A stretch of DNA of 64,000 nt, taken from contig CAVPZX010000002.1 of the NCBI GenBank assembly GCA_963710375.1, forward strand, positions 96,001-160,000, written 5' to 3'. Origin of the DNA: Nitrospirota bacterium. Lineage in GTDB: Bacteria; Nitrospirota; Thermodesulfovibrionia; Thermodesulfovibrionales; Dissulfurispiraceae. The translations under genes were made by a program, and so were the position numbers. The notes under the pieces were generated by a model, which did not search any database, was not told where the DNA came from, and worked only from the letters and a program-made list of their open reading frames with translations. The stretch's first letter is position 1. Each line of letters opens with the position of its first letter. This document shows positions 1-64,000 of the stretch, piece by piece.

Positions 1-13
1 AGTTCGTAAAGCA

Positions 14-1421
14 TTAATTCTCTCCCTTTTTATTTTTGCATCCCGCCAACACATCTTCCATCCTCATCCCGCGTGAACCTTTTATTAATACAACGTCCCC
101 TTTTCTGACAAGCCTTTGAAGCTCCCTGGCGGCGTCCTTAGCATTTTCTGCGGATACACCGTTTTTCTGAAATGCCCCTACCGCCAACGACATCATCGGG
201 CCTACGCCTATAAGGATGTCTACAGGCAACCCTGAAAGCCACCGGCCCAGCTTTATGTGTGCGTCCGTGCTGTAGGTTCCGAGTTCCAGCATATCGCCGA
301 GCACGGCAATGGCCCTCTTGTGTTCAGTTCCTTCCTTAGCGCGCCTCACAAGCTCTTTGACCGATTCTTCCATGGATGAGGGATTGGCATTATAAGCATC
401 ATTGATGTATGTCACGTCCCCGCGCACAAAAACTTCTGATCTCATAGGCAAACCGCTAAAAGATTCAAGCCCCTTTTTGATATCATCGAGGGTAAAACCC
501 ATTGCATACGCCGTAGCGGCCGCTGCAAGAGAATTGTATATATTGAAGCGTCCGGGAAGCCTTGACTCAATAACAATACGGCCGCTGCCGGTGCACAGGA
601 CGAATCTCGTTGCCCTGTCAGTATGCTCTATCCCCTCTGCCTTTATGTCGGCTCCGGCATCGATACCGAATGTTATGACCGGGCCCTTAAATCTATCTTC
701 AATGCCTTCCGTCAGAAATGCGTCATCGGCATTTATAATCAATTTTCTCACACAGGACAATAATTCGAGCTCAGAATCTCGAACAGCGGCCAATGATCCG
801 AACCCTTCGAGATGCTCTTGCCCTATGTTGGTAATCACTCCTGTTTCCGGCAGCCCTATAGCGCAAAGCTCTTTTATATCGCCGGCTTTATTGGTACCCA
901 TTTCGAGCACCATGACCTCTGTATTGTCCTGCACTTTCGTTATCGAAAGGGGCATGCCTATATGGTTGTTGAAATTGCCTGACGTCTTGAGCACATTTAG
1001 GTTTACTCCCAGAACGGATGCTATGAGCTCCTTAGTAGTTGTCTTGCCGTTGCTGCCGACAACGCCGATAACGCTGCCGCCGAATTGTTTACGAATAGAG
1101 TGCGCAATGGCGTGCAGAGCAAAGAGAGTATCATCGACAATAATTGTGCATTTGCCGGCGGCATGCCGGACAGGTCTGGTGCGGCTGATTATGGCTCCTG
1201 CTCCTGTCTTGAGTGCATCCTGAACAAAATCATGCCCATCAAAGCGGTCGCCTTTTAAGGCCAGAAACAATTCCCTTTGACTGATAGTTCTTGAGTCGAT
1301 AGAAAGGCCTGAGAAAAAAATGTCTCCCGATAACAGCGCAGTCTGTCCGGGGCCCTGCAGTATCATCAGTGATAATTGACCCGCCGGTTGCATCGAGTAT
1401 CTGCCTGGCGCTCAGCATCAT
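14..1421 (-). CDS. murF: UDP-MurNAc-tripeptide--D-Ala-D-Ala ligase (apparent single-base frameshift near 1314-1320)
   Basis: Motifs SIDSR, GSNGKTTTKE, GNFNNHIG, NDAYNANP, KGSRGM. The N-terminus MMLSARQILDATGG is in ORF 1239..1421; removing one base from the 7-nt homopolymer at 1314-1320 joins it to ORF 14..1393. Confidence 0.93.
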
Positions 1422-1479
1422 TCAACCTCTCCACTGCAATTCTTTTTTGTGGAAGCAGCCGATCATATTTTTTCCCTTG

Positions 1480-3165
1480 TCAGCAGGCGCATTCTCTCTT
1501 GTTTTGCTCGTGAGCATAAAGACCTGCAAGCGTACTTCCCCCTCCGAAAGCGGGCCTGCTGATTGTCCTCCTTATCGCATTTTCGAGGGCGGCCCTGTCG
1601 CTGAAACTGCGGCGGATGCCCTGTATCTCCTGGTACTCTTCATGTCCTTTGCCGGCTACCAGCACAATGTCTCCAGACGAAGCCAGTTCTACTGCCATGC
1701 TGATAGCAACATTCCGGTCGGGTATCACAATATAACAATCGCCTTTTATCCCTTTTTCAATGTCTTTGATGATTGTCTTGGGGTTCTCGTTCCTGGGATT
1801 GTCCGAGGTGATAATGACGAAATCGCTCAACCTGGAGGCGATTTCTCCCATTTTCGAACGTTTTCCCTTGTCCCTGTTGCCTCCGCACCCAAGGACAGTA
1901 ATGATCTTGCCTCTTTCTTTTTCTTGCTCTTGTCTCCCGGGCAAATCGAACTGTCGCCTTTTTTCTTTCATGAATTTTTCAGTTTTGCCGACAAAGCGGT
2001 ATGCCTCCAGTAATTGACGGGCTGTCATCAAGAGCCGTTCGAGCGCATCTTCGGTATGTGCATAATCCACTACAGCAAGAAAGTCCTGTCCCATATCAAC
2101 CTTCTCAAACCTTCCTTTAACCAATCCTGCCATGGCAAGTCCCTCCTTTATGACTTTAATGGGCACATTAAGCGCTAACGCTGCGCTAAATGCGGCGAGC
2201 ATGTTGTATACATTTATTTGACCGACCATTTGAGACATGATTTCTGTCTCAGCTTCCCCAAATCGCGTTTTGAATGAAGTTCCCCCAAACGACGTTTTTA
2301 TATCAAAGGCCGTGACATCCGCCTCCTTATTATCCAGTGCATAGGTTATGACCCTGACAGTCGGCTTCCGGCTCCTTAATATCCGGGCAAGCTGTATCCC
2401 GTGGGCATCATCAATATTAATTACCGCAATACCATCCTCAGTCAGTAACTCAGTGAAGAGACGCTCTTTTGCCTTGAAATAATCTTCCATCGAAAGGTGA
2501 AAATCCAGATGGTCTCTGGTAAGATTCGTGAAAACGGCAACCCTGAAGCTGGTATAATCCGCCCTTTTCAGAGCAAGGGCATGCGATGATATCTCAGAAA
2601 TAACAAAGCCGCATCCGGCCTCCCTCATCTCTCTGATGAGGCACTGGAAATCAGGAGCTTCGGGTGTGGTATGGGGTGCTTCATAGACTGCATCTTTGAT
2701 CAAATAATTAATAGTACCTATAATCCCGACCTCCTCCCCCCACCGTTCCAGTATGGACTTGACCAGATATGAAGAAGTTGTTTTGCCGTTTGTGCCGGTG
2801 ATACCGACCACGACCATTTCTTCGGAGGGCCGGCCGTAAAAGCGGTGAGCAACACGGGCAAGGGCGTCCCTGACATCAGCAACCCGTATCCAGGTGACTT
2901 CAGGATATTTTTTCTCCATTGGCAAGTACGGGTCGGCAGGAAGCTCGCGTCTATGCCCGTACATAACGGCAACCGCTCCTTTTTTAATCGCATCCTCTAT
3001 AAAATTCCGGCCGTCTAGTTTTTCACCCTGTACTGCGACAAAGAGTTCCCCTCCCTTGACCATTCTGGAATCATATACAACTCCGGAGATGTACCGAACA
3101 GCATCACCAACTACCTCAAAATCATGATCGATTACATCACTTATTTTTATTTCCATTTTTTTCAT
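1480..3165 (-). CDS. murE: UDP-MurNAc-dipeptide--diaminopimelate ligase
   Basis: GITGTNGKTT, HTTPEA, VDYAHT, GCGGNRDKGKR, SDNPR (DAP-type), AGKGHE; dcw position. Confidence 0.97.
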   Translation of the reverse strand: MKKMEIKISDVIDHDFEVVGDAVRYISGVVYDSRMVKGGELFVAVQGEKLDGRNFIEDAIKKGAVAVMYGHRRELPADPYLPMEKKYPEVTWIRVADVRDALARVAHRFYGRPSEEMVVVGITGTNGKTTSSYLVKSILERWGEEVGIIGTINYLIKDAVYEAPHTTPEAPDFQCLIREMREAGCGFVISEISSHALALKRADYTSFRVAVFTNLTRDHLDFHLSMEDYFKAKERLFTELLTEDGIAVINIDDAHGIQLARILRSRKPTVRVITYALDNKEADVTAFDIKTSFGGTSFKTRFGEAETEIMSQMVGQINVYNMLAAFSAALALNVPIKVIKEGLAMAGLVKGRFEKVDMGQDFLAVVDYAHTEDALERLLMTARQLLEAYRFVGKTEKFMKEKRRQFDLPGRQEQEKERGKIITVLGCGGNRDKGKRSKMGEIASRLSDFVIITSDNPRNENPKTIIKDIEKGIKGDCYIVIPDRNVAISMAVELASSGDIVLVAGKGHEEYQEIQGIRRSFSDRAALENAIRRTISRPAFGGGSTLAGLYAHEQNKRECAC

Positions 3166-3209
3166 CTGCTTCCTATTGCCTCTCGCCCCGCCTCAGGCGG
3201 GCCTATCGC

Positions 3210-4907
3210 CTATCTTTTTGAGACAAGCAGCAGTCGCTTCTCTGCCGAGTCATCTCTAGGCACGCTTAAATACGAAAGCGATTCATTTGCAATCTGTTTA
3301 AAAACAGGTCCGGCTACCAATCCGCCGTATATGGAGCCTTGCGGCTCTTGAATTACAACAATCATTGCGATTCTCGGGTCGTCGGCCGGTACAAACCCGA
3401 CGAAAGAGCTTACGTACTTATCTTTCGAATATCTTTTAGTTTTAGGATCCATCAGTTGCGCCGTGCCGGTTTTGCCGGCAACCTCGTTGCCGTCAATTGC
3501 GGCGCCTGTTGCCGTCCCTCCCTCCTCTGTAACGGTTTTTAAAATATTCTTAAAAGTCCTGGCCGTTCTCTCCGAAATGATTCTTTGCGACTCATTGGCA
3601 GACTTATAGATGACCGCCCCCGCAGGAGAACTGATTGCCGAAACAACGTGGGGCCTGACAAGAAATCCTCCATTGGCGACTGCTGAATATGCCCTCAACA
3701 CCTGCAAGGGTGTCACGGCAACCTCCTGACCTATTGAGATCGCCCCTATGGAAGTCCCGGACCATCGAATGGGCGGTCGTATCCACCCTGAAGCTTCCCC
3801 GCCAAGATCAAAATCTGTTTTCTCGCCAAAACCGTATTTCCTGATATAGCTGTATATCTTCTCTCTGCCCAGATTCAATCCGATCTTGATCGTCCCGACA
3901 TTCGATGATTTCTGAATCACCTCTTTGAAAGTAAGGACGCCGTGCCTTTCAGCATCCTTTATTTTTCTGCCCCCTATTTCTATATACCCGGCGCTGCAGT
4001 CAAAGCGTGTATCAGGGTTGACAATCCCCTCTTCAAGAGCAGCCGTGCCTACGACTATCTTAAATGTAGAGCCCGGCTCATAGCAGTCCGTAACGGCCCT
4101 GTTTCTCCTTTTTGCAGCTGTCACCTCTGAGGGGTTATTCAGGTCATAGGTAGGCCTGCTCGCCATTGCGAGCACTTCACCGTTATTCGGGTCCATCATG
4201 ATCACCGTCGCCGAAGACGCCTTCCACTGCGCAACAGCCTCATCTAGATTCTTCTCTACTATATATTGCAAACCCTCATCTATGGTGAGGATGATGTTGT
4301 TCCCTTTAATTTCTTTCCTCACGCCGTCAGAAAGCGCATTCCCCTTAGCATCCCTGACGACAGATACCCGTTCACTTACTGCAGAGAGATATTTTTCAAA
4401 TGACTTTTCGACGCCTTCCAGTCCGTTGTTGTCGACGCCGACAAACCCGATAATGTGCGAGGCAAGACTTCCTTCCGGATAAAACCTCTTGATCTCCGGC
4501 ACGAAACCGATACCTCCCAATTTCATGTTCCTTATGCGCTGCGTCTCATCGAGGCTTACCTTTCTTTCGATCCAGTTAAACCTGTTGTTGGCCGACAGGC
4601 GGGTGAGGATAACATCCGGTTTATTATTGATGGTCTGCGACAAGGCAGCTGCAACCCGGTCAGGCGACGTTATCTCGGCAGGGTCGCAGTAGACCGATTC
4701 CGTATCGAGATTGATTGCAAGCTCTCTTCCCTTCCTGTCAAAAATAATACCCCGTCTGACAGGGACAATCTCTTTCTTGATCTGCTGGTCCCTTGCCTTG
4801 TCAAGAAACCACTGATGATTCACGAGCATTATATCGGCAAGCCGGAAAATAACGGCTACGAAGGTGAATGTTATTATGGTGTTAACCATAATGGCCCTTT
4901 TCTTCAT
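3210..4907 (-). CDS. ftsI: Penicillin-binding protein 3 (septal transpeptidase)
   Basis: N-terminal TM segment, RGxIxDR, EPGSTFK (SxxK), SSN, KTGT; lies between ftsL and murE. Confidence 0.95.
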   Translation of the reverse strand: MKKRAIMVNTIITFTFVAVIFRLADIMLVNHQWFLDKARDQQIKKEIVPVRRGIIFDRKGRELAINLDTESVYCDPAEITSPDRVAAALSQTINNKPDVILTRLSANNRFNWIERKVSLDETQRIRNMKLGGIGFVPEIKRFYPEGSLASHIIGFVGVDNNGLEGVEKSFEKYLSAVSERVSVVRDAKGNALSDGVRKEIKGNNIILTIDEGLQYIVEKNLDEAVAQWKASSATVIMMDPNNGEVLAMASRPTYDLNNPSEVTAAKRRNRAVTDCYEPGSTFKIVVGTAALEEGIVNPDTRFDCSAGYIEIGGRKIKDAERHGVLTFKEVIQKSSNVGTIKIGLNLGREKIYSYIRKYGFGEKTDFDLGGEASGWIRPPIRWSGTSIGAISIGQEVAVTPLQVLRAYSAVANGGFLVRPHVVSAISSPAGAVIYKSANESQRIISERTARTFKNILKTVTEEGGTATGAAIDGNEVAGKTGTAQLMDPKTKRYSKDKYVSSFVGFVPADDPRIAMIVVIQEPQGSIYGGLVAGPVFKQIANESLSYLSVPRDDSAEKRLLLVSKR

Positions 4908-4913
4908 AGTCCC

Positions 4914-5255
4914 CTACCGCGCCTTATCAGCGACTGTCAACGATGCCTTGTAAATATCACTCTTCCCCGATTCCTTCACATAAACCACCCTGACCCTGTC
5001 CGGAAATTCAAAAACGGTCCCACTGGACGCAACGCTCTGCAGCCTCCCGATATAGAGGAGATTCGCCTGTTCAGCAGCAAGCACCTTCTTCTCCTTCATA
5101 AGTTCAGACTTCTTCTTGTCAAGATTGCTCAGCGAATACTCAAGCGTAACTACGCTCGACCGAAGCCATACTATGCCGAAAACCATGAAAAGCAGCATCA
5201 GCAATGAAACCGGCTTCAACAAGGCTATAAACCAATTTTTTTTCCTGCGTCTCAT
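4914..5255 (-). CDS. ftsL: Cell division protein FtsL-like
   Basis: Basic N-terminus, one TM segment, coiled coil; position between rsmH and ftsI. Confidence 0.75.
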   Translation of the reverse strand: MRRRKKNWFIALLKPVSLLMLLFMVFGIVWLRSSVVTLEYSLSNLDKKKSELMKEKKVLAAEQANLLYIGRLQSVASSGTVFEFPDRVRVVYVKESGKSDIYKASLTVADKAR

Positions 5256-6121
5256 ACTTTCTGTGCCCCTCTTAGTTTCGCGCTCCTCGCTGAAGGATTC
5301 CCGCGCACTTCATCAGACGAGGGCGCAACAGGCTTTTTGGTCAATATCCTCAGCAGGCCGGCACGACTGTTGTCCCTGATGAAATTTTTCACAATCCTGT
5401 CCTCCAGGGAGTGATATGAAATTACCGCCATTCTGCCGCCCGGCTTAAGAACGGATAGCGCAGCGGAAAGTCCCTGCTTAAGCTCATCGAGTTCTTTGTT
5501 GACCTCTATCCTCAATGCCTGGAATGTCCTGGTAGCTGGATGCATCTTTCCTCTCCCGCCATAAATCCCGGCTATGAAATCCGCAAGTTCAATGCATGTT
5601 TCAAAGGATGTTTTCTTCCTTCGTGCAATAATGGCCTTCGCTATTTTTCTTGCAAAGGGTTCCTCGCCGTATTCCTGCAGTATCCTCTGCAGCTCCTTTT
5701 CCTGATACCTGTTGACCACTTCCCATGCGGTAAGGCGCTGCGAGGCATCCATACGCATATCGAGTCTTTCCGGGGATGAAAAACTGAAGCCGCGGGAGTA
5801 ATCCTTCAACTGAAACATTGAGACGCCGAGATCGAAGAGGAACCCGTCTGCCTCTTTTATATTCAGGTCAGCGAGAATCCCCTCTATTTCAGAAAAGTTT
5901 CCCTTGCAAAGGTGAGCGCGATTATTGCCGAGCAAATCGCGGGAGCGCTGCAACGCCCTGTCGTCCCGGTCTACTCCGACGAGTACCCCGCCGGCGCCGA
6001 TTTTCGAAAGTATTTCACGTGCATGACCGCCAAGGCCTACCGTGGCGTCTATGTAGATACCGTTTCCCCTGACATTAAGCATCTCCATCGTCTCCCTCAG
6101 CAAAACCGGAATGTGGTCCAT
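5252..6121 (-). CDS. rsmH: 16S rRNA m4C1402 methyltransferase
   Basis: HIPVLL, DATVGLGGH, LDMRMD, HPATRTFQALRI, SYHSLEDRIVK, NPSARSAKLR. Confidence 0.98.
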   Translation of the reverse strand: MDHIPVLLRETMEMLNVRGNGIYIDATVGLGGHAREILSKIGAGGVLVGVDRDDRALQRSRDLLGNNRAHLCKGNFSEIEGILADLNIKEADGFLFDLGVSMFQLKDYSRGFSFSSPERLDMRMDASQRLTAWEVVNRYQEKELQRILQEYGEEPFARKIAKAIIARRKKTSFETCIELADFIAGIYGGRGKMHPATRTFQALRIEVNKELDELKQGLSAALSVLKPGGRMAVISYHSLEDRIVKNFIRDNSRAGLLRILTKKPVAPSSDEVRGNPSARSAKLRGAQKV

Positions 6122-6133
6122 TCCGTTCTCGCT

Positions 6134-6589
6134 CTATAGCCCGTAGCCGGCAAGCACGGTTTCAAAGGCCTTTGCGTCAACCTTCTTCGGATCGGTTACC
6201 GCATCCCATTCGGCTTTGTCCCATACCTCAATCTTGTCCAGTTGTCCGACAATCACAACCTCACTATGTATGCCTGCATCCTCCCGGTGCGAAACAGGTA
6301 TAAGCACTCTGCCCTGTTTGTCAATCTCACACTCAAGGACAGAAGCAATGACCCTTCTTAGAAAAAACTTCACAGCCTCGTCACTCTTGGGCAATGGCCG
6401 TATTTTTTCTTCCAGCCTGTTCCACTCTTCCAGTGGATATATATGGAGACACTTGTCAAAAGCGGCACTTGTTATATATAATTTTGAATTATTGTATTTT
6501 TTAAAAATAATATCGCGTAGAGGAGCAGGGATGATAATTCTCCCCTTTGGGTCTAATGCATAATAATATTTTCCCAAAAATGAAGACAT
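6134..6589 (-). CDS. mraZ: Division/cell wall cluster transcriptional repressor
   Basis: Two DxKGR/DKQGR AbrB-like repeats; first dcw gene; ATG at 6589 preceded by GGAGGAG. Confidence 0.96.
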   Translation of the reverse strand: MSSFLGKYYYALDPKGRIIIPAPLRDIIFKKYNNSKLYITSAAFDKCLHIYPLEEWNRLEEKIRPLPKSDEAVKFFLRRVIASVLECEIDKQGRVLIPVSHREDAGIHSEVVIVGQLDKIEVWDKAEWDAVTDPKKVDAKAFETVLAGYGL

Positions 6590-6593
6590 CTTC

Positions 6594-6627
6594 TCACTCT
6601 CCTCCACTTTCTTCCACAATTTACCAC
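6594..6627 (-). promoter_or_regulatory. MraZ-binding direct repeats (GTGG-N6 x3 plus GTGA)
   Basis: Minus strand reads GTGGtaaattGTGGaagaaaGTGGaggagaGTGA, a 10-bp period directly upstream of mraZ, matching the known MraZ operator layout. Confidence 0.85.
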
Positions 6628-6749
6628 CAATAATATGAATTATTTATCGTGATTGTCAAGAGAAAAATTAGTTATTTCAAAGAAATTCCATATTTTGTGG
6701 TTTTTTTATGTCGAAGATACTATATATAGGGCATAGGGTGGTGTAAAAA

Positions 6750-7886
6750 GTGATGTTTTCAGAGAAATTGAAGGCACTTGAAAACAATATCTTGTTACGG
6801 CAGATTAAAGACAGAGAAACCACAATGATGCCGAACATAAGCTTTGATGGCACAGAGTATATCAATTTTACATCTAATGATTATCTTGGCCTCGCGTGCT
6901 CAGCTTCGCTCAGAGATGCCGCTGCACATGCCATCGCCGAATTCGGCTTCGGCGGGGGTGCTTCACGGCTCCTGGCCGGAGGAACGCAGATTCATAGCAC
7001 ACTTGAAAAAGCAATTGCAGCTTTCAAGGATACGGAAACTGCGTTAGTTTTTGGTTCCGGCTATATTGCAAATACCAGTGCTCTGCCGTCTATTGCCGGG
7101 GAAGGCGATGTCATTTTCAGTGACGAGCTTAATCACGCAAGCCTTATCGATGGCTGCAGGATGAGCAGGGCGCAAAAGGCAATATACAGGCATCGTGATA
7201 CCGACCATTTGAGCATGCTTATGCAGACAGCCAAAGGCGACAAGAAAATAGTCGTTACCGACAGTATATTCAGCATGGACGGCGATATCGCTCCCCTGGT
7301 GGAGATAACGACTCTATGCAAAGACCACGGTGCGCTCCTGTATATCGATGACGCTCACGCTACAGGAGTCCTGGGTAACGGCCGGGGCGCACTGGCCCAT
7401 TTTGGCTTACGACCGGAGCCGTGGATAATACAGATGGGGACGTTTTCCAAGGCGTTGGGTTCTTATGGTGCATTTATTGCCGCTGAAAAAGAGATAATCG
7501 ACTGGCTCGTCAATACCGCGAGAGGATTCATCTATTCAACAGCCCTGCCTTCATGCGTTGCCGCAGCTTCACTAAGGGCGCTGCAGCTTGTGCAGTCAGA
7601 TCCGATGTTGATAAGCAGGCTGTGGCAGAACCGCGAGCTGCTTTTCAATGGCCTGCGCTCATTGGGACTGAACACGCTGTGCAGTGAAACACCTATAATC
7701 CCGATAGTAGTAGGAGACGTGAAAAAGACTATGGATATTGCCGGTGAATTGAAGAAGCGCCGCGTTTATTGCCCCGCAATAAGACCGCCGACAGTGAAAC
7801 AGCCGCGGCTGCGGGTCACCGTAACGGCTGCGCACAGTGAAGAGAATATCGCTGAGTTGCTTGATGCGCTGGAGGAGGTACTTTAG
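6750..7886 (+). CDS. bioF: 8-amino-7-oxononanoate synthase
   Basis: NFTSNDYLGL, GASRLLAG, DELNHASLIDG, DDAHATG, GTFSKALG, AIRPPTV. Confidence 0.95.
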   Translation: MMFSEKLKALENNILLRQIKDRETTMMPNISFDGTEYINFTSNDYLGLACSASLRDAAAHAIAEFGFGGGASRLLAGGTQIHSTLEKAIAAFKDTETALVFGSGYIANTSALPSIAGEGDVIFSDELNHASLIDGCRMSRAQKAIYRHRDTDHLSMLMQTAKGDKKIVVTDSIFSMDGDIAPLVEITTLCKDHGALLYIDDAHATGVLGNGRGALAHFGLRPEPWIIQMGTFSKALGSYGAFIAAEKEIIDWLVNTARGFIYSTALPSCVAAASLRALQLVQSDPMLISRLWQNRELLFNGLRSLGLNTLCSETPIIPIVVGDVKKTMDIAGELKKRRVYCPAIRPPTVKQPRLRVTVTAAHSEENIAELLDALEEVL

Positions 7887-9004
7887 TAAAGAACGGCTCT
7901 AAGGCCGTTCAGAACTTCTTCAAGTTCATCCCATGTGGTGGATCTGCCGAGACTGAACCTGATTGCCCCCATTCCTTCCTCCGGAGGAACACCCATGGCA
8001 GCAAGGATGTTAGAGAGAGTTACCGAACCGGCGTGGCACGCAGAGCCTGTGGACGCAGCGACCTCCGGCAGCTTCGCCAGGATCTCAGCGCCGATTCTGC
8101 CGACGAAGTTGACATTGAGCGTATTGGGGAGCCGCTCAGTCAGATGGCCGTTGAGTGTTACCCCTTCACCAAAGTTCTCCCGGAGTCTCTCCCAAAAACG
8201 GTTGCGCAGCTTCTGGACCTGAGGCATGCCGATCCAACGGTTGGCAATGCCGCAAGCGACGCCGAGCGCCACTGCGAGGAGGACGTTTTCTGTGCCGGCC
8301 CTTCTTCCCCTCTCATGCCCGGCTCCATGGATAAAGGGCTCGATTGTTGTCCCGTCTCTGATGTAAAGCGCCCCGACACCTTTCGGTGCATACAGTTTGT
8401 GCCCGGCAACCGAAAGGAGATCCACGCCGAGTTCATCCACTTTGGTCGAAATCTTTCCTACACTCTGGGCCGCGTCGGAATGGAATAAAACCCCGGCATT
8501 CCTTGCTATGGCAGCGATCTCCGGAATCGGCTGGATTGTCCCCACCTCATTGTTGGCGTGCATAACTGTAATGAGAATGGTCCCTGGCGCAATCGCGCGC
8601 CGCACGTCATCAGGGTCAACTCTGCCGAAGCGGTCAACAGGGAGCACGGTGACCTTCGCCCCGAGATTCTCCAGGAAATGACAAGGATTAAGGATGGCCG
8701 GATGTTCAACAGACGTGGTAATAATATGGTTGCCTTTTTCCCGGTTTGCAAAGAAGACGCCCTTAAGGGCATGATTGTTCGCTTCGCTCCCGCCGCTCGT
8801 GAAAACTACCTCCGTAGGGTCGCAACCGAGAAGGTCAGAGACCTGTCTTCGCGCCGCCTCTACCGCATCCTTGGCCGGGATACCGGCCCAATGAAGGCTG
8901 GAAGGGTTGCCATAGTGCTCTGTGAGGAACGGTTGCATAGCTTCAACAACTTCCGGTGCGATCGGGGTGCTGGCGTTGTGATCGAGGTAAATCTTTCGGT
9001 TCAT
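7883..9004 (-). CDS. Cysteine desulfurase (NifS/IscS family)
   Basis: YLDHNASTP, FTSGGSE, ANNEVG, GHKLYAPKG, STGSAC catalytic Cys. Confidence 0.93.
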   Translation of the reverse strand: MNRKIYLDHNASTPIAPEVVEAMQPFLTEHYGNPSSLHWAGIPAKDAVEAARRQVSDLLGCDPTEVVFTSGGSEANNHALKGVFFANREKGNHIITTSVEHPAILNPCHFLENLGAKVTVLPVDRFGRVDPDDVRRAIAPGTILITVMHANNEVGTIQPIPEIAAIARNAGVLFHSDAAQSVGKISTKVDELGVDLLSVAGHKLYAPKGVGALYIRDGTTIEPFIHGAGHERGRRAGTENVLLAVALGVACGIANRWIGMPQVQKLRNRFWERLRENFGEGVTLNGHLTERLPNTLNVNFVGRIGAEILAKLPEVAASTGSACHAGSVTLSNILAAMGVPPEEGMGAIRFSLGRSTTWDELEEVLNGLRAVLY

Positions 9005-9774
9005 TTGTAAACGACGAAAAAAATCCTTTTAAAAGGAAAAAGGATTTTGCCGTCTCTCTGGATCGCATATGCCTGCCTGCATTCGTCCAATATCTCGTTC
9101 ATGAATTCCTTTCTGCATTCATCGTCAGGGAGCCTTTCGAGAAAAGGCCTCAATCCGGTGCCCTTATACCATTCTATCATCGCCTCATGAGAACTCAGGA
9201 CATGATAGTAGGAGGTTTCCCAGATGTCGAGCCCTGAGGAGGCGATTGGATAAAGTAAATTGTAATAGTATTCTACATTATAATAATGCAGCAGCTTCCA
9301 GCACCCTCTGGTGAATCCGGACCATTTTTCTCTCTCAGATACAACGAGCAATGCCTTATGCAATGGTGATTCATAATTTGCAGGCACCTGAACAGCCAGC
9401 GCTCCGCCGGGCTTTACAATTTTAACAAGTCTGGGGATTAGATAATCATGATCCGGTATCCACTGCAAAGCCGCATTTGAGAAAACAATATCATAGGTCT
9501 GATCGGGTTCCAGCTTTGAAGCATCCGCCAGCAGCCATTCCTGATCCGGAAAATCTGTCTTTGCTCTTTCGATCATTTCATTTGAACTGTCAAGACCGAT
9601 AATCCGGGCATTGGGCCAGCGCTCACGTAACACTTTAGTGCTGTTTCCGGGTCCGCACCCAATGTCAATAACAGCAGCTGGATTGTCAATTCTGACCTTT
9701 GCTGCAAGATCTATAGAGGGTTGAGTTCGCTCATCCTTAAATCTGAGATACTGATGTGAGTCCCATGTCACCAA
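9001..9774 (-). CDS. tam: Trans-aconitate 2-methyltransferase-like SAM methyltransferase
   Basis: WDxxQYLRF..ERT, DIGCGPGNST, SNAALQWIPDH, GTGLRPFL, LFPFKRIF. Confidence 0.85.
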   Translation of the reverse strand: MVTWDSHQYLRFKDERTQPSIDLAAKVRIDNPAAVIDIGCGPGNSTKVLRERWPNARIIGLDSSNEMIERAKTDFPDQEWLLADASKLEPDQTYDIVFSNAALQWIPDHDYLIPRLVKIVKPGGALAVQVPANYESPLHKALLVVSEREKWSGFTRGCWKLLHYYNVEYYYNLLYPIASSGLDIWETSYYHVLSSHEAMIEWYKGTGLRPFLERLPDDECRKEFMNEILDECRQAYAIQRDGKILFPFKRIFFVVYK

Positions 9775-9828
9775 CTGATCCTCCTTCGATTACCCTGCTT
9801 ATTATTCGGTTCATTATTGTGCGAGAAG

Positions 9829-9870
9829 TTGATTTAAGTCAAGGTCATCTGCCGGTCAGCATTGTAAACT
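9829..9870 (+). promoter_or_regulatory. Crp/Fnr-family (HcpR/Dnr-like) box and -10 element of hcp
   Basis: TTGATTTAAGTCAA (9829-9842) centred at -41.5 relative to the start predicted from TAAACT (9865-9870). Confidence 0.8.
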
Positions 9871-9931
9871 TGAAGCAGTTGAAGTTCATTATTGGCCCAC
9901 AGCCAAATATATATTACAGGAGGATAAAACT

Positions 9932-11563
9932 ATGTTTTGTTATCAGTGTGAACAGGCGGCAAAAGGAAAAGGTTGTTCAATAAAAGGCGTTTGCGGAAAG
10001 CAGCCTGACGTAGCAGCGCTTCAGGACCTGCTGGTGTATTCATTGCAGGGGATAGGTCTTTACGCAACAGAGGGCAAGAAAGTGGGAATCAGTAACAGAG
10101 AAGTAGATGAATTCACTGTCAAAGCCCTTTTTTCAACCCTTACCAATGTTAATTTCGACGCCTCGAGCTTTGTCTCTCTCATAAATAAGAGCGTAGAAAT
10201 CAGGGATAGGTTTGCCGGAGAGGTCAAGGCTGCCGGTGGTAATACCGCCGCGTTTTCTACAGGACCCGCAGTTTTCAGGCCCGAAAAAACAATGGAGGGT
10301 CTGTTGCAGCAGGGTGAAAAGTCTGCGCTGAATTCTGATACTTCTGTTGATCCTGATATCCGGTCACTGCAGCATACTGTCTTGTTCGGCATAAAAGGAG
10401 TAGCTGCATATGCAGATCACGCACAGATATTGGGGAAGAGCGATGAATCGGTATACGCCTTTGTCCATGAAGCCCTCGCAGCGCTGACTAAACAAGACCT
10501 GAGTCTCAATGACTGGGTGGGGCTAACTCTCAAGTGCGGTGAGATAAACCTCAAAGCGATGGAAATCCTTGATGCTGCAAATACCGGAAAATACGGCGCT
10601 CCTGTGCCGACAAAGGTTCCGCTTGGAGCAAAGAAAGGAAAGGCGATACTGGTTTCAGGCCACGATCTCAGGGACATGGAAGAAGTGCTAAAACAGAGCG
10701 ACGGCAAGGGTATTTATGTCTACACTCACGGCGAAATGCTTCCCACTCATGCCTATCCCCTGCTAAAAAAATATCCCCACTTCTACGGGCACTATGGCAC
10801 GGCATGGCAGAACCAGCACAAAGAATTTGCGCAGTTTCCCGGTGCTATACTTATGACTACCAATTGCCTCCAGGAGCCTAAGGACTCGTATAAAGACAAT
10901 ATCTTTACAACCGGCCTTGTGGGCTGGCCAGGTGTCAGCCACATCTCCGATAACAATTTTTCCCCTGTGATTGAACGTGCCCTGTCGCTGCCAGGATTTA
11001 CGGAAGATTCCAACGGCAAGTCAGTGATGACCGGTTTCGCAAGAGATGCCGTAATGGGCGTTGCAGGGACGGTTATTGAAGCGGTCAAAAGCAATAAGAT
11101 TCGCCACTTCTTTCTCGTTGCAGGCTGCGATGGCGCAAAGCCGGGACGGAATTATTATACCGAGTTTGTTGAGAAAGTACCGAAGGATTGTGTCGTCCTG
11201 ACCCTTGCCTGCGGCAAGTTCCGCTTTTTCGATAAAGAGCTCGGTGATATCGGAGGGATCCCAAGGCTGCTTGATGTAGGACAGTGTAATGATGCATATT
11301 CCGCCATCCAGATTGCTGTGGCTCTATCCAAGGCCTTTAACGTTGGGGTGAATGAGCTGCCTCTTTCCATGGTGCTTTCCTGGTATGAGCAGAAGGCCGT
11401 GGCCATTCTTCTCACCCTTTTATATCTTGGAATAAAGAATATCCGCCTCGGACCGTCACTGCCTGCGTTTCTTACGCCTAATGTGCTTGATATCCTGGTA
11501 AAGAATTTTAATATTATGGCAATCACAACACCCGATGCAGACTTGAAGTCGATTCTGGGGTAG
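9932..11563 (+). CDS. hcp: Hybrid cluster protein (hydroxylamine/NO reductase)
   Basis: MFCYQCEQ..GC...GVCGK, SGHDL, THGEMLP, TTNC, AGCDG, ACGK, GQCND, SWYEQKAV. Confidence 0.98.
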   Translation: MFCYQCEQAAKGKGCSIKGVCGKQPDVAALQDLLVYSLQGIGLYATEGKKVGISNREVDEFTVKALFSTLTNVNFDASSFVSLINKSVEIRDRFAGEVKAAGGNTAAFSTGPAVFRPEKTMEGLLQQGEKSALNSDTSVDPDIRSLQHTVLFGIKGVAAYADHAQILGKSDESVYAFVHEALAALTKQDLSLNDWVGLTLKCGEINLKAMEILDAANTGKYGAPVPTKVPLGAKKGKAILVSGHDLRDMEEVLKQSDGKGIYVYTHGEMLPTHAYPLLKKYPHFYGHYGTAWQNQHKEFAQFPGAILMTTNCLQEPKDSYKDNIFTTGLVGWPGVSHISDNNFSPVIERALSLPGFTEDSNGKSVMTGFARDAVMGVAGTVIEAVKSNKIRHFFLVAGCDGAKPGRNYYTEFVEKVPKDCVVLTLACGKFRFFDKELGDIGGIPRLLDVGQCNDAYSAIQIAVALSKAFNVGVNELPLSMVLSWYEQKAVAILLTLLYLGIKNIRLGPSLPAFLTPNVLDILVKNFNIMAITTPDADLKSILG

Positions 11564-11570
11564 CAGTATC

Positions 11571-11610
11571 AGGGAGACGGTCTTGTCAGGCATCCAGGGC
11601 CGTCTCCCGA
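11571..11610 (+). terminator. Stem-loop after hcp
   Basis: GGGAGACGG...CCGTCTCCC inverted repeat just after the stop; no clear U-tract. Confidence 0.45.
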
Positions 11611-11697
11611 CTACGTCCCGACCGGAGATCAAACTTGCAGTCTATGCTGTTTTCTGATATGAATAATTAAGTGCTCGCCGGGAGGTGACATAGATAC

Positions 11698-13050
11698 ATG
11701 GTTCATTCGTATCCGCATAATTTAGTGGAGATACTGCTCGAAAAATGGGATGCCGGCCAGGCCGTAGTTGCTTCAGGCGCTGCATCAATGGACGTTAAAT
11801 TTGACCAATTGCCGGGCTCCGCGGTGTTAGAGAGGCTTATTTCGACTTGTTACCAAACCAGCATATTGCTGGAAGAAGAGAGACCCTTGCGATTCAGGCT
11901 TATTTCACGAGACCCGGAAAGGCTTGCAGCCGAAGATGGTCCTCCCGATGGCCTGCACAGGCTTATTTTTAGTGAGCCTCGCCCCTTCAACGAATATGAG
12001 TTGCGGAAATTGGCACCCGCTGTCGATTATTCCCGTTCACTTATCGGTATTAAAGTAAACGCTGTTGGAGAACTCCAAATTTGGGGGTTAATACATTCGG
12101 GCTGGAGATGGATACAGGCAATAAGGGGAGGCGGACTGGAATATGCGCCGCTGCCTGAATCACTTGTTTTGTATGTTACAGGTCCAGGGCAAATTGTAGT
12201 TTGCAAGGGCTCTGCAATGATAGCTATGCTAAAGGGTGGAAAGATTTTCACACCAGCCAAGAGCGTATTCAAATCACGTTGGTTTAGTGATCGCCTCACT
12301 GAAGCATACACGGAACTCTGGAATCTCCATGAGGCTGCACGTTTAAAGGCGGATGGACATTGGGCTTTGCTGGAACGGAACTTCCCGAACATGATTGCCC
12401 AGGAAGTCACCAAACGCATAATCAGCACAGTGCGCAATTCTCACCACGGTGGTACAATAATCACTCTGCCCCAAAAGGTGGCGTCTGAGGTCTGCTCTGA
12501 GAATCATTACTTGAATATTAAGTACCCGTTTATAGATGAGGAACCAAGGCACAGGTTCCGCACATTGCTTATTAAACTCATGAACACTCTTGCAGAAAGT
12601 TATGGAGACTTAAGCCAGGCCTATCGGACCGTGGGCTGGAAAGAGTATGTTGCGAGCAAAAATGATGCCCTCACACAGCTCGACGAAGCTGTCTTAGAAT
12701 ACGCGCATTTCATCGCGGGCCTGACAGCTGTTGACGGTGCTGTCATACTATCGCAAAAGCATGAACTCATTGGTTTCGGGGGAGTGATTCTGGAATCTTT
12801 GAATAAGGTGAATCTTGTTGCGCGATCATTGGATTCTGAGGGCGATAGCACGGCATTGGAACCGGTGGACGGGGTAGGAATGCGCCACAGAACTGTTTAT
12901 CACCTTTGTAATGCGCTGCATGATGCCTTGGCAATGGTCATCTCCCAGGATGGAGATGTGGATGTCGTAAAGTGGAAAAATGGCATTGTCACTTGTTGGA
13001 CTGTCTCGCCATATCCGCATTTTACAGAAAATCCCGACATCCCTGACTAG
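11698..13050 (+). CDS. DAC (DisA_N)-fold protein with large N-terminal putative sensor region (DACNV-like)
   Basis: C-terminal HGG...VDGAV...GFG...GMRHR...ISQDG motif order of diadenylate-cyclase domains; N-terminal S..EE.R motif. Confidence 0.7.
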   Translation: MVHSYPHNLVEILLEKWDAGQAVVASGAASMDVKFDQLPGSAVLERLISTCYQTSILLEEERPLRFRLISRDPERLAAEDGPPDGLHRLIFSEPRPFNEYELRKLAPAVDYSRSLIGIKVNAVGELQIWGLIHSGWRWIQAIRGGGLEYAPLPESLVLYVTGPGQIVVCKGSAMIAMLKGGKIFTPAKSVFKSRWFSDRLTEAYTELWNLHEAARLKADGHWALLERNFPNMIAQEVTKRIISTVRNSHHGGTIITLPQKVASEVCSENHYLNIKYPFIDEEPRHRFRTLLIKLMNTLAESYGDLSQAYRTVGWKEYVASKNDALTQLDEAVLEYAHFIAGLTAVDGAVILSQKHELIGFGGVILESLNKVNLVARSLDSEGDSTALEPVDGVGMRHRTVYHLCNALHDALAMVISQDGDVDVVKWKNGIVTCWTVSPYPHFTENPDIPD

Positions 13051-13114
13051 AGTAAGCGGGACTGCGGTGCTTTAATGATTGCCAAATAGCGGTGTTTCTG
13101 TTATATTTCCTCCT

Positions 13115-14125
13115 ATGATGCCTACCGCAGGATATATTTTAGTTGTCGGTGCAGGGAGTTGGGGAACTACCCTGGCTGCCATGCTTGCCGACAAGGGTTT
13201 CGATGTTCTGCTTTGGGCGCACGAGGAAGAAATAGTTGAGCAAATCAACAATGACAGGACAAATGGTGTATACCTCCCGGACATAAAACTGCCTTTCTAC
13301 CTCAGGGCTACCACTAATCTTGTCGATGCTGTCGCTTCCGCCCGATATATTGTTAATGCTGTGCCGACCCAGTATATACGATCGGTCTTCCTTCATCTCA
13401 AAAGTCACCTGAGCTATGAATCCGTAATTGTCAGCGTGTCAAAAGGGATAGAGATAGGGACGCTTCTGACCCCTTCCCAGATACTGAAAGAGATTCTCGG
13501 CAGGCCTGTCTCAGTCCTGTCGGGACCGAGTTTCGCAAAAGAAGTCATGGCCCGGAAGCCCACTGCAGTCACTCTTGCAGCAGAAGACAAGAAAACAGGA
13601 CTGCTCCTGCAGGAACTTTTTAATACAGACTACTTCAGGGTGTATACCCATGACGATATCATCGGTGTTGAATTCGGCGGGGCATTGAAAAACGTCGTAG
13701 CCATTGCTGCGGGCATCTCCGACGGCATGGGTCTCGGCTATAATGCAAGGGCAGCGCTCATCACGAGGGGCCTCTCCGAAATAGCCCGCCTGAGCATACG
13801 TATGAATGCCAAGGAAATGACATTTTCCGGGCTCAGCGGTCTGGGGGACCTCGTGCTAACCTGCACCGGCGCACTCTCAAGGAATTACACTGTCGGCTTA
13901 AAACTAGGCCAGGGGATGAAACTGCACGAGATAACCGGAAAGATGCCGCAAATTGCCGAGGGAGTGGCCACTACACTATCGGCACATGACCTCTCGAAAA
14001 AACAAGAAGTGGATATGCCTATAACTGAGCAGGTGTATTTGACACTCTATGAAGACAAACCACCTACGGAAGCACTGAACGATCTGATGAACCGCTCTCT
14101 TAAAATGGAATTCCATGGTTACTGA
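13115..14125 (+). CDS. gpsA: NAD(P)H-dependent glycerol-3-phosphate dehydrogenase
   Basis: GAGSWGTTLA, SKGIE, LSGPSFAKEV, GGALKNV, GLGDLVLTC, SRN. Confidence 0.97.
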   Translation: MMPTAGYILVVGAGSWGTTLAAMLADKGFDVLLWAHEEEIVEQINNDRTNGVYLPDIKLPFYLRATTNLVDAVASARYIVNAVPTQYIRSVFLHLKSHLSYESVIVSVSKGIEIGTLLTPSQILKEILGRPVSVLSGPSFAKEVMARKPTAVTLAAEDKKTGLLLQELFNTDYFRVYTHDDIIGVEFGGALKNVVAIAAGISDGMGLGYNARAALITRGLSEIARLSIRMNAKEMTFSGLSGLGDLVLTCTGALSRNYTVGLKLGQGMKLHEITGKMPQIAEGVATTLSAHDLSKKQEVDMPITEQVYLTLYEDKPPTEALNDLMNRSLKMEFHGY

Positions 14126-14128
14126 AAA

Positions 14129-14878
14129 GTGGACAACAAAATACTAAAGACGCTTCTTCGTGATGTAAAAACCGGAAGGGTGCCCGTAGGCAAGGCGCTT
14201 GACTCACTTAAACACCTTCCGTACGAGGAACTGGATTTTGCAAAGGTCGATCATCACCGGTCTATTCGCAGCGCTATTCCTGAAGTCATTTTCGCCCAGA
14301 ATAAAAAAACCGGTGATGTGGTCGCCATCGCCCATGCTATGCTGAAAAAGAGCGGCCGTTTTCTCATCACGAGGGCGAGGCAGGATATTTATGATGCAAT
14401 CGATGTGAAACAATCGAAGTTCTACCCTGCGTCCGGCATAATTTCATGCGGAAAAAACTTGCCCCTTAAAGGCCATGTACTAATCGTTTCCGCCGGGACA
14501 TCGGACATCCCTGTAGCAGAAGAGGCAGAAGTGACCGCTTCCTTTTTAGGCAGCAGGACCGAAAAAATTTTTGACGTCGGCGTTGCGGGAATTCACCGTG
14601 TCCTGAGTTTCAGGGACCGTATTGCACAAGCCCGTGTGATCATCGTTGTTGCAGGTATGGAAGGGGCCCTGCCTTCTGTAGTCGGAGGGCTGACTGACAA
14701 ACCGGTCGTGGCAGTGCCTACTTCTGTGGGCTACGGTACAAGCCTCGGCGGGCTTACCGCACTCTTTGCAATGCTCAATTCATGTGTACCGGGCATGGCG
14801 GTGGTCAATATCGACAATGGATTCGGCGCAGGCTGCCTGGCTCACAAGATAAACATAATAGGACTCAAGTCAGTTTAG
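14129..14878 (+). CDS. larB: Nickel-pincer cofactor biosynthesis carboxylase
   Basis: FAKVDHHR, PEVIF, AGTSDIPVAEEA, DVGVAGIHR, AGMEGALPSV, PTSVGYG, VNIDNGFGA. Confidence 0.93.
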   Translation: MDNKILKTLLRDVKTGRVPVGKALDSLKHLPYEELDFAKVDHHRSIRSAIPEVIFAQNKKTGDVVAIAHAMLKKSGRFLITRARQDIYDAIDVKQSKFYPASGIISCGKNLPLKGHVLIVSAGTSDIPVAEEAEVTASFLGSRTEKIFDVGVAGIHRVLSFRDRIAQARVIIVVAGMEGALPSVVGGLTDKPVVAVPTSVGYGTSLGGLTALFAMLNSCVPGMAVVNIDNGFGAGCLAHKINIIGLKSV

Positions 14879-14889
14879 GTATTGAATCA

Positions 14890-16536
14890 ATGAATACGAA
14901 GAAGAAAGTCTTTCTTGGCCTTTGCGGCGTCGTCATAGCACTTGTTCTTGCAGTAGTCGTTTTCTCCCTCACCTTTGACATAAATTCCTACAAGCCCCGC
15001 ATCGAGGCCGTAGCTTCAGGAGCGACCGGCCTCGATGTAAAGATCAATGGGAAAATGGGTATATCTTTCTTTCCCTTTGGCATATCGGCTCAAGACATCC
15101 ACGTCTCCAACAAAGGAGGCGATATCCTTTCCCTCGAAAAACTCAAGATAGGGGCAGAGTTGATACCACTTCTGAAGAAGCGACTCAATGTCACCGAACT
15201 GGAGCTTGTCAAGCCGGTCGTCACCATTGTGAAAGACAGTAAGGATAAATATAATTTCGAAGGCACTGAACAGAAATCCAAGGAAGGGAGACCTGGAGCA
15301 GCCTTCAGCTTTAACGAGCTCAAAATGTCTCAGGGGGTACTGATATATCTCGACAAGAAGTCGGGGGAAAAGACGGAGTTGAGAGATTTCAATCTGGCTA
15401 TTAAGGATCTGTCAATAGCAGGGAACGTATCGTTCAAAGGAAGCTTCAACTGCAGGGAGGCGCTGCAAAGGGACTTCAAAATCGAGAATCTTAAGGCCAC
15501 TGTGAAAGCGGTCAAGGGGATGTTCGATTTCGAACCTCTTACCATCGGGACCCTCACTTACACTGACAAAAAAACGGGTAAAAAAACAGAGCTGAAAGAA
15601 ATTAATCTGGCTATCAATGATCTTTCCGTATCGAATACCTCAGGAGAAATTATAAAAAACATCACATTCACGGGCAACCTGGACTGCAAGGAGGTACGGG
15701 AAGGGGGCCTCGGGATCGACAACATCAAAAGTCCCATAAAAGCTGAGAAGGGTGTAATCTACCTCAGGCCTCTTAACATGGATATCTTCGGCGCAAAGGC
15801 TGACGCGGATGTCGCGGCAGACATGTCGGAAGTCAATGCCGTATATAAAATCAATTTGAAGATATCGAAGCTGGATTTCGAAAAGCTTGAGGAGTCCTTT
15901 GGCACAAAAAAGGTCATTGGCGGAAAGGGTGATCTTGACGCCTCACTTACGATGAAAGAAAAAGGCAGCCGCAATCTGATGAGCGGCATGGATGGTAACT
16001 TTTCCCTAAGGGGGAATAATCTCGTCATTTATACGATGGACCTCGACAAGATACTCTCGTCTCTTGAAGCAAGCCAGAAGTTCAACCTAGTCAACCTCGG
16101 CGCTTTCTTCATCGCCGGCCCTCTCGGTACCGCTGCACTCAAGGGTTACAGTTATGGGGACATTTACAACCAGACCCGCGGGGGGCGGGGCCTCATCACT
16201 CAGTTCGTCTCTCACTGGAAGATAAGGGCCGGTGTGGCGGACGCTACGGACTGCGCCCTTGCAACGCACCACAACCGGATCGCCCTTAAAGGCAAGCTCA
16301 ATCTTGTCAGCGAACGATATGATAATGTAATAGTGGCGCTTCTCAATGACAAGGGATGCGCAAAATTCAAACAGGTCATCAGCGGTCCCTTCGGTGGCCC
16401 TAAGATCGGCGCAGTGAGTACGGTCGAGACCATTGCCGGTCCACTCTTGAGTCTTTTCGGGAAGGCAAAGAGCCTGCTTCTAGGCGGCAAATGCGAGGTC
16501 TTTTATAACGGTGCTGTGCAGCAACCTCCAAAATGA
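14890..16536 (+). CDS. AsmA family protein
   Basis: N-terminal TM segment, FDINSYKPRIE..ATG..V.I.G; beta-rich; internal duplication of about 70 aa. Confidence 0.75.
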   Translation: MNTKKKVFLGLCGVVIALVLAVVVFSLTFDINSYKPRIEAVASGATGLDVKINGKMGISFFPFGISAQDIHVSNKGGDILSLEKLKIGAELIPLLKKRLNVTELELVKPVVTIVKDSKDKYNFEGTEQKSKEGRPGAAFSFNELKMSQGVLIYLDKKSGEKTELRDFNLAIKDLSIAGNVSFKGSFNCREALQRDFKIENLKATVKAVKGMFDFEPLTIGTLTYTDKKTGKKTELKEINLAINDLSVSNTSGEIIKNITFTGNLDCKEVREGGLGIDNIKSPIKAEKGVIYLRPLNMDIFGAKADADVAADMSEVNAVYKINLKISKLDFEKLEESFGTKKVIGGKGDLDASLTMKEKGSRNLMSGMDGNFSLRGNNLVIYTMDLDKILSSLEASQKFNLVNLGAFFIAGPLGTAALKGYSYGDIYNQTRGGRGLITQFVSHWKIRAGVADATDCALATHHNRIALKGKLNLVSERYDNVIVALLNDKGCAKFKQVISGPFGGPKIGAVSTVETIAGPLLSLFGKAKSLLLGGKCEVFYNGAVQQPPK

Positions 16537-16606
16537 AACCCTTCTTGTGCCGGAATGTTATTGCTCATCGATCCCCATATTTTGATATCTTTGGTCAGTC
16601 TCTACC

Positions 16607-17044
16607 TCAGCATATCTTTTCATCTTTATTCAAGATCGCCAATGTGATCCTTGACACACAGACCAGTTTGTCATTCTGGTTAGTTATTGTTATTTCCCAT
16701 ACATGGGTCTTCCTGCCGATGTGGATGGGCTTCACAACCCCGTAGACACGACCCGGGCGTGCGGGTCTGATATGATTTCCATTGATCTCCATCCCGACAC
16801 AATATTGTTTTTCCCTGTCGATACACATGAAACCGGCAATGCTTCCAAGGGATTCGGCTAACGTCAGAGACGCACCACCGTGAAGTATCCCGGCAGGTTG
16901 AACTGTCCTGTGGTCAACAGGCATCACGCCTTTAAGGTAGTCATCTCCGATTTCAGTGAATTCAATCCCAAGATGCTGAACCAATGTATTTTCGGACCTC
17001 TTGTTGAGGTCTTCAACTGTCATTTTGCCTTTCCATATGGCCAT
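16607..17044 (-). CDS. Hotdog-fold thioesterase (YdiI/MenI-like)
   Basis: MPVDHRTVQPAGILHGGASLTLAESLGS, GMEINGNH. Confidence 0.9.
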   Translation of the reverse strand: MAIWKGKMTVEDLNKRSENTLVQHLGIEFTEIGDDYLKGVMPVDHRTVQPAGILHGGASLTLAESLGSIAGFMCIDREKQYCVGMEINGNHIRPARPGRVYGVVKPIHIGRKTHVWEITITNQNDKLVCVSRITLAILNKDEKIC

Positions 17045-17094
17045 CTGGTCCTCCTCCTATTCTTTATCAATATTTTGTTTTGCTCCATTCCGAC

Positions 17095-17913
17095 TCACTG
17101 TGCGTCGGGGATAAAAAGGGCATTGCCGTTTTTATCTTTGTACGATGCGATAACCTGCTGGCCCTCTTTTGATATAAGCCAATTTATGAATGTCATTGCC
17201 TCGTTGTATTTGGCATGCTTATACTTCTGAGGATTTACCGCCATAACGCCATATTGATTGAATAAGGCAGGGTCTCCCTCAAGTACAATAACCATATCGA
17301 GCCTGTCCTTATCTTTGACGGCAAGCCATGTGCCCCTGTCAGTAAGAGTGTAGGCGCGTTTTTCATTTGCTATCCTCTGGGTCTTTTCCATCCCCTGCCC
17401 CGCGTCCAGATACCATTTCTGTCCCTTTGGATCGAGGCCTGCTTTCTTCCATATGGACAATTCCTTTATGTGCGTGCCTGATTTGTCGCCTCTCGAAACG
17501 AATGGGACTGATGAGCCTGCAATCCTTCTGAAGGCCTCTGCAGCCGATTTCAGGCCCCGCACCTTTGCAGGGTCATCGGGCGGCCCTATGATGACAAAGT
17601 CGTTGTACATGACGTCGTGGCGGTTTACAAAATATCCCTCTTCAACAGCTTTCAGTTCCTGCTCTTTTGCATGTACAAAAACGACGTCCGCATCGCCTCT
17701 TTTCCCGATTTCAATAGCAGCGCCGGTGCCAACGGCAACAACGTCAACTTTAATGCCGGTTTTCTTCTCAAATATGGGCAGAAGGTAATCGTACAGGCCG
17801 GAATTCTGCGTGCTGGTAGTTGAGGCGCACAGTATCTTTGTCCCGGCATAAACAATTCCGCAGGTGAGCAGCAGTGCAGACAAAAGGAATAAGAAAAAAA
17901 CTTTCATTTTCAT
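17095..17913 (-). CDS. tupA: Tungstate ABC transporter substrate-binding protein
   Basis: Signal peptide, STTTSTQNSGL (TTTS tungstate motif), GTGAA, FVSRGDKSGTH. Confidence 0.92.
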   Translation of the reverse strand: MKMKVFFLFLLSALLLTCGIVYAGTKILCASTTSTQNSGLYDYLLPIFEKKTGIKVDVVAVGTGAAIEIGKRGDADVVFVHAKEQELKAVEEGYFVNRHDVMYNDFVIIGPPDDPAKVRGLKSAAEAFRRIAGSSVPFVSRGDKSGTHIKELSIWKKAGLDPKGQKWYLDAGQGMEKTQRIANEKRAYTLTDRGTWLAVKDKDRLDMVIVLEGDPALFNQYGVMAVNPQKYKHAKYNEAMTFINWLISKEGQQVIASYKDKNGNALFIPDAQ

Positions 17914-18011
17914 AATATCATCCTCCTATATATTTTCAAAAGTATACTATATTATTAAAATGTGAACAATAACCATGACTCTCTCCCCTGTTTTCTTTTA
18001 TAATGCATTAT

Positions 18012-18719
18012 ATGTCTCCGCTATTGGATGGACTAGGGAAAGCCCTCACCCTTATCGTCAGCTTCAACCCTGAACTGCTGGGTATCATACTCCTGTCTTT
18101 AGCTGTTTCCGGTACCGCCCTGTTCGTTGCAACCTCTCTCGGTCTTCCCTTCGGCGCTTTAATGGGTCTCAAAGAGCTCCCGGCGCGAGGGCTGCTTATC
18201 AATCTTATGAACACGTTCATGGGGCTGCCTCCCGTGGTCGTGGGGCTTTTTTTGTATTTGCTGCTCTCGAGAAGCGGTCCCCTGGGTTTTATGGGGCTGC
18301 TCTACTCCCCCTCTGCTATGATAGTCGCACAGGCCATTCTTGCCTTCCCCATTGTGGCGGCACTCTGCCATTCTGCCATTGTCAATGTCGATCCCCTTAT
18401 CAGGCAAGCCTCGTTGACCCTCGGCGCAACCCCCTTACAGGTCACTGTTACTGTTATCAAAGAGGCCAGGTATGGGATCATGTCCGCCATCATTGCAGCC
18501 TTCGGAAGAGTAATGGCAGAGGTAGGAGCTATATTGATCGTGGGGGGAAATATTGCCGGGTACACAAGGGTCATGACCACCACCATAGCATTGGAAACCG
18601 ACAAGGGAAACTTTGAACTGGCGCTGGCACTGGGCATTATCCTTCTGGCGCTATCTTTGCTTATAAACAGCATGCTGCATGTGGTGCAGAAAAAAGGAGC
18701 GGTATCATTACAAAGATGA
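18012..18719 (+). CDS. tupB: Tungstate ABC transporter permease
   Basis: MGLPPVVVGL, FGRVMAEVGA, GGNIAGYTRVMTTTIALET. Confidence 0.9.
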   Translation: MSPLLDGLGKALTLIVSFNPELLGIILLSLAVSGTALFVATSLGLPFGALMGLKELPARGLLINLMNTFMGLPPVVVGLFLYLLLSRSGPLGFMGLLYSPSAMIVAQAILAFPIVAALCHSAIVNVDPLIRQASLTLGATPLQVTVTVIKEARYGIMSAIIAAFGRVMAEVGAILIVGGNIAGYTRVMTTTIALETDKGNFELALALGIILLALSLLINSMLHVVQKKGAVSLQR

Positions 18720-19363
18720 ACCTTACCTTGCAAGTATCGGACATAGCAAAAAGCTATAACGGCAATACGGTGCTGGACCATTGCTCTTTCTCATTCGATG
18801 CCGTGGGAACATATGTACTGACAGGACCCAACGGCTGCGGCAAATCAACCTTCCTCAGGATCTGCGCACTTATCGAGCAGCCGGACACCGGTTCGGTCAC
18901 GTTATACTCAGAAGGCTCAACGCTAAAAGAGACAATGGATGTGAAACGCAGGTTGACCCTTGTGCTGCCTAAAGTCGGCGTCTTTAACACAACGGTCATG
19001 AAGAATGCAGCCTACGGTTTGAGGATAAGGGATACCGACAAGGTCACTATACTGGAAAAGACTCAGCGCGCTCTCGAATTCGTGGGTCTTGCGCACAAGA
19101 GCCATCAGAACGCCCTGACTCTATCGAGTGGTGAGACGAAAAGGCTCGGTATTGCAAGAGCGCTCATCATAGAGCCTGACATTCTCTTTCTTGATGAGCC
19201 CACTGCTTCGGTAGATAGTAAAAACACAAGAATAATTGAAACCATCCTCGAATCGCTTAAGTCGGACAATAAATCTATTGTCGTAATAGCGACGCATGAC
19301 AATGATCAGGCGAAACGCCTTGCCGACCGCTTGCTGGTTATGAAAGACGGGAGGATTTGGTAG
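18716..19363 (+). CDS. tupC: Tungstate ABC transporter ATPase
   Basis: GPNGCGKS, LSSGE, FLDEPT; overlaps the tupB stop (ATGA). Confidence 0.85.
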   Translation: MNLTLQVSDIAKSYNGNTVLDHCSFSFDAVGTYVLTGPNGCGKSTFLRICALIEQPDTGSVTLYSEGSTLKETMDVKRRLTLVLPKVGVFNTTVMKNAAYGLRIRDTDKVTILEKTQRALEFVGLAHKSHQNALTLSSGETKRLGIARALIIEPDILFLDEPTASVDSKNTRIIETILESLKSDNKSIVVIATHDNDQAKRLADRLLVMKDGRIW

Positions 19364-19520
19364 CGGGTCAGTCCTGCTTCAAGATGGGTACTTCCTGTAC
19401 TCACCACCTTACAGACATGTCTAGGAAGTGTCACCTTCGAGTGGAATGTGTTGGACCTCAAACCTCTTTGACCGTAGCTGCTTCTTCAGTGCGATGGTCT
19501 TGCCCGTGGTAAGATAAGTT

Positions 19521-20198
19521 ATGCGCAATCTCAATGCTCAGGCATGGCTCAGCCTCGTCGTCCTCACCGTCGTAATGGCTCTTCTGCTATTCATTCCAGC
19601 TGGGACCATCGACTACTGGCAGGCATGGGTGTACCTATTGATCTTTATGGGGTCATCCCTCCTTACGACGCTCTATCTCATGAAAAAGGACCAGGCGCTT
19701 CTCAATCGTCGCATGCGGGGTGGGCCGACTGCTGAAAAGCGAAGAACACAGAAGCTCATTATGCTCTGTATGTCAATCTGCTTCATTGCTCTTCTTGTCG
19801 TCCCTGCGCTCGACCACCGCTTCCGGTGGTCTGCAATGCCGCTCTCCTGCGTTATAGTCGGGGACGTTCTCGTTGCGATAGGGTTCTATTTCATTTTCCT
19901 CATCTACAAAGAAAACACGTTCACTTCTGCGACCATCGAAGTCGCGGACGGTCAGAAGGTGATTTCTACTGGGCCATATGCCATTGTGCGCCACCCTCTG
20001 TACGCCAGCTCGTTGTTGTACTTGGTTGGCACTCCTCTTGCCCTGGGTTCGTTTTGGGACCTCCTCACGCTCTCGGCCATGATGCCATTCCTGATATGGC
20101 GGCTCTATGACGAGGAGAGCTTTCTCGCTGGGAATCTTCCTGGATATACGGAATACCAGAAAAAGGTCCGGCATCGTCTTATACCCTTTATTTGGTAG
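19521..20198 (+). CDS. Isoprenylcysteine carboxyl methyltransferase family membrane protein
   Basis: Several TM segments, ENTF, TGPYAIVRHPLY, EE..L...PGY.EY. Confidence 0.88.
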   Translation: MRNLNAQAWLSLVVLTVVMALLLFIPAGTIDYWQAWVYLLIFMGSSLLTTLYLMKKDQALLNRRMRGGPTAEKRRTQKLIMLCMSICFIALLVVPALDHRFRWSAMPLSCVIVGDVLVAIGFYFIFLIYKENTFTSATIEVADGQKVISTGPYAIVRHPLYASSLLYLVGTPLALGSFWDLLTLSAMMPFLIWRLYDEESFLAGNLPGYTEYQKKVRHRLIPFIW

Positions 20199-20208
20199 AA
20201 TGTCGGGG

Positions 20209-20260
20209 TTGACAAAGGTATTTGCAGGTGATAAACTTTTTTCATTAGGAATAGTTCCGG
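20209..20260 (+). promoter_or_regulatory. Sigma70 promoter of the perR-katG pair with possible operator
   Basis: TTGACA-17-TAAACT (20209-20237) followed by the dyad GGAA-TAG-TTCC. Confidence 0.6.
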
Positions 20261-20267
20261 ATAAGCC

Positions 20268-23001
<2,734 letters not shown>

Positions 23002-23053
23002 TCGTAGCATAAACGTCTTCGAGGGCTTTTGACAGGGCGACGAAAGAACGGTC

Positions 23054-23110
23054 AGCTAACAACCGGTCCAGCGCACGGCGTAACGCCGCCGCTGGACCGG
23101 AACGTTACTC
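23054..23110 (+). mobile_element. Degenerate attC-like site / hairpin after katG
   Basis: AGCTAAC ... CCGGTCCAGCG / CGCTGGACCGG ... AACGTT, about 57 bp with AAC...GTT ends. Confidence 0.5.
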
Positions 23111-23290
23111 TATAGTACGCTCGAAAATCTTCACTGTTGCAGATAATCGAACTATGTTTGTTTGTCAGGTGCAGCCGTCAAAATGTTTGTCTGACTTACT
23201 GGGCACAACGGGCCGGGCTCAATAGTGCGGCTTTTTGGCTCATTAACTTCTAATAGTCTTACGTGATAAGATGTAAGTGTTAAGACGGTA

Positions 23291-23806
23291 GTGTATAATT
23301 CTTCAGGTAATTTGAAAGCAACAAAGAAACATAAGGGAAAAAATCATTCGAAAGGCGGCCTTAGGGTCGTTGCCCTATTTGAAGCTGCAAAAGGGTTGCT
23401 TGTAGTGTTTGTTGGTTTTGGATTGCTGGCGTTCATTAATAAGGACATTCACTCGGCTGCCGAGCGTCTCGTTCGGCACTTCCACTTGGATCCGGCCAGA
23501 CATTACCCCAGGATTTTCATCGATGCGGCTCAGCACTTGACAGATCGGTATCTTTGGGCAATGGCCTTCTCTGCGATTCTCTACTCGGGGGTTCGCTTCG
23601 TAGAAGCGTATGGTCTATGGCATCAGAGGCAGTGGGCCAAATGGTTCGGGCTCCTTTCGGGAGCAATGTACGTCCCTGTAGAGCTGGTCGAAATAATGCG
23701 GGGCGTGACGTGGCCCAAAATTACTGTATTAGTCATCAACTCAGGGATTGTGGGATATCTGGCTTATGCCTTATGGCGGTCACGCCGTGACAGAAAACTT
23801 GCCTGA
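23291..23806 (+). CDS. DUF2127-like membrane protein
   Basis: LRVVALFEAAKG, EAYGLW....WA, YVPVELVE; four TM segments. Confidence 0.8.
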   Translation: MYNSSGNLKATKKHKGKNHSKGGLRVVALFEAAKGLLVVFVGFGLLAFINKDIHSAAERLVRHFHLDPARHYPRIFIDAAQHLTDRYLWAMAFSAILYSGVRFVEAYGLWHQRQWAKWFGLLSGAMYVPVELVEIMRGVTWPKITVLVINSGIVGYLAYALWRSRRDRKLA

Positions 23807-23987
23807 AATCGCATGAGAGTGTTTCAGGGTTATTGAAATGATGCTTCCTGAATTCCGCGCAACTTGAGCAGGGATTAAGAATGAATGTTTCTTTTGGTAT
23901 TTGTACGGCAGAGGTCGTATAATAGTCCATGTCTGGTGTTATATAGATCGTGTAATAAATTCTTAGTCTAAAAGAAGAGGAACCCCT

Positions 23988-24614
23988 ATGGAAAGACAAC
24001 GAGTCGGTATCGTGTTGTTTGAGAACATCGAGGTTCTTGATTTTTGCGGCCCTTTCGAAGTATTCTCCGCCACTCGCCTCAATGAGGAAAGAAGAAGGGA
24101 AGGACTATCGCCATTTGAAGTGCTGCTGGTGGCAGAGAAAAATGAACCCGTGCTCACATCGGGAGGTATGAAAGTTATTCCCGACCATACATTTGAGAGT
24201 TGCCCAAAGTTAGATATTCTTGTCGTGCCCGGTGGCTGGGGTACTCGCAAAGAACTCAAAAACCCAGTAATGCTCGATTGGTTACGTAATCGTGCCTTGG
24301 AGGTCGTGACCCTTACATCGGTTTGTACTGGTTCAATGCTTCTCGGGTTTGCCGGCTTACTTGATGGGCGCCACGCAACGACCCACTGGCGCTCGCTCGA
24401 CTGGATGCGTGAGTCTTTTCCATCCGTAACGGTTGAGTATGACAAGCATGTTGTCGAAGATGGGCGAATCTTCACCTCCGCAGGCATTTCTGCTGGGATC
24501 GATATGGCGCTCAAAGTTGTCGCTCGATATTACGGTGAAGCCATTGCGCGCGCCACAGCCAAGCAAATGGAATACTTATACCCTGAAAATAATGCTCGCA
24601 GAATTCAACTTTAA
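23988..24614 (+). CDS. DJ-1/PfpI family protein
   Basis: EVLDFCGPFEVF, VPGG.G, SVCTG, ATTHW, TSAGISAGIDMAL. Confidence 0.92.
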   Translation: MERQRVGIVLFENIEVLDFCGPFEVFSATRLNEERRREGLSPFEVLLVAEKNEPVLTSGGMKVIPDHTFESCPKLDILVVPGGWGTRKELKNPVMLDWLRNRALEVVTLTSVCTGSMLLGFAGLLDGRHATTHWRSLDWMRESFPSVTVEYDKHVVEDGRIFTSAGISAGIDMALKVVARYYGEAIARATAKQMEYLYPENNARRIQL

Positions 24615-24680
24615 GCATAACAATTCATTCACCTGGGAAGGCAAAAAGTGGCCGAGGTCCCCGTTAATTCAATCGTTCCC
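24615..24680 (+). mobile_element. Degenerate attC-like site
   Basis: GCATAACAATTCATTCA...TTAATTCAATCGTT begins right at the DJ-1 stop; the ends resemble aadA-type attC ends (from memory). Confidence 0.55.
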
Positions 24681-24767
24681 ATGAAAATTGACAGCCTTGA
24701 CCATCTTGTACTGACCGTTAAAGACGAGGAAGCAAGCACCACTTTTTTGTTTATAAGGAACGGATAG
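24681..24767 (+). pseudogene. Truncated VOC/glyoxalase-family gene remnant
   Basis: Translates as MKIDSLDHLVLTVKD..., a typical VOC N-terminus, then stops after 28 codons. Confidence 0.7.
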
Positions 24768-24779
24768 TGCACCAGCCAC

Positions 24780-25466
24780 TCAAACGATAAGTTTTTCTCC
24801 TGCCGCAAGGTCTTCCAGTTTCTTTCTGTTCATTATACTTATTTTGCGGCCCCGGACCTTGATAATATCCTGGCTGCTCATCTTGCCGAGAATACGCGAT
24901 ATCGTTTCCGGAATTGTGCCAAGAAGGCTCGCTAGCTGGCCCTTTGTAATAGTCAGTTCTAGATCACCCGAATCGTTCTCCCTCGCGCTTAAATAAAGAA
25001 GGTGCGCTGCCAATCTGGAAGGGACTTCTTTCAGCGAGAGCTCTTCCACAAGCATAGTAAAGCGCCTCAGCCGTCTCGAAAGGTCGGCAAGCATATTCAT
25101 CGCAAGAGATGGGTCCTTCCTGATCAGCTCCAGAAAAAATACCCTCGGGAAAAAGAAGATCCTGCTCCTCTCCACTGTCTCTGCATGGGCAGGAAAGCGC
25201 CCGCCTGTAAACATAGGCACTTCTCCAAAAGATTCGCCGCGTGTAACAAAATGCAATATTTGCTCTTTTCCCTCTGAAGAAAGCTTGAAAATCTTGACCT
25301 GGCCGGAAATGACAACATAAAAACCGGAAGCCTCCTCACCCTCGGAGAAAACAGTCTGTCCCTTCTGGAACGTTTGGTCTGTGGTAATATCCACCACTTC
25401 CTCAAGCTGCTGCTTGGGGAGGCCCTGGAAAAGCGGAATCCCGGAAATAAGATCAACAATATTCAT
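24780..25466 (-). CDS. Crp/Fnr-family regulator (HcpR/Dnr-like)
   Basis: cNMP-binding fold (GKEQIL, GESFGE), HTH LASLLGTIPETISR; no FNR-type Cys cluster. Confidence 0.9.
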   Translation of the reverse strand: MNIVDLISGIPLFQGLPKQQLEEVVDITTDQTFQKGQTVFSEGEEASGFYVVISGQVKIFKLSSEGKEQILHFVTRGESFGEVPMFTGGRFPAHAETVERSRIFFFPRVFFLELIRKDPSLAMNMLADLSRRLRRFTMLVEELSLKEVPSRLAAHLLYLSARENDSGDLELTITKGQLASLLGTIPETISRILGKMSSQDIIKVRGRKISIMNRKKLEDLAAGEKLIV

Positions 25467-25529
25467 AGAATGTTGTATATTATAACCGTAAATTTATAAA
25501 CAGGACATAAAAAAATAATCTATTTTAGA

Positions 25530-26010
25530 ATGGATCTAAAACTTATCCTCAAGATCATTCTTTACTTCCCCGGCACTTTTGCCCATGAGCTTGCGCACTG
25601 GGCCTGTGCGCTCATCTTCGGCAGCGCTAAAGGCTTTAATATAATCCCCAGGAGAGAGGGAGACAATCTTATCTTCGGCAGCGTGAGCGCAGCAGTCCGG
25701 TATAAGGTTTTTTGGATATTTATAGGCGCTGCACCGCTCGTTTGGTGGGTGATCCTTTATATGCTCCTGAAATATTACCGCATCATACATGCGGTAATTG
25801 AGGCGCCAAAGGTTTATATTACTCTCTCTTTCGAACGGTTCGTCTCTCCTTCCCTGGTTGACCTGCTCTTTTTATGGCTGGTCACACAGTCTGTTTTGGG
25901 CTGGAAGGCTGTCCATGCAGGATATAAAGACGTGTTTGGCGGGGCTGTTTTCTCTGTCCGGAGCAATATTGATTGTGGCGGCAGGGGTAATTGCAAGTCT
26001 CATTCTATGA
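25530..26010 (+). CDS. Membrane protein with HExxH zincin motif (apparent frameshift near 25890)
   Basis: PGTFAHELAHW, GAAPL; the C-terminus LFWAGRLSMQDIK...LIL is in ORF 25798..26010. Confidence 0.6.
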
Positions 26011-26054
26011 TTAATTAGAAATTTAGGGCACACTTTAAAGAAAAGGAGTTCAAA

Positions 26055-26576
26055 ATGAAAAAAATTATTGTAACAGTCGTCGTTTTCGCAGCCTTTTGTC
26101 TTTCGGCAGTCTCGTCTTCGCTTGCAGCGGATGACCTGAAGATAGGCATTTTTGACATTCAGAAGATATTGGCCGAGTCCAAGACGGTCCAGGGCTACCG
26201 CCAGAAGATCGAGAAAGATCTCGAACCGAAAAAAAAGGCCTTTGCCGACAAACAGCAACTCGCCAGCCATCTGGAGGAAAAAATGAAAATAGATGGACCG
26301 TCCATGTCCACCTCAGACAGAAGGATTGCCGAAGACCGGCTCAGCAGAGCAATGCTTGAAGTTAAGATGATGAACGAGGACATAAATCTGGAGTACCAGA
26401 GGATTAACAAGCAGCTTACCCAGCAGGCAGTGGATGAGATATTCAGGACTGCAGGTGATATTGGTTCGAACGAGGATTATTCGGTCATTTTCGAGAAGAA
26501 CCAGGCCGGAGTTGTATTCTTGAAAAATCGCTTCGATATCACGGAAAAAATTATAAAGGCATACGACAGCAAATAG
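26055..26576 (+). CDS. OmpH/Skp periplasmic chaperone
   Basis: Signal peptide, KIGIFDIQKIL, coiled coil, DITEKIIKAYD. Confidence 0.88.
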   Translation: MKKIIVTVVVFAAFCLSAVSSSLAADDLKIGIFDIQKILAESKTVQGYRQKIEKDLEPKKKAFADKQQLASHLEEKMKIDGPSMSTSDRRIAEDRLSRAMLEVKMMNEDINLEYQRINKQLTQQAVDEIFRTAGDIGSNEDYSVIFEKNQAGVVFLKNRFDITEKIIKAYDSK

Positions 26577-26679
26577 ATAACCCAAAGATGGAGTGCCGGA
26601 GTAAACTGAAGTGGCGCCGGCAATGAAAGAGTCTTGCATTTCGAAAGGATAGTCAGCATACTATCGATCCTGCACTCTA

Positions 26680-26721
26680 TTGATTTAAGTCAAGGACTGT
26701 CTCACTACCCCCCGTTATAAT
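26680..26721 (+). promoter_or_regulatory. Crp/Fnr-family box and -10 element of the ferredoxin gene
   Basis: TTGATTTAAGTCAA (26680-26693), identical to the hcp box, at the same distance from TATAAT (26716-26721). Confidence 0.8.
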
Positions 26722-26795
26722 AAAAACAGGGTAAGCGGTATCCCGGACCCGGTTAAGACAGATAGTAATATTACTAGACGAGGAGGAAATGCACC

Positions 26796-27557
26796 ATGGG
26801 AACGATGAGAAAAATTGTGGAGATCAACGAGGACCTTTGTAACGGCTGCGGGGAGTGTGTCCAGTCTTGTGCAGAGGGTGCGCTTCAGATCATCGACGGC
26901 AAGGCCCGTCTGGTTTCGGAAATATATTGCGACGGGCTCGGCGCCTGTCTCAAAGAGTGCCCGCAGGGGGCCATAAAGATAACCGAGCGTGAAGCAGCAG
27001 CGTTCGATGAACACGCAACAGAAGAGTATCTCAAGGAGAAAAGCGTGAAACAAGAGAGTGTCGGCACTCTCAACTGCGGTTGCCCGTCCAGCCGGCTCCA
27101 GATGTTCGGCAGTTCACCCTGCAGCGAAGCAAACAAGCCTTCTGCCCATGTAAACAACATAAGTTCGACTTCAGCTCTTACGCACTGGCCGGTGCAGATA
27201 AGGCTGGTGCCTCCAACAGCCCCTTTCCTGAAAGGCGCAAATCTCCTCGTTGCAGCGGACTGCACTCCTGTGGCCTATCCGGACTTCCACTCGGATTTCC
27301 TGAAGGACAAAGTAATCATGATGGGGTGTCCCAAGTTCGACAATGCAGACGAGTACATTCAGAAGTTTGCCGATATTTTCAGAACAGCTGACATCAGGAG
27401 CGTAACTGTCGTTATCATGGAGGTGCCCTGCTGTTCAAAGCTGCCGGTTATCGTAGAGCGAGGCATGGCAATAGCGGGTAAACAGATCCCTGTTGAAGAA
27501 GTAGTTATCAGTACGCGAGGGTACGTGCTGCCCAGCAAGCAGGCCAAGACAGATTGA
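26796..27557 (+). CDS. 4Fe-4S dicluster protein of the type often linked to hcp
   Basis: CNGCGECVQSC, CDGLGACLKECP, GCP, HWPVQIRLV, AADC, GCPKFD, MEVPCC. Confidence 0.88.
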   Translation: MGTMRKIVEINEDLCNGCGECVQSCAEGALQIIDGKARLVSEIYCDGLGACLKECPQGAIKITEREAAAFDEHATEEYLKEKSVKQESVGTLNCGCPSSRLQMFGSSPCSEANKPSAHVNNISSTSALTHWPVQIRLVPPTAPFLKGANLLVAADCTPVAYPDFHSDFLKDKVIMMGCPKFDNADEYIQKFADIFRTADIRSVTVVIMEVPCCSKLPVIVERGMAIAGKQIPVEEVVISTRGYVLPSKQAKTD

Positions 27558-27626
27558 AGGTGAGAACTTGAGAAGATGCGAAATTGAGCAGTCACACCCA
27601 CACACGTTCTCAACTTCTCAACTTCA
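27555..27626. repeat. Inverted octamer tandem-repeat hairpin between convergent genes
   Basis: TGAGAACT/TGAGAAGA-type units facing TTCTCAAC x2; runs from one stop codon to the other. Confidence 0.7.
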
Positions 27627-28100
27627 TGTCTCCGTATACTTACTCCGCCGTGCCTGAAAAAACTGCTTCAGCAAAATGGCACATTCCTCGTGCAGCACTC
27701 CTGAAATAACATGAACCTGATGATTCAGACGGTTGTCGGACAACAGATGATAGAGACTATCTACGCCACCACCCTTGCTGTCCTGGCAGCCGTATACAAG
27801 CCTGCCCAGGCGAGCGTTGACCATCGCTCCTGCACACATGATACACGGTTCTTTTGTCACATAGAGCGTTGCATCGGCAAGCCGCCAATTCTTTATCTTG
27901 CGGGCGCCGGACTTCAACACCGAAATCTCGGCGTGGGCGGTAGGATCAAAAGCTGACTCTCTTTTATTAAAAGACTTTGCAATTATCCCGTTATTGATTA
28001 CGAGTACTGCACCTACCGGGACCTCGCCTTTCTTAAATGCCTTTTCCGCCTCCCTGATGGCTCGGGTCATGAAGTCAGCGTCTGAAGCCATGTGGTCCAT
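27624..28100 (-). CDS. tadA: tRNA adenosine(34) deaminase
   Basis: GEVPVGAV, DPTAHAE, TKEPCIMC; exact start uncertain. Confidence 0.93.
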   Translation of the reverse strand: MDHMASDADFMTRAIREAEKAFKKGEVPVGAVLVINNGIIAKSFNKRESAFDPTAHAEISVLKSGARKIKNWRLADATLYVTKEPCIMCAGAMVNARLGRLVYGCQDSKGGGVDSLYHLLSDNRLNHQVHVISGVLHEECAILLKQFFQARRSKYTET

Positions 28101-28711
28101 TGGTCAACACCTTTTCCAGACTTGCATGAGAGTTCAAATATTTTTATTGATGGATTCAGCGACAGGGAATCTTTTTTTATCTTGTCAATATCGACATCGA
28201 GGAACGGACTCAGGTCTATTTTATTGATAATAAGCGCCGATGACTCCTGGAACATGAGCGGATATTTCAAGGGTTTGTCGTGTCCCTCCGCGATACTGAG
28301 GACCATCACTTTCATGTCCTCACCTACCTGGAATTCAGCCGGACAGACAAGATTACCCACATTCTCGATAACCAGGAGGTCCAATTCGTCCAGCGGCAGG
28401 TCAGGAATTACTTCATTGATCATGTTGGCATCCAAATGGCACGCGCCTCCAGTATTTATCTGCACAACGGGTACCCCGAGACGGTTTATCCTGACCGCGT
28501 CATCAGTGCCTGTAATATCGCCCTCTATCACCCCGATCTTCAGATCCCGCTTCAGCCCCGCAATGGTGGCTTCGAGAAGCGATGTCTTTCCGGCGCCTGG
28601 AGAGCTCATAAGGTTGATCACGTAAACCCCGGCGTCTGAAAAAATGCGTCTGTTTTCCAGGGCGATTCTCTCATTTGCTTCGAGTATTTTTGAGGCAACT
28701 TTAAATTTCAT
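28067..28711 (-). CDS. hypB: Hydrogenase nickel-insertion GTPase
   Basis: SSPGAGKT, IEGD, GGACHLDA, ENVGNLVCPA, KPLKYP, NKID. Confidence 0.96.
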   Translation of the reverse strand: MKFKVASKILEANERIALENRRIFSDAGVYVINLMSSPGAGKTSLLEATIAGLKRDLKIGVIEGDITGTDDAVRINRLGVPVVQINTGGACHLDANMINEVIPDLPLDELDLLVIENVGNLVCPAEFQVGEDMKVMVLSIAEGHDKPLKYPLMFQESSALIINKIDLSPFLDVDIDKIKKDSLSLNPSIKIFELSCKSGKGVDQWTTWLQTLTS

Positions 28712-28713
28712 TA

Positions 28714-29058
28714 TCAATCGACCTCCAATTCTTTTATGTCAAGCTCACGACCCGTATGCAAGGTATAGGCGTTGCTGCCGCATTGAGGACAGCAGAGCAC
28801 AAACTTTTCAGTTGTTGTAAAATCGACGCTGCATGCAGAACAGTGGCCGGCAATCGGAACTTCTTCAATTATAAGAGTGGCCCCCGAAGCTATCGTTTCG
28901 CTCTTGAGAGCATTAAAGGCAAAAAGCAATGCCTCTGGCATTACTCCAGAGGCACTGCCGATACAGACTCTTACATTGTTTATTTTGGTATATCCACCCT
29001 TTTTGCATTCATCAACAGCAATTTTCAGAAGACTTTCAGCTATGGATACTTCATGCAT
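28714..29058 (-). CDS. hypA: Hydrogenase nickel metallochaperone
   Basis: MHE N-terminus, two CxxC, GREL. Confidence 0.96.
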   Translation of the reverse strand: MHEVSIAESLLKIAVDECKKGGYTKINNVRVCIGSASGVMPEALLFAFNALKSETIASGATLIIEEVPIAGHCSACSVDFTTTEKFVLCCPQCGSNAYTLHTGRELDIKELEVD

Positions 29059-29060
29059 GC

Positions 29061-29360
29061 TTACTTTTGCACTTCTTTCTCGTAAGCCTCTTTGCCGGCC
29101 TCGAAGGCTGCCGCAATTAACGACTTCTTCTCATCGACAAAACTCTTCCCCTTCTCAACAGTAGATGTGACTTTTTCCTTTGCCTGAGCCACATACTCAC
29201 CCGCCTTTTCCTTCACATCATCCGCAATATCCATTATTTTTTTCCGTGTCTCAGGACCTGATTGGGGGGCAAGGAGCAGTGCCAGACCGGCTCCCACCAT
29301 GCCGCCCAGGAGGAATGACAGCAAAACAGAACCTGAACTGAAACCTTCCTCATCTCTCAT
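29061..29360 (-). CDS. YtxH-domain protein
   Basis: FLLGGMVGAGLALLLAPQSGPETRKKI. Confidence 0.88.
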   Translation of the reverse strand: MRDEEGFSSGSVLLSFLLGGMVGAGLALLLAPQSGPETRKKIMDIADDVKEKAGEYVAQAKEKVTSTVEKGKSFVDEKKSLIAAAFEAGKEAYEKEVQK

Positions 29361-29364
29361 AGTA

Positions 29365-29775
29365 TTACCTCCTTTCTTTTAGCTGGTTAATTAAGACATT
29401 CATAGCTGTTTTTACGCCGGCTCTCAGACCGAAAGCCTTTAATGACAACCCTTCGCCTAAGTTATTAAGAAGACTGCTGAGCACCTTCAGGTTAATTACT
29501 ACGTCACTGCCGGCTTCGGCAATGCTGCGAGCCGCATCGGTTACTGCTCCGACATCATCGGTAATTCTCCGTACGCTCTTGAGAAATTGCTCTGTCTCAA
29601 GGATGACAGGATTCAGCCGCTCCTCGGTGCTTTTTAAAGAGCTATTTAAGGCAGCGACCGCCTTTCTCATCTCAAATATCGCGTAGATAAGTAAGCATAT
29701 TACAGTGATAATACCAAGTGCCAATATGAAAAATACGGCGCTCGTAATTATGATCAACCATGTATGATCCGCCAT
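29365..29775 (-). CDS. DUF948 (YoxC)-like membrane-anchored coiled-coil protein
   Basis: One TM segment plus coiled coil; usual partner of YtxH. Confidence 0.65.
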   Translation of the reverse strand: MADHTWLIIITSAVFFILALGIITVICLLIYAIFEMRKAVAALNSSLKSTEERLNPVILETEQFLKSVRRITDDVGAVTDAARSIAEAGSDVVINLKVLSSLLNNLGEGLSLKAFGLRAGVKTAMNVLINQLKERR

Positions 29776-29841
29776 CCGCTCTCCTCCTTTTCACAAGTAT
29801 ATCACATTTAACAGTCCACAAAAAGCAAGCACTAAAAAAGG

Positions 29842-30420
29842 TTAAATTGCTCCATCAAACTTTGTTTTCCGGTAAACATACACTACTCTCTGAATAACCG
29901 TGATATGGCTTAGCACAAACAGGATGAGAATAACCGGAAAAAGTCTTCCTGTCAAGCACCCTGCAGCCAAAAGCAGAATGCGCTCGGGCCTCTCTATTAA
30001 ACCCACATTGCAAGGGACACCAAGACCTTCTGCACGTGCCCTGACATAACTGACCAGAAAAGCTCCGACCAGGCTCCAAATAGTAAAAAATATCCCGATC
30101 AGATTGTCCTCTTTGAAGAAAAGCCACATAATGGCAACGAAAAGAGCGGCATCTGCATACCGGTCCAAAGTAGAATCGAGCAGAGCCCCGAATTTAGTAT
30201 CTTTTCCATTCGTGCGAGCAACAACACCGTCAAGGAGGTCAAACGACCCGCCTATCAGTATCATGAGACCGCCTGCCGTTGTATTAAAAGGTACAAGCGC
30301 TGCAGCTGCAAGAGTGACTGCAAAACCGGTGAAGCTTAAAACGTTCGGGCTTACAGGTATTAGTTTCGCTATCGGAGTAAGTGGCTTATCCAGTAAATGC
30401 CCGAACTTGGCGCTTATCAA
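29842..30420 (-). CDS. CDP-alcohol phosphatidyltransferase (PI/PIP synthase-like)
   Basis: DLLDGVVAR...FGALLDSTLDRYAD, SYVRARAE, ERPER; directly after ino1. Confidence 0.88.
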   Translation of the reverse strand: MISAKFGHLLDKPLTPIAKLIPVSPNVLSFTGFAVTLAAAALVPFNTTAGGLMILIGGSFDLLDGVVARTNGKDTKFGALLDSTLDRYADAALFVAIMWLFFKEDNLIGIFFTIWSLVGAFLVSYVRARAEGLGVPCNVGLIERPERILLLAAGCLTGRLFPVILILFVLSHITVIQRVVYVYRKTKFDGAI

Positions 30421-31536
30421 CTACCGCTCCCTTACCCCTGTGATAAACTCCTCTACCATGGTCCTAGCTTCCTCATCAGAGAACTGTTTATAAGGATGTT
30501 TCATAAAAGACGCTGCCGGCGAAAGCAGGACCCCGCCTATACCCCTGTCTCTTGCGATCTTGCAGCACCTTATGGCATCGATGACAACGCCGGCACTGTT
30601 GGGCGAGTCTTCAACTGACAAGCGCAACTCCAGATTCACCGGAATATTTCCGAACCCCTGACCCTCGATCCTGAGAAAGCAGACCTTGTTATCATTCATC
30701 CACGGCACATAATCAGAGGGGCCTATATGGATATCATCACCGTCAAGGTGGTGCGTTATCTGAGAACAGACAGCCTCTGTCTTCGATATTTTTTTTGATT
30801 TAAGCCGGGCCTGGCTCCGCATATTAAGAAAGTCGGTGTTGCCGCCAACATTCAACTGATAGGTATGCGTTATTTTTACACCTCTGTTCATGAAGAGTTT
30901 CGCTAAGGTGCGGTGAATTATGGTAGCGCCGACCTGTGACTTGACGTCATCGCCTATCAGGGGAATGCCCTTCTTCTCAAACCGGCTGATCCATTCTTCA
31001 TCCGATGCAATAAATACGGGAATGCAGTTTATAAAGGCAACGCCGGCCTCAAGGCAGGCATTTGCATAATAACGTGTTGCATCTTCAGAGCCGACAGGCA
31101 GGTAATTAAGAAAGAGTTCAGCACCGCTCTCCCTGAGCACCTTGACAACATCGCATGGTCTTTCGTCTGCTACAATGAATCGCCGGTCATCAGGATAATC
31201 AGCCATATGGGCCGCAACCCCATCGAGCACTTCGCCCATCTGCACTATTACTGCCTGAGTGGATGCAGGACTGCTTATGTTGGCGTAAAATACTTTTGTA
31301 CAATTCGGTTTGGCAAACATAGCCTCTTCAAGCGGCTTATGGACCTTTCTGGCATCTATATCAAAAGCTGCGGCTATAACAATATCTCCGGGCAGGTATC
31401 CGCCGAGATTATAATGCATAAGTCCTAAGGAACTGCCGGGATCATCTTCTTTTATCGCCCTGTAGTATTCAATGCCCTGAATAAGAGAACTCGCACAGTT
31501 ACCGATTCCGGCAATTGCAATTCGTATCAGGCCCAT
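30421..31536 (-). CDS. ino1: myo-inositol-1-phosphate synthase
   Basis: GIGNCASSL, NYLPVGS, GDDVKSQVGAT, GGNTDFLNM, EDSPNSAG. Confidence 0.94.
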   Translation of the reverse strand: MGLIRIAIAGIGNCASSLIQGIEYYRAIKEDDPGSSLGLMHYNLGGYLPGDIVIAAAFDIDARKVHKPLEEAMFAKPNCTKVFYANISSPASTQAVIVQMGEVLDGVAAHMADYPDDRRFIVADERPCDVVKVLRESGAELFLNYLPVGSEDATRYYANACLEAGVAFINCIPVFIASDEEWISRFEKKGIPLIGDDVKSQVGATIIHRTLAKLFMNRGVKITHTYQLNVGGNTDFLNMRSQARLKSKKISKTEAVCSQITHHLDGDDIHIGPSDYVPWMNDNKVCFLRIEGQGFGNIPVNLELRLSVEDSPNSAGVVIDAIRCCKIARDRGIGGVLLSPAASFMKHPYKQFSDEEARTMVEEFITGVRER

Positions 31537-31544
31537 GACTTAGC

Positions 31545-31973
31545 TCACGTGATCTCAATGTGTCTGGGCAATGCCCCTGCACTTTTGGGAATAATGACAT
31601 TCAGTATACCATCCCTGAGTGTCGCTTTTATCTCGTTCTTCTGAACTACGGCAGGCAAAATAAATGACCTTGAAAAGAAGCCGTAATACCGTTCAATCTG
31701 ACAGTAACTTTTTCCTTCCCGCCTGGACTTCCGCTCGCCGCTGATTTTGAGGGTATTGTCCTCCACTACGATGTTAATATCTGTCTCCAGCACTTCAGGC
31801 AGTTCTGCCTTTACTGCGAATGCTTCATCTGTTTCATAGATATCGACCGCAGGCACCCATACCCCTGTTCCTGCATCTCCGAATCTTACGGATTTGGGAG
31901 CGCCATGCTCAAAAAGCCTGTTTGCCCGCTCCCTCAATACAAAAGTATCTTTAAAAGGATCCCATTTTTTCAT
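31545..31973 (-). CDS. Hsp20 small heat-shock protein
   Basis: WVPAVDIYET, AELP, ERYYGFFSRSF.LP, DGIL. Confidence 0.92.
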   Translation of the reverse strand: MKKWDPFKDTFVLRERANRLFEHGAPKSVRFGDAGTGVWVPAVDIYETDEAFAVKAELPEVLETDINIVVEDNTLKISGERKSRREGKSYCQIERYYGFFSRSFILPAVVQKNEIKATLRDGILNVIIPKSAGALPRHIEIT

Positions 31974-32109
31974 GTCCTATTTTCCCTCCCAGCCCCCGAT
32001 ACGATTATAGATGATTTTTATAAAATAAAGTATACAGTATACAATGCCGGTCAGGCAAAGGCAAAATTTGACCTTTTACAGTTTGCAATGATAGTCTATG
32101 AATTAACCT

Positions 32110-32817
32110 ATGCACATCCCCGATGGTTATTTAAGCCCTCAGACTTATATTCCTTTGTATGGTGTATCCTTTGCTTTTTGGACCGTTTCGCTGAAAAAAC
32201 TGAAAAAAGAACTTTCCGCTAAATACATTCCCTATCTGGCCATGGCAGCGGCATTCTCGTTCCTTATTATGATGTTCAATATCCCGATTCCAGGCGGGAC
32301 AACGGGCCATGCTGTGGGCGCGGGCATTATTGCAACGCTGCTCGGGCCTTGGACTGCAGTCATTGCCGTATCCATGGTGCTGATAATTCAAGCCCTCGTT
32401 TTCGGGGATGGAGGAATTACCGCAATTGGAGCGAACTGCTTTAACATGGCTGTTGTAATACCGTTCGTATCATATTGGACATTTAAACTGGTGAAGGGAA
32501 ATGCCGTAAGTGGGCGCAGGATTTCGGCAGCGGCTTTCCTTTCCGGCTATACCGGATTGTCCGTTGCTTCAATAATAACCGCAGTCGAACTCGGCATCCA
32601 GCCCATTATTGCCCACGCCGCCGATGGCAGGCCGCTCTATGCGCCATATCCGCTGTCAGTTGCAGTCCCCGCAATGGCGCTGGAGCATCTTTTGCTGTTC
32701 AGCGTTGTAGAGGGGACAATAACCATGCTGCTCTTTAAATACTTCGTTAAACACGAACCCGGTTTAGTGTACGCGTTAAGAAAAACAGGTAAAGGTCAAG
32801 ACATAGGTTTAGGTTAA
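32110..32817 (+). CDS. CbiM/NikM ECF-type Co/Ni transporter substrate component
   Basis: MHIPDGYL N-terminus, PGGTTGH, QALVFGDGG; no Q/O components nearby. Confidence 0.9.
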   Translation: MHIPDGYLSPQTYIPLYGVSFAFWTVSLKKLKKELSAKYIPYLAMAAAFSFLIMMFNIPIPGGTTGHAVGAGIIATLLGPWTAVIAVSMVLIIQALVFGDGGITAIGANCFNMAVVIPFVSYWTFKLVKGNAVSGRRISAAAFLSGYTGLSVASIITAVELGIQPIIAHAADGRPLYAPYPLSVAVPAMALEHLLLFSVVEGTITMLLFKYFVKHEPGLVYALRKTGKGQDIGLG

Positions 32818-32890
32818 GGTTAAGGTTAAGAAAAGACAAAAGCACAGCGTCATTAATCTTTGACTTAACCTTAACCTTAGCCTTAACCTG
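32787..32890. repeat. Inverted hexamer tandem-repeat hairpin (AGGTTA / CTTAAC)
   Basis: Left arm 32787-32830, right arm 32864-32890, between convergent genes. Confidence 0.8.
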
Positions 32891-32898
32891 CCTTTCCT

Positions 32899-33880
32899 TT
32901 AGAATATGCTGAATTTAAAATATTTCTTGGGGTTGGCCCTGACGTCTCTGGTCAATTGTTTTAATTCAGACACGGCTTCACTCAGTCCTGTAACGGTTTC
33001 TTTCAGTTGCGCGGCAAGCTCCTTGTCCTTTATAAGCTCCCCGGCAGTACCCTTGCCTGAATCAATCGCTGAGAGCACGGAATCGAGCTTTCGGGATGCG
33101 CTGTCCAGGTTATCGTAAATCTCGGGGTTCTCTACAAGCTTCTTAAGCGTGCCGTTCCCCTCATTCATCGTCCTGCTGAATTTCTCGAGGGAGGACGAGG
33201 CTGCAAGCATATTGTTGTAAACGGACGGGTCCTTAATAAACATTTTCGCGGATCCTTCAGATTCCTTAAACTCCTTTAATATCGCCAGGAGCGTTGTCGA
33301 TGATTTCTTTAAATTGTCATAGAGGGCTGGATCTTGAAACATTTTTGCAACGGTCCCCTGACTCTTCTCGAAATGCTCCAGTATCTTGTTCGACTTTATT
33401 CACAAATTCGGTGACTTTTGCCATAGACTTTGTACTGGCCTCAACCAGGTCTTTCACTTCCAGTTGCGCAGCGCCATTTATGATACTGCCCGGTTTAATT
33501 TGGCCTGCTTCAAATGTGCCGCCTGTCAACTCTATATATTTGTCGCCCAGGAGACCCTGGGTAATTACGTTTGCATATGAATCGTTTCTTATATAAGGCA
33601 AAGCGCTTTTTTGGATCAACATGGTAACCAGAGTGCCGTATTGGGAGTTAAGGCTTATATTCTTCACAAAACCGATTTCTATCCCCGAGACCCAAACCGG
33701 GGCATCCCGTCTGAGTCCCTTGACATCCTTCACTTGCGCCTTGATGACCACTTTGGAAGAAAACCAGTCCTGGATTCCCCCTGCAAAAAAGACCGTTAAA
33801 AGCAATAGAGCCAGGGCAATGCTGATAACCACCCCAACCTTCAGCTTGGACCACATGAGCTGCTTTTTCATATCAAACAT
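32899..33880 (-). CDS. MlaD/MCE-family protein (apparent frameshift near 33390)
   Basis: MCE domain (GL...APV..SGIEIG, GLLGDKY). Removing one A gives NKVDKILEHFEKSQGTVAKMFQDP, joining ORF 32899..33342 (NPKKYF end). Confidence 0.85.
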
Positions 33881-33891
33881 ATTACTTCCCC

Positions 33892-34626
33892 CTAACGAAC
33901 TCCCCGAAGTTCCCTCATAAATATATGTATATCCGGAATAGATGCTTGCAGAAGCTTCTCTCTGTTTCCATCGAACACGACAGATCCTTCTTTCAGAAAC
34001 ATGAACCGACCCGCCACCCTCATTGCATCGTACACTTTATGCGTTACAATAATAAAGCCCTTTCCATCTTTCGATAGCTCGATAATAAGCTTGCAAATAG
34101 TGTCTGCGTTCACGGGATCAAGCCCGGAAGTGGGCTCATCGTATAGGAACATTGCCGGGTCGCATGCGGCGAGAGATCGTGCAATAGCAACTCTCCTGTG
34201 CATGCCTCCGCTTAATTCGTCCGGCATAAGATCAATTGCGCCCTCAACTCCCACGACCCTTAAAAGTTCCCGCACACGGCGGTCTATTTCTTCCTCTGAG
34301 AGTTTCGTGTATTCCCGCAGGCAAAAAGCCACATTCTCCCTGACATTTAATGAATCAAAAAGCGCTCCCTCCTGGAAAACAATACTGAACTTCATGCGCA
34401 CATCCCTTAATTCACTCTCCGTTTTAATTGTTATATCTTGTCCATCAACCATGATGCGCCCCGAATCCGGCCTCAAAAGGCCGAGTATCAGTTTCAATAT
34501 TGTCGTCTTGCCTTCCCCGCTCCCGCCGAGAATGGCTACCCGCTCACCGGAGTCGATAAGGAAACTTACTTCCTTTAGAACGGTGCGCTCACCATATGAG
34601 AAACATACGTGGTCGAATTTTATCAT
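33892..34626 (-). CDS. MlaF-like ABC ATPase
   Basis: GGSGEGKT, FQEGALFDSL, LSGGM, YDEPTSGLDP. Confidence 0.9.
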   Translation of the reverse strand: MIKFDHVCFSYGERTVLKEVSFLIDSGERVAILGGSGEGKTTILKLILGLLRPDSGRIMVDGQDITIKTESELRDVRMKFSIVFQEGALFDSLNVRENVAFCLREYTKLSEEEIDRRVRELLRVVGVEGAIDLMPDELSGGMHRRVAIARSLAACDPAMFLYDEPTSGLDPVNADTICKLIIELSKDGKGFIIVTHKVYDAMRVAGRFMFLKEGSVVFDGNREKLLQASIPDIHIFMRELRGVR

Positions 34627-35390
34627 ACCGAAAACCCGAGTATATAGAGCAATATTCTGGTAAGAGCGAAATCGGCGATGATGATAGATATAATAGACAG
34701 GACAACGGCGTTCGTTGTGGCCCGCCTGAGGCCGGCTGCGCCCCCCATGGTAGTCAATCCACTAAAACAGCTGATGCTCGCTATAAGGAATCCGAAAATA
34801 AAGGGCTTGACAGAGCCTGCAACGATATTCTCGAAAATCAGGACATCACGAATAGATTTCCAGTAGACATAGCCGCTCTGGTTGCTCACGAATACAATAA
34901 TGTAATACGCGCCAAAGATGGAGATCGCGTCACCGATAACAGTCAGGACAGGCAGCATAATTATTGCACTGATCAATCGCGGCGTAACCAGTTTCTTTAT
35001 CGGGTCCACGCCGAAGACCCTGAAAGAATCCACCTGGTGCCCGAGCACCATCGACCCCAGTTCGGATGCCATGCCTGCCCCGACCCGCCCGGTGAATACC
35101 AGGGCAGCCATTACAGGGCCAATCTCCCTGATAACCGTAATCCCCACTGCCTTGCCGGTATACATCTTGAGCCCCAGCCGGCCAAACTCGGCAGACAGCT
35201 GAAGCGAAAGCGCCATCCCGATAAAAAGGGAAACAAGTACAATGATGGGGAAAGATCCTGCACCGGCGTAATCCATCTGTTCAATAGCGTCCCTTAAGTA
35301 AAATGGCCTGGTTACCACTCCGGCAAGTCCGCGTAAAGCGAGAAGATAATAATCCTGCAAGTTATTTATTATTTCTTTTATTCTCATCAC
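34623..35390 (-). CDS. MlaE-like ABC permease
   Basis: IREIGPV, GRVGAGMASELGSM, PR, ATTNAVV. Confidence 0.92.
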   Translation of the reverse strand: MMRIKEIINNLQDYYLLALRGLAGVVTRPFYLRDAIEQMDYAGAGSFPIIVLVSLFIGMALSLQLSAEFGRLGLKMYTGKAVGITVIREIGPVMAALVFTGRVGAGMASELGSMVLGHQVDSFRVFGVDPIKKLVTPRLISAIIMLPVLTVIGDAISIFGAYYIIVFVSNQSGYVYWKSIRDVLIFENIVAGSVKPFIFGFLIASISCFSGLTTMGGAAGLRRATTNAVVLSIISIIIADFALTRILLYILGFSV

Positions 35391-36284
35391 CTATGACCCT
35401 ACCCTTTTCCACCGTCTATGTATCCAGAGCCATTCTGTCGGGTGCTCTTTGATGTACTCATCAACATAACTGCTCAAGCGCTGCGTATCCTCTTTCAGGG
35501 AGCTCTCGGACATTTCTTCGCGGTTTAACAACACCTCAGGGTAAATAGTCATAACATGCCCGATCCCTTCCCTGCTTATGAAAGCCGGGATTACAGGAGT
35601 GCCGGTCTTTCTGGCAATAAGGGCCGGCATCTTGGTGGTCCAGGCGCCCCTCCCCAAAAAGTTTATGGTATAACCCTCATCCCGTATAACTGCCTGGTCC
35701 ATCAGAATGCCTACTGTGCCTTCTTTTTTCAGACAAGCAAGGATACCTTTCAAGGCCCCCCTTTTATATATAACGCTGTTGCCGTACCGCGCCCTTATCT
35801 TGCCAATCATTCCGTTGATATAAGGATTATCCTGTGCCCGCGCAACAACAGAGGCAGGGGATACCTTCAAGCCAAAGGCCAGTGCCATCAGTTCCCAGTT
35901 GCCGCAGTGGCCTGTAACAAAGATGACTCCCTTACCTTTAGCTTTTGCTTCATTGTAATGCTCGCTTCCCCTGATTACAACATTCCGAATAAGCCTATTG
36001 CCAAAGCCATAGTAAATCTTCATGACCTCTGCAATAGACTTCCCGAAATTGACAAAGCTTTCCCTTGCAATTTTTTCGGCCGGTTCCGAAACTGCGAGTG
36101 CTCCTGACTGGACCGATTTCTCAATATTCCCGACAGCAATCCGGCGTCTTCCTGACCAGACATTAAAAAGTAAAAGGCCGAGAAACCCGCCTGCCTTTAA
36201 AGCACATTTGTAAGGAAGCAGGGCGAGAGGGAATGACAGGACAATTATAATCACCGCTTCCAAAAGCCAGAGGAGTCGTTTCAT
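35391..36284 (-). CDS. Lipid A late acyltransferase (LpxL/HtrB family)
   Basis: GHCGNWE, ILMDQ, FLGR, HPTEWLWIHRRWK. Confidence 0.88.
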   Translation of the reverse strand: MKRLLWLLEAVIIIVLSFPLALLPYKCALKAGGFLGLLLFNVWSGRRRIAVGNIEKSVQSGALAVSEPAEKIARESFVNFGKSIAEVMKIYYGFGNRLIRNVVIRGSEHYNEAKAKGKGVIFVTGHCGNWELMALAFGLKVSPASVVARAQDNPYINGMIGKIRARYGNSVIYKRGALKGILACLKKEGTVGILMDQAVIRDEGYTINFLGRGAWTTKMPALIARKTGTPVIPAFISREGIGHVMTIYPEVLLNREEMSESSLKEDTQRLSSYVDEYIKEHPTEWLWIHRRWKRVGS

Positions 36285-36292
36285 TAAGATGG

Positions 36293-38752
36293 TTATCGGT
36301 CAGTACCCTCATCACCTTTAGGCTTGGGAGTGGCTGTTGAGTCGGCCGTCTCAGGTTCCTGCTCTTTCTCTTTCTTTTTCTCCATCGCCTCCGAGATTTC
36401 CCCCAGCCGTTTCATTATGAGGTAATTGACAGTCCCTTCCGGATATGTACCGTCAGCGCTCATCTCTCCGGCTTTCATACCGGTCAGGATCTCAAGACCC
36501 TCTTCAACCTTGCTAATGGGATATATAACGAAACGGGCATCTTTCACTGCGTCGACCACTTCCTGCCTTAGCATGAGGTTTTTAACATTTCTCCTCGGTA
36601 TTATCACGCCATGGCCCCCGTTCAATCCCCTGTATTTACAGAGGTCAAAAAAGCCTTCGATCTTCTCGTTTACGCCGCCTATAGGCTGAACATCCCCGTT
36701 TTGGTCCATTGAGCCGGTTACAGCGAAACTCTGCTTCAAAGGGACACTTGCTATGCTGCTGAGCAATGCATAAAGCTCTGCGCAGGTGGCGCTGTCTCCC
36801 TCTATCATCTCATAGAGCTGCTCAAAGGTGATGGAAGCAGAAAGGCTGATGGGCTTTTTGGCCGCATATTTGCTTCCAAGATAGCCGGATATTATCATAA
36901 TCGCCTTTTCGTGTATCTTCCCGCTCATCTTCGTCTCACGCTCTATATTTACCACCCCCGCCTTCCCCATATAGGTAAGGGCGGTTATCCTTGATGGTTT
37001 GCCGAATGCATAATCACCCAGGGAAAGGACTGCCAGCCCGTTCACCTGCCCCACCTTTTCTCCGGAGGTGTTGACAATAAGCGTATCCTCCAGCGTGGCC
37101 TCCCTGATCCGCTCCTCAATCCTGTTCGCCCTCATTGTTTTCTCATCGATGGCCTTCACCACGTGTTCAGCGAGAACCAAATCGCTGCCCATTTTCTTTG
37201 CCCAATAATGCGATTCGCGAATCAGGTCCGCTATATAGCTGAATTGCGTAGAAAGCTTCTCCTGATGCTCGGCAAGCCTTGATCCGTATTCAATGATCTT
37301 TGCCATGCCGCTCTGGTCGAAAGGGGTAAGGTTCTCGGCTTTCTGGCAACCGGCAATAAAAAGAGCATATTTAGCCATGTTCTCTTTTGTTCTTACCATC
37401 CTGTTATCGAAATCCGCCTTGACTTTAAAGAGTTCCCTGTATTCATCGTCAAGGTTGTAAAGCATATAGTATATATAGGGGTTGCCGATGAAGATTACCT
37501 TTACGTTCAGCGGGAGCGGTTCCGGCTTCATGCCGGCAGTGCTCACCAACCTGTACTGCTCCCATACATCTTCCATTTTGATCTCCTTCGTCCTTAATGC
37601 CCGTTTCAGAGCGTCATAGGAGAAGATGTTCTTCAAAAGGTCGATGACATTTATTACTATATATCCGTTGTTCGCCTTATGCAGCGATCCTGCCTTGATC
37701 AATGAAAAATCGGTTGACGCCATACCGTACTGCACCTTGTACTCCATTCTGCCAAAGAGGTTCAGGAAGGTGGGATTGTTCTCAAAAACTACAGGCGCCC
37801 CCTTGGTCTCGCCGTTATTGACGAACACATTCACTGCATATCTGACAAAAGACGTCTCCTGCCTCGGCATCCTCATAAAAGGCAACTGAGGGGCCTGCTC
37901 TTCAGCAGGCCTGAAATCATCCAGATTAGCAAGGATATCTTCCTGTACCACGTTAAGGTATTCCGTGATCTTTTCGTGGTTGGCGTATTTTTTCTTGAGG
38001 TCCTGGATAAAGTGTCCTACCGACCCGAGCGCAATCTCCCTTTCAAGCCTGGCGAGCATCTCCTTCACCAGCTTTTCCGCCTCTCTGACCGCCCTGACGA
38101 CATCGTCAAGTTTCTCCTGCAATGCCTTGCCTACCTCTTCAATCGTGCCTTTTGTTTTTTCATCCAGGGCTGCAAATTCTTCTTCTGTCAGAGGTTCGCC
38201 GCCCTTTTTTATTGGGACGATCATCAGACCCGACACAGCTTTTCTTATGGCAAACCCCTTGGACTGCGCCTCCTCTTCCAGACCGGCAAAGAGGTCCTTC
38301 TGTTTCTGCTGGAAGTCTTCTAAAATTCTGCCCCTCTGCTTTCCGTATTCCTTGGAATCAAATGTTTTGGGTATCTCATCACGCAATACCTTTATGAGCT
38401 CACTCATGTCATTCTGAAAAAGCACACCCCTGCCGGGCTCAAGTGATATTGCAAGGGGATAATCAGGATTTTTAAAGTTGTGTACATAGCACCAGTCAGG
38501 AGGTACTTTTTCATGTGCCGCCCGCTCGGTCAGGAGTGTTTTGATCGTCTTCGTCTTGCCAGTGCCGTCTTCGCCCATGGCAAAAATATTAAACCCGTCG
38601 CTGTTGAGGCTGAGGCCGAAATCCAGGGCCTGCAGGGCCTTCTCCTGGCCGATCGTTCCGATAATCTCCTCTAACATTTCCGACGTACCAAAATTGAAGG
38701 GCACAACATCACAGCACCTATAAAGTTCATCCGGTTTAAGTGGTTCAGGCAT
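36293..38752 (-). CDS. Lon-like AAA protease (LonB/LonC type)
   Basis: IGQEKA, GSLHKANNG, GQVNGL, EGDSAT (catalytic Ser), IGGVNEKIEGFF. Confidence 0.9.
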   Translation of the reverse strand: MPEPLKPDELYRCCDVVPFNFGTSEMLEEIIGTIGQEKALQALDFGLSLNSDGFNIFAMGEDGTGKTKTIKTLLTERAAHEKVPPDWCYVHNFKNPDYPLAISLEPGRGVLFQNDMSELIKVLRDEIPKTFDSKEYGKQRGRILEDFQQKQKDLFAGLEEEAQSKGFAIRKAVSGLMIVPIKKGGEPLTEEEFAALDEKTKGTIEEVGKALQEKLDDVVRAVREAEKLVKEMLARLEREIALGSVGHFIQDLKKKYANHEKITEYLNVVQEDILANLDDFRPAEEQAPQLPFMRMPRQETSFVRYAVNVFVNNGETKGAPVVFENNPTFLNLFGRMEYKVQYGMASTDFSLIKAGSLHKANNGYIVINVIDLLKNIFSYDALKRALRTKEIKMEDVWEQYRLVSTAGMKPEPLPLNVKVIFIGNPYIYYMLYNLDDEYRELFKVKADFDNRMVRTKENMAKYALFIAGCQKAENLTPFDQSGMAKIIEYGSRLAEHQEKLSTQFSYIADLIRESHYWAKKMGSDLVLAEHVVKAIDEKTMRANRIEERIREATLEDTLIVNTSGEKVGQVNGLAVLSLGDYAFGKPSRITALTYMGKAGVVNIERETKMSGKIHEKAIMIISGYLGSKYAAKKPISLSASITFEQLYEMIEGDSATCAELYALLSSIASVPLKQSFAVTGSMDQNGDVQPIGGVNEKIEGFFDLCKYRGLNGGHGVIIPRRNVKNLMLRQEVVDAVKDARFVIYPISKVEEGLEILTGMKAGEMSADGTYPEGTVNYLIMKRLGEISEAMEKKKEKEQEPETADSTATPKPKGDEGTDR

Positions 38753-38773
38753 AATAGTTCTCCTCCTTCAAAA

Positions 38774-38862
38774 AATTAAGAATTACGAATTAAGAATTAC
38801 GAATTACAAGCATTAATGAGAATATAGTTGCTTCAACAATTCATAATTCTTAATTCGTAATT
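38774..38862. repeat. Inverted heptamer tandem-repeat hairpin (AATTACG/AATTAAG facing AATTCNT)
   Basis: About five left units and three to four right units, between xerD and the Lon-like gene. Confidence 0.8.
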
Positions 38863-38880
38863 TTCAGTCCAGTATTAGCG

Positions 38881-39813
38881 CTACTTTGCCCTGGGATGAT
38901 GCTCCTGGTAGACTTTTTTAATTCTGTCGGATGACACCTTTGTATAAATCTGCGTCGTCGCAATATCAGAATGCCCGAGCATCTTCTGCACAGAGCGCAG
39001 GTCGGCTCCGCCGTCCAAAAGGTGTGTTGCAAAAGAATGCCTGAGCATATGCGGCGTAAGTTTTAAGTCGGCACTGCCGGCAAAACTTTTCAGTGCCTGC
39101 CAGAACCGCTGTCTTGTCATCGGCTTCCCCCTGCCGGTCAGAAAAAGATAAGGAGACTGCCTGCCATTGAGTAGCCCCGGCCTAAGTTCCCTCATATATT
39201 TTTTTATCCTTTCCGAAGCCCTGTGATTCATAGGCACTACCCTTTCCTTGGATCCCTTGCCCATAACCCGCAAAAAACCCCCTTCAAAATTAATGTCATT
39301 GACCTTTATAATAAGCACCTCGCTTATTCTCAACCCCGAAGCATAAAGCAATTCCAGTATCGCTGCGTCCCTGACAAACATGCTGCTTTTTACTTCCGAG
39401 TTCAGCAGTCTCTTCGTATCTTCCACGCTCAAGGCCTTGGGCAGCCTTTCCCATTGCCGTGGAGTTCTCAAAGTTTCAGAAGGGTTATCGTCAATTATTT
39501 TTTCAATAACAAGGTATCTGCAAAACCCTTTTATCGAGGAAATAAACCTGCAGACACTCGCTGAAGAATGGCCGCTGTCTTTCAGCCTGCCGATATAATT
39601 GACGATGTCATCCCTGGTGAAAGACGTGAGATCCAATCCAATCTCCGACAAAAAGTTGCCGAATGACTGCAAGTCCAGCGAATATGACGCCACTGTATTG
39701 GTGGACAACCCCTTTTCTGTAGAAAGGTAAGCAGCAAACTGTCCCAGTAAAGGGCGGCGGGCAGGCACAGTCCGCTTTTCCCCAGCCGCTTTACTGTTGT
39801 TAAGCACATCCAC
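38881..39813 (-). CDS. xerD: Tyrosine recombinase XerD
   Basis: EKGLSTNTVASY, LYASGLRISE, GKGSKERVVP, MTRQRFW, PHMLRHSFATHLL, LGHSDIATTQIYT. Confidence 0.93.
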   Translation of the reverse strand: MDVLNNSKAAGEKRTVPARRPLLGQFAAYLSTEKGLSTNTVASYSLDLQSFGNFLSEIGLDLTSFTRDDIVNYIGRLKDSGHSSASVCRFISSIKGFCRYLVIEKIIDDNPSETLRTPRQWERLPKALSVEDTKRLLNSEVKSSMFVRDAAILELLYASGLRISEVLIIKVNDINFEGGFLRVMGKGSKERVVPMNHRASERIKKYMRELRPGLLNGRQSPYLFLTGRGKPMTRQRFWQALKSFAGSADLKLTPHMLRHSFATHLLDGGADLRSVQKMLGHSDIATTQIYTKVSSDRIKKVYQEHHPRAK

Positions 39814-40624
39814 AGGCTATAAGTTCCTCTATTCCCGTCGCGTTTTTTAACCGCTGATATAAAATATCGGCAAGTTTCAACAGGTTCATAGTATCTTCCT
39901 TGTTGTACATCAACAGCAGTTCCCTTGCCTCCATGTTCCCTTTTTTTACCTGCTCCCATAATTTAACAGCGTCATATCCGTTCATGCCCTTGACAACATC
40001 ATCCCTTTCGATGCCGAATAACGTCTCGAGCTTTTTCAACCCTCCGTTGATCTCGAGCTTCCTGGCTGCGAAGCAGAGGTCGAAATGAGGGATGTCAAAC
40101 CTGACGCCTGGAAATGCCCTGAGTAGAAACGGGACATCGAAGGCAGCGCCGTAAAATGTCAACAGGTATTTGTACCCTTTCAATGCGTTGTTGAGGCTCT
40201 CAGCCGTTAAATTTTCCCCGCGTATCAGCGAGCGCCATTCATAGCCGTCATACAGGCCTATGACCGTGACATAACCGCCGTGGTCAGGCTGGAAACCATT
40301 GGTTTCGATATCAAGGCAGACCGCCCCATCCTTAAAAACATCGAAAAGCCTCCAGTGCTCCCTGCGTTTCATTATCCTGGCAAAATACTCGCTATTCCCA
40401 ACGCTGAGTTCCATCGACGCCTGGTTCAGCTGGTCATCGTAAATCCTTTTTCTTTCAGGGCTGATCCCCTCTATTTCCGTACTAGCGCAAAAGTCGTCCC
40501 ACGTAAGGACCTTCTTTTTCCATATCGTTCGCTCAAGCTTCTCTCCTATCCCGTTAAGTAGCGAGAATGTGTTCCTTATCACTGCAGACCCCTTTTCCGG
40601 CCCCGTATAATGCCTTTTAGACAA
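39800..40624 (-). CDS. YprB-like RNase H-fold exonuclease
   Basis: LDIETNG, TFYGAAFDVPFL, GGLKKLE, YNKEDT; start may be GTG at 40582. Confidence 0.85.
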   Translation of the reverse strand: MSKRHYTGPEKGSAVIRNTFSLLNGIGEKLERTIWKKKVLTWDDFCASTEIEGISPERKRIYDDQLNQASMELSVGNSEYFARIMKRREHWRLFDVFKDGAVCLDIETNGFQPDHGGYVTVIGLYDGYEWRSLIRGENLTAESLNNALKGYKYLLTFYGAAFDVPFLLRAFPGVRFDIPHFDLCFAARKLEINGGLKKLETLFGIERDDVVKGMNGYDAVKLWEQVKKGNMEARELLLMYNKEDTMNLLKLADILYQRLKNATGIEELIACGCA

Positions 40625-40836
40625 ATCTTCCAGGGGACCTTTTATAGCTGTTATTATTATACTCTTTATGAATAGTCACTACAACCTGAGGTACCGAGTC
40701 AGTATAAAAATTGCAGATATCTAACTCAAATTGGTAGTATATTTAGTAAAAACATGGAGGATAGCGGTGAGAGACTTGAGGAAAAGATCCAACTGCCCTA
40801 TTCCAACAAAGCCGTCTAGTTGTATACTCTATTCGT

Positions 40837-42264
40837 ATGTCATTTGACCCGAAAGACTCAATTTACATAATATTGGGCGGAATGACAGGGGCCGCCGTGG
40901 CCAGCCTGTTCATATTAATTATTTATTTTTTTTCCGATTTCCGTAAACAAAAAGCTTACAGAAGCAAAATATTAAAACGCCTCGACACCGCAGATATGAT
41001 GCTGCGGGAAAACATGACCATGGATGCGCTATCGATATATAATGAGCTGTTGCTCAATATGCCGAAGCAGCTCCAGCCGGAACTGTATGCCCATATAAAG
41101 CAGAGCGAAGGGAATTGCTATTACGCTATATCACTTGTGCGAAACAAACCGGAAAACCTGATCAAGGCAATCCAGTCATACGAAGAGGCGTTGCGCCATG
41201 ACAGTTACCAAAAAAAACCCGGTGTGTATCTTTCTATTCAGGCCCAGCTCGGCGATGCATACCTGCAAATATCCGAATACCTGAATAAAGAAGATTTTCT
41301 GGCCAAGGCGATATACTCATTCAACGAAGTGCTCAGGCTATATACTCCTGATACCGACCCGGTCAATTACGCATTAATGCAGTACAAACTTGGGTCGTCT
41401 TACAAGTCCCTTGCGGGATCCCAAAAGAAAGAAGGCATTATGCTCCATGCGATCAACGCATTCAATGAGTCGCTGAGAATTTACACCGTCGAGACATATC
41501 CCATCAATTATGCGGAGACACAATATAACCTGGGCGATCTTTTTCTTATGGCTGCAGAAGTCGTTAACCAGGAAGACAATCTCATCAAGGCCCTCGATGC
41601 ATTCTCCAATGCCCTCAGGATTTACACCTTTGGAAGATACAATGTTAATTTTGCCGCGGCCCAAAAAAAGATGGGCAATGCCTATTCTTTACTCACCCTG
41701 ACACGCCGCGAAGAAGAGGTCTTTATCAACGCTATCAACGCCTTTTATCAGGCGCTGAAAGTATACAGCATTGAGGAATATCCCCAGGAATACGTGGGGA
41801 TACAAAACAGCATCGGGACTATCTACCGGGAACTTTCTACGCTGTCCGCCCAAGGTGACAACCTGCGTAAAGCGGTCGCTGCATTCGATGAGGCCCTTAA
41901 AGCATGCTCTTTTGAGACAAACCCTGCCGAATATGCTGCCGTGCAGCACAATATGGGAAATGCCTGTCTTATGCTCTCTGAAATCGATGGCAGCGAGGCT
42001 ATTGTCGAAAAATGCATACACTCCTACCAGGAAACCCTCAAGGTGAAAACAATCAACTATAACCCTGTCGACTTCGCCGCTATACAGCACCGCCTAGGAG
42101 ATGCTTACAGAAACATCTCAAAATATACGAAAAAAGAGGAAAACCTGGACAGGGCAGCCGCGGCTTATAAAGAAGCGCTGAAGGTCTATAATGCCGAGAA
42201 CTATCCTGTTGAACACAGGGAGGTATATTTATCGCTGGAGAAAATCAGAAGGACCGTATCTTAG
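40837..42264 (+). CDS. Membrane-anchored TPR-repeat protein
   Basis: N-terminal TM segment; repeats of the form P..YA..Q..LG..Y...AI..F.EAL..YT. Confidence 0.85.
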   Translation: MSFDPKDSIYIILGGMTGAAVASLFILIIYFFSDFRKQKAYRSKILKRLDTADMMLRENMTMDALSIYNELLLNMPKQLQPELYAHIKQSEGNCYYAISLVRNKPENLIKAIQSYEEALRHDSYQKKPGVYLSIQAQLGDAYLQISEYLNKEDFLAKAIYSFNEVLRLYTPDTDPVNYALMQYKLGSSYKSLAGSQKKEGIMLHAINAFNESLRIYTVETYPINYAETQYNLGDLFLMAAEVVNQEDNLIKALDAFSNALRIYTFGRYNVNFAAAQKKMGNAYSLLTLTRREEEVFINAINAFYQALKVYSIEEYPQEYVGIQNSIGTIYRELSTLSAQGDNLRKAVAAFDEALKACSFETNPAEYAAVQHNMGNACLMLSEIDGSEAIVEKCIHSYQETLKVKTINYNPVDFAAIQHRLGDAYRNISKYTKKEENLDRAAAAYKEALKVYNAENYPVEHREVYLSLEKIRRTVS

Positions 42265-42512
42265 CACTCAGGACTCGCCGGCCCTTCCTCTCCTTTGATC
42301 ACTTTTTCAGCCAGCGCCTTGTCGGCCTGCGGCACCAGAATCCTAATCTCTCCGATCTTGCCTATGTTGACAGGAAAAGGGCTCACTTTCGAAGACCGCA
42401 ACACAACAGGTATCCCGCCGCTTTCCAGAAGGTCCTTGACCATCTCAGCCTCAACGGGATCGCACGTAACCAGCACATCCACCCACTCTTCACTTCCATC
42501 AGATCCCAGCAT
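42261..42512 (-). CDS. DUF2007-like small protein
   Basis: EAEMVKDLLESGGIPV...EIRILVP..D...A; start overlaps the upstream gene's end. Confidence 0.75.
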   Translation of the reverse strand: MLGSDGSEEWVDVLVTCDPVEAEMVKDLLESGGIPVVLRSSKVSPFPVNIGKIGEIRILVPQADKALAEKVIKGEEGPASPEC

Positions 42513-43275
42513 ACCACTCGTATCCTTGGTCTTCCCAGTACCCTCCCTTTCCGCCGGCGATCTTAGAGAAGCTTTCGACGATTTCCAGGCGGATAACATA
42601 CTTCGCGTGTTTGTATCCGAGCTGGCGCTCGACCCGTAAGCGTATCGGCGCACCATTGGCGAGAGGAAGATCCGTTCCGTTCAATTCGTACGCCAGAATG
42701 GTTTGCGGGTGGAATGCGTCCTCCATATCTATGCTCTCGTAGTAGGGAGAACTGCCGTCGTCATTCATCGGGTCGGCACAGTGAAAGACGACATAGCGGG
42801 CATTCGGTTTGAGTTGGACCTTTTCGAGCAGGGGCCCTAAACGCGCTCCCTTCCACTTGCCTATGGCGCTCCATCCCTCGACGCAATCGTGCCTCGTTAT
42901 CTGGGTGCGGCTAGGGAGCGCCCGTATCTCGGCGAGAGAAAACATGCCGGGCTTCTCGACCAAACCGTCAACGGCCAATCGATAATCTGCGAACCCGTTC
43001 TTCGCCATCGCCAAGAATGCCGGGTTGCTGGGCACTGAAGTCCCGTTGCTCCTGAACTTATGAGAAGGGTCCGTCTCAGAGAATTCCCGGACCATAGCCT
43101 TTCTTGGCAGAATCAGTCGCTGAGCGCCCAGGGTCATTTTCTCGCCAAAGCCCAGAATGTTGGGAAACCATGTCGTATCCGAAAGCTTCTGACAGCCGGC
43201 CAAGGCCATGGCTCCGACACCGGCAATCATCCGCGCCAGGAGTCCCCTGCGGTCGATCCCTGTTAAGTTACTCAT
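42499..43275 (-). CDS. Tat-exported molybdopterin oxidoreductase (sulfite-oxidase family, MsrP-like)
   Basis: DRRGLL twin-Arg signal, HDCVEGWS Mo-ligand Cys, HPQTILAY, GAPIRL, LGYKHAK, GGYWEDQGY. Confidence 0.9.
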   Translation of the reverse strand: MSNLTGIDRRGLLARMIAGVGAMALAGCQKLSDTTWFPNILGFGEKMTLGAQRLILPRKAMVREFSETDPSHKFRSNGTSVPSNPAFLAMAKNGFADYRLAVDGLVEKPGMFSLAEIRALPSRTQITRHDCVEGWSAIGKWKGARLGPLLEKVQLKPNARYVVFHCADPMNDDGSSPYYESIDMEDAFHPQTILAYELNGTDLPLANGAPIRLRVERQLGYKHAKYVIRLEIVESFSKIAGGKGGYWEDQGYEWYAGI

Positions 43276-44110
43276 TATCTGACTCCGGCGGAACTTTGAA
43301 ATACCCTGTAATCATAGATCGAACGTTATTCCAGAATCCATTGACAACGACTTCGAAGACATGGACGAACACGAATGCCACCAATGCCCAGGCGATGAGG
43401 AAATGGAGCGTTCTCATGGACTGCCTGCCTCCGAACAGGCTGACCAAACCGGGAAAGAGCGCGTCCAGAGCTGGTGACATGCCAAGCCCCATCAGGATCA
43501 TCGCGGGGGCCATCAGGAAGATCACGGAAAGATAGGCCATCTTCTGCAGTACATTGTAGCGAGTGGCTTCCTCCCCTTTCGGTCGCCGTAACAGTAGGTG
43601 ATCGACGACCGACCTGCCGATTGAATGCAACTCTTGACGGGTGGGCAATAGGCTCCGGGCGACATGTCGGATGAGCAAGGAGTAAGTCACAAAGGTGAAG
43701 CCATTTACCACCAGTAGCCAGGCAAAGAAAAAATGCCAACGCCGGGCCATGGCAAGCCATTGGACACTTGGTATTGTTATCCACGTCGGAAATCCCAGGT
43801 CTATCATGTCTCCATCCAGGTCCTTGGAAGCCCCTAGGAATCCGGTGGTATCCATTTTATAACCGAAGAGGCTTGTAGTCCCTATAAGTTTACCTTCATT
43901 ATCTTCCGCGCTGCGTATTTCAAGCAGTGGCGGGTTTTTCCCGTATGATGATTCTCCCCAGTAAAGTATCGAGTGTGCATTGAAGATGTTGAGGCCGCTC
44001 ATCAGAAGTACGACTAAGGCCGTGACATTGATCCAGTGCATAAGCCGCACAGGCAGAGGATGGCGGTACTGCATTTTTTTCCCGGGTAAGGTATCGTTCA
44101 GGTCTGCCAC
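43268..44110 (-). CDS. Cytochrome b membrane subunit (MsrQ-analogous partner)
   Basis: RLMHW, RRWHF, YNVLQK, RTLHF, HV His-ligand pattern; overlaps the oxidoreductase start. Confidence 0.88.
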   Translation of the reverse strand: MADLNDTLPGKKMQYRHPLPVRLMHWINVTALVVLLMSGLNIFNAHSILYWGESSYGKNPPLLEIRSAEDNEGKLIGTTSLFGYKMDTTGFLGASKDLDGDMIDLGFPTWITIPSVQWLAMARRWHFFFAWLLVVNGFTFVTYSLLIRHVARSLLPTRQELHSIGRSVVDHLLLRRPKGEEATRYNVLQKMAYLSVIFLMAPAMILMGLGMSPALDALFPGLVSLFGGRQSMRTLHFLIAWALVAFVFVHVFEVVVNGFWNNVRSMITGYFKVPPESDNE

Positions 44111-44275
44111 TTCAGTTTACCCCTTGCCAATTACCTTGGAATCTATCACACTCTGGAGACTTATTAGTTTCATATTTCAAAGTTTATCATTCTGATGACA
44201 TTATTACAAATTTTGGCAAATTTGGAAACGATCTTTCCAGTAAAGCCATCTGGGCTTTTTCTATAGTTCATCAGT

Positions 44276-44761
44276 CTATCTTTTAAGCATGTTGGGCCAG
44301 TTCTCATCCGCCTTTTTGATATTTCCGGGAATGTCTTTGCTCCACTTGTCTCTTATTTTCTTACTGAGATTGAGGTAAAGCTTGCCGGCGACAATATTCC
44401 ACTCCTCGGGGTCAATATCAGCTGTGGTTCCGACACTTACTGCAAACGCGCAATAACCACCATATTTTGGCGCATACTTCTCAGGGTTCCTGATGAACAG
44501 ATCCCTGTTTTCGGCGCTTGCGAAATGCCATTTTGCACCCATCCAGATATATTCGAATTCTCCGTTTCCACTTACAGGTTTTCCATCAATAAAATAGGCC
44601 ACAGGATCATAACCCTTAACTGCCACCCCGTCAGAAGTTTTGTTGATAGGTTCTATTGCGGATGCGGGGCCTCCCGACTTTCCTGTGCAACCCGAAAAGA
44701 CGATACCGCCGGCTATGAGTCCGGTCAGCAAGAGCGCCAGTAATAAGGTTGTGTATTTCAT
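44276..44761 (-). CDS. YHS-domain exported protein/lipoprotein (Cys form)
   Basis: FSGC lipobox-like end of signal, GYDPVAYF, FASAENRDLF, P.YGGYCAFAV, KLYLN, ADENW. Confidence 0.88.
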   Translation of the reverse strand: MKYTTLLLALLLTGLIAGGIVFSGCTGKSGGPASAIEPINKTSDGVAVKGYDPVAYFIDGKPVSGNGEFEYIWMGAKWHFASAENRDLFIRNPEKYAPKYGGYCAFAVSVGTTADIDPEEWNIVAGKLYLNLSKKIRDKWSKDIPGNIKKADENWPNMLKR

Positions 44762-45063
44762 TTAACTGTTCCTGTGTAGGTACCGGCCTTCTTCAAGACC
44801 GTTTCCATTTCGCCAATCGTAATTACTGCCGGATCATAATAAACAGTGTTTATCTCTTTCAAGTAGCGAAAGCCTTTTTCAACTCTCTTCACTCCCTTCA
44901 GCCCTGCCAGGGCCTCCTTGCCGACATCGAATCATTTAACATTAAAGATCACCTTCGATGTTCCAGCATCTTGTGCGAAAGAAACACCATAACATAAAAA
45001 GACAAACAACATCAAAACAAAAAGAGTCAAAGACTGAGTGCTTCGGTTCTTCATATAATTCAT
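44758..45063 (-). CDS. Putative exported 101-aa selenoprotein, mini-MsrA/HMA-like (Sec at codon 44)
   Basis: Not in the ORF track. The frame is open except for TGA at 44932-44934; signal peptide; stop overlaps the YHS start (ATGA); GCCCT-GGC-AGGGC hairpin follows the TGA. Confidence 0.72.
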
Positions 45064-45155
45064 AGTTTTCACATCCCTTTATTGTTCACTTTGTTAACTC
45101 TGTCGTCTCTGCCCTTGAAGTAAGAAATCTTGTCTTTGACAAGACTCCGGTTAGC

Positions 45156-45204
45156 AAAAAAACCTATCAAGAGGGCACGTAATTTAGAGTGCCCTCTTGA
45201 TAGG
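45156..45204 (-). terminator. Rho-independent terminator after the Met-rich gene
   Basis: Perfect 16-bp stem (45163-45178 / 45189-45204) followed by T7 on the minus strand. Confidence 0.85.
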
Positions 45205-45261
45205 CTGACTATCTAATATTTATTCGTCTACTTAATGTCTTTCTTTTCCATCACCTAACTT

Positions 45262-45588
45262 TTAGTTGTGAGGAAAAGGAAACAATAAGTCACGCATCTG
45301 CTCGCCCGTGTCCATCATCATCTTGCCGCAGTCCATCATTACCTTGGCCTGATTGCACATCATCTCGCCTTCTCGTTTCATTCCCTTTTCCATCATCATT
45401 TTGCCATTGTCCATCATCATCTGGCCCTTTTCCATCATCATCTGGCCATTGTCCATCATCATCTGGCCCTTTTCCATCATCACTTTTTTGTCCATCGTGT
45501 CGGCGGCTGAAACTAATCCGGTGCCTGCGGAAAGCATAAGACAGAAAAGAAATGCTATTGCTGCTATAGAACATACTATTTTCTTCAT
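45262..45588 (-). CDS. Secreted methionine-rich repeat protein
   Basis: RBS AGGAG, 28-aa signal peptide, MMM(E/D)(K/N)G(Q/K) heptads; 24 Met in 80 mature residues. Confidence 0.88.
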   Translation of the reverse strand: MKKIVCSIAAIAFLFCLMLSAGTGLVSAADTMDKKVMMEKGQMMMDNGQMMMEKGQMMMDNGKMMMEKGMKREGEMMCNQAKVMMDCGKMMMDTGEQMRDLLFPFPHN

Positions 45589-45871
45589 GTTGAACTCTCC
45601 TTTTGATTTTTTACGTTGATCAGATTCCCAAAATAATATTACCCTTATGGTCACGCTCCGCACTCTTATTCTGCTTCTTAATGTCCCCCATGTACACTTC
45701 CTTTAATACATAGTCGTTTATCACCTCGCTTTTCAACTTGTTACTGCATGAACTGTAAGCAGCCTAGCCAAACATCAAAAGCTAGTATGATTCCACTTTA
45801 GCTTGCTGCCTATGATGAATTTCACAACTGCGCCGTTTATTGCACGAAGCCCCACGTAACCAATTAGTTAT

Positions 45872-45927
45872 AGGTTAGCAGAAAAAAAATCACGATATCA
45901 TCACGAAAAAATAACAATTTTATCACG
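45872..45927 (-). promoter_or_regulatory. Four 11-bp-period direct repeats plus extended -10
   Basis: CGTGAT-N5-TGTTAT-N5-CGTGAT-N5-CGTGAT-N8-TGcTAACCT. Confidence 0.78.
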
Positions 45928-45985
45928 GACGAAAAATTGAAAACCGAAGGCTGACTTCTCAGAATTCAACTATTGGAGGTCATGA

Positions 45986-47464
45986 CTAAACCGTATAAAC
46001 CGGCAGGGTGAACGTGAAGGTCGTACCGGCGTTGACCACACTATCGACCTTAATATCACTTCCGTGGAGTTCCAGGATTCTCCTGGTGATGACCAGCCCA
46101 AGCCCCAAACCACCGGTGCCGCCTGCGTAGCTGCGGCCCATTCGATAACTGCGGTCGAATAAATACGGGAAATCCTCCGGCCGGATACCCGCGCCGGTAT
46201 CGGAAACTTGCACCTTTACTCGTCCGCTTTCGAAACCGGCGCTGACGGTAATCGAGCCGTTTTCCGGAGTGTACCTGGCGGCATTTTCGATGAGGTTTTC
46301 GAACACTCTCTCGATGAGTCCAATATCGGCGAACGCCAGCGGAAGGTGTTCAGGGAAGTTCTGTTGAAGCTTGATCTTTTTCTTCTCAGCAGCAAGCTGG
46401 AACTTCTGCATTATGTCCTGGACAAGTTCCGCCAGAGAAAAAGATTCGAGCCTGACCTGGACATCCGGCGAATCAAGTTTAGCCAGTTCAAAGAGTGCGG
46501 TAACCAACTTTCCTAATTGATTGGAACGCTTAATGGCAATTGTGAGAAAGTCCCGTTGCTCCTGCGGCGTCAACTTTCCTTCCTTCAAGAGCAAGGTCTC
46601 AAGGTATCCATGGAGAGACGTCAGAGGCGTTCGGAGGTCGTGTGTGATATTGGCTACTAATTCGCGCCGAAGCGCATCTGCTTGTCTGAGATTCTTTATC
46701 AGCTGAATAATGCGCTCAGCCATCTGAGAGAAGATCGATCCGAGACGGTCAATTTCATCCCCGGAACTGCCCTTAAAGAAAGGCAAAAAATCGGGATTGT
46801 CTGAAAAATCGCTCTGTCTGAAAGTTTCCATGTCAGCGGTAAGACGTTGGAGCCTACGTGTGATCAAGAAGAAGAGGAGAAGTCCAGTTAGTAAGGCAAA
46901 TAACAGGCTCCATGTCACAGCCCATATGCTTAACCGGATGATGTAACTGCCTTGGAGCATCTCTGCGACCGTTTCAAATTCCTCGCTGCCCAGAATGATG
47001 TAAAGATAACCTTGTATTTGATTTTTAACAAAGATTGGCGCCGCGGAGAACACCTTTTTACTTTTTAGGTTACGCGGGTCGTCACCCAGGATGGGAAACG
47101 CATCCGTCTTGTTCAGGAAACTTTTCAGGGGCACCATTGATACCTCCTGCCTTTTTACTTTTCCAAGAGGTGCGGAGAATGCCAGGATTGTGCCGTTTGG
47201 ATTGAGAAGATAGACCTCGATGTTTGGATTAACGATCATCAGCATATGGAAAATATCCTCAAGGGCTTTTTTATTGACCCGACCGTCCTTCATCAAGCTT
47301 GTCTCCGAAGTCAAGTTCTGAGCCAGAGTACGATTGAGCTTCTGGTCCACCTCCTGAAAATACAGCCGGGTGGTGTAGAGAGTGAACAGCATATAAAGGA
47401 TTCCGATCAGACAGAGCAACCCCAGCAGGACAACAGCCAGCTTGCAATAAAGGGTCTTGAACAT
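45986..47464 (-). CDS. HAMP-domain sensor histidine kinase
   Basis: Two TM segments, periplasmic domain, HAMP, ANITHDLRTPL, NLIENA, DTGAGI, GLGLGL. Confidence 0.95.
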   Translation of the reverse strand: MFKTLYCKLAVVLLGLLCLIGILYMLFTLYTTRLYFQEVDQKLNRTLAQNLTSETSLMKDGRVNKKALEDIFHMLMIVNPNIEVYLLNPNGTILAFSAPLGKVKRQEVSMVPLKSFLNKTDAFPILGDDPRNLKSKKVFSAAPIFVKNQIQGYLYIILGSEEFETVAEMLQGSYIIRLSIWAVTWSLLFALLTGLLLFFLITRRLQRLTADMETFRQSDFSDNPDFLPFFKGSSGDEIDRLGSIFSQMAERIIQLIKNLRQADALRRELVANITHDLRTPLTSLHGYLETLLLKEGKLTPQEQRDFLTIAIKRSNQLGKLVTALFELAKLDSPDVQVRLESFSLAELVQDIMQKFQLAAEKKKIKLQQNFPEHLPLAFADIGLIERVFENLIENAARYTPENGSITVSAGFESGRVKVQVSDTGAGIRPEDFPYLFDRSYRMGRSYAGGTGGLGLGLVITRRILELHGSDIKVDSVVNAGTTFTFTLPVYTV

Positions 47465-47468
47465 AAGA

Positions 47469-48182
47469 CTATTCCTTTTGGAAATCGGAGAACTTGTAAC
47501 CGATCCCCCAGACAGTCAAAATATAACGGGGCTTGGCAGGATCTTTTTCGATTTTTGCCCTTAATCGGTTGATGTGAGAATTCACGGTATGTTCGTAGCC
47601 TTCGTAGCCGTACACCCATACCTGTTTCAACAGTTCCATGCGTGTATATACCCTCCCGGGATGACTGACAAAGTGGAGCAGGAGGTCGAACTCTTTGGCT
47701 GTCAATAGCACCGGATTTCCCGAGAGCGTAACCTTCCGCTTTTCAGCATCTATAATAAGAGCACCTGTCTGAATCAGTTTCTGCGATTCCTGAGATGCCT
47801 CTGACTTAAGCGCCTCCACACGACGGAACAGCGCCTTGACCCGTGCCAGAAATTCGTGAATACTAAAGGGTTTGGTCAGGTAATCGTCTGCTCCGATCTC
47901 CAGGCCGAGTACACGGTCAACTTCAGAAGATCTGGACGACAGTATCAACATGGGGATATAGACAGATCCTGCCCTCACTCTCCGGCAGATCTCCAGCCCA
48001 TCTACCGCCGGGAGCGTAAGATCCAAAATAATCAGATCATAGGGTTCCGTGAGTGCATGGTCGAGACCGACGTCACCATCATAGGCAAGAGTTACTTCAT
48101 ATCCCATATCTTTCAGATGGAGCTCAACAAGATGGGCTATATCATTATCATCTTCAATTACAAGGATTCTGCGATGCTGCAT
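47469..48182 (-). CDS. OmpR/PhoB-family response regulator
   Basis: ILVIEDD, IILDLTLP, GADDYLTKPF, HINRLRAKIE, TVWGIGYKF. Confidence 0.95.
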   Translation of the reverse strand: MQHRRILVIEDDNDIAHLVELHLKDMGYEVTLAYDGDVGLDHALTEPYDLIILDLTLPAVDGLEICRRVRAGSVYIPMLILSSRSSEVDRVLGLEIGADDYLTKPFSIHEFLARVKALFRRVEALKSEASQESQKLIQTGALIIDAEKRKVTLSGNPVLLTAKEFDLLLHFVSHPGRVYTRMELLKQVWVYGYEGYEHTVNSHINRLRAKIEKDPAKPRYILTVWGIGYKFSDFQKE

Positions 48183-48263
48183 TTTTGCTCCATGAGCATT
48201 CATGCTGTCGTGATTTATATAAGCATAACATAATGGCATATCCCTAAATTGACATGAAACATC

Positions 48264-48319
48264 CGTGACCAAAAAGTTATCTTTCCGTGATAATTTTGTG
48301 ACTATCGAAATGTTATACT
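48264..48319 (+). promoter_or_regulatory. Four 11-bp-period direct repeats plus extended -10 (msrA promoter)
   Basis: CGTGAC-N5-AGTTAT-N5-CGTGAT-N5-TGTGAC-N8-TGtTATACT. Confidence 0.78.
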
Positions 48320-48328
48320 ACATAACAA

Positions 48329-49132
48329 TTGGTTAATGTCAAGTCCATTATTGCTTTTATAGTTCTTTGGGGGGTTGCAATAAGCGCTGCGACTCTTGTC
48401 TCTCTTGGAGGGGGTAAAAGTATGTCCATGCAACATAACGATACAGAGGCCTTTGTAGCTCAGCCACCCACAGGTCCATCTCTTACCGGTTCATTCGAAA
48501 CGGCTACCTTCGCCCTTGGCTGATTCTGGGGACCGGACTCCCAGTTTGGGAGTGTACCGGGGGTTGTCAGAACCCGAGTAGGATATGCCGGTGGAACTAC
48601 TAAAAATCCCACTTATCACAACTTGGGAGATCACTCCGAGGCGGTTCAAATTGATTTTAATCCCGCTCTCGTCTCATATAGGGAGCTGTTGGATATCTTT
48701 TGGAAGAGCCACAGCGCGACAAGCGGTTCCGGGTCTCGCCAATATAGGGCAGCAGTGTTTTATCACAACGAAAGACAGAGGAAACTTGCCGAAGAATCCC
48801 GAGATCATCTCGGAACGGAAACAGGACGCAGGATTGTGACAGCGATAGAGACCTATTCCGGGTTCCATTTGGCCGAGGACTACCACCAGAAGCACAGTCT
48901 GCGATTATTCCCCGAACTGATGGAGGAATTGAAAGCGCTTTATCCGGACATGAATAATTTTCTAAATTCTGTTGCCGTCACACGAATCAACGGTTACCTT
49001 GGAGGATACGGCACGTGCGACGCTCTCCAAATGGAAGTAGAGAGTTTCGGGCTTTCACCAAAGGCAAGAGAAAGATTGATTTCCGTTGTATGTGGCCGCA
49101 AAGCTTCAGTTACGTGTCCGATCCGGCAATAA
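48329..49132 (+). CDS. msrA: Selenocysteine-containing peptide methionine sulfoxide reductase A
   Basis: ORFs 48329..48523 and 48623..49132 share a frame: ATFALG-TGA-FWGPD...GVVRTRVGYAGG...HSEAVQ...QYR...AEDYHQK. Start is TTG 48329 (with TM segment) or ATG 48422 (with RBS). Confidence 0.92.
48533..48560 (+). promoter_or_regulatory. Candidate bacterial SECIS of msrA
   Basis: ACTCCCA-GTT-TGGGAGT stem-loop; the loop starts with G, 20 nt after the UGA. Confidence 0.65.
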
Positions 49133-49341
49133 ATCCGTTTCCACTTATTATTTTTTATTCCTTTCCTTCATCAAATCCCTTTGGCTAATCGAATTTTAAC
49201 GGGTTTCGCGGTAATCGTTTGATGATATAGGAGGCGCGCATTGACATGTGGTAAAATGATGCAGGGCAGGTCAGCTGTTGTAGTCAGTATTTTTGTTTAT
49301 AAGTAAGGATGTCAATCGTAATATCGGAGAGGAGATGGCAT

Positions 49342-49527
49342 ATGGCTGATCAAGACGATTTATTGGATATTCGTAAAATAATAGAGGAAGGGCATACGCG
49401 TCCGTGCGCTTGTCGGCAAATTTTAGGGGACGGGACCTGTGAATGCAAAATGGGCGTGGTCAGCCCTGTTAAACTCGCACGTGATATCACCGCTATGGAA
49501 ATATCCTATGGCAAAGAAGAATCATAA
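49342..49527 (+). CDS. Small Cys/His-motif hypothetical protein
   Basis: RBS GAGGAG; H..PCACRQILGDGTCEC motif. Confidence 0.55.
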   Translation: MADQDDLLDIRKIIEEGHTRPCACRQILGDGTCECKMGVVSPVKLARDITAMEISYGKEES

Positions 49528-49847
49528 TTGGTTAGGACAGATTAATGATACTGAGTTCATCTTCTAAACCAGAGCAGCACATTGTAAAGAATATCTTTTT
49601 GCGCACCGCTACTTGACCTGTCGGACAAAGAGTCAACTACGGCATTTATAGCCGCTAAGTGTGATTTTAAAAATGATCTTGAGAGTATCAATTTCTGGTT
49701 GAAGGAAAGATATCAAAATTATTCCTTACCCCGCAAGTCGAGAAGCATTAAATCACGAGACTGCCGAAGATTTCCGATGTAATATTGTTAAAACTGATAT
49801 TGGTGATGACCATTGATAAAACTATTTCTCCGTGTTAGCATTGGGCT

Positions 49848-52800
49848 ATGAAAATGTTGCCGGCGATTTTTCAACTATCTAGCTACTCGTTCAATTTATG
49901 GGCAATTCCCGTTGCCTGTGTCGTGCTCATACTCGCAGCGCTTGACCTGAAACGTTTTTATCAAGAGCGTTTTGAGCGGACCAGCTTGACACTCGACCTA
50001 CTGACATTCTTTATCTTGATATGGCAGGTCTCAGTTTTCTTTATGTACAGACTCAACCAATGCAGACGTTGCTCTTTGGTGGGCAAAAGCAGTCTATCTC
50101 GGCGTTCCTTTTATTCCCTCAGCTCTTTATTTTTTTGTCATCACCGCATTGAACCTCTATGAAAAGCATAAACGGCTAAATGCCCTAATCTGGGTATTAT
50201 CCTTGTTTTCTTCCATTCTCATGGTAGGTACGGACTTGGTCTATAGTAAGGTAAAGCATTTTCCGTGGGGGTATTACCCTCAGTTCACTTTGTGGAGCAT
50301 AATGTACCTGATCCCTTTCGGGATTGTGTTAGGAATTAGCTACCACGTACTTCTGCTGGCCTATAAGCAAGAAATACACAGCCTCAAGCGGCGATTTCGC
50401 ATCAGGTCATTTCTTCTTGCCCTTGGTATTGGAGGATCGGCGGTCGTTGATTATCTCGCAAACTTTGATATTGCAGTATATCCCGCCGGCTACATTGCGG
50501 TATTGGTCAGTACAATCATACTCAATAGGACCGTAGCAAAATACAAGCTTATCGATATCACCCCTAAGTTTGCTGCGCAGGGTATTCTCGATACAATGGA
50601 TGAAGCCCTGATTGCAATTGATGCGGAGGGTATTATCAGGTTGATCAATCGTGCAGCCACGGTGATGTTAGGGCGGCCGGAAGAGGACCTTCTCGGAAGG
50701 CCGTTTACAATGATTTTCGGCGAAGGTAACCAATCGGTACTTGACGGTAGCGCCTCGTCCGGTCCCGTACGCTGTTACGAATTATCCTATATGCATCCTG
50801 ACGACGTTCCGCAAATCCTCAGCATATCTGCATCGTCGATGAAAGACGACAGCGGGAGCGTTATAGCCACTGTTTGTACAGTCAGGGACATTACTGACAG
50901 CAAACGGACGGAAGAGGCGCTCAGAAAGGCGAAGACTGCTGCGGAAGCTGCGAATCTGGCAAAGGGCGAGTTTCTGGCAAACATGAGCCACGAAATCCGC
51001 ACCCCAATGAACGGCATCATTGGGATGACCGGTTTGCTTCTAGACACAGGGCTTTCTGAGGAGCAGAGGAACTATGCCGAGATGCTGCGCTCAAGCGGCG
51101 AGTTGTTGCTGGGCCTGATCAACGATATCCTTGACTTCTCCAAGATAGAGGCAGGCAAACTGGAGATAGAGACAATAGAGTTTGATCTGAGAAACACGCT
51201 TGAAGAGACTGCTGAGTTTCTGGCCTTGAGGGCCCACGAAAAGGGTCTTGAGTTAATATGCCGGATAGACCCTGGCGTCCACACATTTCTAATAGGCGAC
51301 CCTGGCCGGCTTCGCCAGATATTGGTCAACCTGATAGGGAATGCCATCAAGTTCACCTCAGTGGGCGAGGTGGTTATCGAAGCAGTGACGGAATATGAGA
51401 GAGACGGTCAGATTGCGGTGCGTTTCAATATAAGGGATACGGGCATTGGGATACCAGAAGACAAACTGCCTTTATTGTTTGACAGTTTTCAGCAGGTTGA
51501 TGCCTCTACATCGAGGAAGTTTGGAGGCAGCGGCCTAGGGTTGGCAATATCTAGGCGTCTGGTTGAGCTAATGAACGGCAGGATAGGGGTTGAAAGCATA
51601 GAAGGGAAGGGTTCCAACTTCTGGTTTACAGCAGTGTTCGATAAGGGGAGTCAGCCGGACAGGGGAGAAATGCCTCCATTTGTCGATATCAGCGGGGTGA
51701 GGATACTGTCAGTAGACGACAATGCGGTGAACCGCATTGTAATTGCAGAGCAGATGAAGTCGTGGGGAGTGCGCAATGCCGAGGCCGGGGGAGCTTTAAA
51801 GGCGATGGAGATGCTCCATGCTGCTCAAGCTGAAGGGGACCCTTTTCGGGTTGTAGTTACTGATATGCAGATGCCTGGGATGGACGGCGAAGCCCTTGCC
51901 AGGGCCATCAAGGCAGACCCAGCTTTGAGGGACACTTTGCTGATTATGCTGACATCCAGCGGGATGCGGGGAGATGCAAAGCGGCTTGCGAGCCTTGGAT
52001 TTTCTGCATATCTGACCAAGCCTGTAAGGATGTTCCAACTGCACAACTGCATAGCCGCAGTCCTTGGTGGGAGCAGTCTGCATGAAAAGGCCCAGGAAGC
52101 CGCTATTATTACCGGTCACCGGCTTCGTGAGGAATCCAGGCAGAATGCGCGCATTCTACTGGTGGAGGATAACAAAGTGAATAAACTGGTGGCAGAGGGC
52201 ATTCTGGGGAAATTGGGGTTCATTGCTGACACTGCTGACAATGGCCAGCAGGCGATCAATATAATGGAAGCCGCCCCTTACGACATAGTCTTCATGGATG
52301 TGCAGATGCCTGTTATGGATGGGTATCAGGCTACGAAAGCTATCCGGGATGGCAAGACAAAGGCAGCGAATCCCAATGTTCCTATTATTGCAATGACAGC
52401 CCATGCCATGAAGAGTGACAGGGAGAAATGCCTGCAATGGGGTATGGACGATTATATATCTAAGCCAATCTCGCTGCAGGAAGTGGCTAAGGCGCTTGAA
52501 AAATGGCTGCCACAGGCGCATGTCAAGTTGCCGGCAGCAACTGATAGGGCCTCTGATAAGACAGCAGCAGTAGAGGCATTACAGGTCTTTGACTATGCAG
52601 GGCTTATGGAACGCATGATGGATGACATGGATCTGGCCAGAAGAGTTATCACTGCATTTATGAAGAGAATCCCCGGGATGCTTGATAAGCTAAGGGAGCA
52701 GATAGATCGGGGCGATGCAGAACTTGCCGGAAGACAAACCCACAAGATCAAGGGGGCAGCGTCCAACACAGGATGTATGGCAATGAGCGCCGTAGCAGCT

Positions 52801-52926
52801 GATATGCAGAAGGCCGGAGAGCGAGGGGAAATGGAGACACTTATTGCACTTATGCCTAAACTTGAAGGCCAGTTTGAGTTACTGAAGGCTAAAATCAAAG
52901 ACTTGGGGGTCTTAGAAGTCATATAA
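49848..52926 (+). CDS. Hybrid histidine kinase: multi-TM, PAS, HisKA, HATPase, two REC, Hpt (apparent frameshift near 50050)
   Basis: [15 protein letters not shown], two receiver domains, HKIKG Hpt. Removing one base gives [26 protein letters not shown], joining the two ORFs. Confidence 0.9.
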
Positions 52927-53085
52927 CCGCAGTTGAGAGTTTATAAAAAAATTGGTTAAATTTCTTAATGACAATTAACAGCGCACTCATCTTCACAATA
53001 TAATTGTATCTGCACTGGAGGACATTTGTTCTCTCCAAAATACACTCGTTACGAACTGCATATAATAGTTCTATGGTACTCGATG

Positions 53086-54509
53086 TTACGGTGACGTGAA
53101 TTCGATCCCTGCCGTCGCACTCTCCTCGCCCTTCGGAGTATCAAGGCTGGTGTGCTTGGTTTCCATGGAAAGCCAAAGGGCGATGAAGGTCAGGATCGAC
53201 AACCCAGACAGATAGAGCCCAACTGAGCCGACCCCGTGATTTTTTGCGAGCCAGACGGCGGCGAAGGGGGTCAAGGCGGCGCCGAGGATCGATGAAACAT
53301 TGTAGGCGATGCCGGAACCAGTGTAACGTACATTGGTCGGAAACAACTCCGGGAGAATGGCCGACATGGGGCCGAACGTCAGCCCCATGAGCGTCATCCC
53401 TATGCAGAGGAAGAACAACATGAGTCCCATGTTGGCGTTCTCACCCGTCCCCATGATACTGGGACTGAGGAATAGGTTGAACGTCAGGCCGAACAGTATG
53501 ATGGCGGCAGTAATCACCAGCAAGACGCTGCGGCGGCCGTACCGGTCCGCTAGCCAGCCGGACAGCGGGACCATTCCGGCAAAAAAGAGCACTGCCATGA
53601 GTTGGAGTACTAGAAAGTTGCGGTAGCCGATTCCGAGGAAGCCGAGTTCGGTCTTGCCGATGGCGTAGGAGAGAATCCAGGTGGTCATGAGGTAGAAGAG
53701 ACCATAGGTGGCCAGCATGATGAAGGTGCCGAGGACGAGTTCCTTCGGATTGTTCCGGAACACCACGCCGAGCGGCAACTTGAGTTTCTCCCCGCGGGCC
53801 ATGGCCCGCGCAAATACCGGGGTCTCATCAAGTTTGAGGCGTACGTAGAGCCCCACCGCCACCATTAAGAGGGACACGAGGAACGGGAGGCGCCAGCCCC
53901 ACGTCAGGAAGTCGTGGGTCAACTGTGCCTGGGCCGAGTTGTAGTTAAACATGACCGTAAGCAGCAGGAAAGAGCCGTTGGCCAGAATGAAGCCGAAGGG
54001 GGCGCCGAGCTCGGGGCCACATTGCGGCCCAGGCGCGTTTCCCTTCCTTGGCGGTTTCGGTAACCAACAGGGCCGCCCCCGACCACTCTCCCCCCAGCCC
54101 CAGCCCCTGGCAGAACCGGAGGACTGTCAGCAGTGCGGGAGCCAGAACGCCGATCCGCATGACGGTGGGCAGGAGGCCGATGAGGAACGTTGCGATCCCC
54201 ATGGTGAGGAGCGACCCGACCAGGGTGGCCTTCCGTCCGATCCGGTCGCCGAAGTGCCCGAAAAGAATAGAGCCGACCGGACGGGCCACAAAGGCGACCC
54301 CGAAGGTCGCCATGGATGCCAGCAGGGCCGCCCCCCGAGTCACTCTTCTGGAAGAAAAGGAGCGGGAAGACCGACACGGCAGCCGTGGCGTAGATGTAGA
54401 AGTCGTAGAACTCAATAGTCGTGCCGACCATGCTGGCCACGACGATCCGGCTGCGCGGTGCGCTGGGTTCGTCATCGGATTGTGCTGACTTCGGATTAAT
54501 ATTTGACAT
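53086..54509 (-). CDS. MFS metabolite:H+ symporter, MHS family (two apparent frameshifts near 54330 and 54012)
   Basis: GTTIEFYDFYIY, GHFGDRIGRK, QGLGLGGEWSGA, WGWRLPF, ELFPTNVRYTG across three frames; visibly GC-rich. Confidence 0.88.
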
Positions 54510-54656
54510 GATCACCCCCAGCAATTTCCAATCTGACTAAAGCAATCTCACGCAGAGCCGCAAAGAATGCAGAGTTGAACCAGACTATTAAGAACCAAAT
54601 GAAATGATAGGAGACAGGGCATTCATCTTCTCTTTCTTAAGAGACACTACACTATC

Positions 54657-55355
54657 TTATTTCTCATCCTTCTCCTCTATGGGCAGCAAAATATAATCAT
54701 CGCCTTCCCTGGCAACCTTGAAACCGAATTCATTGACCGATTCCGTCAAAGGCCTGCCGAGTATCAGGTCCAGCGCATCGCCGGGCAGATTGAACTTCTC
54801 CTGAAGAAAGGGGCGCAGATAAGTATCGTACTGAAGCATGTCCATTACCTCTTCAACAGCATCTTCATCCCCGCCTGCAAGTCGCTCAAATGCGCTGGAA
54901 AGCCTCTTGTACGAGCACTTTTCTTCGTGCCTCCCGATAATTTCCAGGAGTATATCGACACTATTAAAAAGTTCCTTTCTTCCAAGCGCGCTCTTTTCAA
55001 GCCCTCCGTAAAGGTCCATTGGCCGCCAGCATTCGTATTGCCTGCATTGAGACGGCCTGTTTTCGTATATACTGCATCCGTCATCGTTATAAAAGACGCA
55101 AACGGAGCCCTGCTCCTGGCTTCGTATCTTGATCAGCTCCATGAATGACTCATATATCTGACCGTCATTGTTAGATCGCACCAGCTCACCCTCTCTAATG
55201 GTAATAGTATTACCGTATGAAAGCACTCCTGAATCGAAAAGAGCCAGGTCTTCCTTCAGCAATGACGGGCTCGAACCCGTACAGCACTTGCCGCACCTTA
55301 TACAGGCTGTCCTCTTCTGCATATGCATTTTCTGCGGCTGACAATTTTTCTCCAT
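54657..55355 (-). CDS. YkgJ-family cysteine cluster protein
   Basis: CIRCGKCC, CVFY...CSIYENRPSQCRQY. Confidence 0.85.
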   Translation of the reverse strand: MEKNCQPQKMHMQKRTACIRCGKCCTGSSPSLLKEDLALFDSGVLSYGNTITIREGELVRSNNDGQIYESFMELIKIRSQEQGSVCVFYNDDGCSIYENRPSQCRQYECWRPMDLYGGLEKSALGRKELFNSVDILLEIIGRHEEKCSYKRLSSAFERLAGGDEDAVEEVMDMLQYDTYLRPFLQEKFNLPGDALDLILGRPLTESVNEFGFKVAREGDDYILLPIEEKDEK

Positions 55356-55383
55356 ATCCTAATCTCCTCCCTATATAAACGTC

Positions 55384-55442
55384 AGGTTTAGGTTTAGGCT
55401 AAGGGTTAGGTAGAGTCTTAACCTTAACCTTAACCTTTACCT
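55384..55442. repeat. Inverted hexamer tandem-repeat hairpin (AGGTTT / TAACCT)
   Basis: Same unit family as the element at 32787-32890. Confidence 0.78.
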
Positions 55443-56636
55443 TTTTTCTGTTTTATCCCGTTGTACCGCCTCGGCTATGAGTTCAACAATGTGTTTTATA
55501 TTCCGGCCCTTTATACTGCTTCTCAACTGGAGGATACAATTCGGGCAGGATGTTACAATCATATCGGCATCCTCATACCCCGCCATCCTCTTATCGAGAA
55601 GACCTTTTGAAATATCCGGATATAATATCCTAAATGTGCCGCCAAATCCACAGCATCCCTTTTCCGAATCAATGGGGTTGACCCCCATCAACCTGAGGAG
55701 TGCCCTGGGCTCATTATGCAAACCCAGACTGTAGATAGCGTGACAGGGGTCGTGATAGGCCACACGCAATGAATTCCCGCCTATATCCTTCTTTATTTCA
55801 GGCAACACGCCGCTGAAAAACTGGGTAACCTCCATGGCCTTCTCCACGCCGTCGCCGAGCAGCCTTTTGTATTCATCCCGCATAAAATAAACGCAGGTCG
55901 GACAGACTCCTATGACAGCTTCCACGCTCATTTTATTGAATACTTTTATGTTTCTCTCTGCCAGTTCAGCTGCATCCTGCTCATAACCAAGCCCGAGCAG
56001 CGGCGCGCCGCAACAGACTTCTCCTTTAGGTAGAACCACATCATAGTTCATGCCGTTTAAAATCGTTATAAGCGCGTTCCCGATATGAGGGTAGAGAAAA
56101 TTCACGGTACAACCTGCAAACACCGCAACCCTCCCCCTCGGTTTCGCCACCTTGAACAGAGACATGCCGTCCCTCAGAGCAGGGGCCGAAATATTTATGC
56201 CCATTTCATGCAACATTCTGAAATGCCGGAGTCTATGGACAGGCAGTATTTCCCCTATGCCCTCGAGAAATTTCAAAACTTTAAAGCCGGTGGATGCCCG
56301 TTTGAAAGCAAGCTTGGCGGCAATACCCAGAAACCTTCTTCTTTTGCCGGATATCCTGAGGCTGTTTCTCCCTTCGTATATGGCATCGGTAATCTTTATC
56401 CCGAGAGGACAAAGCGTATTGCACGCCCCGCAAAGCATACAGCTGAAGATTCTTTCGTCAAGTATTTCAGATGGTCCAAGTTCTCCCTCTATAAATTTTT
56501 TGAGCAGGACAACGCGCCCCCGGGCACTCATCCCCTCGGTGACATCCTCACCGTATGTTGGACACAATGCCTTACAACTGCCGCACCGAACACACTGCTC
56601 CAGTGACATTGCCTTTACGCTCAACTCATTAGTCAT
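55437..56636 (-). CDS. GlcF-like Fe-S oxidoreductase subunit (two 4Fe-4S motifs plus CCG domains)
   Basis: CVRCGSCKALCP, CMLCGACNTLCP, VCCG, YHDPCH, CCGFGG, TSCPNC. Confidence 0.88.
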   Translation of the reverse strand: MTNELSVKAMSLEQCVRCGSCKALCPTYGEDVTEGMSARGRVVLLKKFIEGELGPSEILDERIFSCMLCGACNTLCPLGIKITDAIYEGRNSLRISGKRRRFLGIAAKLAFKRASTGFKVLKFLEGIGEILPVHRLRHFRMLHEMGINISAPALRDGMSLFKVAKPRGRVAVFAGCTVNFLYPHIGNALITILNGMNYDVVLPKGEVCCGAPLLGLGYEQDAAELAERNIKVFNKMSVEAVIGVCPTCVYFMRDEYKRLLGDGVEKAMEVTQFFSGVLPEIKKDIGGNSLRVAYHDPCHAIYSLGLHNEPRALLRLMGVNPIDSEKGCCGFGGTFRILYPDISKGLLDKRMAGYEDADMIVTSCPNCILQLRSSIKGRNIKHIVELIAEAVQRDKTEKR

Positions 56637-57411
56637 TAAGTTTTCCGCTCCTGAAACCCTCAAGGTCGATACTCACATACTTAAAGCCCAGCGCTTTAAT
56701 ATGCTGAACAACCAACTCCCTCATCTCTATATCAATTAACCTGGGCAGCTCGGCCGCTTCAACCTCAATCTTTGCCATATCATTATAGCTCCGCACTCTC
56801 AGGTCGCCAAAACCAAGCCCTTTAATAAATGATTCGGCTGCCTCGACCCTCTTAAGTGCGTCTTTAGTAATCCGGATCCCGTAAGGGAAGCGCGATGAAA
56901 GACAGGGCGAAGCCGGTTTGGACCATGTCGGGAGCCCCATCTCTTTTGAAAGCGCCCGTATTTCATCTTTCGATAATCCTGCTTCCAAAAGTGGACTCCT
57001 CACTCCATGCTTAGCAGCAGCCTGCCTGCCGGGACGCCAGTCAGAAAGGTCGTCACAATTGCTGCCGTCAACAACGAACCGGTATTTTTCACCATGGGCA
57101 ATAACGGTAAGTCTTGAAAACAGTTCGTCCTTGCAGTAAAAACACCGGTTTTTGGGGTTGCTCGAGAAATCAGGATTGGACAGTTCATCCGTAGTGATCA
57201 CTCTATGCATAATATCGACTGTTTTTGCCAAAGCCACGGCGCTTTCCAGTTCAGCCCGGGGCATAGTTTCAGAATATGCGGTCACGGCAAGCGTGCATAT
57301 GCCGGACTCCTTCAGGGCCTTAAGGAGAAAAGTGCTGTCGACACCTCCAGAGAAAGCGAGCACAGCGGATTCGATTTCATGCAGGATAGATAAGAGTTTT
57401 TGATATTTCAT
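56629..57411 (-). CDS. larE: ATP-dependent sulfur transferase LarE
   Basis: AFSGGVDS PP-loop, RCFYCK, RPG, SPL, SPCLSSRFPYG, DLEGFRSG. Confidence 0.92.
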   Translation of the reverse strand: MKYQKLLSILHEIESAVLAFSGGVDSTFLLKALKESGICTLAVTAYSETMPRAELESAVALAKTVDIMHRVITTDELSNPDFSSNPKNRCFYCKDELFSRLTVIAHGEKYRFVVDGSNCDDLSDWRPGRQAAAKHGVRSPLLEAGLSKDEIRALSKEMGLPTWSKPASPCLSSRFPYGIRITKDALKRVEAAESFIKGLGFGDLRVRSYNDMAKIEVEAAELPRLIDIEMRELVVQHIKALGFKYVSIDLEGFRSGKLND

Positions 57412-58919
57412 TAAAGTATGGTGATTTCGTAATTCTCCTGGTGAAACCTTATGTCCTCTTTGATGATGAGCTGAATGCCATAGACATTTTCAATTTCCTC
57501 TATACCCTGACGCTCTTCGTAGGAAAGGATTTCGGCAACAGCAGGATTACCTTTGATCACGGCCACTGTACCGCGGGCCAGATTCATTTTCCTCACTTTT
57601 CTGAATATCTCATAAGTGACCGTCCTCGCCGATTTTACGAAACCCCTGCCTTCACAATACGGGCACTGTTCGCACAGCACTCGTCCAAGACTCTCACGCA
57701 CACGCTTTCTTGTCATCTGGATAATGCCGAGTTCGGAAATATTGTAAATAGTGTTTTTTGCCCTGTCTTTTTTCATCGCGTCCAGAAAAGCCTTAAAAAC
57801 CTTTTCCCGGTTCTCGAGTTTTTCCATATCGATGAAATCAGTGATTATAATGCCGCCAAGGTTCCTCAGCCTGATCTGGTACGCAATTTCCTTGACCGCC
57901 TCGAGGTTAGTTTTCAAAATTGTATCTTCAAGATTTTCTTTGCCAACAAACTTGCCTGTATTGACATCGATAACAGTCATCGCCTCGGTCTGGTCAATAA
58001 CGATATATCCTCCTGATTTGAGCCATACCCTCCTGCCGAGCGCCCTTGAAATATCAAGCTCCAGGCCGAAGGCGTCGAACATCGGCTCCCGCCCTTCATA
58101 TAGTTCTATCTTATCCATAAGCCGCGGGAAATAAGTCCTGGCGAATTCTTTCAAACGCTCGTATTCCTCGGCAGAGTCTATCACGAGCCTTTCCACATTA
58201 TGGCTCATAAAATCACGAACACTCCTGAATACCAGATCAAGGTCACTGTATAAAAGGCTCGGCGCAGAAACCTTTTCCTTCTTTTTTTGAATGCTGTCCC
58301 AAAGAAGGAGCAAAAACTCGAGATCGTGTCTGATCTCATCAGGGGTGGCATCCTCACATGCCGTCCTCATGATCAGACCGAACCCCTTGGGTTTGATCTC
58401 TGCAGCAATGTCTTTCAGCGAGGCCCGAACCTCTTCATCTTCAATACGCCGAGATATCCCGATATGTTCCACATTCGGCATAAGCACCACATATCTTCCA
58501 GGCAGCGTGACATATGAAGTGACCCGCGCTCCTTTGGTACCGATCGGGTCTTTCGATACCTGGACAAGGAGTTCCTGACCTTCCTGTATCAATTCCTCGA
58601 TAGGCAGCGATGCCGCTTTGAATTCGTTTGCAGCATATAAATCATGATATTCCGTCTCGCCGTAGAGAAATGCAGCATAATAATCTTCCGTGTCCCTCAT
58701 AATGTCGGCCACATAGAGAAAAGCGGCCTTTTCAAGCCCTATATCAATAAATGACGACTGCATACCGGGCAAAATTTTCAGGACCTTGCCTTTGTATATG
58801 TTTCCCACAAGACTCGTGTCCCTCTTCCTTTCTATGTACTGCTCAACAACCTGCCCTCCCTCAAGGAGGGCAACCCTGCTTTCCTCTCTCGTAACATTAA
58901 TTACCAGCTCCGATGTCAT
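57411..58919 (-). CDS. rng: Ribonuclease G (Rne/Rng family)
   Basis: GNIYKG, KDPIGTKGAR, IDVNTG, RLRNLGGII..DFIDM, CPYCEGRG. Confidence 0.93.
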   Translation of the reverse strand: MTSELVINVTREESRVALLEGGQVVEQYIERKRDTSLVGNIYKGKVLKILPGMQSSFIDIGLEKAAFLYVADIMRDTEDYYAAFLYGETEYHDLYAANEFKAASLPIEELIQEGQELLVQVSKDPIGTKGARVTSYVTLPGRYVVLMPNVEHIGISRRIEDEEVRASLKDIAAEIKPKGFGLIMRTACEDATPDEIRHDLEFLLLLWDSIQKKKEKVSAPSLLYSDLDLVFRSVRDFMSHNVERLVIDSAEEYERLKEFARTYFPRLMDKIELYEGREPMFDAFGLELDISRALGRRVWLKSGGYIVIDQTEAMTVIDVNTGKFVGKENLEDTILKTNLEAVKEIAYQIRLRNLGGIIITDFIDMEKLENREKVFKAFLDAMKKDRAKNTIYNISELGIIQMTRKRVRESLGRVLCEQCPYCEGRGFVKSARTVTYEIFRKVRKMNLARGTVAVIKGNPAVAEILSYEERQGIEEIENVYGIQLIIKEDIRFHQENYEITIL

Positions 58920-58961
58920 AGGCACTCCACTCCGCTCCTCTATATTTACCTTCATCTGCCT

Positions 58962-61538
58962 TTATAGCGGCTCTACCCAGCCGTCCTTCCAGCCATATAG
59001 CGCATTCCTTACAATATCCATTTCTCTGAAGCTTCCGCCGAAAAGCGCTTCGGCAACTTCCCCGATCCTTGCCTTTATTGGACCATTATCTATAAGTATA
59101 AGGCTGATATCCATGTTGCCGCAATCATCCCCGGCCACTCCAGCCCAAGAAATCTCCGATTTTCCGGGGACCGCTATAGCAACTCGTTCAATGCACGGGG
59201 CTATATCGACTTCCCTCTCGTCTCTCCGTACAATAAGCGGGGGGAGTTCCCTGCTGACAGCAGAAGAGAAAGATGCTTCCAAAAAAGCCTTCCCCCTTCC
59301 GTCCCTCAAAGCCTCCGCCCTGACACCTTTAATAGTATATGCATACCGGGTGATAAAAGTGCTGAGAGAAGGCTCCTTGTACGTTATAACCGCCATTTTG
59401 CCTATCCTGATCTCCTCAGGCATAGACCTGTTTATCTCTCCCTCATAAAATTCTATATCAAAAGGACTGAAAACCTCCATATCAAAATATTCCCGTTCTC
59501 CGGCGATGCCGACGCTGAGGGACGGGCCAAAAGCAACTCGTGGCACCGGGTGGAATCCCTTTGAAAAGTCGAACAAGACGCCGGCTCTCCGCAGGCCTCG
59601 AAGCACTGCGGTTGCCACTTCAAGATGGGACAGATAACGGAGCCTTCCGATTTTGGTGAATTGTACCCTGACCCGTATTTTTGGAAGCGGCGAATCCCGA
59701 CGAGCCTCCGTGACCCCGTGACCCCGTGTCTCCGTTTCCCCCTTTCGCAGTGTCTCCGGCTCACTGCTGCATTGCAATCCGCATGCGGAGCACTCCTCCC
59801 TGCAGCCGGGGGTCCTGACTTCCGATAAGGCGTGCTCGTATTCAGTGTAAAGAAAATCTTTCTTTATCCCGGTGTCTATGGCGTCCCAAGGAAGCCGATC
59901 ATCTCTTTTAAAACTTCTTTCCGAGTATGCTGCGCCATCAATCCCTGTTTTGTCCATTGCATCAGACCATGCGGAAAAATTGAAATGCTCAGACCAGCCG
60001 TCAAGCCGGCATCCGGCCTCCCATGCCTTCTCAATCAGCTGAGACAAATTTTCATCACCACGGGCAAATACCGCTTCCAGAAAACTCATCCGTTCGTCAT
60101 GCCCCTTAAACTTGAGTTTCCTACTGTTCAAAGATTCTTTCAGGTAGCGCAACTTCCTCCGCATTTCATCAAGGCTTATCTGTCCATACCACTGAAAAGG
60201 AGTGTGGGCCTTTGGCACAAAAGGAGAGACGGTAACTCCGATATTCACGAATTTGCCCGTATTCCTTTTAGCGATCTTCATTGCAGCGCCCGCCATTGCT
60301 CCTATTGCTTCTATATCCTCATCCCGCTCAGTAGGAAGCCCTGCCATAAAATAAAGCTTGAGCGTATGCCATCCTTCTTCGAAAAGCGCTTTAAGCGCCC
60401 GCTCATAATCATCATCAGTAAAATCTTTGTTGATGACACCCCGCAGACGCTCGGTAGCAGCTTCAGGGGCGATAGTAAAGCCGGTCTTTCTTACCGAGCG
60501 TATTTCTTTGAGTACAGACCGGTCAATGGCCTTGACCCTCAAAGACGGCAGTGAGAGGGCAATCCTTGCGCTGCCGAACTTCCTGTTGAATTCTTTTATT
60601 ACCGGCAACAGGCAGGTATAATCACCGGCGCTCAACGAAGTGAGCGAGACTTCTTCATAGCCTGTGTTGGCCAACGATTCCCTGGCAATCCTTAATACCG
60701 TCTCCGGACTCCGTTCCCTTAAGGGGCGGTAAATCATTCCGGCCTGGCAAAATCTGCATCCCATGGGGCATCCACGTGAAACCTCAATAGAAATCCTGTC
60801 ATGAACAATGGAGGTATAAGGGACCACAGGTTTTACCGGATAAACTGCTGCGTCAAGATCGTCGATAAATTGTCTGCGTATCCTGTGTTCAGGGCCGTGT
60901 ATAAGCGGCACATAGAACCCTTCGAGCGCAGCTATTTCCTGCAATACGGTCTCGCGCCTTTCGTCCCCTTCCATTTTCCAGCGATACAGCACATGCGCCA
61001 GCTCGACTACGGCAGCCTCTCCATCACCAATAAGAAATGCATCAATAAAAGGGCTCATCGGCGCCGGGTTAACAGTGCACGGCCCGCCGGCAATGACAAG
61101 CGGCAGGTGTCCTTTTACCTCCATTCTCTCTGCCGTACGCAGCGGGATGCCGCCCAGGGCAAGCATATTCAAAACAGTTGTATACGACAACTCATACTGC
61201 AAACTGAATCCCACTATGTCGAACTTCCTGATCGGTAAGCGCGATTCAAGTGCGGAAAGCAGCAGTGACGAACTCCTCATATGAGACTCAAGATCAGGCC
61301 AGGGCGCAAAACAGCGTTCTGCGGATGCGAAGGTCAGTTTATTGATAATGTCATACAGTATTTTCAGTCCCAGATGCGACATGCCGACTTCGTAAGTATC
61401 AGGGAATGCCAATACAAACCGGGCCGATGCTTTGCCGGCCGCCTCTCCGGCTTTTGCATCAACAGACCAGGTAGGTTCGATTGCATTGTGCTCGCTGTTA
61501 ATATAACGGCTAGGCTTTTGGAAGAAAGAAAGGGTCAC
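58962..61538 (-). CDS. B12-binding radical SAM protein (TIGR03960-like) fused to a DUF2344-like domain
   Basis: FPDTYEVGMSHLG, RGCPMGCRFCQAG, PKAHTPFQW; C-terminal K.GRLRYLSHLE, SKGFHP; usual neighbour of rng. Confidence 0.88.
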   Translation of the reverse strand: MTLSFFQKPSRYINSEHNAIEPTWSVDAKAGEAAGKASARFVLAFPDTYEVGMSHLGLKILYDIINKLTFASAERCFAPWPDLESHMRSSSLLLSALESRLPIRKFDIVGFSLQYELSYTTVLNMLALGGIPLRTAERMEVKGHLPLVIAGGPCTVNPAPMSPFIDAFLIGDGEAAVVELAHVLYRWKMEGDERRETVLQEIAALEGFYVPLIHGPEHRIRRQFIDDLDAAVYPVKPVVPYTSIVHDRISIEVSRGCPMGCRFCQAGMIYRPLRERSPETVLRIARESLANTGYEEVSLTSLSAGDYTCLLPVIKEFNRKFGSARIALSLPSLRVKAIDRSVLKEIRSVRKTGFTIAPEAATERLRGVINKDFTDDDYERALKALFEEGWHTLKLYFMAGLPTERDEDIEAIGAMAGAAMKIAKRNTGKFVNIGVTVSPFVPKAHTPFQWYGQISLDEMRRKLRYLKESLNSRKLKFKGHDERMSFLEAVFARGDENLSQLIEKAWEAGCRLDGWSEHFNFSAWSDAMDKTGIDGAAYSERSFKRDDRLPWDAIDTGIKKDFLYTEYEHALSEVRTPGCREECSACGLQCSSEPETLRKGETETRGHGVTEARRDSPLPKIRVRVQFTKIGRLRYLSHLEVATAVLRGLRRAGVLFDFSKGFHPVPRVAFGPSLSVGIAGEREYFDMEVFSPFDIEFYEGEINRSMPEEIRIGKMAVITYKEPSLSTFITRYAYTIKGVRAEALRDGRGKAFLEASFSSAVSRELPPLIVRRDEREVDIAPCIERVAIAVPGKSEISWAGVAGDDCGNMDISLILIDNGPIKARIGEVAEALFGGSFREMDIVRNALYGWKDGWVEPL

Positions 61539-61590
61539 TACTTAAAATACCATCTGAGAGGAAGTTAGGGCAAGAAACCTGGACATCAGG

Positions 61591-61785
61591 TAGCCCACAT
61601 TATTCATAAATTTATACGAGGCGCAGGCGGGACATGGTGCTGAGCGGACTTTGACAGCCTAAGGGACACCAAGGATGGTGACACAGGCTGTCATAGCCTC
61701 GGAGCAAGGCTGGACGCCTTGCGAGAATGAGTGAAGCACTATGGCCTGACTGCGTCTCGTATAAATTTATGAATAATGTGTGTTA
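61591..61785. mobile_element. MITE-like element with long terminal inverted repeats
   Basis: Perfect 25-bp IR CACATTATTCATAAATTTATACGAG (61596-61620 / 61756-61780) that extends imperfectly; TA at both ends; no ORF. Confidence 0.7.
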
Positions 61786-61820
61786 GTTGTTGTTAACTGC
61801 GCTGTGTTAAAATAAGGGTT

Positions 61821-62660
61821 ATGAACAGATATTTCTTCTATTCTGTGCTATTCCATACCGCGCTCCTTATACTGGTTTTATTCATAATTCACCCTAAAGT
61901 CGTGAAGAAGCCTGCGCCATTTGTTGCAACTATTGTTACTCCCGAAGAGCTTCAGGCAAAAACTCCCATTCAAGTGCCGCGGGGAAAAGAGTCAACTCGA
62001 GTACAGCAAATGCCGAGGCTGCCGAAAAATTTACCGCCGCCGGAAAAATTTTCGGCACTTCCTTCATCCCATGCACCGGCAGTGAAAGCCCGCTCAGGAG
62101 GCACGGTCCGGACCCCTGAGGCAAGCACCCCACAGAGCAGCGCCGTTGAACCCACACCCGGTCAGGTGCAAGGCCTGGCAGAGGAGGGGAAGAGAGCGCT
62201 CATAAGAAATGGAATCTCTTCTCAAAGGGGTCCGAGTGGCCCTTCTGCCATGACAACGCGGGAAAAACTTTTCGACAGGGATATCATTGCCAAGTTAACG
62301 CCGAAGAGTGAAAAGTCTGAGGACGACAATGGCATTACCTTCGATACTAAGGAATACAAATATTACGGGTATATGCAGCGCCTGCGCGACAGGATAGAAG
62401 CGGTATGGAGGTATCCGGCTGAAGCCGGGGTAAGAAGACTTAACGGTGAACTCTATATTCGATTTACAATTAAAAAAGACGGCAGACTCGGTGCGGTGGA
62501 ACTTGTGCATACTTCGGGATATAAAATCCTGGACGATGCAGCGATCATGGCATTAAAAGATGCCGATCCTTACTGGCCTCTCCCCGATAGCTGGAACCAG
62601 GATTCACTAACCATTACCGGGCATTTCATTTATTACTATCAGAACACATATATACGGTAA
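61821..62660 (+). CDS. TonB-family energy transducer
   Basis: S...H TM motif, Pro-rich linker, W.YP..A, SG..ILD.AA..A. Confidence 0.85.
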   Translation: MNRYFFYSVLFHTALLILVLFIIHPKVVKKPAPFVATIVTPEELQAKTPIQVPRGKESTRVQQMPRLPKNLPPPEKFSALPSSHAPAVKARSGGTVRTPEASTPQSSAVEPTPGQVQGLAEEGKRALIRNGISSQRGPSGPSAMTTREKLFDRDIIAKLTPKSEKSEDDNGITFDTKEYKYYGYMQRLRDRIEAVWRYPAEAGVRRLNGELYIRFTIKKDGRLGAVELVHTSGYKILDDAAIMALKDADPYWPLPDSWNQDSLTITGHFIYYYQNTYIR

Positions 62661-62688
62661 TTCAGAATTACTTTGTTATAATTATTGT

Positions 62689-62919
62689 ATGAAATGCAGA
62701 TTATATTTGAGAGTGGGTGACAGGGTCGTCCACACCAAATACTCCCTCTGGGGACCAGGTGAGGTTGTTGAAGAAAAACACTCGGAATTGCCTGGAGGAT
62801 TTTGCCTTGTGAGGATACTTTTTGAAGATGGACAGGAACGTTCCTTTATTAACGACCTCAACAATGAACTCTGCTGTTATTTCGCCGGCATAAGGTTCAT
62901 TGATAATTACGAATTATGA
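62689..62919 (+). CDS. Small SH3-like (DUF3553-like) protein
   Basis: VGDRVVH....WGPGEV...VRILFEDG. Confidence 0.65.
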   Translation: MKCRLYLRVGDRVVHTKYSLWGPGEVVEEKHSELPGGFCLVRILFEDGQERSFINDLNNELCCYFAGIRFIDNYEL

Positions 62920-62977
62920 ATTATGAATTATGAATTATTTTTTGCAATTCCTAATTCCTAATTCTTAATTTGTAATT
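62905..62977. repeat. Inverted heptamer tandem-repeat hairpin (GAATTAT / AATTCCT)
   Basis: Between convergent genes; same unit family as the element at 38774-38862. Confidence 0.8.
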
Positions 62978-62981
62978 GCCT

Positions 62982-64000
62982 TCAGTATTCTATTACCCTC
63001 GGTGTAATAAATATAAGCAGTTCGTCTGTAGTCAACGTCTTGCTATTATGTTTGAACAGCTCTCCCAGAAGAGGTATTTTCGAAATCCCGGGAACGGCGT
63101 TCTGATTTTCCTGCTCGGTGCTTGTCAGGATTCCGCCCATAACAACAGTCTCTCCATCCTTTATGAGCACCTGCGTGGATGCCTCATTTGTAGTTATAGT
63201 CGGCTGGTTATTAACCTGCTGGGAGAAATCAGCTGCATCTTTGGTAATATGTATGTTCAGCAGAATGCTCTTATCAGGACCGACATGAGGTGTTACAGTG
63301 AGACTAAGGTCTGCATCAATATACTGGATGCTGATACCTGTGTTGGCGGATGAGGATTGATACGGAATCTTTGCCCCCGTCTTGATCAATGCCTGTTCAT
63401 TATCTACAGTCATGACCTTCGGATTGGAAATAATCCTTCCTCTGCCGCTGGATTCCAAGGCGGATATTCTCAAGTCCAGACCGAGGGTCCTCGCGGCATT
63501 AAGATAGCCCAGGGTAAAAGCTCCGGTTGGCGCGCCCGAAGTGGGGAGACTGACAATTGTGGGGAAATAGGGGGTTGTGGCTGTACCGGTGCCTGTCGGG
63601 ACAGTAGTGACTACTTGGCCACCACTAATTCCAGTAGCTCCCGAAGAGGTAGAACCGACCAAATTAAAGGCCGACTTCGTGGCGGTCGGAGACCAAAAGC
63701 CGCCCCACTCGACGCCGAGCTCATAGTCATAATTCTTTGAAACCTCAACCATCCTGGCCTCGATAAGCACCTGCGGGGTCGGCTTATCGAGCGTCGCGAT
63801 AAGTTTCTGCACTTCGTCGAGACTCGAAGGAACGTCCCGAACAATTAAGGAGCGCGTCCTGGGGTCTGTGCTGATGTTGTCCTTCGCAACTAGCTTTGCA
63901 TTGACAATCGCGTCCTTTATTTTGTTGACATTGGCGTAGTTAACCAGAAAGACCTTTGTTTCGATATTTATCAGTTCCTTAGCAGCTGCGGCCTTCTGCT
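62982..64000 (-). CDS. pilQ: Type IV pilus secretin, C-terminal part (continues beyond the window)
   Basis: LDKPTPQVLIEARMVE, ISNPKVMT, LTVTPH, VPGISKIPLLGELFK, ELLIFITPR. Confidence 0.9.
   Translation of the reverse strand, partial: QKAAAAKELINIETKVFLVNYANVNKIKDAIVNAKLVAKDNISTDPRTRSLIVRDVPSSLDEVQKLIATLDKPTPQVLIEARMVEVSKNYDYELGVEWGGFWSPTATKSAFNLVGSTSSGATGISGGQVVTTVPTGTGTATTPYFPTIVSLPTSGAPTGAFTLGYLNAARTLGLDLRISALESSGRGRIISNPKVMTVDNEQALIKTGAKIPYQSSSANTGISIQYIDADLSLTVTPHVGPDKSILLNIHITKDAADFSQQVNNQPTITTNEASTQVLIKDGETVVMGGILTSTEQENQNAVPGISKIPLLGELFKHNSKTLTTDELLIFITPRVIEY

Follow-up and report, generated by a model that had tools for sequence, protein, structure and literature searches.

Which system is encoded by the neighbouring genes at 42499..49132 of the window (the whole 64,000-nucleotide stretch of the genome of a Nitrospirota soil bacterium, here G000), and how much of it is new? 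The preliminary description took the locus for a selenium-using island of defence against methionine oxidation, and all of the genes that it listed are present: a secreted protein of 30% Met, a candidate exported selenoprotein, a YHS protein, a cytochrome b with a Tat-exported sulfite-oxidase-family Mo enzyme, and a kinase/OmpR pair with a divergent Sec-MsrA (Table 1). The locus is probably an OrhK/OrhR-type two-component regulon, likely devoted to envelope defence against methionine oxidation and equipped with two selenocysteine-codon genes. Directly observed are the genes, both in-frame TGA codons and their conserved hairpins, the two operator copies and the homologies, while the functional reading, an oxidant-induced envelope module whose sacrificial Met-rich protein would be recycled by Msr-type enzymes, is well supported because of the homology to a tested system and the conservation of the neighbourhood.

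Table 1. Features of the locus, in window coordinates
Feature	Position	Strand	Evidence
Tat-exported sulfite-oxidase-family Mo enzyme, MsrP-like, C3567/"HGT" YedY clade (RHDCVEGWS)	42499..43275	-	PF00174
Membrane cytochrome b561, predicted electron donor to the Mo enzyme	43268..44110	-	PF01292, His25/126/236/250
Exported YHS-domain (seleno)protein family member, lipobox-like signal	44276..44761	-	NF041384, 168.7 bits vs cut-off 70
Small exported selenoprotein, 101 aa, Sec at 44932-44934	44758..45063	-	In-frame TGA, homologues
SECIS-like hairpin, 3' of the small gene's TGA	44900..44914	-	Core in 18/18 TGA copies vs 1/15 Cys copies
Strong intrinsic-terminator-like hairpin (perfect 16-bp stem, T7)	45156..45204	-	-34.1 kcal/mol, z -7.3
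Secreted Met-rich protein, 7-residue repeats	45262..45588	-	24/80 mature residues Met (30%)
Operator (CGTGA repeats, 11-bp period) and extended -10 element, facing the Met-rich gene	45872..45928	-	48.5 bits
OrhK-family sensor histidine kinase	45986..47464	-	Reciprocal best hit of OrhK, 37% overall
OrhR-family OmpR-type response regulator	47469..48182	-	Reciprocal best hit of OrhR, 53%
Operator and extended -10 element, facing msrA	48263..48319	+	57.9 bits
Sec-containing MsrA, GUFWG, TGA 48521-48523	48329..49132	+	TIGR00401, 128 bits vs cut-off 108

The sensor pair and its published relatives

The sensor domain of the kinase resembles that of OrhK (40%, E 7e-37) and has no match to HprS or CusS at E<=10. 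Control of the HprSR type, to which the locus had been likened, is thus replaced by control of the OrhKR type; the kinase resembles HprS in its cytoplasmic part only (27%), and a different pair in G000 is the best match of HprSR. In uropathogenic Escherichia coli, OrhK/OrhR activate an MsrPQ-like pair together with a Met-rich peptide under H2O2 and protect against peroxide, according to a 2021 report (PMC8550376). The periplasmic Met76 of the kinase is invariant (Met in 30/30 homologues), and an oxidant, either H2O2 as for OrhK or reactive chlorine, would oxidise this residue. No sensing residue of the Met76 kind is named in the consulted parts of the OrhK paper (PMC8550376). With a sharp operator and this one candidate for the sensing residue, the way in which the kinase family detects its signal becomes open to experiment.

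The core of the locus is already described: the sensor pair, the MsrPQ-like pair and the Met-rich peptide form the OrhK/OrhR (C3564/C3565)-c3566-c3568 module of strain CFT073 (PMC8550376). Both systems have a reciprocal best-hit pair with the same sensor domain, adjoined by a C3567-clade Mo enzyme, a PF01292-type cytochrome b and a secreted Met-rich peptide, with GTGA half-sites in the target promoter. The additions beyond this core are the Sec-MsrA, the YHS lipoprotein and the 101-aa exported selenoprotein, all three lacking in the E. coli module. Furthermore, the gene order differs, there is no toxin operon in the window locus, and the Met-rich proteins are alignable in composition only. The window operator consists of four direct repeats, whereas an inverted repeat (TCACA-N15-TGTGA) is proposed in PMC8550376; the CFT073 target promoter scores 4.3 bits on the core operator profile, the GTGA half-sites being common to both. 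On E. coli plasmids, the same four-gene module occurs in 73/5426 genomes.

Similar assemblies are known from other bacteria. For instance, Azospira suillum yedY1Z1-mrpX under SigF/NrsF (PMC4436054) and Brucella bcrXQP under BcrS/AbcS (PMC8315932) likewise unite a Met-rich periplasmic sink, a Tat-exported "HGT clade" YedY and a membrane cytochrome, but they are controlled by an ECF sigma factor instead of a two-component system and contain no selenoproteins. A 2015 supplement lists the "HGT clade" YedY beside mrpX 14 times, beside a histidine kinase system three times and beside msrA/B three times (PMC4436054). No chlorite dismutase was found in G000. E. coli HprSR-MsrPQ also places periplasmic Met-sulfoxide repair by a Mo enzyme under two-component control; the window Mo enzyme is 31% identical to MsrP over 136 aa, and the cytochrome is without a match to MsrQ. 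The overall defence logic is not new, and the novelty suspected for the combination was overstated, given the gene associations of PMC4436054 and the module of PMC8550376. What is extended is the range: tests of the OrhK/OrhR system have been confined to uropathogenic E. coli, and it now reaches anaerobic Nitrospirota and Desulfobacterota. There it stands at the head of a modular regulon, in which exported MsrA/MsrB and Met-rich proteins are joined by Mo enzymes that are interchangeable.

Operators, terminator and the extent of the regulon

A shared operator at two promoters had been proposed, and it is real: a profile built on 36 sites of other genomes matches exactly two sites in G000, both in the locus; the next-best genome score is 10.4 bits and the best in three shuffled genomes is 11.2. 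The operator is the longest inverted repeat within 44100-48500 (40 nt, 78%), and the two 57-nt promoter copies are identical at 38/57 positions. Pattern and spacing are kept in related loci, 32/48 of which hold 45 sites in total, nearly all just 5' of msrA/msrB, small-protein, Met-rich, YHS or regulator genes. On the opposite strand, a sigma70-like candidate promoter of the regulator gene (48342-48315) overlaps the copy on the msrA side. To activate both promoters, the phosphorylated regulator would bind the four CGTGA-type repeats, which stand where a -35 element would otherwise be.

A strong terminator-like hairpin, absent from the preliminary description, separates the small Sec gene from the Met-rich gene; its stability is reached in 0/200 shuffles, and it is single copy in the genome. 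It may uncouple the four downstream genes (small Sec gene, YHS, cytochrome and Mo enzyme) from the operator. These genes have no operator of their own in the genome-wide profile, and no credible internal promoter was identified in the region, only weak consensus matches. The co-regulated envelope module is well supported in its function by homology and neighbourhood, while the co-regulation of these four genes requires read-through of the terminator. Partial read-through would give lower levels of the small selenoprotein, the YHS protein, cytochrome b and the Mo enzyme.

The terminator, the lack of downstream operators and a 165-nt gap between YHS and cytochrome b also speak for a looser assembly, in which regulation is limited to the Met-rich gene and msrA, the other four genes form a separately expressed or near-silent tail, and the Mo pair is a recent insertion. 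The GC content of the Mo pair is higher (56% in the Mo enzyme gene vs 47% in the genome), and its clade was not found with the regulon in the other Nitrospirota searched; the operator was found in none of eight fetched loci of the C3567-type Mo clade. This clade occurs in 24/301 Nitrospirota genomes and the small selenoprotein family in 25/301, with G000 as the only overlap, and the Mo enzyme/cytochrome pair accompanies the small selenoprotein in no other searched genome; an island of conserved gene content is not supported. Against the looser assembly, the small gene is first or early behind the same operator in most relatives, YHS lies directly behind it in one related locus (L010), Mo enzymes of this clade are controlled by the same family of sensors in E. 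coli, and a credible internal promoter is wanting. The looser assembly is improbable, and the OrhK/OrhR-type regulon is preferred. The neighbourhood comparison proposed earlier agrees in that the small gene adjoins Msr genes in most loci; none of the other genomes searched has exactly this set of genes.

Met-rich protein and enzymes

The Met-rich protein (24% Met over its full length) is the most Met-rich ORF of at least 60 aa in the genome and has 16 homologues at E<=0.001. It shows the marks expected of an MrpX-like sink, which are about 20% Met or more, many charged residues and a signal peptide, the last seen as an N-terminal hydrophobic stretch only. It would be made in bulk as a sacrificial sink. 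Met-rich secreted ORFs are present in 10/40 regulon-type loci, and five of these 10 have an SO-family Mo enzyme of another clade.

The Mo enzyme carries a twin-Arg "DRRGLL" and a lipobox-like "LAGC". It belongs to a 13-row group with UPEC C3567 (96/92 support), apart from housekeeping YedY, in a tree without A. suillum YedY1. It is not a canonical MsrP, scoring 97 bits against a cut-off of 207 on NF003767 and branching separately from E. coli MsrP, itself a long branch; its best plasmid match (65%) is from Paraburkholderia. Its likely role is the repair of oxidised methionine outside the cytoplasm, although the Msr activity of C3567 itself is termed putative in PMC8550376. The cytochrome gene overlaps the start of the Mo enzyme gene, and its product is the best match in the genome to the cytochrome of the E. 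coli plasmid module; the protein is PF01292 instead of a canonical MsrQ, falling short of the MsrQ family model and giving no BLAST match to MsrQ at E<=0.01. With electrons that reach it from the quinone pool via this cytochrome, the Mo enzyme would reduce Met-sulfoxide in the sink and in other periplasmic proteins. The YHS protein is not itself a selenoprotein in the window, where the Cys form (GGYCAF) is found, and a Sec version (GGYUA) is known from the same kind of locus (L011).

The MsrA shares the GUFWG motif, PF01625 and a weak PF20939 match with the known Sec-MsrA (Table 1 of PMC13188914; PDB 4lwj), along with a downstream hairpin and Sec machinery, the selA of which is deduced from reads only. 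Its TGA is kept in homologues L012, L021, L103, L117 and L153. It differs from the known enzyme in a possible N-terminal signal/anchor and has three C-terminal Cys that are missing in homologues L012 and L021. Translation starts either at TTG 48329, which would include the signal/anchor but has no RBS and lies about 3 nt past the predicted transcription start, or at ATG 48422, with a good RBS and no signal; about 85 nt found in L012 are missing in this region. Export of MsrA is uncertain. The enzyme would reduce the S-epimer, either in the periplasm, given the signal-bearing start, or else in the cytoplasm. The proposed recycling of a Met sponge by Mo- and Se-dependent reductases is supported by homology to the tested system, while the Sec-MsrA part of it requires export.

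The small selenoprotein and the selenium machinery

The small gene has an ATGA overlap with the YHS gene and a Sec/Cys column of 18 TGA and 15 TGT/TGC copies, and the presence of the hairpin follows the TGA state, supporting the suspected selenoprotein; the window hairpin alone is not unusually stable (z 0.22). In a wider alignment of 79 covered rows, there are 48 Cys and 27 Trp, the Trp taken as TGA read by code 4. Contigs of sequencing runs X3 and X4 span the TGA without differences, and X3 also spans the msrA TGA. The predicted structure (beta-alpha-beta-beta-alpha-beta, pLDDT 91.7) is a ferredoxin-like fold that stands midway between HMA domains and the core of MsrA, with the best Z-scores for HMA domains (Z 10.0, rmsd 1.8 over 66 residues); in alignments, its Sec falls on the catalytic Cys of MsrA and on the second Cys of HMA domains. 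It is not a full MsrA, having U[FY]D for CFW and lacking the Trp and the C-terminal half, although the catalytic Cys, G-aromatic and Glu positions are kept. Nor does it have the CxxC loop of HMA/MerP/CopZ proteins despite the HMA-type fold: it has a single Cys/Sec, and PF00403 gives no match in the window protein and a weak one in 1/45 members.

The C-terminal domain of NF041383 (VPGUxxT type-2 (seleno)protein) is weakly matched by 45/45 scanned family members and NF041115 (UxxU metal-binding (seleno)protein) by 39/45; the window protein scores 31 vs a cut-off of 275 bits and 23 vs 95, respectively. Compared with these and with MerP and CopZ, it is a stand-alone 70-residue domain with one Sec/Cys, no thioredoxin domain and no CxxC/UxxU. 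The family is in neither the 119-family 2026 selenoprotein inventory nor NCBIfam 20.0. Within 7.5 kb of the small gene, 43 loci show MsrA (28), MsrB (25), an OrhK-like kinase (22) and an SO-family Mo enzyme (11); any of the three enzyme types is near it in 36/43 loci and in 68/80 metagenome loci. The Sec domain is naturally fused to Sec-MsrA once (G526).

A copper/silver or mercury module is quite unlikely. In such a module, Cu(I)/Ag(I) would be bound by the Met-rich protein, the HMA-fold protein would serve as a metallochaperone with one selenol, and the kinase would detect metal via His73/Met74/Met76. The top fold matches to HMA/MerP, the name "copper chaperone CopZ" given to some family members by JGI, the His-Met-x-Met of the sensor, MerA-like flavoproteins near some loci and a Paraburkholderia Mo enzyme homologue adjoining cueR and a Cu-ATPase all point that way. 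Against this, CxxC occurs in no family member, His73 is not invariant and is lacking in OrhK, the sensor domain is without a match to CusS, the tested homologue responds to H2O2, and no metal exporter is among the gene clusters recurring in at least 3/41 loci (judged by eye). Within the proposed oxidant-responsive regulon, the small protein could be a one-selenol redox partner of MsrA/MsrB-type enzymes, as a recycler or direct scavenger, which is the least certain step. Tentatively, it founds an unlisted family, a minimal MsrA core bridging MsrA and HMA domains, and may serve periplasmic MsrA/MsrB of anaerobes as a dedicated one-selenol shuttle (or catalytic oxidant scavenger) under an OrhK-family kinase sensing oxidants via one invariant Met. 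The family thereby offers a concrete hypothesis for the electron source of periplasmic Msr enzymes without a fused thioredoxin.

The selABCD set expected by the preliminary description is present as selB, selC/tRNA-Sec and selD, next to two Sec-FdhA genes; selA was not found in the 98.8% complete assembly by two models and tblastn and probably lies in an assembly gap. That selA is lost and both TGA codons act as stops is very unlikely, despite this absence and the same result in 4/9 other genomes of the genus: the assembly is in nine contigs; selB, selC, selD with its TGA and two fdhA motifs are intact; a contig carrying a cooC-like gene and selA, about 88% identical to that of a congener and with a flank not in G000, matches the depth of the window's population (runs X1, X3 and X4) and of a neighbouring G000 contig (X2); and selA is present in 17/17 high-quality genomes among the 29 with related loci.

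The OrhKR-type core and its genomic setting

The locus is real, coherent and mostly explained, being an OrhKR-type methionine-oxidation regulon. It is carried by a Dissulfurispiraceae genome of 3.19 Mb in nine contigs (GCA_963710375.1, 98.8% complete), and more than 90% of the locus's sequence words are found in five soil-metagenome runs from two studies, one of which may be the source. All eight genes listed in the preliminary description were found: the minus strand carries seven, which run from the regulator through the kinase, Met-rich gene, small selenocysteine (Sec) gene, YHS and cytochrome b to the Mo enzyme, and msrA is divergent from them. The Met-rich protein has 24 Met among its 80 mature residues, as the earlier figure of 30% had it, and both in-frame TGA codons, that of the small gene and that of msrA, occupy catalytic-type positions. 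In the window, YHS is the Cys form. An Rfam scan of 40000-52000 gave no credible match.

Reciprocal best hits tie the kinase and regulator to OrhK/OrhR of uropathogenic Escherichia coli (UPEC), at identities of 37% and 53%, respectively. The sensor domain of the kinase is 40% identical to that of OrhK and has no match to HprS or CusS; among titled records, its nearest relatives come from Nitrospirota, Dissulfurispiraceae and Thermodesulfovibrionales. The Mo enzyme belongs to the same group as C3567, the Mo enzyme of UPEC strain CFT073 (support 96/92), apart from SorA/SoxC-like enzymes and from E. coli MsrP, which forms a long branch. The combination had not been recognised as a described system; since the sensor pair goes with OrhK/OrhR and the Mo enzyme with C3567, its core (sensor pair, cytochrome, Mo enzyme and Met-rich peptide) is instead a member of a published kind. 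OrhK/OrhR binds and activates the adjacent c3566-c3568 under H2O2 with peroxide protection, and a c3566 deletion phenotype is reported (PMC8550376). Another study defines an 'HGT' YedY clade with CFT073 c3567 among its members, whose neighbours are mrpX (14 times), a histidine kinase system (three times) and msrA/B (three times) (PMC4436054), and an ECF-controlled version is described in Brucella (PMC8315932).

A plasmid search with the kinase sensor region retrieved E. coli plasmids on which a kinase of this family is accompanied by cytochrome b, a peptide with 17% Met and an MsrP-like enzyme, a module found in 73 of 5426 genomes. One such plasmid module (NC_017722.1, L143) consists of an OrhKR-like kinase, regulator, cytochrome b, MsrP-like enzyme and Met-rich peptide; this type is set apart in DNA sequence from the copy on the CFT073 chromosome and occurs on Klebsiella and Shigella plasmids also. 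No chlorite dismutase was found in the Dissulfurispiraceae genome; therefore, a perchlorate-respiration context is unsupported.

HprS is known to sense through methionine oxidation. Periplasmic Met76 is retained in 30/30 kinases, OrhK included, and by analogy with HprS we infer that the window kinase may sense through oxidation of this residue.

Features of the window and related loci
Feature	Position	Strand	Remark
DUF2007-family ORF	42261-42512	-	overlaps Mo enzyme stop; co-transcription possible
Small Sec gene	44758-45063	-	101 aa, in-frame TGA
Gap from operator promoter to Met-rich gene	45589-45871		unusually long, ~280 nt; no Rfam match
Regulator promoter candidate	48315-48342		sigma70-like; overlaps msrA -10
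msrA ATG	48422		good RBS, no signal
Hybrid histidine kinase gene	50149-52926		5' part (49813-50171) appears split between frames, as if membrane sensor domain frameshifted
Second Met/His-rich exported protein	G000:C2:257518-258327		same genome (G000); 19% Met; beside TonB-dependent receptor; looks metal-related
Second cluster (L176)	G000:C4:273357-277629		di-haem peroxidase-like, OsmC-like, exported Cys-MsrA, MerA/RclA-like flavoprotein; 1.6 kb from tRNA-Sec; no operator found; comparable genes in genome G008 sit behind operator
Sec-form YHS protein (GGYUA)	L011:1500-1886		immediately after small Sec gene; same regulon type
Small Sec domain-MsrA fusion (L153)	G526:C4:181835-185044		upstream peroxiredoxin-like ORF (RGVWUPYC) with further in-frame TGA
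c3566, CFT073 cytochrome	L164:10552-11150 (NC_004431.1)		frameshifted in RefSeq annotation

Operator, possible read-through and exchangeable parts

The proposed shared operator was borne out. The promoter regions facing msrA (48263-48319) and the Met-rich gene (45872-45928) both have CGTGA-type repeats with an 11-bp period, followed after 12 nt by an extended -10. The operator profile (57 columns) was trained on 36 sites of related loci with the window's own copies excluded; these sites were picked with a short seed from the window, so nine columns are circular, while the remaining columns and the placement are independent. Across the genome, the window sites score 57.9 and 48.5 bits, the next site 10.4, and three shuffles at most 11.2; the predicted regulon is only the two window promoters, and the profile scan found no operator at the second Met-rich gene. 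Related loci have 45 sites in 32 of 48 (training sites counted in), metagenome loci have sites in 35 of 80 (none used for training), and in Methylocalor and Chondrinema half of the motif is discernible 5' of genes linked to the kinase. The regulator's candidate promoter would put the operator just downstream of its start, a hint of autoregulation.

The Met-rich gene is followed at 45156-45204 by a 16-bp hairpin and T7, overlooked by the terminator scan because its loop exceeds 8 nt. There is no operator downstream of this hairpin; hence, co-regulation of the last four genes requires read-through, which would suit a high sink-to-enzyme ratio. The signal-bearing start of msrA is a TTG at 48329 beside the predicted transcription start, where a related locus (L012) has ~85 more bases than the window; from these starts, the window MsrA may be cytoplasmic or dual-located. 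A CcdA/DsbD-type gene elsewhere in the genome could encode the source of periplasmic thiol electrons.

The recurring unit across loci is regulator-kinase-operator-small gene-msrA-msrB. The variable parts are Met-rich genes (present in 10 of 40 regulon-type loci), YHS, sulfite-oxidase (SO)-family Mo enzymes from other clades, and proteins of beta-propeller and di-haem peroxidase-like type. Of 301 Nitrospirota genomes, 24 have the window's Mo clade, and among these only the present genome has the small gene as well; a Met-rich gene adjoins the cytochrome in three of eight loci of the clade. The raised GC of the Mo enzyme/cytochrome pair and its nearest plasmid match, Paraburkholderia, suggest a recent insertion. 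In place of a conserved island, the gene neighbourhoods thus gave a one-off mixture of exchangeable parts. Met-rich flags at loci L021, L086-L089, L095, L098, L099 and L110 were removed on visual inspection, the ORFs being shadow or non-secreted ones.

Selenium machinery

Of the selABCD set, the genome has tRNA-Sec, selB and a selD that contains a TGA, but selA was not found in the assembly. The genome also has two Sec-FdhA motifs. Comparison of four sequencing runs (X1-X4) with a congener's selA locus gave a contig with cooC-like and selA genes, ~88% identical, at depths of 15.5-16.6 (X1), 8.8 (X2), 4.6-8.2 (X3) and 6.4-8.9 (X4). Window contigs have depths of 15.7-15.9 (X1), 3.9-7.6 (X3) and 6.8-11.6 (X4), and a neighbouring contig with flanks matching G000:C6 has 8.0-8.2 in X2. 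The downstream flank of the selA contig is not in the assembly, and no contig joins the two; the missing selA is likely an assembly gap.

The small selenoprotein family

The small selenoprotein family, together with the Met76/operator question, is the part worth pursuing. The protein is present in 25 of 301 Nitrospirota genomes and in 14 of 351 genomes of a further phylum, that of G328, 11 of the 14 with TGA; a profile search yielded 250 representatives (E<=0.001). At one column, 18 of 33 copies have TGA and 15 TGT/TGC (34 loci were taken, and the broken copy L053 gave no row). A hairpin core accompanies 18/18 TGA copies vs 1/15 TGT/TGC copies, kin among these not being independent. The window protein falls below every NCBIfam and Pfam cut-off, matches only unnamed ESM Atlas clusters below 0.9, and its family is absent from Table 1 of PMC13188914. 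The literature searched, with most subscription papers outside it, holds no account of the family or of the full gene combination, and absence from print is unproven.

The structure model (pLDDT 91.7) matches HMA domains at Z up to 10.0 and the MsrA N-terminal core at Z 8.1, with an rmsd of 1.4 over 66 residues to 4lwj. Profile alignment of the family gave 93.9% to MsrA and 91.9% to HMA, and 13% between HMA and MsrA, from alignments that are small (28 and 12 rows). The Sec falls on the catalytic Cys of MsrA and the invariant Glu on its conserved Glu, whereas the Trp and C-terminal half of MsrA are missing; the G-F...E pattern is also present in MerP. At least one gene among msrA, msrB and those for SO-family Mo enzymes lies near the small gene in 36 of 43 genome loci (L171, <40% identity, left out) and 68 of 80 metagenome loci (Cys forms only), some loci being cut at contig ends and some coming from one genome. 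In genome G526, the small Sec domain is fused in frame to a window-type Sec-MsrA behind one signal peptide; the single-sequence fold of this fusion (pLDDT 40) was too poor for use. An apparent fusion at L197 was rejected as a lost stop because the MsrA signal peptide is retained. Distant family members from metagenomes (L221-L256) sit behind a different two-component system, its kinase ~30% identical, and are followed by msrB/msrA.

Follow-up and report, generated by a model that had tools for sequence, protein, structure and literature searches.

A probable small exported selenoprotein of an apparently unnamed family, linked by its gene neighbourhood to periplasmic methionine repair

Periplasmic methionine sulfoxide reductase (Msr) systems are known as PilB with DsbD in Neisseria, as MsrAB with thioredoxin and CcdA in Haemophilus and Streptococcus, and as MrpX with YedY in Azospira; their exported Msr enzymes, Met-rich protein and dedicated regulator recur at the loci described here. 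MsrP-like enzymes use quinol rather than thiols. Where exported MsrABs have been characterised, their recycling depends on a thioredoxin-like partner, itself fed by CcdA or DsbD (PMC13488963; PMC6210582). Unlike these systems, most loci of the present family contain no linked thioredoxin or CcdA gene and encode a small selenocysteine (Sec)- or Cys-containing protein instead.

The window, meaning the whole stretch of 64,000 nucleotides that was analysed from a Nitrospirota genome (G000), contains such a gene on the minus strand (45063..44758), with a single internal TGA at codon 44 (44934-44932). A sequence-only reading had proposed its product as an exported mini-selenoprotein; the translation given there, which came with no strand, agrees letter for letter once the minus strand is read. 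The gene has the following features.

44758..45063, minus strand: coding sequence of the 101-residue predicted selenoprotein precursor, stop codon included (sequence and relatives)
44974..45063, minus strand: predicted Sec-type signal peptide, residues 1-30, with a basic start, a hydrophobic core and cleavage after Ala30 (judged from the sequence)
44761..44973, minus strand: mature 71-residue domain, predicted beta-alpha-beta-beta-alpha-beta, ferredoxin-like and HMA-like (model)
44932..44934, minus strand: in-frame TGA, codon 44, putative selenocysteine, just before helix 1 in the model (conservation, model, reads)
44900..44914, minus strand: SECIS-type hairpin with a 5-6 bp stem and a 3-nt G-led loop, 23 nt after the TGA (codon fixation)
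45074..45079, minus strand: purine-rich, ribosome-binding-like site before the ATG, similar in close relatives (sequence)
45156..45204, minus strand: 16-bp inverted repeat followed by a T run, terminator-like, between the Met-rich gene and the mini-selenoprotein gene (by eye)
44276..44761, minus strand: exported YHS-domain protein, Cys form, whose start overlaps the mini-selenoprotein stop (NF041384, 168.7 bits, cut-off 70)

The overlap of the terminal TGA with the ATG of the YHS gene had been noticed earlier and is evident in the sequence; this TGA is regarded as a true stop because TAG or TAA is the stop codon there in the majority of relatives. The terminator-like repeat was not listed by the inverted-repeat scan, the loop limit of which is 8 nt, and inspection by eye showed no promoter motif common to the family genes, whose upstream context varies. 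The internal TGA is not an assembly error, since the whole gene is covered, without one mismatch, by short-read contigs of three runs: X1, the possible source run, X4 and, from another study, X5. A sense codon in the reads had been named as a ground for rejecting the proposal, and the contigs of all three runs carry TGA. In X5 a related contig shows 20 differences over 139 positions, and those listed all lie outside the TGA.

Scanning of genome contigs yielded 49 loci; after exclusion of one in which the codon was not reached and of one spurious second alignment, 48 loci with 49 copies were retained, of which L046 appears to carry a frameshift and L048 is truncated where its contig ends. Among the hosts that have a name, Nitrospirota are the closest (85-87% identical); the others are Desulfobacterota-type deltaproteobacteria and a single Planctomycetota MAG. 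At codon 44, 47 of the 49 copies have TGA, one TGT, one CGA and none TGG, counts which overstate independence as the family loci are related to one another. Homologues with TGA or Cys at residue 44 and conservation on both sides, which the sequence-only reading had set as a check, were thus found, and the lack of conservation downstream of the TGA that would have spoken against it was not: the 56 residues after the TGA are on average 75% identical to those of the window gene (44 loci), and third codon positions hold 986 of the 1718 downstream differences.

Protein databases present a more mixed picture of the site, with Trp in 44, Cys in 12, Arg in two and Gly in one of 67 relatives, the residue being absent from eight. 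As TGG does not occur in the genomic copies, these Trp residues are presumably TGA codons of short contigs that were read under another code. Among the best 150 of 229 representative matches, 80 have a residue at the site (48 Cys, 28 Trp and 4 other); Arg, Ser, Val or Gly is found in L007, in P0006 (5 members) and in those four of 80. Trp, Arg or Gly at this codon had also been named as evidence against a selenoprotein; the genomic copies supply no Trp codon, while a few relatives do have Arg or Gly and the database proteins do show Trp. A further 80 Cys-form loci were fetched from metagenomes with a Cys-specific pattern and therefore all have TGT or TGC by construction. In a quick, poorly resolved tree of 67 columns the Sec forms cluster, with 3-4 changes of label, and may have had a single origin.

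The hairpin at 44914-44900 was also described correctly at the outset, its 3-nt loop beginning 23 nt after the TGA. In PMC13188914, bacterial SECIS elements are given a stem of 4-16 bp and a loop of 3-9 nt with G in first or second place, located 16-37 nt after the UGA, and the window hairpin lies within these limits of stem, loop and spacing. An intact stem with a G-led loop is present in 41 of 48 TGA genes, the window gene included, whereas 2000 synonymous resamplings gave 1.2 on average and never more than 6; the genes are related and hence not independent events. Only 2 of the 80 Cys genes have such a stem and loop. The codons that form the hairpin are nearly fixed in the TGA genes (GCC in 47/48, CTG in 48/48 and GGG in 41/48), even though these genes otherwise use GGG less than any other Gly codon (12/127). 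In one gene (L044) each arm of the stem is changed once. Folding energy was no better than that of shuffled sequences (z from -0.46 to +0.45 for three stretches), so that support for the hairpin comes from codon fixation and not from energy.

The G000 genome encodes tRNA-Sec, SelB and a TGA-containing SelD, but selA is absent from the assembly, where SepSecS was likewise not found. Among 41 relatives, 35 were found to have selA, as were 40 of the 45 genomes in which the mini-selenoprotein gene occurs. In three congeners selA shares a block with folD and folE, and the block of selA, folD, folE and rsmG is missing from G000 despite a completeness of 98.76%. When the X1 reads were compared with the block of a congener, they gave contigs about 88% identical to selA at a depth of 15.5-17.4, compared with 15.7 for the window; agreement was similar in X4 and X5, and X13, a run without the window, gave only short scraps of the block. 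The missing selA is therefore probably an assembly gap, which the matching depth fits without proving it.

It is hardly credible that the TGA is a stop, in a pseudogene or through error, or is read as Trp. The 44 database proteins with Trp and the absence of selA from the assembly would favour such a reading; they are outweighed by the lack of TGG in genomic copies, the conservation beyond the TGA, the hairpin, the agreement of the reads and the presence in these samples of a selA block whose depth is like that of the window. The gene very probably encodes a selenoprotein, and we infer that Sec is inserted at codon 44.

The signal-peptide-like N-terminus proposed earlier is borne out by the relatives, a hydrophobic stretch being present in all 125 related genes scored and Ala at the position matching Ala30 in 74 of them; the protein is predicted to be exported and cleaved after this residue. 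The mature part contains no other Cys, as had been claimed, and a second Cys is missing from 124 of the 125 related genes. The model of the mature 71 residues, predicted with 95 sequences (pLDDT 95.5), has a beta-alpha-beta-beta-alpha-beta order with Sec just before helix 1. The comparison with MsrA and HMA structures suggested by the sequence-only reading placed HMA/MerP as the closest predicted fold: Foldseek ranked MerP first (TM 0.78), with MsrA at TM 0.69-0.72 by query length, and the VIA structural comparison gave MerP a Z of 11.0 and an rmsd of 1.6 over 66 residues, MsrA not being among the 50 VIA entries listed, an absence that does not speak against a match to it. MerP was also the best sequence match in the PDB (E 6e-4); a single-sequence search of the PDB returned chance matches only, and a search of the ESM Atlas only leads under 0.9.

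These likenesses would suit a metal binder of the MerP/CopZ type, which would hold Cu(I), Ag or Hg with its single Sec or Cys, possibly in dimeric form, and would thereby shield thiol enzymes; some members have indeed been automatically named 'copper chaperone CopZ'. Such a role is nevertheless rather improbable, as neither the GMxCxxC metal-binding loop of HMA proteins nor a second ligand is present, the only Sec or Cys standing alone. The HMA profile aligned at 96.8% over 45 columns that exclude the Sec position, and metal-transport motifs were found in just 2 of 1128 neighbouring ORFs from 128 loci (one HMA motif and one P-type ATPase motif).

The alignment with the MsrA profile (HHalign, 97.2% over 56 columns; both this and the HMA profile were built from sequences gathered in this analysis) places Sec on the catalytic Cys with no gap there and a 17-residue gap elsewhere. 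Residues of the MsrA pocket are given here by what we take to be their E. coli numbers. MsrA needs the GCFWG motif, Phe52, Trp53, Tyr82, Glu94 and Tyr134 (PMC8417374). Counterparts in the mini-selenoprotein are limited to the catalytic Cys (as Sec), the aromatic residue and the Glu, an invariant residue aligned to the Glu of GHAE; the family motif x-U/C-F/Y-D-V/E-G replaces the MsrA G-C/U-F-W-G, Asp stands in the position of Trp53, the loop with the conserved Tyr falls in the 17-residue gap and the C-terminal half is absent. The resemblance to MsrA and HMA seen by the sequence-only reading is consequently real, but membership of MsrA is not, GCFWG, Trp53 and the Tyr82 loop being absent. The protein belongs to neither family because it has neither the HMA CxxC nor most of the MsrA substrate pocket. 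Judged from these residues it is unlikely to work alone as an MsrA, and a minimal MsrA-like sulfoxide reductase, acting by itself or with a partner such as the YHS protein, is improbable: the register of Sec, the Phe or Tyr next to it and the invariant Glu speak for it, and the substituted Trp53 position, the deleted Tyr loop, the missing C-terminal half and the intact msrA that is usually next door speak against it. Longer fused forms were not found among 7993 candidates, which is weak evidence.

In one of the 80 Cys loci (L104:1909-3345, plus strand) a Cys member is fused in frame to MsrAB with its internal signal peptide kept, representing either a real fusion or a lost stop codon.

Comparison with curated protein and selenoprotein models returned no Pfam match and no NCBIfam model (release 20) at its cut-off. 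The closest model, NF041383 (VPGUxxT thioredoxin-like selenoprotein type 2, OS_HP5), scored 31.4 bits against a cut-off of 275 and over its positions 141-203 only. Each of the 44 Cys-form members that were tested matches the model at positions 141-204, whereas its thioredoxin domain and its VPGU motif, the site of its Sec, are absent from the mini-selenoprotein; no members of NF041383 above cut-off were found in 5 genomes. NF041115 (UxxU metal-binding) likewise describes a small HMA-like selenoprotein and matches 31 of the 44 members weakly (23.5 bits against a cut-off of 95 for the window protein), but its UxxU is absent, the mini-selenoprotein having one Sec. The MsrA models PF01625 and TIGR00401, which include Sec forms, did not match the window protein and matched 3 of 44 members weakly (best E 0.0047); the first strand and helix are in register with MsrA, with Sec or Cys on the catalytic Cys and Phe or Tyr next, while MsrA has about 150 residues compared with 71, and GCFWG, the active-site loop and the C-terminal half are its own. 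PF00403 and the MerP/CopZ models gave nothing above cut-off for the window protein. The MerP/CopZ proteins (PF00403, TIGR02052) are of the same size and predicted fold, and MerP is also exported, yet their GMxCxxC and metal-transport neighbourhood are replaced here by a single Sec and an Msr neighbourhood.

No entry in the whole table of 119 prokaryotic selenoprotein families (PMC13188914) fits the protein by name, domain or motif, the terms in which the comparison was made, and a literature search aimed at the mini-selenoprotein gave no match. At least 15 unnamed TGA candidates are mentioned for the symbionts of Olavius (PMC1976440); since one of the present loci (L042) is from an Olavius symbiont, the gene may have been seen there without being described. 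The suggestion of an undescribed selenoprotein family can thus be kept in the form that the family is apparently unnamed.

The neighbouring genes provide the strongest connection with methionine repair. In the window the mini-selenoprotein gene is in line with the genes of the YHS protein, a cytochrome b and an MsrP-like enzyme, and msrA lies 3.4 kb off on the other strand.

43268..44110, minus strand: cytochrome b561-type membrane subunit (PF01292)
42499..43275, minus strand: molybdopterin oxidoreductase, MsrP/sulfite-oxidase-like (PF00174; best NCBIfam model NF003767, MsrP, 97 bits, cut-off 207)
45262..45663, minus strand: Met-rich repeat protein with a signal-peptide-like start and MrpX-like composition (sequence; no Pfam or NCBIfam match)
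45986..48272, minus strand: OmpR-type response regulator and histidine kinase, the kinase at 45986-47464 (domains; conserved periplasmic Met)
48329..49132, plus strand: divergent MsrA with an in-frame TGA at the catalytic position, 48521-48523 (sequence, Pfam and NCBIfam)

MsrA, MsrB or an MsrP-like enzyme is encoded at 36 of the 49 genome loci (at 23 if only the 27 with long flanks are counted) and at 67 of 80 Cys loci, and msrA or msrB is found on the same strand within 1.5 kb in 19/48 and 67/80, respectively; as a background, 1.7% of G000 lies within 6 kb of an MsrA, MsrB or MsrP-like gene. In the remaining 13 of the 49 genome loci no Msr gene was present. The Msr connection, which the sequence-only reading had sought in the protein itself as an MsrA core, is strongest as a gene neighbourhood, a kind of evidence lacking in that reading, and does not extend to MsrA membership. 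A hydrophobic segment opens most of the neighbouring Msr proteins. Cys is missing, in all 64 MsrB motifs read, from what we take to be the position of the resolving Cys, and of the 31 MsrAB fusions that are complete, 17 contain just three Cys in total. With one query used, CcdA was found in 0 of 129 loci; thioredoxin or redoxin occurs in 7 of 129, and G000 has CcdA and several redoxins elsewhere. About 10 of the 49 loci encode a VTT membrane protein together with a flavin disulfide oxidoreductase.

Several other genes came to light at these loci or elsewhere in the genomes. The MsrA gene of the window (48329-49132), which had been split by the ORF track, has a hairpin after its TGA, an N-terminal hydrophobic segment and a weak PF20939 match, and is of a known selenoprotein type. 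Less than 4 kb from the tRNA-Sec gene, G000:C4:275552-279370 encodes another exported MsrA and, after it, a flavin disulfide oxidoreductase; G000:C5:469021-469461 is a redoxin gene with an in-frame TGA. In L001, L003 and L016 the gene adjoins UGSC-family and DUF1573 genes, both known selenoprotein families, and the YHS neighbour in L025 carries TGA at the site of the Cys that is found in the other nine motif matches. The plus strand of L065:1507-1818 (G013) encodes an exported MerP-like protein of another kind, whose one in-frame TGA occupies a UxxT-like position; it was below cut-off in all 13 NCBIfam models matched and is possibly another unnamed selenoprotein. A similar weak TGA-containing match is found at G025:C15:34636-34911.

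A histidine kinase gene is present in 21 of 49 genome loci and 45 of 80 Cys loci, often directly upstream, and the subfamily of the window kinase in 24 loci. These frequencies would fit a periplasmic redox-sensing accessory of the adjacent kinase, which would control the Msr genes. This is quite improbable, given that many loci contain no kinase and that the kinase's own conserved periplasmic Met could sense the oxidant: among 25 aligned relatives Met76 is conserved in 24 and Met74 in 21, which suggests that the periplasmic Met residues of the kinase serve in oxidant sensing. HprS offers an analogy for Met-based oxidant sensing by a kinase.

Met-rich neighbours, of which the window has one and which also occur in 7 of 49 loci, bear on another reading, that of an oxidant sink, in which the exposed selenol or thiol would be attacked directly by periplasmic HOCl, chlorite or peroxide and then be recycled or discarded, acting beside the Met-rich scavengers and not in the service of Msr enzymes. 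Either MsrA/B or MsrP-like genes as neighbours would agree with this, and MrpX with YedY (PMC4436054) provides a precedent. We regard such a sink as unlikely, though less so than the metal binder, because the protein has no peroxiredoxin or glutathione-peroxidase fold or motif, its strongly conserved surface suggests a specific partner and the Cys branch is tied almost exclusively to msrA/msrB (67/80).

The mini-selenoprotein probably belongs to the periplasmic defence against methionine oxidation. An exported protein with one selenol beside an exported Msr that is short of a resolving Cys would have, as its simplest role, resolution in trans; we tentatively propose, somewhat against the balance of chances, a single-selenol partner which resolves the oxidised catalytic Cys of periplasmic MsrA/MsrB. 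The selenolate would attack the sulfenic acid or disulfide of Msr, and the mixed Se-S bond formed in this way would have to be resolved by another thiol or selenol; the VTT protein with the flavin disulfide oxidoreductase is a candidate electron source for this relay. The relay is weakened by the absence of a thioredoxin fold and by the single redox residue, which do not account for an ultimate electron source. About a dozen loci hold only the quinol-using MsrP-like enzyme and 13 of 49 no Msr gene, the window gene runs in line with the MsrP-like gene and at a distance from msrA, and the CcdA and redoxins that G000 encodes elsewhere could do the recycling. A predicted complex of a natural Cys member with the neighbouring MsrAB (L082) scored 0.00 against a mark of 0.32 and is evidence neither for nor against the relay. 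More doubtful is the combined proposal that the protein is a thioredoxin-independent single-selenol recycling partner and also a stand-alone form of the ferredoxin-like core common to HMA and MsrA, with the MsrA catalytic position kept.

Taken as a family, these genes encode a real, apparently unnamed type of selenoprotein tied to periplasmic methionine repair, with a function that we infer. New selenoprotein families appear in reports regularly; the present one would join the 119 catalogued in prokaryotes, and its genes are missed, truncated or given a Trp by gene callers. The present clusters, which mostly lack DsbD, CcdA or thioredoxin-like genes and encode this protein in their place, offer a direct test of alternative recycling, for which the natural Cys forms are easy to express and assay. 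If the combined proposal is true, the family would represent a new way to power the repair of proteins outside the cytoplasm and a living link between HMA and MsrA.
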